From a virus: DNA of 34,962 bases. Both the position numbers and the translations under genes were made by a program. A model generated the notes under the pieces. The model was given only the letters and a program-made list of their open reading frames with translations. It was not told where the DNA came from and did not search any database. Location: IMG/VR virus record IMGVR_UViG_3300012348_000038; one strand, written 5' to 3'. Shown here piece by piece: positions 1 through 34,962 of the stretch. Position 1 is the first letter of the stretch, and every line of letters begins with the position of its first letter.

Positions 1-55
1 AAAATTGTCTCGCGCCCTTCGCCTATATTTCACTTTTCAGAAAAATGGCAAAAAA
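1..55. repeat. Terminal direct repeat, left copy (identical to 34908..34962)
   Basis: Bases 1-55 (aaaattgtctcgcgccc...aaaaatggcaaaaaa) recur exactly as the last 55 bases. This is typical of an assembler overlap on a circular or circularly permuted molecule. Confidence 0.95.
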
Positions 56-90
56 TGGCAAAAAAGTTTAGAAAATTCTAAAAAACTAAA
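41..90. promoter_or_regulatory. Five A4-A6 tracts phased at 10 bp, including tandem aaaaatggca x2 (bent-DNA element; ori, pac or UP-like candidate)
   Basis: A-tracts start at about 41, 50, 60, 72 and 80, giving helical-repeat phasing. The element lies in the roughly 290-bp intergenic region that spans the circular junction. Confidence 0.5.
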
Positions 91-136
91 CTATTGATTG
101 AGAATCGCGGCAAAAAATAAACCGGCCGGCATTTAA

Positions 137-179
137 CGTATGACGTTATAAAAACTGGTTGCGTATGACGCATTATAAA
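137..179. repeat. Direct repeat cgtatgacg(N0-2)ttataaa x2 (iteron or operator-like)
   Basis: cgtatgacgttataaa at 137-152 and cgtatgacgcattataaa at 162-179, both in non-coding DNA. Confidence 0.5.
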
Positions 180-300
180 CGTTTTAAATTGTTGGCTGAT
201 ACAATGTGTTAAGTTAAGCAATAAAACCATCCATAGCGCTTAAAAATGGCCTTGCCGAGTGTTTCATGTGATAATTAGCCAGTGCATAAACGATAGACAA

Positions 301-326
301 CAAAAAAGCCCATATTCCAGGGCTTA
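301..326 (-). terminator. Rho-independent terminator ending the left minus-strand operon
   Basis: On the minus strand the sequence reads AAGCCC-tggaatat-GGGCTT followed by a T-run. It lies directly downstream of the stop at 343. Confidence 0.6.
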
Positions 327-342
327 ATTGTATGTTTTAAGT

Positions 343-507
343 TTAATTAGCAAGTTCAGCCATAATTGATTGAGTTAAGCGGGCTTCATTATTAAATTGC
401 TGCCTGGTGCACTCACTAAAATCTATTTGCATTTGATTCTGTATGTTTAATGCACTGTTTAAATCAATGTTTAATAGTTCTGATATCCATCGAGTATAAA
501 TATTCAT
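343..507 (-). CDS. Hypothetical small protein (54 aa, MNIYTRWISELLNIDLNSAL...)
   Basis: Hand-translated ORF below the track cutoff. The ATG is preceded by AAAGGGG, and the ORF is tightly packed with the upstream gene (1-nt gap). Confidence 0.45.
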   Translation of the reverse strand: MNIYTRWISELLNIDLNSALNIQNQMQIDFSECTRQQFNNEARLTQSIMAELAN

Positions 508-508
508 G

Positions 509-688
509 TTAAGCCCCTTTAACGTGTTTTAATTCTTCGGCCAATTCTTCATTGGTCATATGCTCAAAACCTTTAAAGCCATAAACAAGTAAATCATGCA
601 GCATGCCATCGTTTACGGCGCTATCGTTATAGCAAAGGTCTAGGTTTAGCTTAATTAGCTTTTCTATTGTCTTTTCTCGTCTAGTCAT
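509..688 (-). CDS. Hypothetical small protein (59 aa, MTRREKTIEKLIKLNLDLCY...)
   Basis: Hand-translated ORF below the track cutoff. The ATG is preceded by AAAAGGGG, and the ORF is packed in the operon. Confidence 0.45.
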   Translation of the reverse strand: MTRREKTIEKLIKLNLDLCYNDSAVNDGMLHDLLVYGFKGFEHMTNEELAEELKHVKGA

Positions 689-701
689 GATTAAGCCCCT
701 T

Positions 702-974
702 TTAATAAGATATTCTATAAGTCATTAAAGGCGCCTCAATTGCATCAGGGTTTAGTTTTACGCTGAATTCATTAAAAGAACTTGCAATAAAATCGCTAGC
801 TGGTTTATCTAAGTAAAGCCATGACCCACCTTCAAACTGTATGGCATTAGATTGACGTTTGATGATTTTGCGTGGCTTGTTAAGCAATGGGCCATTAGGG
901 AACCAGTCATGGCGAGTCATGGTTAAAATGGCGCCTTCAGTCAACGCGCGTTTAATATCTGCAAATGTTTTCAT
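702..974 (-). CDS. Hypothetical early protein (90 aa)
   Basis: ORF-track ORF with an AAAGG SD inside the conserved leader motif. No family recognised with confidence. Confidence 0.6.
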   Translation of the reverse strand: MKTFADIKRALTEGAILTMTRHDWFPNGPLLNKPRKIIKRQSNAIQFEGGSWLYLDKPASDFIASSFNEFSVKLNPDAIEAPLMTYRISY

Positions 975-1017
975 AATAGTTACCTTTCGATAGTGTTTAT
1001 ATAATATGGCTTAAAGC

Positions 1018-1049
1018 AAGCCCATAAACCCACGCGCTAGCATGGGCTT
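1018..1049 (-). other. 8-bp inverted repeat (AAGCCCAT ... ATGGGCTT, 16-nt loop) between two minus-strand genes
   Basis: Perfect 8-bp stem seen in the sequence. No T-run follows, so it is a processing or attenuation hairpin candidate rather than a clear terminator. Confidence 0.4.
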
Positions 1050-1059
1050 ATAGAATGAT

Positions 1060-1743
1060 TTAAAAGCTAGTGTCACCGTTTATAGTTCTGCCGTTATACT
1101 TTGCGCATAGTGCATCAATGCCATCATTATCTAAGTATTGAGTGTCACCAGTGAGCGAGTTATAAATCGCAACGTCACCGCCTGAGTTATAATCAAGACA
1201 ATCATCGCCATCTAAACCGAAGAACGCCATTTCAGTCAAAAAATAGTCTGATTCTATTTTAAATAGTTTTGCATCGGTATATCCGCCACGAACGTCGGCG
1301 CCTTGATGCACTTGCAACAATACATATTCTTCAATGCCGTTTTTTAAGAACGTTCCCTGCAATGTTTGGCTTAAATCAGAACTCCAGTTATAAGTATTAA
1401 ACTCGTTTCGGTGTTTGTTAACTTCAAACTCGTTCTTTTCTAGCCATTTGCACTGATTATCGCTAGTTCCATAATAGTCGCCATCCCAGTTCTCGCATTT
1501 TAGTTTATTAAAGCGCTGGCAATAGTCATCAAGTTCTAGCGTTTTTGTTAAGTGGTGAAATACTGAAAAGGTAACGTCCAAATAACTATCGAACGTGACT
1601 GAAACGGCTGGCTCAGCTTTAAAATCATTTAGTGACTTGCTAGCATTGCGCTGCCACATTCTGCCATTGTCACCGCCTGAGTCGCACATGTGAGTGCCGG
1701 TATTGGTTTTAAGCATTGAGTAGATAAGGTTTTCGATTTTCAT
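1060..1743 (-). CDS. Hypothetical early protein (227 aa)
   Basis: Long ORF with an SD in the conserved leader. Acidic, with motifs GTHMCDSGG and HQGADVRGGYT. Family not recognised. Confidence 0.7.
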   Translation of the reverse strand: MKIENLIYSMLKTNTGTHMCDSGGDNGRMWQRNASKSLNDFKAEPAVSVTFDSYLDVTFSVFHHLTKTLELDDYCQRFNKLKCENWDGDYYGTSDNQCKWLEKNEFEVNKHRNEFNTYNWSSDLSQTLQGTFLKNGIEEYVLLQVHQGADVRGGYTDAKLFKIESDYFLTEMAFFGLDGDDCLDYNSGGDVAIYNSLTGDTQYLDNDGIDALCAKYNGRTINGDTSF

Positions 1744-1754
1744 AATAGTGGCCT

Positions 1755-1874
1755 TTATAGTGTTGCAATAAATAGTAAACTGATGATTGTTAAAATAAAC
1801 CCGGCAGCAGCTAGATAATCAATAAATGTTATAGGGCTGGCTGGCTTATGGTTCTTATAATCGCGCATTATCAT
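1755..1874 (-). CDS. Possible small membrane protein (39 aa, ...FIDYLAAAGFILTIISLLFIATL)
   Basis: Hand-translated. One hydrophobic helix. The start lies 2 nt after the upstream stop, within a gcttaatcATG context shared with the gene starting at 688. Confidence 0.35.
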   Translation of the reverse strand: MIMRDYKNHKPASPITFIDYLAAAGFILTIISLLFIATL

Positions 1875-1876
1875 GA

Positions 1877-2092
1877 TTAAGCACCAACCAATTGATTTTT
1901 AGCATTAGTTAAAGCATAGATAAGCGCTTGCAATTGATCCGGAGTGTCAAAAAACAATTCTATATGCTCAGCGCTATTTGCTTGTTGATATTTGCCTTGG
2001 GTGTTAATGGTTAGGCTGATAACAGAAAAGTCATCAAAATGCTTAATGTTAGCGCCAGCGTCAATGATATTGTGTATTTGAATAGTAGCCAT
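1877..2092 (-). CDS. Hypothetical early protein (71 aa), first gene of the left operon
   Basis: ORF-track ORF. SD AAAGG lies in the conserved leader, downstream of the TTGCAT-18-TATAAT promoter. Confidence 0.6.
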   Translation of the reverse strand: MATIQIHNIIDAGANIKHFDDFSVISLTINTQGKYQQANSAEHIELFFDTPDQLQALIYALTNAKNQLVGA

Positions 2093-2149
2093 GATAGTTT
2101 GCCTTTATAGTGTTTAAATAATTGCGCCTTGTTGTCTAGGCGGTGAGCC

Positions 2150-2179
2150 ATTATAAAACCAGTCTAAAAAATCATGCAA
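2150..2179 (-). promoter_or_regulatory. Sigma70-like promoter for the left minus-strand operon
   Basis: The minus strand reads TTGCAT (rc of 2174-2179), an 18-nt spacer, then TATAAT (rc of 2150-2155). Confidence 0.55.
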
Positions 2180-2241
2180 GCACTAAATGCGATATTTATG
2201 GGATATAACGATACACGTTTTAAATGATATACTGGCCATTC

Positions 2242-2256
2242 ATAAGTAAAACTTAT
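2242..2256. promoter_or_regulatory. Palindromic operator ATAAGT-aaa-ACTTAT, copy 1
   Basis: Perfect inverted repeat between a TATACT -10-like hexamer (2228-2233) and the ATG at 2262. The 16-mer cataagtaaaacttat is identical to 33386-33401. Confidence 0.55.
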
Positions 2257-2261
2257 TAAAC

Positions 2262-2855
2262 ATGTTCAATCTACCAGCTAAGCCAAGCATTGAGTTAAAA
2301 GAGAAAAAGCCAGACGCGCGGCAATTCTCGGTTGTGCCATTGAGGGCAATACACGATAAGAGGCTAACAAGGGGCGATTTAATCAATCTAATGGCTTTAT
2401 GTTCTTATTGCTCACCCAATGGGTTCACTTTCGTGGCGTATAGCACAATCGCAAAGTTAAGAGGTTGCAGCCCTCAATACATTGGTAAGAGCTTAAAAAA
2501 GATTGCAGGCTTAGGATACTTTGAAATAGTAAGAAGCGGATACACCGGACTAAGAGGTGCATTAAAGCGTGTTATATATGACAGCAGCTTAACAAGTGAT
2601 GACCAAGTAAGCATAAGCAATCATTCTATCAACGAAACAATACTAAGTGAGACTAATACAATGGCTAGATATAACAAGGCAATTAAACCAGCTAGCAATA
2701 AAGCTAAGGTTGATAATACAGCGATAACATTTGAGGATGCGATGCTAGTTGTCCAGCACTCTCTCAAAACTGATTCAGACTTACTAACACTTGAGCGCCT
2801 AGTCTATCAAGGCATTACACTAGCACAGCTTAAGCATACCTATAACATAGTGTAA
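2262..2855 (+). CDS. Winged-helix/HTH DNA-binding protein (regulator or initiator-like)
   Basis: The segment LTRGDLINLMALCSYCSPNGFTFVAYSTIAKLRGCSPQYIGKSLKKIAGLGYFEIV resembles MarR or Rep-type wHTH domains. The operator palindrome lies in its leader. Confidence 0.6.
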   Translation: MFNLPAKPSIELKEKKPDARQFSVVPLRAIHDKRLTRGDLINLMALCSYCSPNGFTFVAYSTIAKLRGCSPQYIGKSLKKIAGLGYFEIVRSGYTGLRGALKRVIYDSSLTSDDQVSISNHSINETILSETNTMARYNKAIKPASNKAKVDNTAITFEDAMLVVQHSLKTDSDLLTLERLVYQGITLAQLKHTYNIV

Positions 2856-2864
2856 GTATTGCAA

Positions 2865-3016
2865 GGCCTACCTGGCCGTGCCTATCATTCTCGGTAATTA
2901 TCATGCTGGGTGCTATGCGATTCTGTCTGAGTGAGCGCTGGTGAGAAGGCACCCATTGCCCCCCGGCCCCTCGCCTAGCGGTAGGGGTGTATGACTGAAT
3001 TTTTCCCAGCTTTTTT
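2865..3016 (+). other. GC-rich structured island in non-coding DNA (candidate ncRNA, attenuator or recombination site)
   Basis: Stems found: GGCC-tacct-GGCC (2865-2877), TGGGTGC/GCACCCA (2907-2913 with 2949-2955), GGCCG/CGGCC (2874-2878 with 2963-2967), CCCCT/AGGGG, and the alternative GCTGGG/CCCAGC (2905-2910 with 3005-3010) followed by T6. By hand count about 38 of 60 bases in 2941-3000 are G/C, against an AT-rich background. Confidence 0.35.
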
Positions 3017-3513
3017 ATAAACACATGTATACATAATGCGTATTTTTATACACGTTATTTTGATATGTATATATTGTGGGGTTTTATAGACACGTTACCA
3101 GTGATGGATAACGTTGACTATTAATGTGATGTCAGCAATAACTGCTAGTAGTAGGAATAGGATGTTTTGCATGATGTGTATGGTGTGTAATTAAAGACAA
3201 TACCTAACCTAACCCGAATAAATAAAGTATTCAGATTAAAACAATATTGTTGGTTACTCGCTAATAGATGTAATCATTTAGCTAGACTTCGAGTGTCTAT
3301 TATCTTTCACCAACTCTACTGCGCTTCTCTCGTTTATCTAAGCTAGGATTGAATATCCCCCACAGCTCACAGCCCCGATATTTATAGTCATTGTCATTTA
3401 TGACGTTTAAGGAGAACTCTGCGGTACGCTACGTTTATCTGCATCTGTCGAAGCTACATTTGCAAGGGCTGGGTAATGGCCCCGTAAGAATCAATATAGA
3501 CTAATTTACCCTA

Positions 3514-3541
3514 TTGTGCAAGACATTTATTATGCTATACT
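3514..3541 (+). promoter_or_regulatory. Sigma70-like promoter ahead of the long plus-strand operon
   Basis: TTGTGC, a 16-nt spacer, then TGcTATACT (extended -10). It lies 34 nt upstream of the ATG at 3575. Confidence 0.45.
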
Positions 3542-3574
3542 CAGATATGAATGAGATATATAAAGGGTTGACAA

Positions 3575-3709
3575 ATGGAATTGATATTGATTGGAGCTAG
3601 TACTGTCTTACTGGTTGCTCTTATTGTGTATTATGTGAAGACTGCTTTTAGTGAAATAGAACGTTTAGATAAAGAAAATGATTTAGAGGACATAGATTAT
3701 GGCTGCTAG
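3575..3709 (+). CDS. Possible small membrane protein (44 aa, MELILIGASTVLLVALIVYYV...)
   Basis: Hand-translated. N-terminal TM helix followed by an acidic tail. Overlaps the next start by 11 nt. Confidence 0.4.
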   Translation: MELILIGASTVLLVALIVYYVKTAFSEIERLDKENDLEDIDYGC

Positions 3710-3884
3710 TGATTACAATAACTTCTTAGTAAGGCTGACACCTAAGAGCAGAGCATTGCTTGATATTGCCAGCAAAGAATTAGAGATGCCTAGGGCGCAC
3801 ATTATTAATAACGCCTTAAAGTCTTATTTAAATAAATACAATGATGGTAGTTTAAACGAGCGTATAAACAGGTTGGCTAAATGA
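3699..3884 (+). CDS. Ribbon-helix-helix (CopG/Arc-like) DNA-binding protein
   Basis: FLVRLTPKSRALLDIASKELEMPRAHIINNALKSYL fits the beta-strand plus two-helix RHH pattern. SD AGGA is present. Confidence 0.55.
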   Translation: MAASDYNNFLVRLTPKSRALLDIASKELEMPRAHIINNALKSYLNKYNDGSLNERINRLAK

Positions 3885-4231
3885 TATTGACCCTGCCGTA
3901 CCCACCATCGGTTAATACTTACTGGAGAGCAAATGGCAAACGACGATTCTTATCAAAAGCTGGTGTGGAGTTTAAACAAGCTGTTCAGGAGTATGTTATT
4001 GATAATTCAATTCCTAAGTTTGGCAGTGTTCGCCTTCGCATGGATGTGGTTATTCGCCCTCGTAGTCGTCGCATATTTGATATTGACAATCTTCTCAAAG
4101 CTATCCTCGACTCGTTGATGGATGCTGGTGTCTATGATGATGATAGCCAGGTAGATGATTTACGCATAACGCGTGGCGACCCATGTAAAGATGGCGCTTG
4201 TATTGTAGTAATAGAGGAAATAAATGGCTGA
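3881..4231 (+). CDS. rusA: RusA-family Holliday junction resolvase
   Basis: LPYPPSVNTYWR ... DIDNLLKAILDSLMDAGVYDDDSQV matches the classic RusA signature. ATGA overlap with the upstream gene. Confidence 0.85.
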   Translation: MILTLPYPPSVNTYWRANGKRRFLSKAGVEFKQAVQEYVIDNSIPKFGSVRLRMDVVIRPRSRRIFDIDNLLKAILDSLMDAGVYDDDSQVDDLRITRGDPCKDGACIVVIEEING

Positions 4232-4685
4232 GACAGAAGATACGCGTAAGATTAAACGCATACCGTCATTAAAGAACTACGGTGGTGTCCGCACTATACA
4301 GAAAACATTAGAACGCTCTGCAACGCTAGAGGCTAACCGTGAGGCCGTGGCTTATGCACTGTTAACCATGGCTAACACAAACCTTACTGACATAATGAGT
4401 TGGGATGAACATGGGACAATTAAAGTTAAGGCGTCGAAGGACATACCGGAACACGCACTTCAGGCAATTAAAAGCATTAAATCGAACACTAGGTATGATA
4501 AGGATGGGAACGCGACGACAACATTGGATATTGAACTATTCGATAAAATTGGAGTATTGCGGTTATTGGCTAAAGCGTCAGGGTTATTGGACCAAGCCCA
4601 AGAAAGTGACAAGCCTTCAGTCATTGGTGTAAACATTGTAGCTCCAGACCCTATAGACGCAGAGGTAGTAGATGGCGAAAGTTAA
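4224..4685 (+). CDS. terS: Terminase small subunit
   Basis: Lies immediately upstream of, and overlapping, the large terminase. The C-terminal ...LFDKIGVLRLLAKASGLL pattern is typical of P27-type small terminases. Confidence 0.7.
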   Translation: MAETEDTRKIKRIPSLKNYGGVRTIQKTLERSATLEANREAVAYALLTMANTNLTDIMSWDEHGTIKVKASKDIPEHALQAIKSIKSNTRYDKDGNATTTLDIELFDKIGVLRLLAKASGLLDQAQESDKPSVIGVNIVAPDPIDAEVVDGES

Positions 4686-6228
4686 AGAACAAAGTGGTAA
4701 ACAGGTATCTTTTGATGGCTTAAACCTAAACTTCAGTAAAAGCCCAGAGGTATACAAGTTTTTGCAAGACGATTCCTTTGTGCAAGGCTTGATGGGGCCT
4801 GTAGGTAGTGGCAAGTCATACGCTTGCTGTGCAAAGATATTCATTAAAGCGCTACAGCAGAAGCCATCACCTGTGGATAACATTCGATACACGCGTTTTG
4901 CCGTAGTGCGAAACAGTTATCCTATGTTAAAGACAACTACCATTAAAACATGGCTTGACTTGTTCCCAGAATCCACGTTTGGGCCATTGCTTTGGACTCC
5001 GCCTATTACTCACCACATCCGTTTGCCTGCAAAAGGTGAGGCTGCTGGTGTGGATTGCGAAGTTATCTTCTTAGCGCTAGACCAACCTAAAGATGTGCGT
5101 AAGTTGCTGTCATTAGAGTTGACTGGTGCGTGGGTAAACGAGGCGCGTGAGCTACCAAAGGCTGTAATTGATGGGCTTACACACAGGGTAGGCCGTTATC
5201 CTACCAAACGTGATGGTGGTGCTACATGGCATGGCGTATTTATGGACACCAACCCTATGGATGACGACCATTGGTGGCACAGAGTAGCTGAGAAAGAGAA
5301 GGTAACTGGCGCATACGCTTGGAAGTTCTTTAATCAGCCCGGTGGCGTGATAGAAGTAGACCCATCTGACTTGCCTGACAATCCTGAAGCCAATGACCAC
5401 ATCTTTGCGTCTGGTCGCTGGTGGAAGATTAACCCAAAAGCAGAGAACTTAAACAATCTGCCTGCTGGCTACTATCCACAGATGCTTGGTGGTAAGAACT
5501 TAGACTGGATTCGCTGTTATGCAGAGGGTAAGTATACCTATGTGCAAGAAGGTCGCCCTGTATGGCCTGAATATAACGACCAAATGATGTCTGCTACCGT
5601 AGAATACGACGATTCACAGCCAATACAGATAGGATTGGACTTTGGTTTGACGCCTGCAGCAGTGATTGGACAGCGTTTATCTAATGGTAGATGGGTTGTA
5701 TTGCATGAAATAGTCACAGAAGACATGGGGCTAGAGCGTTTTGGTCAGCAATTGCTTGCAGAATTGAACGCTAGATACCAAAAAGCACAAGTAATGATGT
5801 GGGGCGACCCTGCTGGTATGCAACGAGATGCCATTTATGAGGTCACAGCCTTTGATTATCTGCGAACATTAGGGCTAAGAGCGCAACCAACGCACTCAAA
5901 TGACTTTAAAGTACGTCGTGAAGGCGCTGCTGCCCCAATGCAACGACTGATTGATGGCAAGCCGGGCTTGATTGTAGACACTTCATGCAAGATGTTGCGT
6001 AAATCACTAGCTGGTGGGTACCATTTCAAGCGTGTTTCTGTAGGTGCAGGGCAAGAACGCTTCCGTGATGCGCCAAACAAGAACGAACACTCACACGTTG
6101 GCGACGCATTTGGCTATTTAATGCTAGGTGGCGGTGAGCATAAGCGTATGACACGTAATCCATTAGCCTCTAGTGGCCCTATATTTGCAAGAACTGTTAT
6201 GAGCGACTTCGATGTATTTAAGTATTAA
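4672..6228 (+). CDS. terL: Terminase large subunit
   Basis: Walker A motif GPVGSGKSYA, later acidic and nuclease-type motifs, 518 aa, and its position in the genome. Confidence 0.9.
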   Translation: MAKVKEQSGKQVSFDGLNLNFSKSPEVYKFLQDDSFVQGLMGPVGSGKSYACCAKIFIKALQQKPSPVDNIRYTRFAVVRNSYPMLKTTTIKTWLDLFPESTFGPLLWTPPITHHIRLPAKGEAAGVDCEVIFLALDQPKDVRKLLSLELTGAWVNEARELPKAVIDGLTHRVGRYPTKRDGGATWHGVFMDTNPMDDDHWWHRVAEKEKVTGAYAWKFFNQPGGVIEVDPSDLPDNPEANDHIFASGRWWKINPKAENLNNLPAGYYPQMLGGKNLDWIRCYAEGKYTYVQEGRPVWPEYNDQMMSATVEYDDSQPIQIGLDFGLTPAAVIGQRLSNGRWVVLHEIVTEDMGLERFGQQLLAELNARYQKAQVMMWGDPAGMQRDAIYEVTAFDYLRTLGLRAQPTHSNDFKVRREGAAAPMQRLIDGKPGLIVDTSCKMLRKSLAGGYHFKRVSVGAGQERFRDAPNKNEHSHVGDAFGYLMLGGGEHKRMTRNPLASSGPIFARTVMSDFDVFKY

Positions 6229-6700
6229 AGACCTAAACGATAATCTGCCTAAAGTTAAAGGGCTTATCTTTGTTCCGTTCATAGTTGAGCATGCTATGGA
6301 CATTTCTGAAGGCGAATTTGCTGGTTATTCTGCACAACGCATGGTTGGCGTCAGACAATTACTAGAACATCAAGCACAATTTGGCTTTGCCTTTACTTGT
6401 TTCTACTATGGCAAGCCAGTCGCCTGCTTTGGTTGCGCCCCATTGTGGAAAGGCGTGGCTGAGATGTGGTCAGTCATTGGAGACGTAGCTAGAACTCGGC
6501 CAATCGCCATGACTAAGGTAGGAATTGCAGTGGCAGATATGGCTGAGATAGCTATGGGCTTGCATAGATTGCAAATAACTGTTAAAACATCGGATGCGAG
6601 AGCTGTTTCTTGGGCTAAAGCTATCGGGTTTATATCTGAGTGTACTATGAAAGAGTATAGCGAGGATAAGTTTGATTACAATTTAATGGTTAGGAGATAG
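6212..6700 (+). CDS. GNAT-fold-like (acetyltransferase-like) protein
   Basis: The C-terminal RLQITVKTSDARAVSWAKAIGFISECTMKEY resembles the GNAT beta4-alpha3/beta5 region. Assignment is tentative. Confidence 0.4.
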   Translation: MYLSIKDLNDNLPKVKGLIFVPFIVEHAMDISEGEFAGYSAQRMVGVRQLLEHQAQFGFAFTCFYYGKPVACFGCAPLWKGVAEMWSVIGDVARTRPIAMTKVGIAVADMAEIAMGLHRLQITVKTSDARAVSWAKAIGFISECTMKEYSEDKFDYNLMVRR

Positions 6701-6702
6701 AT

Positions 6703-6933
6703 ATGGGCAGTATTGTTGGTGGTGGTGGTGACGGTGGTGCAGGTGCAATGTTGGCTCAACAACAAGCAGAAGCAGAAAAGATGCGTAAACAGGCTGAAGC
6801 TGAGAAGCGCGACTTAAATGAACAGATAGCGTCTGGCCGTATGGCTCGTGCTCGTGGTGGTGCTCGTATGTTGTTATCAGAACAGCGCCTAAACCCAGAA
6901 GAAGGTTTATCTACACCAACTACACTAGGATAA
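6703..6933 (+). CDS. Hypothetical Gly-rich/coiled small protein (76 aa)
   Basis: ORF-track ORF, co-directional and tightly packed in the operon. Confidence 0.55.
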   Translation: MGSIVGGGGDGGAGAMLAQQQAEAEKMRKQAEAEKRDLNEQIASGRMARARGGARMLLSEQRLNPEEGLSTPTTLG

Positions 6934-6936
6934 TCC

Positions 6937-7089
6937 ATGAAAGAAACTTCTAAAATGCAGAAGAAAGTGGCCAAAGTTATGCGCGAGTATAAGGCTGGTA
7001 CACTTAAGTCTAGTTCTGGCGACAAAGTAACAAGCCATGACCAAGCCGTAGCCATAGCCATGAGTGAAGCAGGAGTAAAGCGCAAATGA
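6937..7089 (+). CDS. Small conserved phage protein (50 aa, MREYKAGTLKSSSGDKVTSHDQAVAIAMSEAG motif)
   Basis: Hand-translated. The K-x-G-x-L-x-S...Q-A-x-AIA-x-SEA pattern is a recurrent small phage and bacterial family. The antisense 109-aa ORF is therefore treated as spurious. Confidence 0.6.
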   Translation: MKETSKMQKKVAKVMREYKAGTLKSSSGDKVTSHDQAVAIAMSEAGVKRK

Positions 7090-7241
7090 GCATAGAGATA
7101 ACAGTAACGTTAGAAGCAGAAGACTTGAAAAAAGATAAACGACTATCTAAGTATGTAATGCAGATGCTTGCAAAACAAAGCAAAGAGAAGAAAAAGTCTT
7201 TGATTGAGGATATGCCAGAAGACGAAGAAATGGATGACTAA
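7086..7241 (+). CDS. Hypothetical charged small protein (51 aa)
   Basis: Hand-translated. It has 4-nt overlaps with the neighbour at each end (7086-7089 upstream; TAATG downstream). Confidence 0.4.
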   Translation: MSIEITVTLEAEDLKKDKRLSKYVMQMLAKQSKEKKKSLIEDMPEDEEMDD

Positions 7242-7819
7242 TGGCTATTCAAGTCGAACGTGAATCCATTAGCACTAAGTCTAGGTTTGTATCGCCTACC
7301 TATACAGACAAAGATGGGGTGCAACAGGTCATTGGCTCTGATAGGTCAATGCCAACCATTGATGTAAACCATTTACGCTTGCATGAAGGTCGCGCTTACT
7401 ACGTTTATAAGACATACCCATACTCTGCTGGGTTGGCTGCTGGCTCTAGTATAGACATTGCTTTGGCATTTCCTTCTGGAACAACGCCACACCTTGTATT
7501 TCAGTATGAAAGCCCAGGTGAATCTGAGTTCTATATGTATGAAGCACCTACAACGTCTGGTGGCACGGCATTAACAAAGCACCGTAGGAATAGGAATCTA
7601 GTTACGACTAGCGTTGCGGCTGCTGTGATTGCTCCAACTGTAACGTCACTAGGCACAGAGGTGTATTCTGAGTTCATCCCTGCTAGTAACAAAGGCGGTG
7701 GCAATGGTACTTATAGCTTTGAGTTTGTGTTAGCTCCATTAACCACATACTTGTTTAGGCTAACAAACGTCAACTCACAACCCCATCCTTGCAACTTGAG
7801 AATTGAGTGGTATGAATAA
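7241..7819 (+). CDS. Hypothetical beta-rich protein (192 aa), possible virion component
   Basis: Long ORF between terminase and portal. Family not recognised. Confidence 0.6.
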   Translation: MAIQVERESISTKSRFVSPTYTDKDGVQQVIGSDRSMPTIDVNHLRLHEGRAYYVYKTYPYSAGLAAGSSIDIALAFPSGTTPHLVFQYESPGESEFYMYEAPTTSGGTALTKHRRNRNLVTTSVAAAVIAPTVTSLGTEVYSEFIPASNKGGGNGTYSFEFVLAPLTTYLFRLTNVNSQPHPCNLRIEWYE

Positions 7820-8088
7820 TGAGAAAAGAGCATAAGAATCCAGCAGGCGGATTAACTGAAGCAGGTCGTAAATACTTTAAACGCACAGAAGGCTCTAACC
7901 TAAAGGCGCCAGTAAAGGAAGGTACTAACCCTAGGCGCGTATCATTTGCCGCAAGGTTTGCTGGCATGAAAGGCCCACTGGTAGATGAGAATGGCAAGCC
8001 AACTAGATTAAAGTTAGCGCTAAGGGCTTGGGGATTTGGTAGTAAAGAAGCTGCACGAAAATTTGCAAACGCACATAAAAAGAGTTAG
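7819..8088 (+). CDS. Conserved basic phage protein (KNPAGGLTEAGRKYF ... NPRRVSFAARF motif)
   Basis: The motif pattern recurs in small proteins of marine podophages. Function unknown. Confidence 0.55.
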   Translation: MRKEHKNPAGGLTEAGRKYFKRTEGSNLKAPVKEGTNPRRVSFAARFAGMKGPLVDENGKPTRLKLALRAWGFGSKEAARKFANAHKKS

Positions 8089-8096
8089 GACATAAC

Positions 8097-9674
8097 ATGG
8101 CTGAAATGAGATTAAAACCGGAAGATATTTTAAAACGTCACGAGATTGCTCTGACTAAGAAAGAGGAGTTTCGCTCTCTTTATGACGAGGCTTATGAGTT
8201 TGCATTGCCACAACGTAATCTGTATGACGGGTTCTACGATGGTAAGGTAGGCGGTGCCAAGAAGATGAATCGTGTCTTTGACGCTACGGCTATTAACTCT
8301 ACACAACGCTTTGCTAACCGTATGCAGTCAGGAATATTCCCACCGCAAACTAAGTGGTGTCGTCTTGAGGCTGGTACTGATATACCTGCTGACCGTAAAG
8401 CTGAAGCACAAGGTGCGCTAGACGTTTACACAGAGAAGATGTTTGCTACTATCAAGCAATCTAACTTTGACATTGCTGTAGGCGAGTCATTGCTAGACCT
8501 TTGCGTTGGCACATCCGTAATGATGGTGCAACCCGGTGACGATACTAGCCCTATTAACTTCATTCCAGTGCCACAGTTCTTAGTTGCATTTGAAGAAGGC
8601 GCTAATGGTCGTGTAGATAACGTGTATCGTCGTATGCGTTTAAAGGGCGAAGCAATATCACAGCAATGGAAAGACGCTAAGATTGAGGGAGCGTTAAAGA
8701 GCAAAATCGAACAGAAGCCGACAGAAGATATTGAACTAATAGAAGCGACAGTGTTTGATGCTAAACGCGGTGACTATTGCTACCATGTTATCCACAAGGA
8801 AAGCAAGTCAGAGATTGTTTACCGTCGTATGAAGTTTAGTCCTTGGGTTGTCAGCCGTTACATGAAAGTGGCTGGTGAAATCTATGGTCGTGGCCCATTA
8901 ATCACAGCATTGCCTGACATCAAGACATTAAACAAAGTGCTAGAGTTAGTGCTTAAAAATGCGTCATTGGCTATTGCTGGTGTATATACTGCGGCTGATG
9001 ATGGTGTGCTTAACCCTAATACTGTCACAATCGCTCCAGGAGTGATTATTCCTGTAGCCCGTAACGGTGGGCCACAAGGCGAGTCATTGAAGCCTCTACC
9101 ACGCGCTGGTGACTTCAACGTATCTCAAATTGTGATGAACGACTTGCGTATGAACATTAAGTCTATCTTGCTAGATGAGTCATTGCCACCTGATAACATG
9201 TCTGCTCGTTCTGCGACAGAAGTTATTGAGCGCATGAAACAGTTATCACAAAACCTAGGCTCTGCCTTTGGTCGCTTGATTAACGAGACTATGGTTCCAC
9301 TTGTAGAGAAGATACTACAGATTATGGATGACCGTGGCATCATTGACTTGCCATTAAAGGTAAATGGCCTTGAGATTAAAGTAACTCCCATCTCACCACT
9401 AGCCATGTCACAGAATATGGATGATGTGCAAAACATTATGCAATACTTGCAGATTACACAGCAAGCTGGGCCAGAAGGTCAGTTCACACTTAAGACTGAT
9501 ATGTTGCTAGACTTGATTGCAGATAAGATGGCTATACCGCAAGCAGTGCGTAATTCACCAGCCGAGCGTGATATGATGAAACAACAAGCCGCTCAGATGG
9601 CTCAACAAGCCGCACAAGCTAATCCAGAGATGGCATCGCAAGTTGTAGGTGAAGCTATGAAAGGTGCAATGTAA
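8097..9674 (+). CDS. Portal (T7-type head-to-tail connector)
   Basis: 525 aa, located between terminase and scaffold. The N-terminal KKEEFRSLYDEAYEFALPQRN and the Q/A-rich C-terminus fit podovirus connector proteins. Confidence 0.85.
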   Translation: MAEMRLKPEDILKRHEIALTKKEEFRSLYDEAYEFALPQRNLYDGFYDGKVGGAKKMNRVFDATAINSTQRFANRMQSGIFPPQTKWCRLEAGTDIPADRKAEAQGALDVYTEKMFATIKQSNFDIAVGESLLDLCVGTSVMMVQPGDDTSPINFIPVPQFLVAFEEGANGRVDNVYRRMRLKGEAISQQWKDAKIEGALKSKIEQKPTEDIELIEATVFDAKRGDYCYHVIHKESKSEIVYRRMKFSPWVVSRYMKVAGEIYGRGPLITALPDIKTLNKVLELVLKNASLAIAGVYTAADDGVLNPNTVTIAPGVIIPVARNGGPQGESLKPLPRAGDFNVSQIVMNDLRMNIKSILLDESLPPDNMSARSATEVIERMKQLSQNLGSAFGRLINETMVPLVEKILQIMDDRGIIDLPLKVNGLEIKVTPISPLAMSQNMDDVQNIMQYLQITQQAGPEGQFTLKTDMLLDLIADKMAIPQAVRNSPAERDMMKQQAAQMAQQAAQANPEMASQVVGEAMKGAM

Positions 9675-9949
9675 TGGCAACACTTGATGGATGGGAAGGG
9701 CTTGAGTTTCAAGCTACAGACATACGTAAGGTAGAGCAGGCGCGTGAGGACTTGGCTAAACTATGTCACCGCGTACTTGCCTCTAACGAAGACGGCAAGA
9801 AGTTAATGGAATGGTTACGCAATACAATATTAGAGCATCCTGTCGCCGTGCCGGGAGCTGACCCTAGCTTTGCATTTTATCGTGAAGGACAATGTAGCGT
9901 CATTAGGGATTTAGAAGCACGGATTAAACAAGCAAAGGAACTTAAATGA
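9674..9949 (+). CDS. Hypothetical protein (91 aa)
   Basis: ORF-track ORF with coupled ATG/stop overlaps to both neighbours. Confidence 0.55.
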   Translation: MATLDGWEGLEFQATDIRKVEQAREDLAKLCHRVLASNEDGKKLMEWLRNTILEHPVAVPGADPSFAFYREGQCSVIRDLEARIKQAKELK

Positions 9950-10719
9950 CCGAAGAAAATACCCAACCCCAAGGCGGAGAACAACCTGCTGAAGGCTTAT
10001 TGGACAGTATTTCACTAGATAGTAACGAGCCAGTAGATACAAGCAAATCAGAAATAAGCCATCTACAAGAGCCAGAAGATGATTCGCCATTAGAACGCCC
10101 AGATTGGTGGCCTGAGAACTTTTGGAAGAAAGACGATTCCGAGCCTGACTTGGAAGCCATAGCAAAATCATGGACAGATTTACGGAAACAAATTAGCCAG
10201 GGTAAACATAAAGCACCAGAAGACGGTAAATATGATTACTCAGCATTTGGCTCAACACCAGAAGACGACCCAGTTCGTCAGCATGTGTCTGGTTGGGCTA
10301 AGGAGTATGGCGTAAGCCAAGTTGCTCTTGATGCTTTAGTTGGTGGTGTGATAGAGAAAGCTGGCTCTGTGCAACAACAAGCTAAGTTTGATGCTGCTGC
10401 CGAGAAGAAAGCGTTAGGCCCTAATGCTGACGTTATTATTAAAGGCATGACTGAGTGGGCTGGTGGCCTAGTGCAGAAAGGCATTTGGGGCAAAGATGAC
10501 TTTGAAGAATTTAAGTTTATGGGCGGTACTGCAAAAGGTATTCAAGCATTAACTAAACTACGCGAAGCCTATGAAGGTCGTATTCCTACTCAATCAGCCC
10601 CTATTGATGGTGCGCCATCTAAAGACGAGTTGATGGGTATGGTAGCTGACCCACGTTATAAAACAGATGCAGCTTACCGCACTAAAGTTGAAAGAATGTT
10701 TAACCAAGCGTTTAATTAA
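9946..10719 (+). CDS. Scaffolding protein
   Basis: Acidic, helical and low-complexity. Lies between portal and major capsid. Confidence 0.7.
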   Translation: MTEENTQPQGGEQPAEGLLDSISLDSNEPVDTSKSEISHLQEPEDDSPLERPDWWPENFWKKDDSEPDLEAIAKSWTDLRKQISQGKHKAPEDGKYDYSAFGSTPEDDPVRQHVSGWAKEYGVSQVALDALVGGVIEKAGSVQQQAKFDAAAEKKALGPNADVIIKGMTEWAGGLVQKGIWGKDDFEEFKFMGGTAKGIQALTKLREAYEGRIPTQSAPIDGAPSKDELMGMVADPRYKTDAAYRTKVERMFNQAFN

Positions 10720-10736
10720 CTGCAAATGTAACAACG

Positions 10737-10765
10737 ATACCCAGCTTCGGTTGGGTATTTTTTTG
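10737..10765 (+). terminator. Strong intrinsic terminator with a C(UUCG)G tetraloop
   Basis: ATACCCAGC-ttcg-GTTGGGTAT followed by a T-run of about 7. Confidence 0.85.
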
Positions 10766-10805
10766 TCCTAATCATAAATATTTCTTATCAATATGTAAAA
10801 AACAA

Positions 10806-10834
10806 TTGTATTTATTTATTGACTGTGATATAAA
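10806..10834 (+). promoter_or_regulatory. Candidate promoter for the capsid cassette
   Basis: TTGTAT, a 17-nt spacer, then TATAAA, in the 254-bp gap upstream of the capsid gene. Confidence 0.3.
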
Positions 10835-10973
10835 GAGCGTGGGCATATCATTAAATTGACCCCGAACTCAAGTAACCTTGACGATTGGCTTCCGTAAGTA
10901 GCAAGCAACGGCCCGCTTCGCGGCACACCACAGCACAAAACTTTATTTATAATTCGTTATTAGGAGATACAAA

Positions 10974-11816
10974 ATGAGTATTGGTCTATCAAATGCTTTT
11001 GTAACCCTCTTTGACGCAGAAGTTAAACAAGCATACCAAGGTAAAGCAATGTTGGTAGGTGCTGTACGTCAGCGTCGTGGAGTAGAAGGTTCTACAGTTA
11101 AATTCCCAAAAGTAGGTCGTGGCGTTGCTACACCTCGTGTTGGTCAAACAGATGTAACACCATTAAACGTTGGTTTTTCTAACGTTACATTAAACTTAGC
11201 TGACTGGATTGCTGCTGAATACAGCGACATATTCTCTCAAGCTAAAGTAAACTTTGATGAGCGTTCAGAGCTTGTTCAAGTATTAGGTAATGCTATTGGC
11301 CGTCGTCAAGACCAATTGATTCTTGATGCTTTGGCTGCTTCTGGCACATCATTAAGCGTTGGCAACGACGTTGGTGGTGCAGATACAAACATGAACGTAG
11401 CTAAACTTCGTCAAGCTAAAGGCTTAATGGACAAAAACAACGTTCCACCTACAGACCGTGGCATTATCATTCACTCTAATGGTTTACAATCATTATTGGC
11501 AGAGACAGCAGTAACTAGCTCTGACTTCAATACTGTTAAAGCATTAGTAAACGGTGAACTAGATACATTCTTAGGTTTTAAATTCCATGTTATTGGCGAC
11601 CGTACAGAAGGTGGTTTGGCAATTGATGGTTCATTAGACCGTACATGTTTTGCGTTCCACAAAGATGCTATCGGCTACGGCGAAGGTATTGCTCCAAAAA
11701 CAGAAATCAATTACATCCCAGAAAAAACATCTTTCTTGGTTGCATCTATGTTCTCTGCTGGCGCAACTACTATCGACGCAGAAGGTATCGTGTCTATTGT
11801 TGCTCGTGAATCTTAA
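10974..11816 (+). CDS. Major capsid protein
   Basis: Strong SD (TAGGAGA). Position after the scaffold. Highly biased codon use. Flanked by terminators. Confidence 0.85.
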   Translation: MSIGLSNAFVTLFDAEVKQAYQGKAMLVGAVRQRRGVEGSTVKFPKVGRGVATPRVGQTDVTPLNVGFSNVTLNLADWIAAEYSDIFSQAKVNFDERSELVQVLGNAIGRRQDQLILDALAASGTSLSVGNDVGGADTNMNVAKLRQAKGLMDKNNVPPTDRGIIIHSNGLQSLLAETAVTSSDFNTVKALVNGELDTFLGFKFHVIGDRTEGGLAIDGSLDRTCFAFHKDAIGYGEGIAPKTEINYIPEKTSFLVASMFSAGATTIDAEGIVSIVARES

Positions 11817-11827
11817 GGAGATAAACA

Positions 11828-12106
11828 ATGGCATATTCATCAACTGGTTTTTCAACCGTAGCAGCATCTAAAGCTGGTAACTCTCCAGCTATTTATGCTT
11901 ACAAAACAACAGATGCGATTGCAGATGTTAATACTTCAGGCTATTTCAATGGCTTGTCAACAGTATTAAGCGTTGGCGATTTAATCTACTGCGTAACATC
12001 AACAGGTTCTACTGCTGTTGCTACTTTAGTTTACGTTCTTTCTAACGCTTCTGGCGTTGTAGATGTAAACGATGGTACAACATTAGCTAACACTGATGGT
12101 GATTAA
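11828..12106 (+). CDS. Small capsid-associated protein (decoration or cement candidate)
   Basis: Strong SD (TAAGGAGA). Co-expressed with the capsid gene inside the same terminator-bounded cassette. Confidence 0.5.
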   Translation: MAYSSTGFSTVAASKAGNSPAIYAYKTTDAIADVNTSGYFNGLSTVLSVGDLIYCVTSTGSTAVATLVYVLSNASGVVDVNDGTTLANTDGD

Positions 12107-12119
12107 TAAGTAATACACT

Positions 12120-12154
12120 AGCCGCCCTGCTGAAAAGTGGGGTGGCTTTTATTT
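12120..12154 (+). terminator. Intrinsic terminator after the capsid cassette
   Basis: AGCCGCCC ... GGGGTGGCT stem followed by TTTTATTT. Confidence 0.75.
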
Positions 12155-12168
12155 ATGTAGAGGTATAT

Positions 12169-12783
12169 ATGGCTGCTGGTGATTCTGGAGTTTCTATTTG
12201 TTCTGACGCATTGATAATGCTAGGGGCAAAACCAATCACATCATTTACTGAAGGTACAGACGAAGCCTCTGTATGTGACCGCCTATACCCAGATATTCGT
12301 GACCAAGCTCTGATGATTTATCCGTGGAGCTTCTCATTCAAGAAGACGCAACTAGCTCGATTAGTAACTACCCCAACCAATGAGTTCAAGTATGAATACC
12401 AAATGCCTTCTGATAGGCTTGGTGCTCCTCGTGCTGTGTATAACTCTAACGGTATTAGCGAGACGCCAATTGTTGGCTACCGTATCATGGGTGCAAAGTT
12501 ACTCACTAACGAAGAAACTATTTACGTCGATTACCAATACTATACACCTGAGACTGAGATGCCTGTGTGGTTTATTCAGTTGCTCAAATACTTAACAGCA
12601 TGGCATATATCAATACCAATCACTGACCAAACAGAGAAGGCCGCTTATTGGCAATCTGTTGCAGTTGGCTCTCCTGGTGAGAATGGTCGTGGTGGTTATA
12701 TGCGTACTGCCATGAATATTGATGGTCAAAACCAACCAGCAAATAGCATTAAAGATTTCTCTCTAATTTCTGTAAGAGGATAG
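12169..12783 (+). CDS. Tail tubular protein A / adaptor-like
   Basis: I prefer the ATG at 12169 (SD GAGG) over the track start at 12142, which lies inside the terminator. 204 aa, in the T7 gp11-equivalent position. N-terminal motif CSDALIMLGAKPITSF. Confidence 0.65.
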   Translation: MAAGDSGVSICSDALIMLGAKPITSFTEGTDEASVCDRLYPDIRDQALMIYPWSFSFKKTQLARLVTTPTNEFKYEYQMPSDRLGAPRAVYNSNGISETPIVGYRIMGAKLLTNEETIYVDYQYYTPETEMPVWFIQLLKYLTAWHISIPITDQTEKAAYWQSVAVGSPGENGRGGYMRTAMNIDGQNQPANSIKDFSLISVRG

Positions 12784-12786
12784 TAG

Positions 12787-15006
12787 ATGGCTCGTTTTGT
12801 CACAATGCAGACAAACTTCACGGCTGGTGAGCTTGACCCTCTTATTCGTGCGCGTAATGATTTAAAGTCATACGGTAATGCTTTAGAAAAAGCTACGAAC
12901 GTAGTCTGTCAGCCACAAGGCGGTATTACTCGTAGGTCTGGCACTCGTTACATCACAGCATTGCCTAACTCTGGAACTGAGTCTGCTGGCAATGGCTCAC
13001 GCTTAGTTGCCTTTGAGTTCTCCACATCTGATAGCTACATGCTTTGCTTTACGCATAATCGCATGTATGTATTCAAGAATGGCGCATTAGTTAGTAACAT
13101 AAATGGTACTGGCAATCCTTACCTAGTTACGACTATTGGCTCATCTGTATTAAATGAAATGTGCTGGACACAATCTGCTGACACATTGATTGTTACCCAT
13201 GAGACCATAAACCCAGTTAAGATTGTTCGTGGGGGCAGTGACTCAACTTGGACTGCATCTAGCTTGGCTTTTGATAGCGTTCCTAAGTATGCGTTTACAT
13301 TAAGCACATTCAACCCACCTGGCACATTAACGCCATCTGCCGTAGCAGGCAAAATAACATTAACTGCATCTGAGCCTGATGTAACTGGCACAGCTCAAAC
13401 TGGCTCTACATCAACTACAATCAAGTTAGCTACAGGCGCAAGTGCTACAGATGACGCATACAATGTCATGTATGTCACAATTACCAGTGGTACTGGTTCT
13501 GGCCAAGTTCGCAGAATAACTGATTACGTTGGCGCAACAAAAGTAGCGACTGTCAATACTGCTTGGACTACAACTCCGGACAACACTTCAGTATATGCTG
13601 TAACTATATTTGTAACGGCAGATGTTGGCCAATACATTAATGCTACGCCACAAGGCAGAGCTAAGATTGTAGAGTATGTTAGTGGCACTGAAGTAAATGC
13701 TGTTACAGAGTTCCCATTCTTTGCGTCTACTGCCATAGCAACAGGCAACTGGCAATTAGAGAATGGTTACGAAAGCGTATGGTCAGCATCTCGTGGCTAC
13801 CCAAGAGCGGTAACATTCCATCAAGGTCGTTTATATTTTGGCGGTAGCAAGTCAAGGCCATCAACTATATGGGGAAGTCGTGTAGGACAGTTCTTTGACT
13901 TTGAGCCTACAGAAGGTTTTGATGATGACGCTGTAGAGGCTACGCTAGACACCAATACATTTAACGCCATTGTAGATATTATTAGTGGTCGTGACTTGCA
14001 AATCTTTACTACTGGTGGCGAGTTCTATGTGCCACAACAAGGTCTTGAGCCAATTACACCAACATCATTCTTTGTAAATAGTGCTGGCCGTAATGGTAGC
14101 AAGCCAGGTGTTCGCGTTCAATTGCTAGATGCAGGCACGTTATTTATGCAACGCCAAGGTAAAGCCTTAAGCGAAGTGGCATTTAGCGATACGCAACTTA
14201 CTTACATTACCAATAAGATTTCATTATTATCCGGCCATTTGCTTAAAGAGCCAAAACGCATGGCACTACGTAAAGCTGTTGATACTGATGAGAATGACTT
14301 GCTATTAATCGTTAATGCTACAGACGGCACGATTGCCGCTTATTCATTATTACGCGCAGAGAATGTAATTGCTCCATCTGAGTTTATAACTAGCGGTGGC
14401 GAGTTCCAAGAGATTGGTGTAGACATTACTACTATTTACTCTGTAGTTAAGCGTACTATAAATGGCGTTGTTCAATATTACGTTGAGAAGTTTGAACATG
14501 GACTATTAACTGACTGTGCACAGACTGGCGGAGCTGTTTCGTCATTAACTGTGTCACACCTCGTAGGAAAGACTGTAAACCTATTGTTGGATGGATTGGT
14601 TCAAGCTGATAAAGTCGTCGGTTCTGGGGGCACTGTGACGCTTCCAAGGCCATCTACAACGAGTTATGAGACTGGATTACCGATTACAATAGAAGCTAGG
14701 ACTATGCCAGTTGACATTAAACTGCAAACTGGAACTAGAGTTGGCTTTAAGAAACGGATTGTAGAAGTAAATGCGCTAGTGTTAGAAACTCAACACATGA
14801 AGATTAATGGCATTGAAGTTCAATTCCGGACATTTGATACAGCCAATATACTTGATACAGACATTCCAGAATTTACAGGAACTAAAGTAGTTAATGGTAT
14901 TCTTGGCTATAGCAACGAAGCTAAGATTACAATTACACAAACATATCCGCTCAAGTTTACTTTGCTTGGGATGGAATATAAAATAGCAGTACATCAGGGG
15001 ACTTAA
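12787..15006 (+). CDS. Tail tubular protein B / nozzle-like
   Basis: 739 aa, in the T7 gp12-equivalent position. N-terminal motif FTAGELDPLIRARNDLKSY. Confidence 0.7.
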   Translation: MARFVTMQTNFTAGELDPLIRARNDLKSYGNALEKATNVVCQPQGGITRRSGTRYITALPNSGTESAGNGSRLVAFEFSTSDSYMLCFTHNRMYVFKNGALVSNINGTGNPYLVTTIGSSVLNEMCWTQSADTLIVTHETINPVKIVRGGSDSTWTASSLAFDSVPKYAFTLSTFNPPGTLTPSAVAGKITLTASEPDVTGTAQTGSTSTTIKLATGASATDDAYNVMYVTITSGTGSGQVRRITDYVGATKVATVNTAWTTTPDNTSVYAVTIFVTADVGQYINATPQGRAKIVEYVSGTEVNAVTEFPFFASTAIATGNWQLENGYESVWSASRGYPRAVTFHQGRLYFGGSKSRPSTIWGSRVGQFFDFEPTEGFDDDAVEATLDTNTFNAIVDIISGRDLQIFTTGGEFYVPQQGLEPITPTSFFVNSAGRNGSKPGVRVQLLDAGTLFMQRQGKALSEVAFSDTQLTYITNKISLLSGHLLKEPKRMALRKAVDTDENDLLLIVNATDGTIAAYSLLRAENVIAPSEFITSGGEFQEIGVDITTIYSVVKRTINGVVQYYVEKFEHGLLTDCAQTGGAVSSLTVSHLVGKTVNLLLDGLVQADKVVGSGGTVTLPRPSTTSYETGLPITIEARTMPVDIKLQTGTRVGFKKRIVEVNALVLETQHMKINGIEVQFRTFDTANILDTDIPEFTGTKVVNGILGYSNEAKITITQTYPLKFTLLGMEYKIAVHQGT

Positions 15007-15008
15007 TT

Positions 15009-15497
15009 ATGCAATTTGTAGCTATAGCGGCTGCTGGGTTATCTGCGGTTGGTTCTTTACGGCAAGGGCAACAACAGGCGACAATGTATCGACTGCAAGC
15101 ACAGCAAGCCAAGTTAAAGGCTAGTCGTGATGCTTTGCAGTATGAGCAACAAGCTAACTCTGTGTTAGACAGATTATTGCAAAATAATGCTACTGCTGCC
15201 GCTAAAGGTTTTGCTGGTGGCGTATCAGGTTTCTCTGGTTCTGCTAAATTAATACAAGAGCGTAGCACTAAAGAGGCTGGTCAAGACGTTGGAGTGTTGC
15301 AAGAAGGCGCTAAGAGTGCATTATCCTTTGGCGAGATACAGTCAAGAATGTTAAATGAGGCGGCAAGCGATGCTATTACTGGTTCTTACTTTGATGCTAT
15401 TGGTAAACTTGGAACTGCGGCTATGTCATACAATATGTCCGCTCCCGGAACAACAACAAAAGCGCCAGTCGTTGAAGGCAAATGGAGTCCAGCATAA
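15009..15497 (+). CDS. Internal virion protein (small)
   Basis: Hydrophobic N-terminus followed by a Q/A-rich helical region. Lies in the T7 gp13/14-like position. Confidence 0.5.
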   Translation: MQFVAIAAAGLSAVGSLRQGQQQATMYRLQAQQAKLKASRDALQYEQQANSVLDRLLQNNATAAAKGFAGGVSGFSGSAKLIQERSTKEAGQDVGVLQEGAKSALSFGEIQSRMLNEAASDAITGSYFDAIGKLGTAAMSYNMSAPGTTTKAPVVEGKWSPA

Positions 15498-17194
15498 TGG
15501 CTGATTTACCAAGATACCAATCTACTGGTCGAGTTTATTCTGACTTACCTCAGTTAGACTTTGCCAATGTGCGCGAGTCATTTAAGCAATCGCAAGCCAT
15601 GTCCAATCAGTTAGATAGATTATCTAATTATGCGTTTACTGAAGTTGGCAAAGCAACTGAAAAGCAAGCAGAGCAGTTTGCGCTTGATAATCCAATTACG
15701 ATAGAGCAATTAAAGAACGCTCAATCTAATGGCATCAATGCTGATGATTTAATTAAGGCTAGTGGCGGCGGTAGAATTTGGGAAGAAACATTACGCAAGT
15801 TCCAAGGTGAGCAATTACGTTCACAACTTGAAGTGCATGGTCAAGCGGCATTAACAGACATACTTTCTCAAGTAGAGCGCAAAGAACTAACTGACCCTGC
15901 TGAGATTAAACAAAAGTTTGAGTCTGCTGTTACTGGTTTTGAAAAGCCATTAGCTAACATAAATCCCGATTCTGCTGTTAGATTTAAACAGTCGATGGGT
16001 GCTACTGCTGGTGCTTTCTATAAAGAAGCCACAAAGAAACTAACTGCTGATTACATTAATGACCAACAGATACTAGCTGAAGAAAATTTAGTGTATAGCT
16101 ATAGGGCTGCTAAAGCAATGGTTGGCACTATTACTGACCCAACATTACTTGATGAGGCTAAGAACTTATTGTTTAAACGTGTCTATGAGCAAGCGCGTGA
16201 AGGCGGTACAGAGTTTGCTCAAACTAAAGCAAATGAATTCCTAAAAGAGTTTGATGCTATTAAGTTAAATCATTTTACTGAAGTTGCCACATCTGATGTG
16301 TATGCAAAAGATATTGTTACTGCTGCACAAAAGATTAGGGCTGGTGACTTTGGTGAGTCATCTGCATTGTATGCAAGCCTACCTGAAGATGAAAAGAAAA
16401 AGGTAAGGCAGAATTCTTTGTTAGCTTGGAAAGATACCATTGACGCTACTAAGCAAGCTGAAGAATATACTAAGTTGCAAAACAAAGAAAAAGATAACAA
16501 TGATGTTATTAGATTGTATGAGTTGCCAGACAATAGCAAAGAAAAACGTAATTTAGCTAGAGACTTGTTTAAACGCAATGCTATTACACAGTCTACACTT
16601 GATGGCATATTAAATCCTAAAAGCGATGATGAGGCTAAAGGCGACCCGTTAGTTGGAGCGTATGCTGAAGCAGATATTATCTATGGGCGCATTACTACTG
16701 AAGCACAATTAAATGCTTTATACCCAACGATAACAAGAAAACAACGTGCTGATTTAATTAAAAGCATGGCAAGTAAAGTAGTTGCTAATAATAAAGCAAA
16801 AATTCGCACTTTTGCTGGGGCTAGTGAAGACCCTATGTCTCCAATTGATACTCCTACAGCCAAAGTAATACAGGATGTTAATGAACTTGCTGAAGGTTTT
16901 AAAGTGCAAACTAATCCTGATGGCTCATTAAAATATAGCCCAAATGAAGCTACGCAGTTAGCTATCCAAGAATATCCTAAATCAGAAAAGTTCCAATCAA
17001 GCAAACAAATTCAAATATCTACATATAATTTTATGAAAGAAAAATTTGTAGGATTTAATCCAGATACAATGACTCCATCAGGATATGCAGCTAAAGCAGG
17101 CATTTCAACTGAGCTAAAAAATAAATTGCAAAAACAGTATGATTCTTATAAAAAAGCAAAAGAAGTGACTAGATTAAGTTCTGGAGCATTATGA
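15497..17194 (+). CDS. Internal virion protein (about 565 aa)
   Basis: I prefer the ATG at 15497 (TAATG coupling, GGAG 9 nt upstream) over 15482. Helical and K/E-rich. Lies in the T7 gp15-like position. Confidence 0.55.
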   Translation: MADLPRYQSTGRVYSDLPQLDFANVRESFKQSQAMSNQLDRLSNYAFTEVGKATEKQAEQFALDNPITIEQLKNAQSNGINADDLIKASGGGRIWEETLRKFQGEQLRSQLEVHGQAALTDILSQVERKELTDPAEIKQKFESAVTGFEKPLANINPDSAVRFKQSMGATAGAFYKEATKKLTADYINDQQILAEENLVYSYRAAKAMVGTITDPTLLDEAKNLLFKRVYEQAREGGTEFAQTKANEFLKEFDAIKLNHFTEVATSDVYAKDIVTAAQKIRAGDFGESSALYASLPEDEKKKVRQNSLLAWKDTIDATKQAEEYTKLQNKEKDNNDVIRLYELPDNSKEKRNLARDLFKRNAITQSTLDGILNPKSDDEAKGDPLVGAYAEADIIYGRITTEAQLNALYPTITRKQRADLIKSMASKVVANNKAKIRTFAGASEDPMSPIDTPTAKVIQDVNELAEGFKVQTNPDGSLKYSPNEATQLAIQEYPKSEKFQSSKQIQISTYNFMKEKFVGFNPDTMTPSGYAAKAGISTELKNKLQKQYDSYKKAKEVTRLSSGAL

Positions 17195-17703
17195 AAACAT
17201 TAGAACAACTTTACGGTGAAGAATACGATGCACATTTGTATGCAGACATATTGCCAATTGAAACTCCAGTTGAGCGAGTGCTTGCTGAGAATAAACCAAC
17301 AATACAAAACATGCCACAAAGTGCTTATGAGCGTGGGTTAGAATTAGCAGGCATAGATATTGAGCAAGCCGCTAAGTTCTTAGAAAGTTTAGGCTCTGTA
17401 AATATTGGTGGCATTGACTTTACATTACGTGACTTAATGCCAGTAGACAAAGGCACATCAGAGGCATTGAAGACTGCTGGTAGTGGCATGCCTGTTACTG
17501 TAGGAAGTGGATTGCAAACTAGACTGAAACCTGAGTTTGGTAAAGCTGGCGCAGAGTTATCTTTGTTAGGCCCTGCTGGGAAACTAATAGAGAAAGGCGT
17601 AACTAAAACTGCTAAGACTGCAATGAAAAATAAAGCTAAACTGGCTACTGGAACTGCTACAATATCGGCATCAGAAGCGTCAAACCAAAAGGCTAAAGAA
17701 TGA
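17191..17703 (+). CDS. Hypothetical virion-module protein (170 aa)
   Basis: ORF-track ORF with coupled overlaps on both sides. Confidence 0.5.
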   Translation: MKTLEQLYGEEYDAHLYADILPIETPVERVLAENKPTIQNMPQSAYERGLELAGIDIEQAAKFLESLGSVNIGGIDFTLRDLMPVDKGTSEALKTAGSGMPVTVGSGLQTRLKPEFGKAGAELSLLGPAGKLIEKGVTKTAKTAMKNKAKLATGTATISASEASNQKAKE

Positions 17704-20699
17704 TTAATCAAAACATTAATTCTAAGATTGACGAACTAACTGGCGATATTCCAGCTATGGATGAGTCATTGCCATTATCTGAAGCTGATTCAGTATTTAC
17801 TGGCGAGACAGAGCAAGTTGCAGGTCTTGGCGCTATTGGTAAAAAGATAATAGAAAAAGCTACAAGTGGAGCTATAAAGAAAACAATTGGCCGTGAAATA
17901 AAGCCAGCAGTAATTGTTGAAAAGATTAAACCTGCTGGTGAGCAAGTAAAAGAAATGGCTATTGGCGCAGAGAAGTCTGGTCTTGGCACTAAGACTGAAG
18001 CTACTAAAGCAGGAAAGATACAGCAAAAGATTAATGAGGAGCCACAAGTAACTGTAGAACAATTACAGGAAACTATTGACTCTGCTACCCCAGTCCTTGA
18101 AAAGCAAAATGCCAATGTGCAGAAGTTAGAAGAAGACGCGGCTAATGGCGTTGCTGGTGCTCAAGAAGAATTGGCTCAAGCTAAAGCAGAATTAAACACA
18201 GTTAAACAACAATTCAATCTGCCAGTGCTATCACAAGATATAGACTTGCAATCTGTTGTTAAGTCGATTGCCGAAACAAGCAACATTAAAACAGAGAACA
18301 TTACGTTTGAGGATGTAGTTGCTTCAGCTAAATCAGCAGGCATGGATGATACGTTTATTAGCAAGTTGACAGAAGGAACGCTAACTGTCAATCCTAAAAA
18401 TACTTACATGGCTTTAGAGGCTCAGAAGTCTAGTGCAATTCATTTGCAAGAGTTAATGAGGCGTTTTAAAGATAATCCAGAAAGCATTACTCCTGCCGAT
18501 GAGCTTGAGGCAATGCAAACGATTTCATTCCATAGCTTAATTCAACGCAGTGTAAAAGGCTATCAAACAAACGTAGCACAATCTCTTGCTGTTATGAGAA
18601 TACCGCGTGAAGGCTTTGTAAATCTTGAAGAAGCTACAAGTGGCTTAATGTCTAGTTCTGACTTGCGTAAATTTGCTGATGCGTTCTTGAGTGAAGCTGA
18701 TGCCGCTAAACGTGCTAAGTTAATTGACGCTACTGCGATTGGTGGATGGAAAGACAAAGCGTTCTCTGTGTTTGTTAATAACATCTTATCTCGCCCAGCA
18801 ACGCACGTTAAGAACGCCATAAGCAACACAATTATGATGCCAATACGTTTGGCTGAAAAGGCTGGTGCTGCTGGTGTAGGCGCTGGTAGGAAAGCAATGG
18901 GCTTAGGCGCTGATGAGCAGTATTACTTTTCAGAAGTGTTCTCTAGTTTGTCAGCAACTAACCAAGCAATTAAAGATGGTTTTAACATGGCTAAGTTTGC
19001 AGCCAAAGAAGGTTACTCATCTACGATGGATGATGCCAACAAGATTGGTATCGCTAAAGCTAGGACTGAGATATTTGATTACAACGCTGACAGTCCATTA
19101 GCAGGCTTCTTAAAAGGCGTGAACTTTGTAGCTACATTGCCTGGTCGTTCTTTATTGACGGCTGATGAGTTCTTTAAAGGCGTGAACTATCGCTTTGAAA
19201 TGGAAGCAATGGCAACTCGTAATGGCATTAAAGCCTACGATGATGCTGTTAAGGCTGGCTCTAAGTCTGCTGACGCTGAAGCAATATACGACAAAGCAGT
19301 GCAAAATGTTTACGACAATCCACCAGATGAGTTAAATGTTTTAGCGCAAGAGGCTACATTCACTAAGCCATTAGAAGGCTGGGCTAAGAAAGCTCAAGAG
19401 TTAATTAGTGATGACTCAGCTATGGGCTTCTTGGCTAGATTGCAAATACCATTTGTTACTACTCCAGTAAACTTAAACTTGCAAGTGTTAGAGCGCACAC
19501 CTCTAGCCGTCTTGGGCAAAAAGATTAGAGCAGACATTGCTAAAGGTGGCAAAGAAGGCGACATGGCTTTAGCCAAAATAGGCATGGGCACTGGTGCAGG
19601 TATGATGATGGCTGGCTATGCTTCAGAAGGCAAGATTACTGGCGCTGGCCCGGCAGATAAAGGTCAACGTGATGCTTTAATGCGTCAAGGATGGCAACCA
19701 TATAGTTTGGTGTTTGACTTCTCAGACATGACAGAATCACAAAAAGGTGAGTTTGCTAAATTGCCTGTAGACGTTCGTTATGGCTCTGGTGATTATGCTG
19801 GTAAGGTTTATGTGTCCTATCAAGGCATGGAGCCTATTGGCGCATTTATGGCTATGTCTGCAAACTACAATGAATACGTTAAGTATGAAAATGACAATAG
19901 CAAAATCAATGCAATGAGAGCTGGTCTTGCTTATGGCTTCTATGATTACATGATGCAAAGCCCATTCCTACAAGGCTTAAGCAATATCTCATCATCACTC
20001 GGCATGTCTTATCGCTCTAACCAAGATGACGCTGTTAAGTTGATGGACACACTTGGTCAATCATTAGTAAACTTTGCTGGTAGAACAGTTATTCCATTAA
20101 GCGGATTAGTTACTTCCGTTCGAGAGAAAGTTGACCCATATCAACGCGAATACAAAATAGACCCTAATGCAGAAAGCAGTTTGCCTACTGGCATTAGACA
20201 AGGGATTAACGATGTATTAAATACAGTGCCAGGCTTAAGCGATACATTGCCGCTAAAACTAAACTTATGGGGTGAGCCTACTGAGTATGAATATGCTTGG
20301 GCACCAATACGAATGAAAGAAGGTAAGCAACGTGAATCTGACCAAGTAATCATTCAGACTGGCGCTAAAGTAAAAATGCCAGCAAGGAATTTAACTGAGT
20401 CTGTTGAAAAAGGGTTAAGCGTTACCGTTGACTTAAATCCAAATGAATACAACGAAATGCTGTTAATTGCTAACGACCCAGCCGGGTTAAACTTGCAAGA
20501 CGGCCTTGTTGGTTTTGCTGAAGAAATTAAAGACTTGCCACTATATAGACAGCAGTCAATGATAAACGATTATATTCAAGAAACATTTTCTAAAGCAAGA
20601 AAAATGTTATATACTGACTCGCAATATTCTCAAGACATACAAGCAAGAATTCAAGAACGCGCAGATATAATTAGAGACGTAGGACAAGGGGCTAAATAG
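17700..20699 (+). CDS. Large internal virion / DNA-ejection protein
   Basis: 999 aa and the largest gene. Lies in the T7 gp16-equivalent position, before the tail fibres. Confidence 0.6.
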   Translation: MINQNINSKIDELTGDIPAMDESLPLSEADSVFTGETEQVAGLGAIGKKIIEKATSGAIKKTIGREIKPAVIVEKIKPAGEQVKEMAIGAEKSGLGTKTEATKAGKIQQKINEEPQVTVEQLQETIDSATPVLEKQNANVQKLEEDAANGVAGAQEELAQAKAELNTVKQQFNLPVLSQDIDLQSVVKSIAETSNIKTENITFEDVVASAKSAGMDDTFISKLTEGTLTVNPKNTYMALEAQKSSAIHLQELMRRFKDNPESITPADELEAMQTISFHSLIQRSVKGYQTNVAQSLAVMRIPREGFVNLEEATSGLMSSSDLRKFADAFLSEADAAKRAKLIDATAIGGWKDKAFSVFVNNILSRPATHVKNAISNTIMMPIRLAEKAGAAGVGAGRKAMGLGADEQYYFSEVFSSLSATNQAIKDGFNMAKFAAKEGYSSTMDDANKIGIAKARTEIFDYNADSPLAGFLKGVNFVATLPGRSLLTADEFFKGVNYRFEMEAMATRNGIKAYDDAVKAGSKSADAEAIYDKAVQNVYDNPPDELNVLAQEATFTKPLEGWAKKAQELISDDSAMGFLARLQIPFVTTPVNLNLQVLERTPLAVLGKKIRADIAKGGKEGDMALAKIGMGTGAGMMMAGYASEGKITGAGPADKGQRDALMRQGWQPYSLVFDFSDMTESQKGEFAKLPVDVRYGSGDYAGKVYVSYQGMEPIGAFMAMSANYNEYVKYENDNSKINAMRAGLAYGFYDYMMQSPFLQGLSNISSSLGMSYRSNQDDAVKLMDTLGQSLVNFAGRTVIPLSGLVTSVREKVDPYQREYKIDPNAESSLPTGIRQGINDVLNTVPGLSDTLPLKLNLWGEPTEYEYAWAPIRMKEGKQRESDQVIIQTGAKVKMPARNLTESVEKGLSVTVDLNPNEYNEMLLIANDPAGLNLQDGLVGFAEEIKDLPLYRQQSMINDYIQETFSKARKMLYTDSQYSQDIQARIQERADIIRDVGQGAK

Positions 20700-20700
20700 T

Positions 20701-22263
20701 ATGGCAGATTATCCAATTAGCAACGTATCAAGGCGCATAGTCTATACTGGCTCGGCAGGCGTTGGCCCATACTCTTTCCCATTTGAAGTGCTTGAGCAAA
20801 CAGACATAAATGTTTACTTGAATGACACATTACTAGCTTTAACTTCAGACTACACAGTTTCTATTAGCTCAACATTTGGCACTGGCTCAATCACGTTAGT
20901 AGATACTCCAACATCTGCTGACGAGATTACCATTGTAGGCGCTAGAGCAATTGAGCGTACTACAGACTTTACTACTGGTGGTGACTTCTTTGCTAACACA
21001 TTGAATGATGAGATGGACTCACAAACCATCTTAGTTCAACAAGTAGCAGAAACAGCAGAGCGTTCATTACGCGCACCTGTAACAGACCCAACAAGCATCA
21101 ACATGACATTGCCTAGGGCTGCTGATAGGGCTGGAAAGTTCTTAGCATTTGATGCTAACGGCAATCCTGTACCAGGCTCTACTCCAACTGAGCTTGCAGA
21201 AGTGTTGGCCTTGTCTGACGAGATTGAATTAATTGCATCGATTGCAGATGACATTATTGCAGTCAATGATGAACTAGAAGCTATTGTTGCCGTGAATACT
21301 AACTCAGCAAACGTTAATGAAGTTGCTGCTGGCATGGAATATGTGCAGACAGTTGGCTCTGACTTAGGTGGTTCTGGCTTCTTATACGACTTAGGCAGTA
21401 TTACTGATGCTGACACAGGTCAAGTTGCAACTCCAGATGGTTATATTGTTGGTGTATACAATGCGTTAGATGACATTGCTGCCGTAGACGCCATTGCTGC
21501 TGACTTAGCTACTGTTGCAGATATTGCACCAAATGTTACTACTGTTGCAGGCGTGGCATCAAATGTCACCACTGTTGCTGGCATAAGTTCTAATGTGACC
21601 ACTGTTGCTGGCATATCAGCTAATGTTACTACCGTTGCAGGTATATCAGGCAATGTAACATCTGTTGCTACCAATGCGACCAACATTAATACTGTTGCTA
21701 CCAATTCAACTAACATTAATACTGTTGCTGGCATTAGCTCCAATGTTACTACTGTTGCTGGTGTAAGCTCTAACGTTACAACTGTTGCAGGTATTAGTTC
21801 TGCTGTTACTACTGTTGCAGGAGATTCAGCAGATATTCAATTATTGGCTGACAACATTGGTACTATATCTTCAAAAGCAAATGCTGGCGCTAACTCAGAC
21901 ATCACTTCTCTAACTGGCTTGACTACTCCATTGTCTGTATCACGAGGTGGTACTGGCGCAACTACAGCAACAACTGCTAGGAGCAATATACTTCCAACCT
22001 ACACTGGCAATGCAACGAAGGTGCTTGCTGTCAATGCAGGGGCAACTGATGTTGAGTATATTACTATTGCTGCTGGTGGAGTGACTGATGGCGACAAAGG
22101 TGACATTACCGTTTCGTCATCCGGAACTGTTTGGAGTCTTGACGATAACGCAGTAACGACAAATAAGATTAACAATAGCGCAGTAACAACTGACAAGATT
22201 AACAATAGCGCAGTAACGGCAGATAAACTTGCTGCAACACTTGACTTAGGGAGCATAGCATAA
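20701..22263 (+). CDS. Tail fibre protein 1
   Basis: The N-terminal YSFPFEVLEQTDINVYLND...DYTV resembles T7 gp17-type fibre N-domains. Also has decapeptide repeats, an LSVSRGGTGATTA motif and AVTxxKI repeats. Confidence 0.8.
   Translation: MADYPISNVSRRIVYTGSAGVGPYSFPFEVLEQTDINVYLNDTLLALTSDYTVSISSTFGTGSITLVDTPTSADEITIVGARAIERTTDFTTGGDFFANTLNDEMDSQTILVQQVAETAERSLRAPVTDPTSINMTLPRAADRAGKFLAFDANGNPVPGSTPTELAEVLALSDEIELIASIADDIIAVNDELEAIVAVNTNSANVNEVAAGMEYVQTVGSDLGGSGFLYDLGSITDADTGQVATPDGYIVGVYNALDDIAAVDAIAADLATVADIAPNVTTVAGVASNVTTVAGISSNVTTVAGISANVTTVAGISGNVTSVATNATNINTVATNSTNINTVAGISSNVTTVAGVSSNVTTVAGISSAVTTVAGDSADIQLLADNIGTISSKANAGANSDITSLTGLTTPLSVSRGGTGATTATTARSNILPTYTGNATKVLAVNAGATDVEYITIAAGGVTDGDKGDITVSSSGTVWSLDDNAVTTNKINNSAVTTDKINNSAVTADKLAATLDLGSIA
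21532..21831 (+). repeat. Ten tandem 30-bp units encoding NVTTVAG(I/V)S(S/A/G)-type decapeptides
   Basis: Unit starts follow a 30-nt register from 21532 (checked directly at 21532 and 21562). Two central units diverge to N(A/I)T/NTVATN. Confidence 0.9.
22144..22233 (+). repeat. Three tandem 30-bp units (DNAVTTNKIN / NSAVTTDKIN / NSAVTADKLA)
   Basis: Near-identical 30-mers seen at the 3' end of fibre gene 1. Confidence 0.8.
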
Positions 22264-23486
22264 TGGCTACGGCATTAAAACTTAGACGCGGCACTACCAC
22301 ACAGCACGCTACATTTACTGGTGCAGAAGGGGAGATAACCGTAGATACCACAAAAGATACTGCTGTTGTCCATGATGGCACTACTGCTGGCGGTTTTCCA
22401 CTTGTAACTGAGACTGGCACTCAGACGCTTACCAATAAAACTTTAGCATCTCCAGTTATTACAGGTGCGTCTATATTACCTGCTGGTTCTGCTAGCGCTC
22501 CTGCTATAACAACAACTGGTGACACCAACACAGGTATATTCTTTCCTGCCGCTGATACCATAGCCTTCTCTGAAGGTGGTACTGAGGCAATGCGGATTGA
22601 CGCATCAGGCAACCTAGGTGTAGGTGTAACTCCTAGTGCTTGGGGTAGTGGTGTAAAAGCACTTCAAGTAAACGCTGGCGCAGGTATCATGGGTGACGCT
22701 AACAATTATTATGTTCTTGCTAACTCTTATTATGATGGCACTAACTTTAAATATATAAATTCTAGCTTTGCTCTTAATCATAGAATGGCTGGTGGAGTAT
22801 ATTCGTGGTACACAGCCCCATCAGGTACGGCTGGAGCTACAGTTCCGTTTACCGAAAGAATGACACTAAATGCTAGTGGGAACTTGGGTCTTGGTTGTAC
22901 TCCTAGTCCGGTAACGCTTGGAAAGGTTATTGAGGTTGGCAGTACAGCAAACGGTCTTTGGAACGCTTCTACTGCAGATACAAGGCTAATGACTAATGTT
23001 TATTATGATAGTGGAACATTAAGATATGGCTCTACTAATGTAGCATCAATGATGGAAACTGGCTCAGGATTTGTTTGGAGGATAGCCCCATCAGGTACGG
23101 CAGGCAATCCAATAACCTTTACCGAAGCAATGTCAGTAGATACTTCAAGTAACCTTAAATTTAACTCTGGCTACGGTTCAGCAGCAACAGCTTACGGATG
23201 TCGTGCTTGGGTAAACTTTAACGGTACAGGCACAGTAGCTATTCGTGCTAGTGGTAACGTGTCTAGTATTACTGATTTAGGAGTAGGTAGCTATACTGTG
23301 AATTTTACTAATGCTATGCCTGATGTAAATTATTGTGTTAGTGGTAGCGCAAGTGCAGCCATTGCTAATCTTATTATGTCGCCATTCTCTGCTGCAACTA
23401 TGCTTACAACATCAGTACGAGTGTACATATCAAACACATCGGCAGGTGGTGATAATGCTGTTGTATCAGTTGCAATTCACAGATAA
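22263..23486 (+). CDS. Tail fibre / receptor-binding protein 2
   Basis: N-terminal KLRRGTTTQHATFTGAEGEITVDTTKDTAVVHDGTTAGG is a fibre N-terminal motif also seen in Mtd-type proteins. Three internal FTExM...ASGNLG repeats. C-terminal AWVNFNGTGTVAIRASGNVSSITD domain. Confidence 0.8.
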   Translation: MATALKLRRGTTTQHATFTGAEGEITVDTTKDTAVVHDGTTAGGFPLVTETGTQTLTNKTLASPVITGASILPAGSASAPAITTTGDTNTGIFFPAADTIAFSEGGTEAMRIDASGNLGVGVTPSAWGSGVKALQVNAGAGIMGDANNYYVLANSYYDGTNFKYINSSFALNHRMAGGVYSWYTAPSGTAGATVPFTERMTLNASGNLGLGCTPSPVTLGKVIEVGSTANGLWNASTADTRLMTNVYYDSGTLRYGSTNVASMMETGSGFVWRIAPSGTAGNPITFTEAMSVDTSSNLKFNSGYGSAATAYGCRAWVNFNGTGTVAIRASGNVSSITDLGVGSYTVNFTNAMPDVNYCVSGSASAAIANLIMSPFSAATMLTTSVRVYISNTSAGGDNAVVSVAIHR

Positions 23487-23495
23487 GGAAAAATT

Positions 23496-23690
23496 ATGAA
23501 AAGAATAATATATAAAACAGTAGAAGGTGGAGTAGCAATTATAATACCTACTGACGAGTGGTTAGAAACACATACAATTGAAGAACTAGCAGAGAAAGAT
23601 GTACCTGCTGGCGCTGAGTTTAAAATTGTAGATGTATCAGATATTCCAGAAGACAGAACATTTCGTAACGCATGGGAATTTACAGCATGA
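23496..23690 (+). CDS. Conserved small phage protein (64 aa; ...DVPAGAEFKIVDVSDIPEDRTFRNAW)
   Basis: Good SD. The motif recurs downstream of fibre genes in other phages. Possible fibre chaperone. Confidence 0.55.
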   Translation: MKRIIYKTVEGGVAIIIPTDEWLETHTIEELAEKDVPAGAEFKIVDVSDIPEDRTFRNAWEFTA

Positions 23691-23908
23691 TTACTATTAA
23701 CCTTAATAAAGCAAAACAAATAACTAAAGAACGATTACGTGCAGAGCGTGAGCCTTTGTTACAAGCTCAAGATGTAGCGTTTCAACGTGCCTTTGAATCA
23801 GGGGCAGACACATCAGCTATCGTGGCAGAGAAACAGCGCTTGCGTGACATTACTAAGTTTGTAGATATTTCAAAAACATTGGAAGACTTAAAAGAGCTAA
23901 AGGTTTAA
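23687..23908 (+). CDS. Small helical protein (73 aa)
   Basis: I prefer the ATG at 23687 (ATGA coupling with the upstream stop) over the track start at 23672. Confidence 0.5.
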   Translation: MITINLNKAKQITKERLRAEREPLLQAQDVAFQRAFESGADTSAIVAEKQRLRDITKFVDISKTLEDLKELKV

Positions 23909-23912
23909 AAAA

Positions 23913-24488
23913 ATGTCAGAGATTGATGGAACTGAAGCAAGGCTTAATTCACACGAAGCTGTTTGTGCTGTGCGATATGAGGCCATTAACGCAAGACTGG
24001 CTAGGCTTGAAAGAATACTATTAGGTGTAGCTGGATTCCTTATTGTATTTTTAATGTCGCAGAACTATGCTCATGCAGACGAGACTACCATTAACTATAA
24101 GGGGCAACCAGTACCATCGGCTATGGCTCCATCGATGTCAGCATTTAGTCAAGATGTATGTAGCATTGGTATCAGTGGTGCTGTCAATGGCGGTATATTC
24201 TCTGTTGCTGGTGGTACAATGGTCACAGATAACAACTGCGTTAAACTTCGTTGGGCTAAGTTCCTAAGTGACAGTGGCCTCAAGGTAGCGGCAGTATCAT
24301 TATCTTGTGCGGCTAACCATGACAACTGGGTGGCAATGGAAATGAGTGGTAGCCCATGTCCTATAGGTGGCGCTATTGGTGATGCAGCAAGAAAGGCATG
24401 GTATGACTTACATCCAAACTGGTTTGAGGAAATTTACGGTAAAGACTTCGTTCTTATCACTCCTCTGCCTGACACTTCTAAGGAGTAA
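23913..24488 (+). CDS. Envelope-targeted protein with an internal signal/anchor (LLGVAGFLIVFLMSQNYAHA-DE)
   Basis: A 35-aa cytoplasmic coiled N-terminus is followed by a hydrophobic segment with an AHA motif and a Cys-containing extracytoplasmic domain. Confidence 0.6.
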   Translation: MSEIDGTEARLNSHEAVCAVRYEAINARLARLERILLGVAGFLIVFLMSQNYAHADETTINYKGQPVPSAMAPSMSAFSQDVCSIGISGAVNGGIFSVAGGTMVTDNNCVKLRWAKFLSDSGLKVAAVSLSCAANHDNWVAMEMSGSPCPIGGAIGDAARKAWYDLHPNWFEEIYGKDFVLITPLPDTSKE

Positions 24489-25521
24489 TTATGTTGAAGC
24501 ATATTGTTACGCAGGTCAGTGGGCAAGTTACGGCCCTGTTTACTCAAGCCTTGGCGTCGCTCAAGGCACTACTATGGAGTCTTGTCAACAGCTTGCGTGT
24601 CAGCTTTATCCGGGCATACCAGAATGTGGTCAACCTGTTCAACCCGCTTGTACAGACATTGTTGAAAATCAAAGCCTTGCTTGTGAGCCTAATTACACAG
24701 GTGCAGTTAATCAAACAAGGACTAAAACTTGTAGTAACAACCAGTGGACAGATTGGGTCACAACTTCTAACAACTGTACGCCAAATCCCCCAAGCTGTAA
24801 TCCAAGCGTTCAAGAAAGACCAGTAGCATGTCAGCAGGGGTTTGTAGGTTCCATTACAGAACAGCAAACAACAACATGCCCAACGCCTTACAGTCCACCT
24901 ATAGTTTCACCTTGGATAGAAACATCAAACACATGTACAAAGAGTGCAACCAATCCAACCAACATGACGAGTCCGGTAAATCCTGCGAGTCCGTTAAGTG
25001 TACCTGCGACCCCGGAAGCAATGCCACCTGCACCTGCACCGGAGCCACCACCAGAGCCACCACCGATGGAAGCGCCACCACCAGACATACCAGCTTCCCC
25101 TGCTCCCACTGCAGAGACAACGACAGCACCGCCAGTGGCCTCGTCAGGAAACACAAGTACACCAGCATCCGCACCACCACCACCACCGCCAAGTGCGCCA
25201 CCGCCGCCGACTACATCGAACGCGAGTACGCCGACTACCTCTCAGCCACAAGTTCCAAAGGGCAAGGAGTTGGTGCCAGGGTTTGGGGTAGTGATGAGCC
25301 TAGAGATTTTAAACAAGCCAATGCAGATTCAGCAGATTCAATTGAACGACGCACTGGCATACCAGCAGGAGTTACCGTATGAGCTTAGAGGAAATCAAGG
25401 AGTCTTACTCCAACTTATCACCGAAGGCAATATTTCTGACGCTTTCAATAATCTTGCCAGCGATAGGTGGAACAGCCTACGTAGGTATAACGACTTACAA
25501 CCGAGTTATAGCGGCGACTGA
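24403..25521 (+). CDS. Secreted Cys-repeat plus polyproline protein
   Basis: The ATG at 24403 has GAAAGG 6 nt upstream. The predicted Sec signal is MTYIQTGLRKFTVKTSFLSLLCLTLLRSNYVEA-YC. There are two Cys modules (ACxxx[YF]xG...TxTC...W[VI]xTSNxCT), then a roughly 80-aa P/T/S-rich tract. Alternative starts are GTG 24367 and ATG 24382. Confidence 0.6.
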   Translation: MTYIQTGLRKFTVKTSFLSLLCLTLLRSNYVEAYCYAGQWASYGPVYSSLGVAQGTTMESCQQLACQLYPGIPECGQPVQPACTDIVENQSLACEPNYTGAVNQTRTKTCSNNQWTDWVTTSNNCTPNPPSCNPSVQERPVACQQGFVGSITEQQTTTCPTPYSPPIVSPWIETSNTCTKSATNPTNMTSPVNPASPLSVPATPEAMPPAPAPEPPPEPPPMEAPPPDIPASPAPTAETTTAPPVASSGNTSTPASAPPPPPPSAPPPPTTSNASTPTTSQPQVPKGKELVPGFGVVMSLEILNKPMQIQQIQLNDALAYQQELPYELRGNQGVLLQLITEGNISDAFNNLASDRWNSLRRYNDLQPSYSGD

Positions 25522-25849
25522 AGCGATTGAGGCAGCCAAGCCTTATGACGATGCAGAGTTACGAGCAGAAGTTAATGCGTTAAAGGTTCAACTGTCTGCA
25601 CAACAATCATCTGTCAACACAGTTAAAGACTCTATGGTTACTACATCTAACCAGCTAGTGTCTATGCAAGAGAAGGTATCTAATGCTATTGGCACAGCGA
25701 ATGAAGCAAAGGCTATTACTAACGGCAATGTGCGTGAGACATCAGCATCATTACTTGGTGTGCGTGAGGAAATGAAAGCTACTCGTGAAGGCATAGAGTC
25801 ACAACTTAAAGCACTTAAACGTGCTACATCTAACCCGTTAGGCTCTTAA
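25379..25849 (+). CDS. Type II membrane protein with a coiled-coil ectodomain (i-spanin-like)
   Basis: Strong SD (AGGAG, 7-nt spacing). N-terminal TM AIFLTLSIILPAIGGTAYVGITTY followed by heptad-like helices. 156 aa. Confidence 0.5.
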   Translation: MSLEEIKESYSNLSPKAIFLTLSIILPAIGGTAYVGITTYNRVIAATEAIEAAKPYDDAELRAEVNALKVQLSAQQSSVNTVKDSMVTTSNQLVSMQEKVSNAIGTANEAKAITNGNVRETSASLLGVREEMKATREGIESQLKALKRATSNPLGS

Positions 25850-26361
25850 TGTTTGTTACTTATAAAATATCTTGCAAAGGAAATAATAAAAATTATTATG
25901 GGTCTACTAATCATTTTCCTCGCAGGAAAAGCCAGCATTTGCATTATTTAAGAAATAATTTGCACGTTAATAAGCACCTTCAAAATGCTTATAATTTATA
26001 TGGTGAAGACCTTTTTACTTTTGATGTATTAAATAATTTTGATACAAAAGAAGAAATGGAAAATGCAGAGCAAGTTCTTATTGATACATATTTAGATGTG
26101 TCATTTAATAAATCTAAATCTGCTAAATCTCCACAATTATTTGGTGAACAAAATGGTTTCTTTGGTAAAAAACATACTCAAGAAACAAAAGATAAAATAA
26201 GTGCAGTTCATAAAGGTAAGCGCAATTGGAGAGCAAAGGTTGTGATTACAGATAAGGGTATTTATACATCTATTGATATGGCTTGCAAATACCATGATAT
26301 ACAAAAGTCAACATACTATAGACGATTAAATCGTGGTGTTAGCAACTGGATTATTATTTAA
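25849..26361 (+). CDS. GIY-YIG homing endonuclease (free-standing)
   Basis: Motifs TYKISC..NKNYYGST, RRKSQH, NKHLQNAYNLYG, a conserved Glu region, a NUMOD3-like FGKKHTQETKDKIS and a C-terminal HTH-like segment. Visibly more AT-rich than its flanks. Confidence 0.8.
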   Translation: MFVTYKISCKGNNKNYYGSTNHFPRRKSQHLHYLRNNLHVNKHLQNAYNLYGEDLFTFDVLNNFDTKEEMENAEQVLIDTYLDVSFNKSKSAKSPQLFGEQNGFFGKKHTQETKDKISAVHKGKRNWRAKVVITDKGIYTSIDMACKYHDIQKSTYYRRLNRGVSNWIII

Positions 26362-26373
26362 AAGGAAACTAAT

Positions 26374-26871
26374 ATGTTATCTATTATCTCAGGCCTATTA
26401 GGCATAGGCTCATCAGCACTACCAAGTATCTTAGGATTCTTTCAGCAGAAGGGAGACCAGAAGCATGAGATGGCTATGGCTCGTTTGCAGACAGAACGTG
26501 AAGCAGCTATGGCTGCTGCTGGCTTTGCATCACAAGAAAAGATTGAAGCTATTAAGTTGGATGAGATTGAAGTGCAGACTTATGCACAAGAGCGTGAGGC
26601 TTTGTATACTCACGACATGAAGATGATGGACAAGGCGTCACAGTCTGTCGTTGATATGAACGCTAGGGTTCGCCCATTGATTGCGTTTACCTTTGTTGGC
26701 TTGCTAGTGCTAGTGGACTTGGCTGGTCTTGCATGGGCAATCTACACTGGCGTCGAGTTTACTACTGCCATGAACTTAGTATTCTCTGACGACGAGATGG
26801 CTATTGTGTCTAGTATAATTGGTTTCTACTTTGGTTCACGCCAATGGGAAAAGCATCGTGAAGGCAAGTAA
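26374..26871 (+). CDS. Holin (multi-TM, GTA/3TM-holin-like)
   Basis: Hydrophobic N-terminus, a charged helical middle and C-terminal TM segments (PLIAFTFVGLLVLVDLAGLAWAIY). Lies immediately upstream of the endolysin. Confidence 0.6.
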   Translation: MLSIISGLLGIGSSALPSILGFFQQKGDQKHEMAMARLQTEREAAMAAAGFASQEKIEAIKLDEIEVQTYAQEREALYTHDMKMMDKASQSVVDMNARVRPLIAFTFVGLLVLVDLAGLAWAIYTGVEFTTAMNLVFSDDEMAIVSSIIGFYFGSRQWEKHREGK

Positions 26872-27355
26872 AGAACTATTTAAATTATTGCGCCACCACG
26901 AGGGTGTTCGATACAAACCGTATCAATGCCCTGCTAAGTTGTGGACAATTGGTGTTGGTAGTGTATTATACCCAGAGCAAGCTAAGATACCATCAAGTAT
27001 AGAAGGCATGGCTAGGCGTAAAGCGTGGCCAGTTAAGCCTGAAGACAATCGTAAGTGGAGCGAAGAAGAAGTTGACAAGTTACTGGCTAAGGATGTCGCC
27101 CGATTTGAACGAGGGCTTGAACGTTATTTACCTATACGACTTTCACAGAATGAATACGATGCTATTCTTAGCTTCTGCTTTAATCTTGGTCTTGGTACAT
27201 TTCAGCGGTCAACCCTCCGTCAGGCGCTTTTGCGTGGGGATAAAGAGACGGCTATACAAAGTCTACTTAAGTATAACAAGGCAGGTGGCAAAGTGCTAAA
27301 AGGTTTAGATAACAGACGTAAAGATGAGGCCGCGTTGTTTCGCAGAGAACAATGA
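26858..27355 (+). CDS. Endolysin, GH24 (T4/lambda-type lysozyme)
   Basis: LLRHHEGVRYKPYQCPAKLWTIGVGS carries the catalytic Glu motif. The track start at 26819 is TTG. GTG 26858 is a shorter alternative, so the start is uncertain. Confidence 0.85.
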   Translation: MKASKELFKLLRHHEGVRYKPYQCPAKLWTIGVGSVLYPEQAKIPSSIEGMARRKAWPVKPEDNRKWSEEEVDKLLAKDVARFERGLERYLPIRLSQNEYDAILSFCFNLGLGTFQRSTLRQALLRGDKETAIQSLLKYNKAGGKVLKGLDNRRKDEAALFRREQ

Positions 27356-28113
27356 CAGTACATTTGGTGTTGCCTGACGTTCAAGCCAAGGATGGGAATG
27401 ACTTTACTTTCCTAAAATGTCTTGGAAATTTTATTGTAGAAAAACAGCCCGACGTTATTGTGTGCATAGGAGACTTTGCAGACATGGAAAGTTTAAGCAC
27501 GTATGACAGGGGAATGAAGTCGTTTGAGGGGCGTAGGTACACCAAGGATTTATTTGCAGCCAGAGACGCAATGGATGCCCTTCTTACCCCATTGTTTCGC
27601 TACAATAAGACAGCAAAGCACAACAAACACAAGCAATATAAACCTAGGATGGTTCTCACTCTAGGCAATCACGAGAATAGAATTAACAGAGCTATCAATG
27701 AGGATAGCAAACTTGAAGGGCTGATGTCTACAGATGACTTACCGTATCAAGACTGGGAAGTTATACCATTCCTAGATGTCATCGTTATTGATGGCATTGC
27801 TTATAGTCACTACTTTACTTCTGGCGTCATGGGCAGACCTATCACTACTGCTCAAGCATTGCTTACGAAGAAGCACATGAGTTGTTTTGCTGGCCACCAA
27901 CAAGGCAGACAGATTGCTTACGGCAAACGGGCAGACGGAACTGAGATGACCTCGATAATATGTGGGTCTTGCTACGAGCATGATGAAGATTATCTAGGCG
28001 CTCAAGGCAATCAGCATTACCGTGGCTTCTATGTGTTGCATGATGTCAAGGATGGTTCGTTCGATGAGATGGCAGTATCAATTAAGTTCCTTAAAGAAAG
28101 GTATAACTACTGA
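27352..28113 (+). CDS. Calcineurin-like metallophosphoesterase
   Basis: Motifs IGDFAD, LGNHENR, SHY and AGHQQG appear in canonical order. Confidence 0.75.
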   Translation: MTVHLVLPDVQAKDGNDFTFLKCLGNFIVEKQPDVIVCIGDFADMESLSTYDRGMKSFEGRRYTKDLFAARDAMDALLTPLFRYNKTAKHNKHKQYKPRMVLTLGNHENRINRAINEDSKLEGLMSTDDLPYQDWEVIPFLDVIVIDGIAYSHYFTSGVMGRPITTAQALLTKKHMSCFAGHQQGRQIAYGKRADGTEMTSIICGSCYEHDEDYLGAQGNQHYRGFYVLHDVKDGSFDEMAVSIKFLKERYNY

Positions 28114-28298
28114 TGGCCTACCAACAAGATGATGACTCAATGGTTGACGTTTGCAATAGACTGCTTGGCTCAGAGATAGAGGAAATAGAAGTCGATGCTG
28201 ATGAGCAAACTGTTTACATACACACCAGCACCGGGATGATTAAGATTAACGGTGAAGACTTATCTATGTGGGTAGAGTGCGAACGATACGCAAGCTAG
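28113..28298 (+). CDS. Hypothetical acidic protein (61 aa), last gene of the plus block
   Basis: ORF-track ORF with ATGA-type coupling. Its stop overlaps the stop of the convergent minus-strand gene. Confidence 0.5.
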   Translation: MAYQQDDDSMVDVCNRLLGSEIEEIEVDADEQTVYIHTSTGMIKINGEDLSMWVECERYAS

Positions 28299-28519
28299 GG
28301 TAACTCACCGCCATTAATATCTATATGGCCTTCATCCCAATTCAATGGGCAGCCAGTCCAGCCACACTCTTTAGTTGATGCAAGGCTCTTGCCACACACA
28401 TCACAGATAGGGTCTTTCTTTTTCTTGCCCCATATCAAATCGTAGTTATCTTCGTATTGCTTGTTATTCTTGCGTGACAGTATTGCATCGCCAGTAATTT
28501 CATTCGTTGTTGTTACCAT
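28295..28519 (-). CDS. Small Cys-containing (zinc-ribbon-like) protein, 74 aa
   Basis: I prefer the ATG at 28519 (GGAG SD) over the track start at 28588. Motif CDVCGKSLASTKECGWTGC. Confidence 0.5.
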   Translation of the reverse strand: MVTTTNEITGDAILSRKNNKQYEDNYDLIWGKKKKDPICDVCGKSLASTKECGWTGCPLNWDEGHIDINGGELP

Positions 28520-28622
28520 AATATCTCCTACAAATTCATGGTTTTCTCTATTGTTTGTCTTTAATATTAAGCAGACTATTACATACAAGCAATCTTGCTT
28601 TGAACAGATTAAGGACTATATC

Positions 28623-28694
28623 ATGTGGACATCACCATCAGCTACAGAAATGCGCTTTGGCTTTGAAGTAACTCTCTATGTTATGAATCGCTAG
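28623..28694 (+). CDS. pqqA: PqqA-like peptide (pyrroloquinoline quinone precursor), 23 aa
   Basis: Translates to MWTSPSATEMRFGFEVTLYVMNR. It has the same length and spacing as bacterial PqqA as I recall them (for example [23 protein letters not shown] and [23 protein letters not shown]), including the Glu-x3-Tyr pair that becomes PQQ. SD AAGGA lies 7 nt upstream, and a hairpin follows directly after the stop. Confidence 0.85.
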   Translation: MWTSPSATEMRFGFEVTLYVMNR

Positions 28695-28710
28695 TAACAT
28701 ATAAGTTACT
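28693..28710 (+). promoter_or_regulatory. Perfect inverted repeat AGTAAC-atataa-GTTACT overlapping the pqqA stop codon
   Basis: 6-bp stem with a 6-nt loop. It contains the first of three GTAACATA copies (28694, 28728, 28796). Confidence 0.5.
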
Positions 28711-28746
28711 ATGCACGTAATGAACAAGTAACATATTTGTTATATA

Positions 28747-28777
28747 GGATGGCGACTGCTAACCCGGTTGCCATTCC
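28747..28777. other. Bulged 7-bp hairpin GGATGGC ... GCCATTCC with a central AACCCGGTT palindrome
   Basis: Seen in the sequence. No T-run follows on either strand. Confidence 0.35.
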
Positions 28778-28811
28778 TAAAGCAAACGCTTCTTTGTAAC
28801 ATAATATGTAT

Positions 28812-29012
28812 TCAATCGTGTACATGTTTAAACTTACATCCCTCACATCGGACATCTATTATATCTTGTTTTGAGTATTGGCAATCCCTAGTAAATATGT
28901 AAGGCCATGATGTCTTGCCGTCGCTATGATACACAGTATCGTGCTGGCATCTGTCAGGAACTACGTCGCTGTGGCATCCATTCATATTATTTCCCTGATA
29001 ATTTTTTTGCAT
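28812..29012 (-). CDS. Cys/His-rich small protein (66 aa)
   Basis: ORF-track ORF with the pattern CHSD...C.HD...C...CEGCKFKH, suggesting metal binding. Confidence 0.5.
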   Translation of the reverse strand: MQKNYQGNNMNGCHSDVVPDRCQHDTVYHSDGKTSWPYIFTRDCQYSKQDIIDVRCEGCKFKHVHD

Positions 29013-29069
29013 TTTCTTTCATTTTACTTAGTATCAATAGGTAGTAAAGCTCATCCATCTCTGCTGCTG

Positions 29070-29381
29070 TCATGTGTTCTTATCCTTTAATGCTTGTTCA
29101 ATAGCACGGGCATAATCTAATTCGGGTTCTAGTGCATCAGCGCCCCATATTTTCCATGTAATGTTTTGTATTTCATTATCCGTTAATTTTATAAAAAATG
29201 TTGTGCTTTTAATAGCAACCTTAAATCCTTCATAAAAAGATTCAACTGCTAAATGTTTATCTACGGCATTAGCAAACTGTCCTTCATATCTTTTATCTGC
29301 TTCATTGCACATCAACTTAAATTGATTAAGCGTAAGATTGTGATATTCTTTTGCGTGTTTTTTTAATTCAATATCACTCAT
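29070..29381 (-). CDS. Hypothetical protein (103 aa)
   Basis: ORF-track ORF. The C-terminal LTDNEIQNI...ARAIEQALKDKN motif is shared with the upstream neighbour. Confidence 0.55.
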   Translation of the reverse strand: MSDIELKKHAKEYHNLTLNQFKLMCNEADKRYEGQFANAVDKHLAVESFYEGFKVAIKSTTFFIKLTDNEIQNITWKIWGADALEPELDYARAIEQALKDKNT

Positions 29382-29781
29382 AATTTTTATCCTTCAGCAT
29401 ATTTTCAATGCCATTGTAAAAATCTATCCAATTTAATATGCCTCTATTTTTTTCTTCACATTTTTCACCAATAGCACGAACCATGTCATTGGTTAAACCT
29501 TTCCATTCTTTAAACCTTAACAAGTCAATCTCTTTGCGTAAGTATTCAATATAGTCAACACATTCTGCTTTTGACATAGCATCAAAATCACCTAAAGATA
29601 CTGGTTGTTCTAGTGCTTCTTTGCAAGCATTGATTGGTTTAATTAAAAAAGTATCTTTGTGCATATTTAATTCATTTGGACTTACTCCAAATGCAATAAG
29701 CAAACTGCATACTTGATTAATATAATTATCGGCTTGTTCCATTTCTTCAATCGCCATCTTTAATGCTTCGTCTTTAGTCAT
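29374..29781 (-). CDS. Hypothetical protein (135 aa)
   Basis: ORF-track ORF. C-terminal LTNDMVRAIG...IENMLKDKN. Confidence 0.55.
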   Translation of the reverse strand: MTKDEALKMAIEEMEQADNYINQVCSLLIAFGVSPNELNMHKDTFLIKPINACKEALEQPVSLGDFDAMSKAECVDYIEYLRKEIDLLRFKEWKGLTNDMVRAIGEKCEEKNRGILNWIDFYNGIENMLKDKNYE

Positions 29782-29996
29782 ACGCTAGTCCCAAGATAAG
29801 TAGCCTTTACACCATTACTAAACTGCACTTCTACTGCACAGTCTTGCCCTTTAGTAGCGTTAAACAATTTGTATACTCCGTAGCCCATACTCGTCACAGC
29901 AATAAGTAGCAACGTTGCTACAATCACTACGGCTCTATCTCCACTACGGTCACAGTTACAGTTACGGCCTTGGTTGCATTGTTGATTACACGGCAT
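29778..29996 (-). CDS. Small membrane protein with a Cys/Asn/Gln-rich N-terminus (72 aa)
   Basis: MPCNQQCNQGRNCNCD is followed by the TM segment VVIVATLLLIAVTSMGYGVY. Confidence 0.5.
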   Translation of the reverse strand: MPCNQQCNQGRNCNCDRSGDRAVVIVATLLLIAVTSMGYGVYKLFNATKGQDCAVEVQFSNGVKATYLGTSV

Positions 29997-30195
29997 AATG
30001 TAGTTCCTTAATTAGTTGTAGGTAATGTATTGCCTTATCAATGTCTTGCACTCCGTTCTTGTTGGCATGCCTACATACATACTTAATCACATTACCTTCT
30101 AGGAACGGTATATTATTCTTAACGATGAATGTCACTGGCTGTATTGCCATGTCCTTGTAGTGACTGCCACCTTCTTGCGTGTCTAGTGCGCTCAT
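29986..30195 (-). CDS. DUF3310-family protein
   Basis: GGSHYKDMAIQPVTFI...FLEGNVIKYVCRHANKNGVQDIDKAIHYL matches the DUF3310 pattern. Confidence 0.75.
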   Translation of the reverse strand: MSALDTQEGGSHYKDMAIQPVTFIVKNNIPFLEGNVIKYVCRHANKNGVQDIDKAIHYLQLIKELHYAV

Positions 30196-30196
30196 A

Positions 30197-30712
30197 TTAA
30201 ATCAACCCTGATGGAATCATGTTATACATACCGAACGTGCTAGGTATGCCACGGTGTTCTGTCTTACGCTTCTCTTGCTTAAACAACTCAGGCCTTGACT
30301 CAAACATGGCGCTTATCTTTCTCAAGTTTGGATTGGCAGCAATCATGTCATCGTATGGGCCTTTCTCATTTACTTCATAATGGGTGCGCTTATCTTTGCG
30401 AAGTTTAGAGAAGTAACCAGGTGGATATATTCTCTCCAGCTCCTCGACTGTCTTTGGAATAAACGTAATACTTGTATGCTCGTAATGGTTCAGCCTACCT
30501 TGACCCTTCTTAGTAATCTTTGGGGTGATGGCTAGGTGGCCATCTTTAACCAGCGTTGCTAACACATAATAAGCTAGGTCTCTTGATAAGCCAGAGCGCT
30601 TCATTACTTCTTTAGCTGAGATACTTCCGCTTCCAATTACATCCATTACAAGTTTAAATCTAAGCTGGGTATCTAAATTCTTTTTGATTACTGGTCTCAT
30701 CGTGTTCTCCAT
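30197..30712 (-). CDS. Winged-helix DNA-binding protein (171 aa)
   Basis: ISAKEVMKRSGLSRDLAYYVLATLVKDGHL is an HTH. An alternative start at M5 (30700) has a GGAG SD. Confidence 0.55.
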   Translation of the reverse strand: MENTMRPVIKKNLDTQLRFKLVMDVIGSGSISAKEVMKRSGLSRDLAYYVLATLVKDGHLAITPKITKKGQGRLNHYEHTSITFIPKTVEELERIYPPGYFSKLRKDKRTHYEVNEKGPYDDMIAANPNLRKISAMFESRPELFKQEKRKTEHRGIPSTFGMYNMIPSGLI

Positions 30713-30728
30713 AGTGGTTGGGTACTAG

Positions 30729-30751
30729 GTATATACTTTCTATATACTTTT
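30729..30751. repeat. Tandem gtatatacttt/ctatatacttt repeat in an intergenic control region
   Basis: Two adjacent copies of TATATACTTT lie upstream (on the minus strand) of the wHTH gene. Promoter or operator candidate. Confidence 0.4.
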
Positions 30752-30782
30752 CCCCATTATTTAATTGTTAAAACGGTATATG

Positions 30783-31052
30783 CTAGAACGGTATATCCGA
30801 TGCTATCTCGTCAATCGCTTGCTTCTGATAACCGTTAGCCTTAGCGCCTTCTTTAGCGATAGATACTACTGGCTCCGGTTCTGCTAGTTGGCACCAGCCA
30901 TCCCAACCCATTGGGAACAATTCAATCTTTGCTGCTAGGCCACCAGTCTTGGTCTCCATAACAACGCCAACCTTTGTCCAGCGTGTTTTCTTCTCGCCAT
31001 TCTTGTCTTCGTATTCGCCATTCTTTGCTACTAAGTTGTATTTAACTGCCAT
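30783..31052 (-). CDS. Miniature SSB-like protein with a C-terminal ...SDIPF tail
   Basis: 89 aa. YEDKNGEKKTRWTKVGVV is OB-like. The terminal DIPF equals the bacterial SSB C-terminal tip. Lies adjacent to the exonuclease and annealase. Confidence 0.5.
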   Translation of the reverse strand: MAVKYNLVAKNGEYEDKNGEKKTRWTKVGVVMETKTGGLAAKIELFPMGWDGWCQLAEPEPVVSIAKEGAKANGYQKQAIDEIASDIPF

Positions 31053-31677
31053 TTTTATTTCCTTTTAATCGTTGAATTGTTGTTTCTACTTGGTCGTTGA
31101 ACTCTACTGCCTTGCTTTCAACCTCTTTAATATATTCATCATCCCGGTAAACGCGTTTGATAAACAATTGTAAATCCAGTGGGAACTCAGGGCAGTATGA
31201 TACAAAGTCTACCCACTTGGCCCCACTGCATGCCATTTGAAACTGCATCTGTGGCATGTATTTTGTTGGCGCTCTGTCTTCTAGCATTGTCTTAGCGTGT
31301 GTCGTAGCTTTAGGGCATTTGATTTCAATTAACCCTAGCTCGTCATCTTCTTCTACTATGCCATCAGGACTAGCACCACAGAACGGCAACGTTGGATGTT
31401 GCATGAACGCTTCTTGCCTAACAAACACATTGCGCTCCACCTCATACCATGCACGAGCAAATGGTTCTAACTCGATACCGTTGGCCATGTATTGATTGGT
31501 GTAGCCTTCTTCACGCTTGTTATTTAAACGCTCACAGACGAGTTGCATCCTGTAGTCGGCACGACTAGCTGCCTCACCAGTTTTAATCGTTGCCATGACG
31601 TCTGCAATGCGACTGGCAGTGATTTTACCAAGACGTAGCGCATGCCATTCTTCCGTTCCTTGAACTATCTCAGTCAT
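31042..31677 (-). CDS. YqaJ/lambda-Exo-type recombination exonuclease
   Basis: QGTEEWHALRLGKITASRIADVMA plus the later D...E.K nuclease motif (LIEIKCP). Confidence 0.85.
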   Translation of the reverse strand: MTEIVQGTEEWHALRLGKITASRIADVMATIKTGEAASRADYRMQLVCERLNNKREEGYTNQYMANGIELEPFARAWYEVERNVFVRQEAFMQHPTLPFCGASPDGIVEEDDELGLIEIKCPKATTHAKTMLEDRAPTKYMPQMQFQMACSGAKWVDFVSYCPEFPLDLQLFIKRVYRDDEYIKEVESKAVEFNDQVETTIQRLKGNKNGS

Positions 31678-31679
31678 TA

Positions 31680-32027
31680 TCAGCCCCTTTCCACTTTAGT
31701 GATTGTGTATTCAGGAGAAAACGCTTGTTTAATGCTATTAATAACTACTTCATTTGCCTTTAGCATCGCCTGAGCCGAGTTAAAAAATTGTTTTGATGTC
31801 TTTATGTGGACAATATCTTTTAACGCGCTCTCAAGCGTCATGTAATATCTAAACGAACTCCAATTTTCTGCCCCTTTTTTCTGAGACTTAGTATCGGATT
31901 GAGCGATTAACAATTTCTGTAACTGCCAGTTTCTTGGTGACATGATTAAGCGTAAGTCATCATCAACTTGCACATAGCTTTTGCCGCTATCATTTAATTC
32001 AAAATCTACATCGTCATTGTTTTTCAT
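31680..32027 (-). CDS. Hypothetical protein (115 aa)
   Basis: ORF-track ORF, packed in the operon. Confidence 0.55.
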   Translation of the reverse strand: MKNNDDVDFELNDSGKSYVQVDDDLRLIMSPRNWQLQKLLIAQSDTKSQKKGAENWSSFRYYMTLESALKDIVHIKTSKQFFNSAQAMLKANEVVINSIKQAFSPEYTITKVERG

Positions 32028-32167
32028 TTCTTATCCTTCCGTGATACATGTATTGCAAGTAACCACTTATCGCCCATCGCTTCTTTGCAGGCAGCAGCCT
32101 TCTTAGCTAATGCTTCTACTTGTGATGGATGTGGTGCTGATAAACCGTATAATGAATTGATAATCAT
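32024..32167 (-). CDS. Hypothetical small protein (47 aa)
   Basis: I prefer the ATG at 32167 (GGGAGAA SD, 1 nt after the upstream stop) over the track start at 32242, which would overlap the upstream gene by 74 nt. Confidence 0.4.
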   Translation of the reverse strand: MIINSLYGLSAPHPSQVEALAKKAAACKEAMGDKWLLAIHVSRKDKK

Positions 32168-32168
32168 G

Positions 32169-32378
32169 CTATTCTCCCAAGCTGTATTGGGCAACTCGAC
32201 ATGACTCGCCAAACTGGTTTGATACCTTAACAAGTTCAACATTTATTTTGCGCCCTTTCTTCTTCAAGATATGCACACATGATGCTAGTCTATAAATTCC
32301 CAGCTCTGACCACGCTTGTAATGGCGTGATGAATTGCCGAGTGCTTAAGTAATTCTCTAAACGTTCAGGCTGGCTCAT
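32169..32378 (-). CDS. Small winged-HTH protein
   Basis: ITPLQAWSELGIYRLASCVHILKKKGRKI...Y.L matches the phage HTH_39-type pattern. Confidence 0.6.
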   Translation of the reverse strand: MSQPERLENYLSTRQFITPLQAWSELGIYRLASCVHILKKKGRKINVELVKVSNQFGESCRVAQYSLGE

Positions 32379-32977
32379 GCTTTGCTCCCTAGTTTAGCTT
32401 TCATGCTATCTTTGGTTGCAATTACAACGGCCTGCGCTTCTTTATTCTTACCGCATGCTGACAACGATGCTGTGAAATACTCTTGCAACTCGCTCATGGT
32501 TGTAGCTGTTTTAATCTTGTCGACTAATGGGGTAGTGTCAAACTCTACTTGCGGTAGGTCTTCGCCAGCAAAGATGTATAAACCAATACCAAAGCAAGCA
32601 ATACATTTAGCTAGGCATCGCATTGTAGCGTCACTAATCTTACGTGCATCCGGGTTGACAATGGCAGCATTACGATTATCCATGACTGGCAATTGCATAC
32701 GCATAGTCTTGCCAAGCGCTGTTACATTGCAGAACACCATCATTGTGTCGTTATAAACGCGTGGCTCAGGGAACTCCCATACAGCCATTGGGTCTTGCAA
32801 TAGTAGCTGGTCTACAGCCCATGTCCATGATAGATAGGTAAGCTGGCCCTTCTTCTCTGTGTATTTATTAACGTCAATCTCGCGTAATACTTTGTATGTT
32901 GCAGTCGTTTCCATATCGTTCTCCTGTTGTTGTCTTAATTCATCCATTACTTCTGCTTGAAATTGTTGCTCGCTCAT
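32375..32977 (-). CDS. Rad52/Sak-like single-strand annealing protein
   Basis: QLTYLSWTWAVDQLLLQDPMAVWEF ... CFGIGLYIFAGEDLP fits the DUF1071/Sak pattern. Confidence 0.8.
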   Translation of the reverse strand: MSEQQFQAEVMDELRQQQENDMETTATYKVLREIDVNKYTEKKGQLTYLSWTWAVDQLLLQDPMAVWEFPEPRVYNDTMMVFCNVTALGKTMRMQLPVMDNRNAAIVNPDARKISDATMRCLAKCIACFGIGLYIFAGEDLPQVEFDTTPLVDKIKTATTMSELQEYFTASLSACGKNKEAQAVVIATKDSMKAKLGSKA

Positions 32978-33285
32978 TAGTTATCTCCTAGCGCTTCATG
33001 GAATACCCAATTTGCATGCTTGTTTGACTTGTAATTATCCTCAACAAACCTAGCAAATCGGTTTATCTCAGCGTCATATATGTCTCTGATACGGCCCAGC
33101 TTGTCATCATTAGGGTCATAGATTATTTTCTTAACCTTGTCTGATAGCAATTCTGTTTCGTCGATGTAGTCTGTTAGCTTGTCAGCATCAAACTGTAAGA
33201 AGTATTCCACTAAATCTCTGACATAAAACGGATTGTCTTCGTGTTCCGTATAGTCATCTTCAATCCAATCACCAAATACACCCAT
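32977..33285 (-). CDS. Hypothetical acidic protein (about 102 aa), first gene of the right minus-strand operon
   Basis: I prefer the ATG at 33285 (GAGGAAA SD) over the track start at 33330. Confidence 0.5.
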   Translation of the reverse strand: MGVFGDWIEDDYTEHEDNPFYVRDLVEYFLQFDADKLTDYIDETELLSDKVKKIIYDPNDDKLGRIRDIYDAEINRFARFVEDNYKSNKHANWVFHEALGDN

Positions 33286-33326
33286 GATAGTTTCCTCGTA
33301 GTCATGCCAAAGTCGGCATAGATGTA

Positions 33327-33355
33327 ACAATAGATAGCTTTGATATATCTGTCAA
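33327..33355 (-). promoter_or_regulatory. Sigma70-like leftward promoter (TTGACA-17-TATTGT)
   Basis: The reverse complement of 33350-33355 is a perfect TTGACA, and the reverse complement of 33327-33332 is TATTGT. An imperfect palindrome (acAAGTAttTACTTat, 33354-33369) abuts the -35. Confidence 0.55.
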
Positions 33356-33386
33356 CAAGTATTTACTTATCAATCGTTAAATATCC

Positions 33387-33401
33387 ATAAGTAAAACTTA
33401 T
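33387..33401. promoter_or_regulatory. Palindromic operator ATAAGT-aaa-ACTTAT, copy 2
   Basis: Identical to 2242-2256 (the 16-mer 33386-33401 equals 2241-2256). It abuts the -35 of the rightward promoter and is flanked by TCGTTAA direct repeats. Confidence 0.55.
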
Positions 33402-33429
33402 CGTTAAGTTTAATTCAACACAATATAAT
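33401..33429 (+). promoter_or_regulatory. Rightward promoter (weak -35 TCGTTA, 17-nt spacer, perfect TATAAT)
   Basis: TATAAT at 33424-33429. The -35 overlaps the operator. Confidence 0.45.
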
Positions 33430-33464
33430 GATTGTTATCGCTTGCAGGCGATGTTAATTAGAGT

Positions 33465-33548
33465 AGCCATTAGTCAAAGCCCTGCACCTACTCGGTGTCC
33501 TGCAACCAGCCTAACCCGCTGGAGGGTTTTGTCTAGTGGCTTTTTTTT
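33465..33548 (+). ncRNA. 77-nt three-way-junction RNA ending in a U8 intrinsic terminator (sRNA or leader attenuator)
   Basis: The 19-position outer stem pairs 33465-33483 with 33523-33541 (16 Watson-Crick pairs, 2 G-U, 1 mismatch). Inner hairpins are GCACC-tactc-GGTGT and CCAGC-ctaaccc-GCTGG. T8 follows at 33541-33548. The element lies between the promoter and the SD/ATG of the replication gene. Confidence 0.55.
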
Positions 33549-33559
33549 GGAGTAAACAA

Positions 33560-34270
33560 ATGCACTATTACCAATTTAATATTGGTGACTATTATAGCCA
33601 CACAAAACATTTATCGCCCGTCGAGGATATTTGTTATCGCAGAGCATTAGATTATTATTACCTACATGAAGCGCCATTGACAAGCGATATTGCAAAATTA
33701 GCTAGACTTTTAATGGTGACTGAATATCAGATAGAGCTGATGACCGTGCTTGATGAATTCTTTACAGTAGCCACAGAAGGATTTATAAACCCTAGGGCTG
33801 ACAAAGAAATACAGCAATATCAATCATTTAGCGATGCTGGTAAACGTGGGGCGGCTAAGAGGTGGTCAAAGGGTGGTGATAGCGAGGCTATAGGGGGGCT
33901 ATCAGGGGGTGTATCAAAGGCTAATGCTAAACAAGAACCACTAACCATTAAACATAAACCATTAAACAAATACATACCACCAATTCCTGCGGAATTATTA
34001 TCTGAATATCAGGCTATCAGAAAAAGTAAAAAGGCGGCACCACTTACAGAGCGTATGTTTAATGCAATATGCAAGCAAGCTGTAGTGGCAGGCATTACAC
34101 CAGAGCAGGCAATTATTCTATGCTGTGAAAAAGGCTGGACAGGATTTAATGCTGAATGGGTAAAAGATAAGTCAGTCAAACCAATGAAAGGCTATGGCTT
34201 TGTATCTGACGAACAATTTAATGATTGGCTAGAGTCCACACCTACACAAGAAAGGATTGCAAATGAATGA
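33560..34270 (+). CDS. DUF1376 (YdaU)-family replication-associated protein
   Basis: MHYYQFNIGDYYSHTKHLSPVEDICYRRALDYYYLHEAPL is the DUF1376 signature. I prefer the ATG at 33560 (GGAG SD) over the track start at 33536, which lies in the terminator T-run. Confidence 0.8.
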   Translation: MHYYQFNIGDYYSHTKHLSPVEDICYRRALDYYYLHEAPLTSDIAKLARLLMVTEYQIELMTVLDEFFTVATEGFINPRADKEIQQYQSFSDAGKRGAAKRWSKGGDSEAIGGLSGGVSKANAKQEPLTIKHKPLNKYIPPIPAELLSEYQAIRKSKKAAPLTERMFNAICKQAVVAGITPEQAIILCCEKGWTGFNAEWVKDKSVKPMKGYGFVSDEQFNDWLESTPTQERIANE

Positions 34271-34691
34271 TTCAAATAAAAAACAGTTTTGGGGCATGTT
34301 AAATGTGGCCATGGAACTTACCAACAAACCGCCTTTAACTAAAGAAGCCATACTTACTTGGTGGAACTTGCTTTGCAAATATGATTACAGTGTAGTCGAG
34401 AAAGCTGTAAGCCAATGGGTTGATAGTTCAAGCAAGCCGCCTACCCCACATGATATTGCTGGCCTATGCAGGCCTAAAGAGCCTATCTATCAAGCGTTGC
34501 CGGCGCCAGTGAGTTATTCCGAGAATAAAGCTCAAGCTGATAAACTCGCTTTGTTTATACACGAAAAGATTAAACCAAAGACAGATTACCATGCTTGGGC
34601 CAGACGAATCTTAAAGAATCCGCAGAACTTCCCGGAGTCATCAGTGCAGGCAGCCAAAGAGGTGTTAGGTGATAACTACGCGTTGGCATAA
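34263..34691 (+). CDS. Replication accessory protein (helicase-loader-like, tentative)
   Basis: The ATG at 34263 has an AAGGA SD. ILTWWNLLCKYDYSVVEKAVSQWVDSSSKPPTPHDI resembles G39P-type loader motifs. Confidence 0.4.
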   Translation: MNDSNKKQFWGMLNVAMELTNKPPLTKEAILTWWNLLCKYDYSVVEKAVSQWVDSSSKPPTPHDIAGLCRPKEPIYQALPAPVSYSENKAQADKLALFIHEKIKPKTDYHAWARRILKNPQNFPESSVQAAKEVLGDNYALA

Positions 34692-34731
34692 GTGGGGGCC
34701 GACCGCAATAGTAAACTTTAGCCCGGCTAGA

Positions 34732-34908
34732 ATGGATGACGCAACCGTGGCCCGAAGCAAAGGTGGCTATGCAATATCGAAGGCCGTCTCGCAAGGTGCC
34801 ACAATTTATTCAGTTTGGTTGCTGCCCTCGGTTCACTTAGGCAATTATAAAAATGTGGATGAAGCGAAAGAGAAAGTTAGCCAGCATTTGAATGAAAGCA
34901 AGCAATAA
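34732..34908 (+). CDS. Hypothetical small protein (58 aa from ATG 34732; the track ORF starts at GTG 34669)
   Basis: ORF-track ORF. The start is uncertain. It ends 1 nt into the terminal repeat. Confidence 0.4.
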   Translation: MDDATVARSKGGYAISKAVSQGATIYSVWLLPSVHLGNYKNVDEAKEKVSQHLNESKQ

Positions 34909-34962
34909 AAATTGTCTCGCGCCCTTCGCCTATATTTCACTTTTCAGAAAAATGGCAAAAAA
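34908..34962. repeat. Terminal direct repeat, right copy (identical to 1..55)
   Basis: Exact 55-bp match to the window start. Confidence 0.95.

Follow-up and report, generated by a model that had tools for sequence, protein, structure and literature searches.

A 23-codon pqqA gene in a phage genome, a probable source of PQQ precursor for Methylophilaceae hosts

The window (the whole 34,962-nt stretch of IMG/VR virus record IMGVR_UViG_3300012348_000038) carries at 28623-28694(+) an open reading frame of 23 codons and a TAG stop, which was translated to MWTSPSATEMRFGFEVTLYVMNR. The frame lies antisense within a leftward early operon encoding the Sak and YqaJ recombination proteins, among the following features.

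28295-28519, minus strand: 74-aa hypothetical protein, last gene of the leftward operon (ATG at 28519, SD AGGAGA)
28555-28582, plus strand: candidate weak promoter-like elements from sequence reading (TTGTCT, 16 nt, TATTAC; TAATAT at 28562-28567)
28587-28600, plus strand: short 5′-UTR hairpin AAGCA-ATCT-TGCTT, candidate 5′ stabiliser by inferred function
28611-28615, plus strand: Shine-Dalgarno sequence AAGGA, 7 nt (CTATATC) before the ATG
28623-28694, plus strand: pqqA
28671-28707, plus strand: 37-nt patch, a clean indel relative to the closest relative, viral locus L024, which lacks it
28690-28714, plus strand: weak AU-rich hairpin across the stop codon, spanning the insertion junction (fold, alignment)
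28708-28731, plus strand: apparent relic of a displaced pqqA 3′ end, ACT ATG CAC GTA ATG AAC AAG TAA = TMHVMNK* (alignment)
28728-28743, plus strand: small hairpin GUAACA-UAUU-UGUUAU, which adjoins the pqqA stop in L024 (fold, alignment)
28745-28779, no strand assigned: strong 14-bp hairpin downstream of pqqA (fold)
28812-29012, minus strand: 66-aa Cys-rich hypothetical protein of the leftward early operon, flanking gene
31042-31677: YqaJ exonuclease, same leftward operon as the 66-aa protein
32375-32977: Sak annealing protein, same leftward operon as YqaJ

The peptide scored 35.5 bits against PF08042 PqqA (E=9.6e-9; gathering score 21.1) and 31.7 bits against the equivalog model TIGR02107 (E=9.5e-8; cutoff 20), both above the curated cutoffs, and since 79 ORFs of at least 20 aa per 5.5 kb correspond to roughly 500 ORFs in the window, the match holds after multiple-testing correction (E about 5e-6). 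At 23 residues it falls within the size of the family (~20-30 residues), and it contains the Glu-X-X-X-Tyr trait, with Glu15 and Tyr19, the PQQ-forming pair, four residues apart. Linkage to pqqBCDE, a further trait of the family, was absent from the window, and is not strictly defining in Methylophilaceae, because 70 of 80 bacterial copies are also unlinked (the other 10 adjoin pqqBCDE). Pfam-verified Methylophilaceae PqqB-E probes gave no tblastn match in the whole window, and the same probes matched 10 bacterial loci as a positive control; none of pqqB-E was found near the sampled viral pqqA copies either, the viral gene being always an orphan. The PDB sequence set yielded no PqqA-like chain. 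The phage ORF is a member of the PqqA family, and the initial sequence-only reading held up in its claims of a 23-codon frame, a resemblance to PqqA, the Glu/Tyr spacing, an AAGGA Shine-Dalgarno sequence at 7-nt spacing, and a genome free of pqqB, C, D, and E.

The 292-bp gap described by that reading runs from 28520 to 28811 if 28295-28519(-) and 28812-29012(-) are taken as the neighbours; the gap would be shorter if a possible 48-aa ORF on the minus strand (28709-28855) were counted. No family match was found for the 74-aa protein, which has an L024 homologue at 97%. Megablast of a 2-kb region against the phage collection gave no match, and the window was placed by tblastn of its TerL, which is 79.7% identical to that of OM43 phage MEP301, the sole Methylophilales phage matched. 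The early genes encode YqaJ, Sak, a primosomal protein, RusA, and a metallophosphoesterase, and structural modules are also present, so that pqqA lies on a bona fide phage genome (TerL, modules). The window is a MEP301-like phage, from whose similarity to MEP301 we infer a host of OM43-type Methylophilaceae.

Upstream of the ORF, the only high-information positions common to viral and bacterial copies were A-G-G at -12 to -10. Hairpins of at least 6 bp were found 5′ of 61% of viral copies versus 32±5% of shuffles, with differing sequences at about -35 to -20, and elements related to the window hairpin occur at four viral loci (L007, L034, L041, and L004). A -10-like box was present in 83% of viral upstream regions versus about 70% of controls, so that the enrichment of both elements is moderate. 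A consensus scan of the window found neither a sigma-70 promoter nor a canonical intrinsic terminator at pqqA, a scan that is uninformative on expression because genuine bacterial pqqA copies likewise show no enrichment of the sigma-70 consensus. Downstream, the 116 nt after the stop (28685-28800) folded with z = -4.83 (0/200 shuffles as good), mainly because of the 28745-28779 hairpin, and the mean z for downstream structure was -3.2 for viral copies, -3.9 for bacterial copies, and about -1 for upstream controls. This hairpin is retained in L024 with a paired change (A28749G and T28774C) and, since it has no U-run, is not a canonical terminator; it could possibly mark the transcript end, stabilise the transcript, or act as a barrier for the antisense operon. 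Terminator-like sites were found in 32/76 viral copies, and an Rfam search of the window found no known RNA. The hairpin that the sequence-only reading had placed at the pqqA stop exists, but is weak and AU-rich, and is a by-product of the 37-nt insertion junction, a feature that had escaped that reading.

The window copy seems to be chimeric, with a replaced 3′ end, a new detail drawn from alignment. Against L024, 47/48 positions are identical in the 5′ part of the ORF and 126/129 in the downstream DNA, but only 16/24 in the 3′ end; the patch supplies T17-R23 (the 'LR' allele), the TAG stop, and 13 nt of foreign flank, and an L015-type allele matches it at 32/37 positions. The patch would have replaced the original 3′ end and left the old end behind as a decayed relic, which matches the intact L024 pqqA 3′ end at 22/24 positions, is out of frame, and has its Tyr19 codon mutated to His. 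The relic is the sole example among 293 pqqA copies examined, and may reflect local mis-assembly of two strain variants; the exact insertion junction had no match among IMG/VR contigs. Tyr19 is thus lost in the sole untranslated copy. The resulting L18/R23 allele was found in 13/196 viral and 0/91 bacterial copies sampled, and its compatibility with host PqqD/E is assumed here.

Full-length pqqA was found in Venkman, MEP301, P19250A, MEP401/402, four Melnitz records, and one spring-water podovirus genome, and is thereby also present in plaque-isolated phages. The pqqA-positive isolates cover every cultured OM43/LD28 phage named in PMC10580990, their peptides all score above the curated PqqA HMM cutoffs, and the ORF is almost always unannotated as pqqA in cultured Methylophilales phages. 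The survey of related phages that the sequence-only reading had proposed thus found an intact ORF in relatives and in every other methylophage in culture, and at least 586 IMG/VR contigs carry it. In IMG/VR contigs, genes beside viral pqqA include SSB, YqaJ, Sak, helicase, NinB, and endolysin, and the gene families beside viral and bacterial pqqA are disjoint. Melnitz is assigned to the Kyanoviridae and MEP402 to the Zobellviridae. With MEP301 as the one Methylophilales match to the window TerL, this makes no fewer than three to four unrelated phage types with pqqA, a diversity that rests on isolate taxonomy and the TerL comparison. A single-linkage clustering in which viral loci were joined through shared proteins was discarded, since it returned one component to which overlapping-frame ORFs, duplicate contigs, and mosaic genes contribute. 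Among 50,697 phage records queried with an Acinetobacter-type PqqA there was no further true phage; matches to 'Acinetobacter phage MD-2021a' were rejected, this record being a mislabelled bacterial chromosome with pqqABCDE. In these searches the gene is restricted to, and apparently universal among, Methylophilales phages. We give even chances to the broader proposal that pqqA is a near-universal signature gene of Methylophilaceae phages, independently acquired by unrelated lineages (myo-, podo-, and siphovirus types) and still swapped between phages by recombination, as the patch and relic in the window would show.

On the host side, the best 80 bacterial matches were all from Methylophilaceae, and most viral peptides were identical or near-identical to host peptides. 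In Methylophilaceae hosts a single pqqBCDEFG is accompanied by 3-12 pqqA copies, most of them orphans (PMC4109929), a copy number which implies that precursor supply is limiting, and in Methylovorus MP688 PqqA availability was rate-determining (PMC11317620). The roles of PqqE, PqqD, PqqB, and PqqC in the pathway are described in PMC9851590. The host pathway sought by the sequence-only reading was present for the predicted host group: pqqB-G is scored present in every column of the portion of Table S4 used here from Salcher et al. 2019, whose genome set includes OM43 strains HTCC2181, KB13, and MBRS-H7, and a marine Methylophilaceae MAG was verified to carry pqqABCDE. Since OM43 culture media contain added PQQ, some OM43 strains may also take it up.

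Selection on the viral gene was examined next to four rival explanations. Nucleotide identity among viral copies was 86% in the ORF versus 28-34% in the flanks, and dN/dS was about 0.065 (pS 0.49, pN 0.05), an estimate biased low because the loci were retrieved by peptide similarity. W2, P5, R11, G13, E15, and Y19 were invariant in 74 unique viral sequences, and in a second sample, picked solely on a 9-residue core, 115/115 ORFs were intact, with E15, Y19, and the stop position conserved. It is quite improbable that the 69-nt segment acts at the DNA level, as a homology patch for recombination or integration at host pqqA loci or with other phages, its coding being incidental: recombination is evident in the window (37-nt patch and displaced relic), the gene lies within the phage's own recombination module (Sak, YqaJ), and the dispersed host pqqA copies offer 3-12 targets, but variation is mostly synonymous, the start, frame, stop, and SD conserved across viral copies fit selection on the peptide and not on DNA identity, pairwise identity of about 86% suits site-specific recombination poorly, the early-region ORFs tested included no integrase, and T4-like Melnitz carries the gene too. 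The viral gene appears to be maintained by purifying selection on the peptide, as judged from these alignments with their ascertainment bias.

The same conservation bears on the sequence-only reading's alternative of a decoy or competitive inhibitor, in which phage peptide would bind PqqD/PqqE unconverted and either lower PQQ or tie up the radical-SAM machinery. Binding to PqqD/E is plausible, with the N-terminal region and core conserved, and the L18/R23 allele is virus-only in the sample; a decoy needs no cross-linking pair, yet no intact viral copy departs from E15 or Y19, viral peptides are mostly identical or near-identical to host peptides, and an energy shutdown in an obligate methylotroph would harm the phage over a latent period of 17-20 h, as reported for OM43 phages (PMC10580990), so that this alternative is disfavoured and very unlikely. 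We consider equally doubtful a PQQ-independent job of the peptide in signalling, metal or lanthanide handling, or regulation of methylotrophy genes. Orphan pqqA copies of M. extorquens are regulated apart from pqqBCDE, with a role in lanthanide uptake speculated (PMC11317620), and a bacterial PqqA family is reported to be co-expressed with defence systems (PMC11118758), but no PqqA has been demonstrated to do such a job, the pattern of conservation exactly matches that of a PQQ precursor, and the phage distribution follows PQQ-dependent methylotroph hosts. A neutral passenger or artefact (recent capture of host DNA, contig contamination, or a chance ORF) is effectively refuted for the ORF itself and scarcely credible, since, tiny and intergenic as it is, and with an insertion junction absent from IMG/VR contigs so that the relic may be mis-assembled, it has HMM E-values of about 1e-8, occurs in isolates of several phage types that were plaque-purified and fully sequenced, is syntenic in relatives with flanks at about 70-89% identity, is under strong purifying selection, and has a GC content (41.7%) equal to that of the window (41.6%).

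The viral pqqA is probably a functional auxiliary metabolic gene (AMG) that feeds consumable PQQ precursor to the enzymes of OM43-type hosts, an interpretation already offered by the sequence-only reading and supported here by comparative evidence. A host-derived homologue in a pathway that the host possesses, as expected of an AMG, was found, the closest homologues among the best 80 all being from Methylophilaceae. In the phage, the 23-aa peptide would have a small transcription unit to itself (SD, short 5′ hairpin, ORF, and downstream hairpins), antisense to the early recombination operon. Host PqqD would then bind the phage peptide and host PqqE cross-link Glu15 to Tyr19, after which host PqqF/G, PqqB, and PqqC would complete PQQ, which would load periplasmic XoxF methanol dehydrogenase and power the cell. 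One PqqA is spent per PQQ made, and with an additional copy from the phage, PQQ output and hence methanol-derived energy would be maintained or increased through a long infection. Expression, processing by host enzymes, and benefit to the phage are presumed in this scheme. Points counted against it include the lack of a consensus promoter and canonical terminator at the window ORF, the position antisense to the operon, which could suppress pqqA expression, the virus-only L18/R23 allele, the PQQ added to OM43 media, and the nature of PQQ as a prosthetic group unspent in catalysis, so that the benefit of extra PQQ within one infection cycle is not obvious. No methanol dehydrogenase was found in the window phage or in the available flanks of about 200 sampled viral loci, where large-ORF clusters near pqqA were TerL, portal, capsid, RNR, and polymerases; a motif match at one locus (L209) was rejected as a viral methanol dehydrogenase, having no Pfam match.

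Orphan pqqA genes of Methylophilaceae (Methylotenera, Methylophilus, Methylovorus, Ca. Methylopumilus, and OM43) belong to the same family and encode a near-identical peptide, for example MWTSPSATEMRFGFEVTMYVMNK versus ...TLYVMNR in the window. Bacterial and viral copies are built alike, with 23 codons between a strong SD and a structured 3′ flank, and both usually lie apart from pqqBCDE. The window copy differs in its place among phage recombination and replication genes, viral copies being typically antisense, and in its L18/R23 allele, absent from the 91 bacterial copies. Viral pqqA also resembles phage morons in its small size, own SD, flanking hairpins, intergenic gap, and flanks unalignable between phages, and the moron-like antisense placement proposed by the sequence-only reading is real and recurs as opposite orientation in 42/77 viral loci. 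Unlike sporadic morons, pqqA is apparently universal in phages of Methylophilales hosts, and of a moron's own promoter and terminator the window has candidate elements only.

Cyanophage psbA follows the same logic as that proposed for pqqA, a host-derived gene replacing a rapidly depleted component so that host energy metabolism is kept running. It encodes a working protein subunit, whereas pqqA encodes a substrate destroyed for one cofactor molecule, a feedstock and not an enzyme. The sequence-only reading was unaware of an established phage function of this kind and overstated its novelty: Coutinho et al. 2020 (Microbiome; PMC7678222) reported that Lake Baikal VP_266 encodes PqqA and read it as a PQQ-boosting AMG for methanol dehydrogenase, and viral PqqA was listed again in 2026 (PMC13188868). 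Compared by description, VP_266 is like the window phage in carrying pqqA in a virus predicted to infect Methylophilaceae, and differs as a freshwater metagenomic contig with methanol dehydrogenase and peptide deformylase, the window phage being without methanol dehydrogenase and pqqB-E. PMC7678222 does not report pqqA in cultured methylophages or its breadth in IMG/VR.

At 23 codons, pqqA is below normal gene-calling thresholds, it goes unnamed in every isolate-phage record, and a published table, in the portion used here, scores it absent for nearly all host genomes; because standard gene callers do not see it, AMG surveys systematically miss it. For uncultured viruses, the gene offers an easy and specific way to predict a Methylophilaceae host, and phage-host pairs already in culture are MEP301 on HTCC2181 and, on H5P1, both Venkman and Melnitz. 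Perhaps the L18/R23 allele, seen only in viral copies, has been tuned so that it is processed faster or preferentially. In coastal seas and lakes, major consumers of methanol include OM43 and related Methylophilaceae, whose sole methanol dehydrogenase, XoxF, requires PQQ. Should phages add to the supply of PQQ precursor, infection would directly tune C1 oxidation in these waters, with PqqA supply as the limiting step of cofactor synthesis. If pqqA is indeed a signature gene of these phages, it would be the smallest known AMG, supplying a consumable cofactor precursor instead of an enzyme, and PqqA supply would be a bottleneck of methanol-driven energy metabolism in infected methylotrophs, marine and freshwater.

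The 23-codon ORF had been described, from sequence alone, as an orphan pqqA on the plus strand of a minus-strand operon, and this description is correct. Its product scored above the curated cutoffs of both PF08042 (Pfam PqqA, E=9.6e-9, 35.5 bits, gathering score 21.1) and TIGR02107 (NCBIfam equivalog, E=9.5e-8, 31.7 bits, cutoff 20), and the match stays significant after correction for the window's ORFs of 20 aa or longer, approximately 500 in number (79 counted in 5.5 kb). The ORF has its own Shine-Dalgarno sequence and lies alone in a 292-bp gap between two minus-strand genes.

Features at the pqqA locus
28623-28694, plus strand, pqqA ORF, translation MWTSPSATEMRFGFEVTLYVMNR*
28611-28615, plus strand, Shine-Dalgarno AAGGA, 7 nt ahead of the ATG
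28295-28519, minus strand, gene flanking pqqA
28812-29012, minus strand, gene flanking pqqA
28709-28855, minus strand, possible 48-aa ORF, which if real shrinks the gap

An in-frame TTG at 28461 (plus strand) opens a 77-aa ORF, 28461-28694, that encloses pqqA and overlaps the minus-strand gene at 28295-28519; this long form is spurious, and ORF callers could report it over the 23-codon gene. The absence of pqqB, C, D and E was borne out across the window by tblastn with Pfam-verified PqqB-E from a marine Methylophilaceae MAG (L166), probes that, as a positive control, did recover 10 bacterial loci. No known RNA was found in the window using Rfam.

Among Methylophilales phages, the large terminase TerL (4672-6228) matched only that of the OM43 phage MEP301, at 79.7% identity. 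A leftward early operon with Sak, YqaJ and small unknown genes ends in the region around pqqA, and a rightward replication module faces it.

Gene map around the early operon
32375-32977, leftward early operon, Sak annealing protein
31042-31677, leftward early operon, YqaJ exonuclease
33536-34270, rightward replication module, primosomal or initiator protein
34257-34691, rightward replication module, helicase loader
3881-4231, rightward replication module, RusA
27352-28113, plus strand, calcineurin-like metallophosphoesterase, closing the rightward late block

A metallophosphoesterase gene lies near pqqA in MEP301-like phages (the window and nine viral loci, including L007 at 5164-5904), and P19250A has a phosphodiesterase-annotated gene in the matching position; metallophosphoesterases are a listed OM43-phage auxiliary metabolic gene (AMG; PMC10580990). 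Two small early genes without family match (103 and 135 aa, 29070-29781, minus strand) are missing from the otherwise 89%-identical fragment of the closest viral relative, L024, an indel in the early operon adjoining pqqA.

The survey of related phages proposed in the sequence-only reading was carried out by tblastn of the window 23-mer against 50,697 phage records, and returned full-length copies at 70-87% identity in Venkman, MEP301, P19250A (LD28 phage), MEP401/402, four Melnitz genomes and one spring-water podovirus genome, all of whose peptides exceed the Pfam threshold (37-43 bits). Since the cultured OM43 phages named in PMC10580990 are the set found here, every cultured methylophage carries pqqA. 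No earlier report of this seems to exist in the searchable literature, and the gene goes unmentioned in the papers on MEP301, Melnitz and MEP401/402. These phages are not all mutually related, given that Melnitz (141 kb) belongs to Kyanoviridae and MEP402 to Zobellviridae, and that the window TerL matches MEP301 alone. None of the matched records names the ORF, which is either unannotated or covered by an opposite-strand hypothetical protein. Two such calls, Melnitz1EXVC043M_151 (L005 2961-3056) and UOF77531.1 (L004, 2067-2195), are probably spurious. The true Melnitz ORF is MKWTKPVAQEMRFGFEVTMYIMTR (L005 2995-3069), with the Shine-Dalgarno AAGGAGG and a tRNA-Leu gene directly 3'. Contigs deposited as 'Acinetobacter phage MD-2021a' (CAKLQF020000010.1, and CAKLQH020000055.1, locus L167) were rejected, as they carry fur, ppk and pqqABCDE and look like bacterial chromosome mislabelled as phage. 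Because, in addition, a genuine Acinetobacter-type PqqA query recovered no further phage from the phage records, pqqA among deposited phage genomes is exclusive to Methylophilales phages.

A peptide-pattern scan confirmed pqqA in at least 586 IMG/VR contigs, a breadth that appears unreported in the searchable literature. The families surrounding it in the first 80 viral loci are phage families, including YqaJ exonuclease (39 loci), SSB (33), Sak (27), replication initiator, DnaB-type helicase, NinB, DNA polymerase exonuclease subunit and endolysin, and are disjoint from those beside bacterial copies, apart from spurious ORFs over pqqA itself. In 42 of the 77 viral loci with both neighbours called, pqqA runs antisense to the two of them, and neither pqqB-E nor methanol dehydrogenase was seen in the examined flanks of the sampled viral loci. 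The only bacterial-genome locus with phage families by pqqA, L106 (uncultured bacterium Loclat_bin-07551, 12.4-kb contig, YqaJ exonuclease at 5025-5690), is probably a phage contig in a MAG, or a prophage. A recurrent 685-aa ORF near pqqA in four IMG/VR loci (L059, ~3569, minus strand, and three others) looks, by eye alone, like a nucleotide cyclase joined to a membrane sensor.

On the host side, the best 80 matches among 185,579 species genomes were all from Methylophilaceae (Methylotenera, Methylophilus, Ca. Methylopumilus and marine MAGs), with peptides near-identical to viral PqqA. Only 10 of these 80 copies are followed by pqqBCDE, the others being dispersed orphans with some tandem pairs, in agreement with the 3-12 pqqA copies, single pqqBCDEFG and core-genome PQQ synthesis reported for the family (PMC4109929). 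In four marine Methylophilaceae/Nitrosomonadales MAGs (L098, L125, L159, L163; ~5800-6072), two different tandem pqqA lie ~130 nt apart (endings such as ...MYVCNK then ...MYVMNK), upstream of an adhesin-E-like gene, glyA, nrdR and ribD; tandem pqqA away from pqqBCDE looks like a conserved marine arrangement. That the host group has a PQQ pathway, as the AMG proposal needs, was confirmed by PqqB-E in L166 and by pqqB-G throughout the columns examined of Table S4 of Salcher et al. 2019 (PMC6794327), whose genome set includes the OM43 strains KB13, MBRS-H7 and HTCC2181, the last being the host of MEP301. For nearly all Methylophilaceae genomes, those columns give pqqA as absent ('not necessary'), although several copies in each genome were recovered by the present scan. 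This is an annotation gap, and host as well as phage annotation misses the gene systematically.

In PQQ synthesis, PqqA is the precursor in which PqqE and the chaperone PqqD form a Glu-Tyr bond, PqqB then hydroxylating and PqqC oxidising, and the rate tracks expression of particular pqqA copies (PMC9851590). PqqA availability is given as rate-determining in Methylovorus MP688, which has five copies, in the passage of PMC11317620 citing Ge et al. 2015. We consider it probable that the host enzymes PqqD/E, F/G, B and C accept phage PqqA as a normal substrate; the peptide would add to the supply of a precursor that is limiting in Methylophilaceae and of which each PQQ uses up one molecule, and the added PQQ would sustain PQQ-dependent methanol oxidation by XoxF through a long latent period (17-20 h for MEP401/402, PMC10580990). 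The main difficulty for this reading is that PQQ is not consumed in catalysis and the window phage brings no dehydrogenase, so a benefit needs ongoing PQQ loss or new apo-enzyme, which is an assumption. The parts of the AMG proposal open to testing are supported: the gene's identity and orphan status, selection on it, its specificity to one host group and the presence of the host pathway. Expression, processing and benefit to the phage are inferred.

Selection was assessed in 74 unique viral sequences, which gave pS 0.49, pN 0.05 and dN/dS 0.065, dN being biased low because loci were retrieved by peptide similarity; W2, P5, A7, R11, F12, G13, F14, E15, T17, Y19, V20 and N22 are invariant. In a second viral sample, chosen on the 9-residue core EMRFGFEVT alone, all 115 ORFs were intact, with start, Tyr19 and stop position conserved, none of which is in the search pattern. 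Alignable DNA between the window and most viral loci is limited to the ORF and Shine-Dalgarno (~66-80 nt), and pairwise identity averages 0.86 in the ORF vs 0.28-0.34 in the flanks. A DNA-level role in recombination or as an att site would concern this same short segment, and is improbable, no integrase having been found among the window ORFs tested. A decoy or inhibitor of the host enzymes is slightly less credible again, as, equally, is a peptide role independent of PQQ; a mere passenger or artefact is the least credible of all.

Expression signals at viral pqqA are partly supported. Consensus scans found neither promoter nor terminator at the window ORF, and are uninformative because genuine bacterial copies likewise show no enrichment; -10-like boxes are only slightly enriched upstream of viral copies. 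A Shine-Dalgarno is common to viral and bacterial copies, as is a structured 3' flank (fold z averaging -3.2 and -3.9, upstream controls ~-1), with terminator-like sites 3' of 32/76 viral and 73/86 bacterial copies. Hairpins of at least 6 bp lie ~20-35 nt upstream, in the 5'-UTR, in 61% of viral copies vs 32±5% of shuffles. In the window, the 116 nt past the stop fold with z = -4.83, and L024 retains a strong hairpin found at 28745-28779, with a paired change (A28749G + T28774C).

Viral PqqA is not without precedent, as a Lake Baikal metagenomic virus of methylotrophs was published with PqqA, read as an AMG, in 2020 (PMC7678222), and viral pqqA, pqqE and pqqD are listed in a survey of 2026 (PMC13188868); searching full texts for pqqA together with phage, Methylophilales or auxiliary metabolic genes gave nothing further. 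The window's gene belongs to a known but barely explored kind.

Recombinational allele replacement at pqqA also appears unreported in the searchable literature. Alignment to L024, whose flanking proteins are 91-98% identical to the window's, revealed 37 nt cleanly inserted at 28671-28707. Over its first 48 nt the ORF matches L024 at 47/48, and the DNA past 28731 at 126/129, whereas the present 3' end (T17-R23 and TAG) matches at only 16/24, and a relic of the 3' end follows.

28708-28731, immediately 3' of the insertion, relic ACTATGCACGTAATGAACAAGTAA, 22/24 identical to the intact L024 3' end

The relic is out of frame and reads TMHVMNK*, the Tyr19 codon TAC having become CAC (His). From these identities, the window pqqA is a chimera, in which a patch of the LR allele (L18/R23) appears to have taken the place of the resident MK (M18/K23) 3' end, which was displaced downstream. 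The patch matches an L015-type allele at 32/37 nt, post-stop hairpin included. The hairpin reported at the stop does exist (28690-28714), but spans the insertion junction. L18 and R23 are linked in viral copies (13 LR, 3 LK, 4 MR, 176 MK; n=196) and were absent from the 91 bacterial copies sampled; LR is carried by the window, L007, L010, L014, L015, L021, L025, L033, L037, L038, L039, L217 and L258, and L024 has the common MK allele. We read 28671-28731 as a recombination footprint; a strain-mixture assembly artefact is less likely, and is retained as the alternative because the relic was found once, in the window, among 293 copies examined and the exact junction has no other occurrence in IMG/VR. 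A real relic would mean that recombination carries pqqA alleles between phages, and that the sole copy no longer translated lacks the essential Tyr, consistent with selection acting on the peptide.
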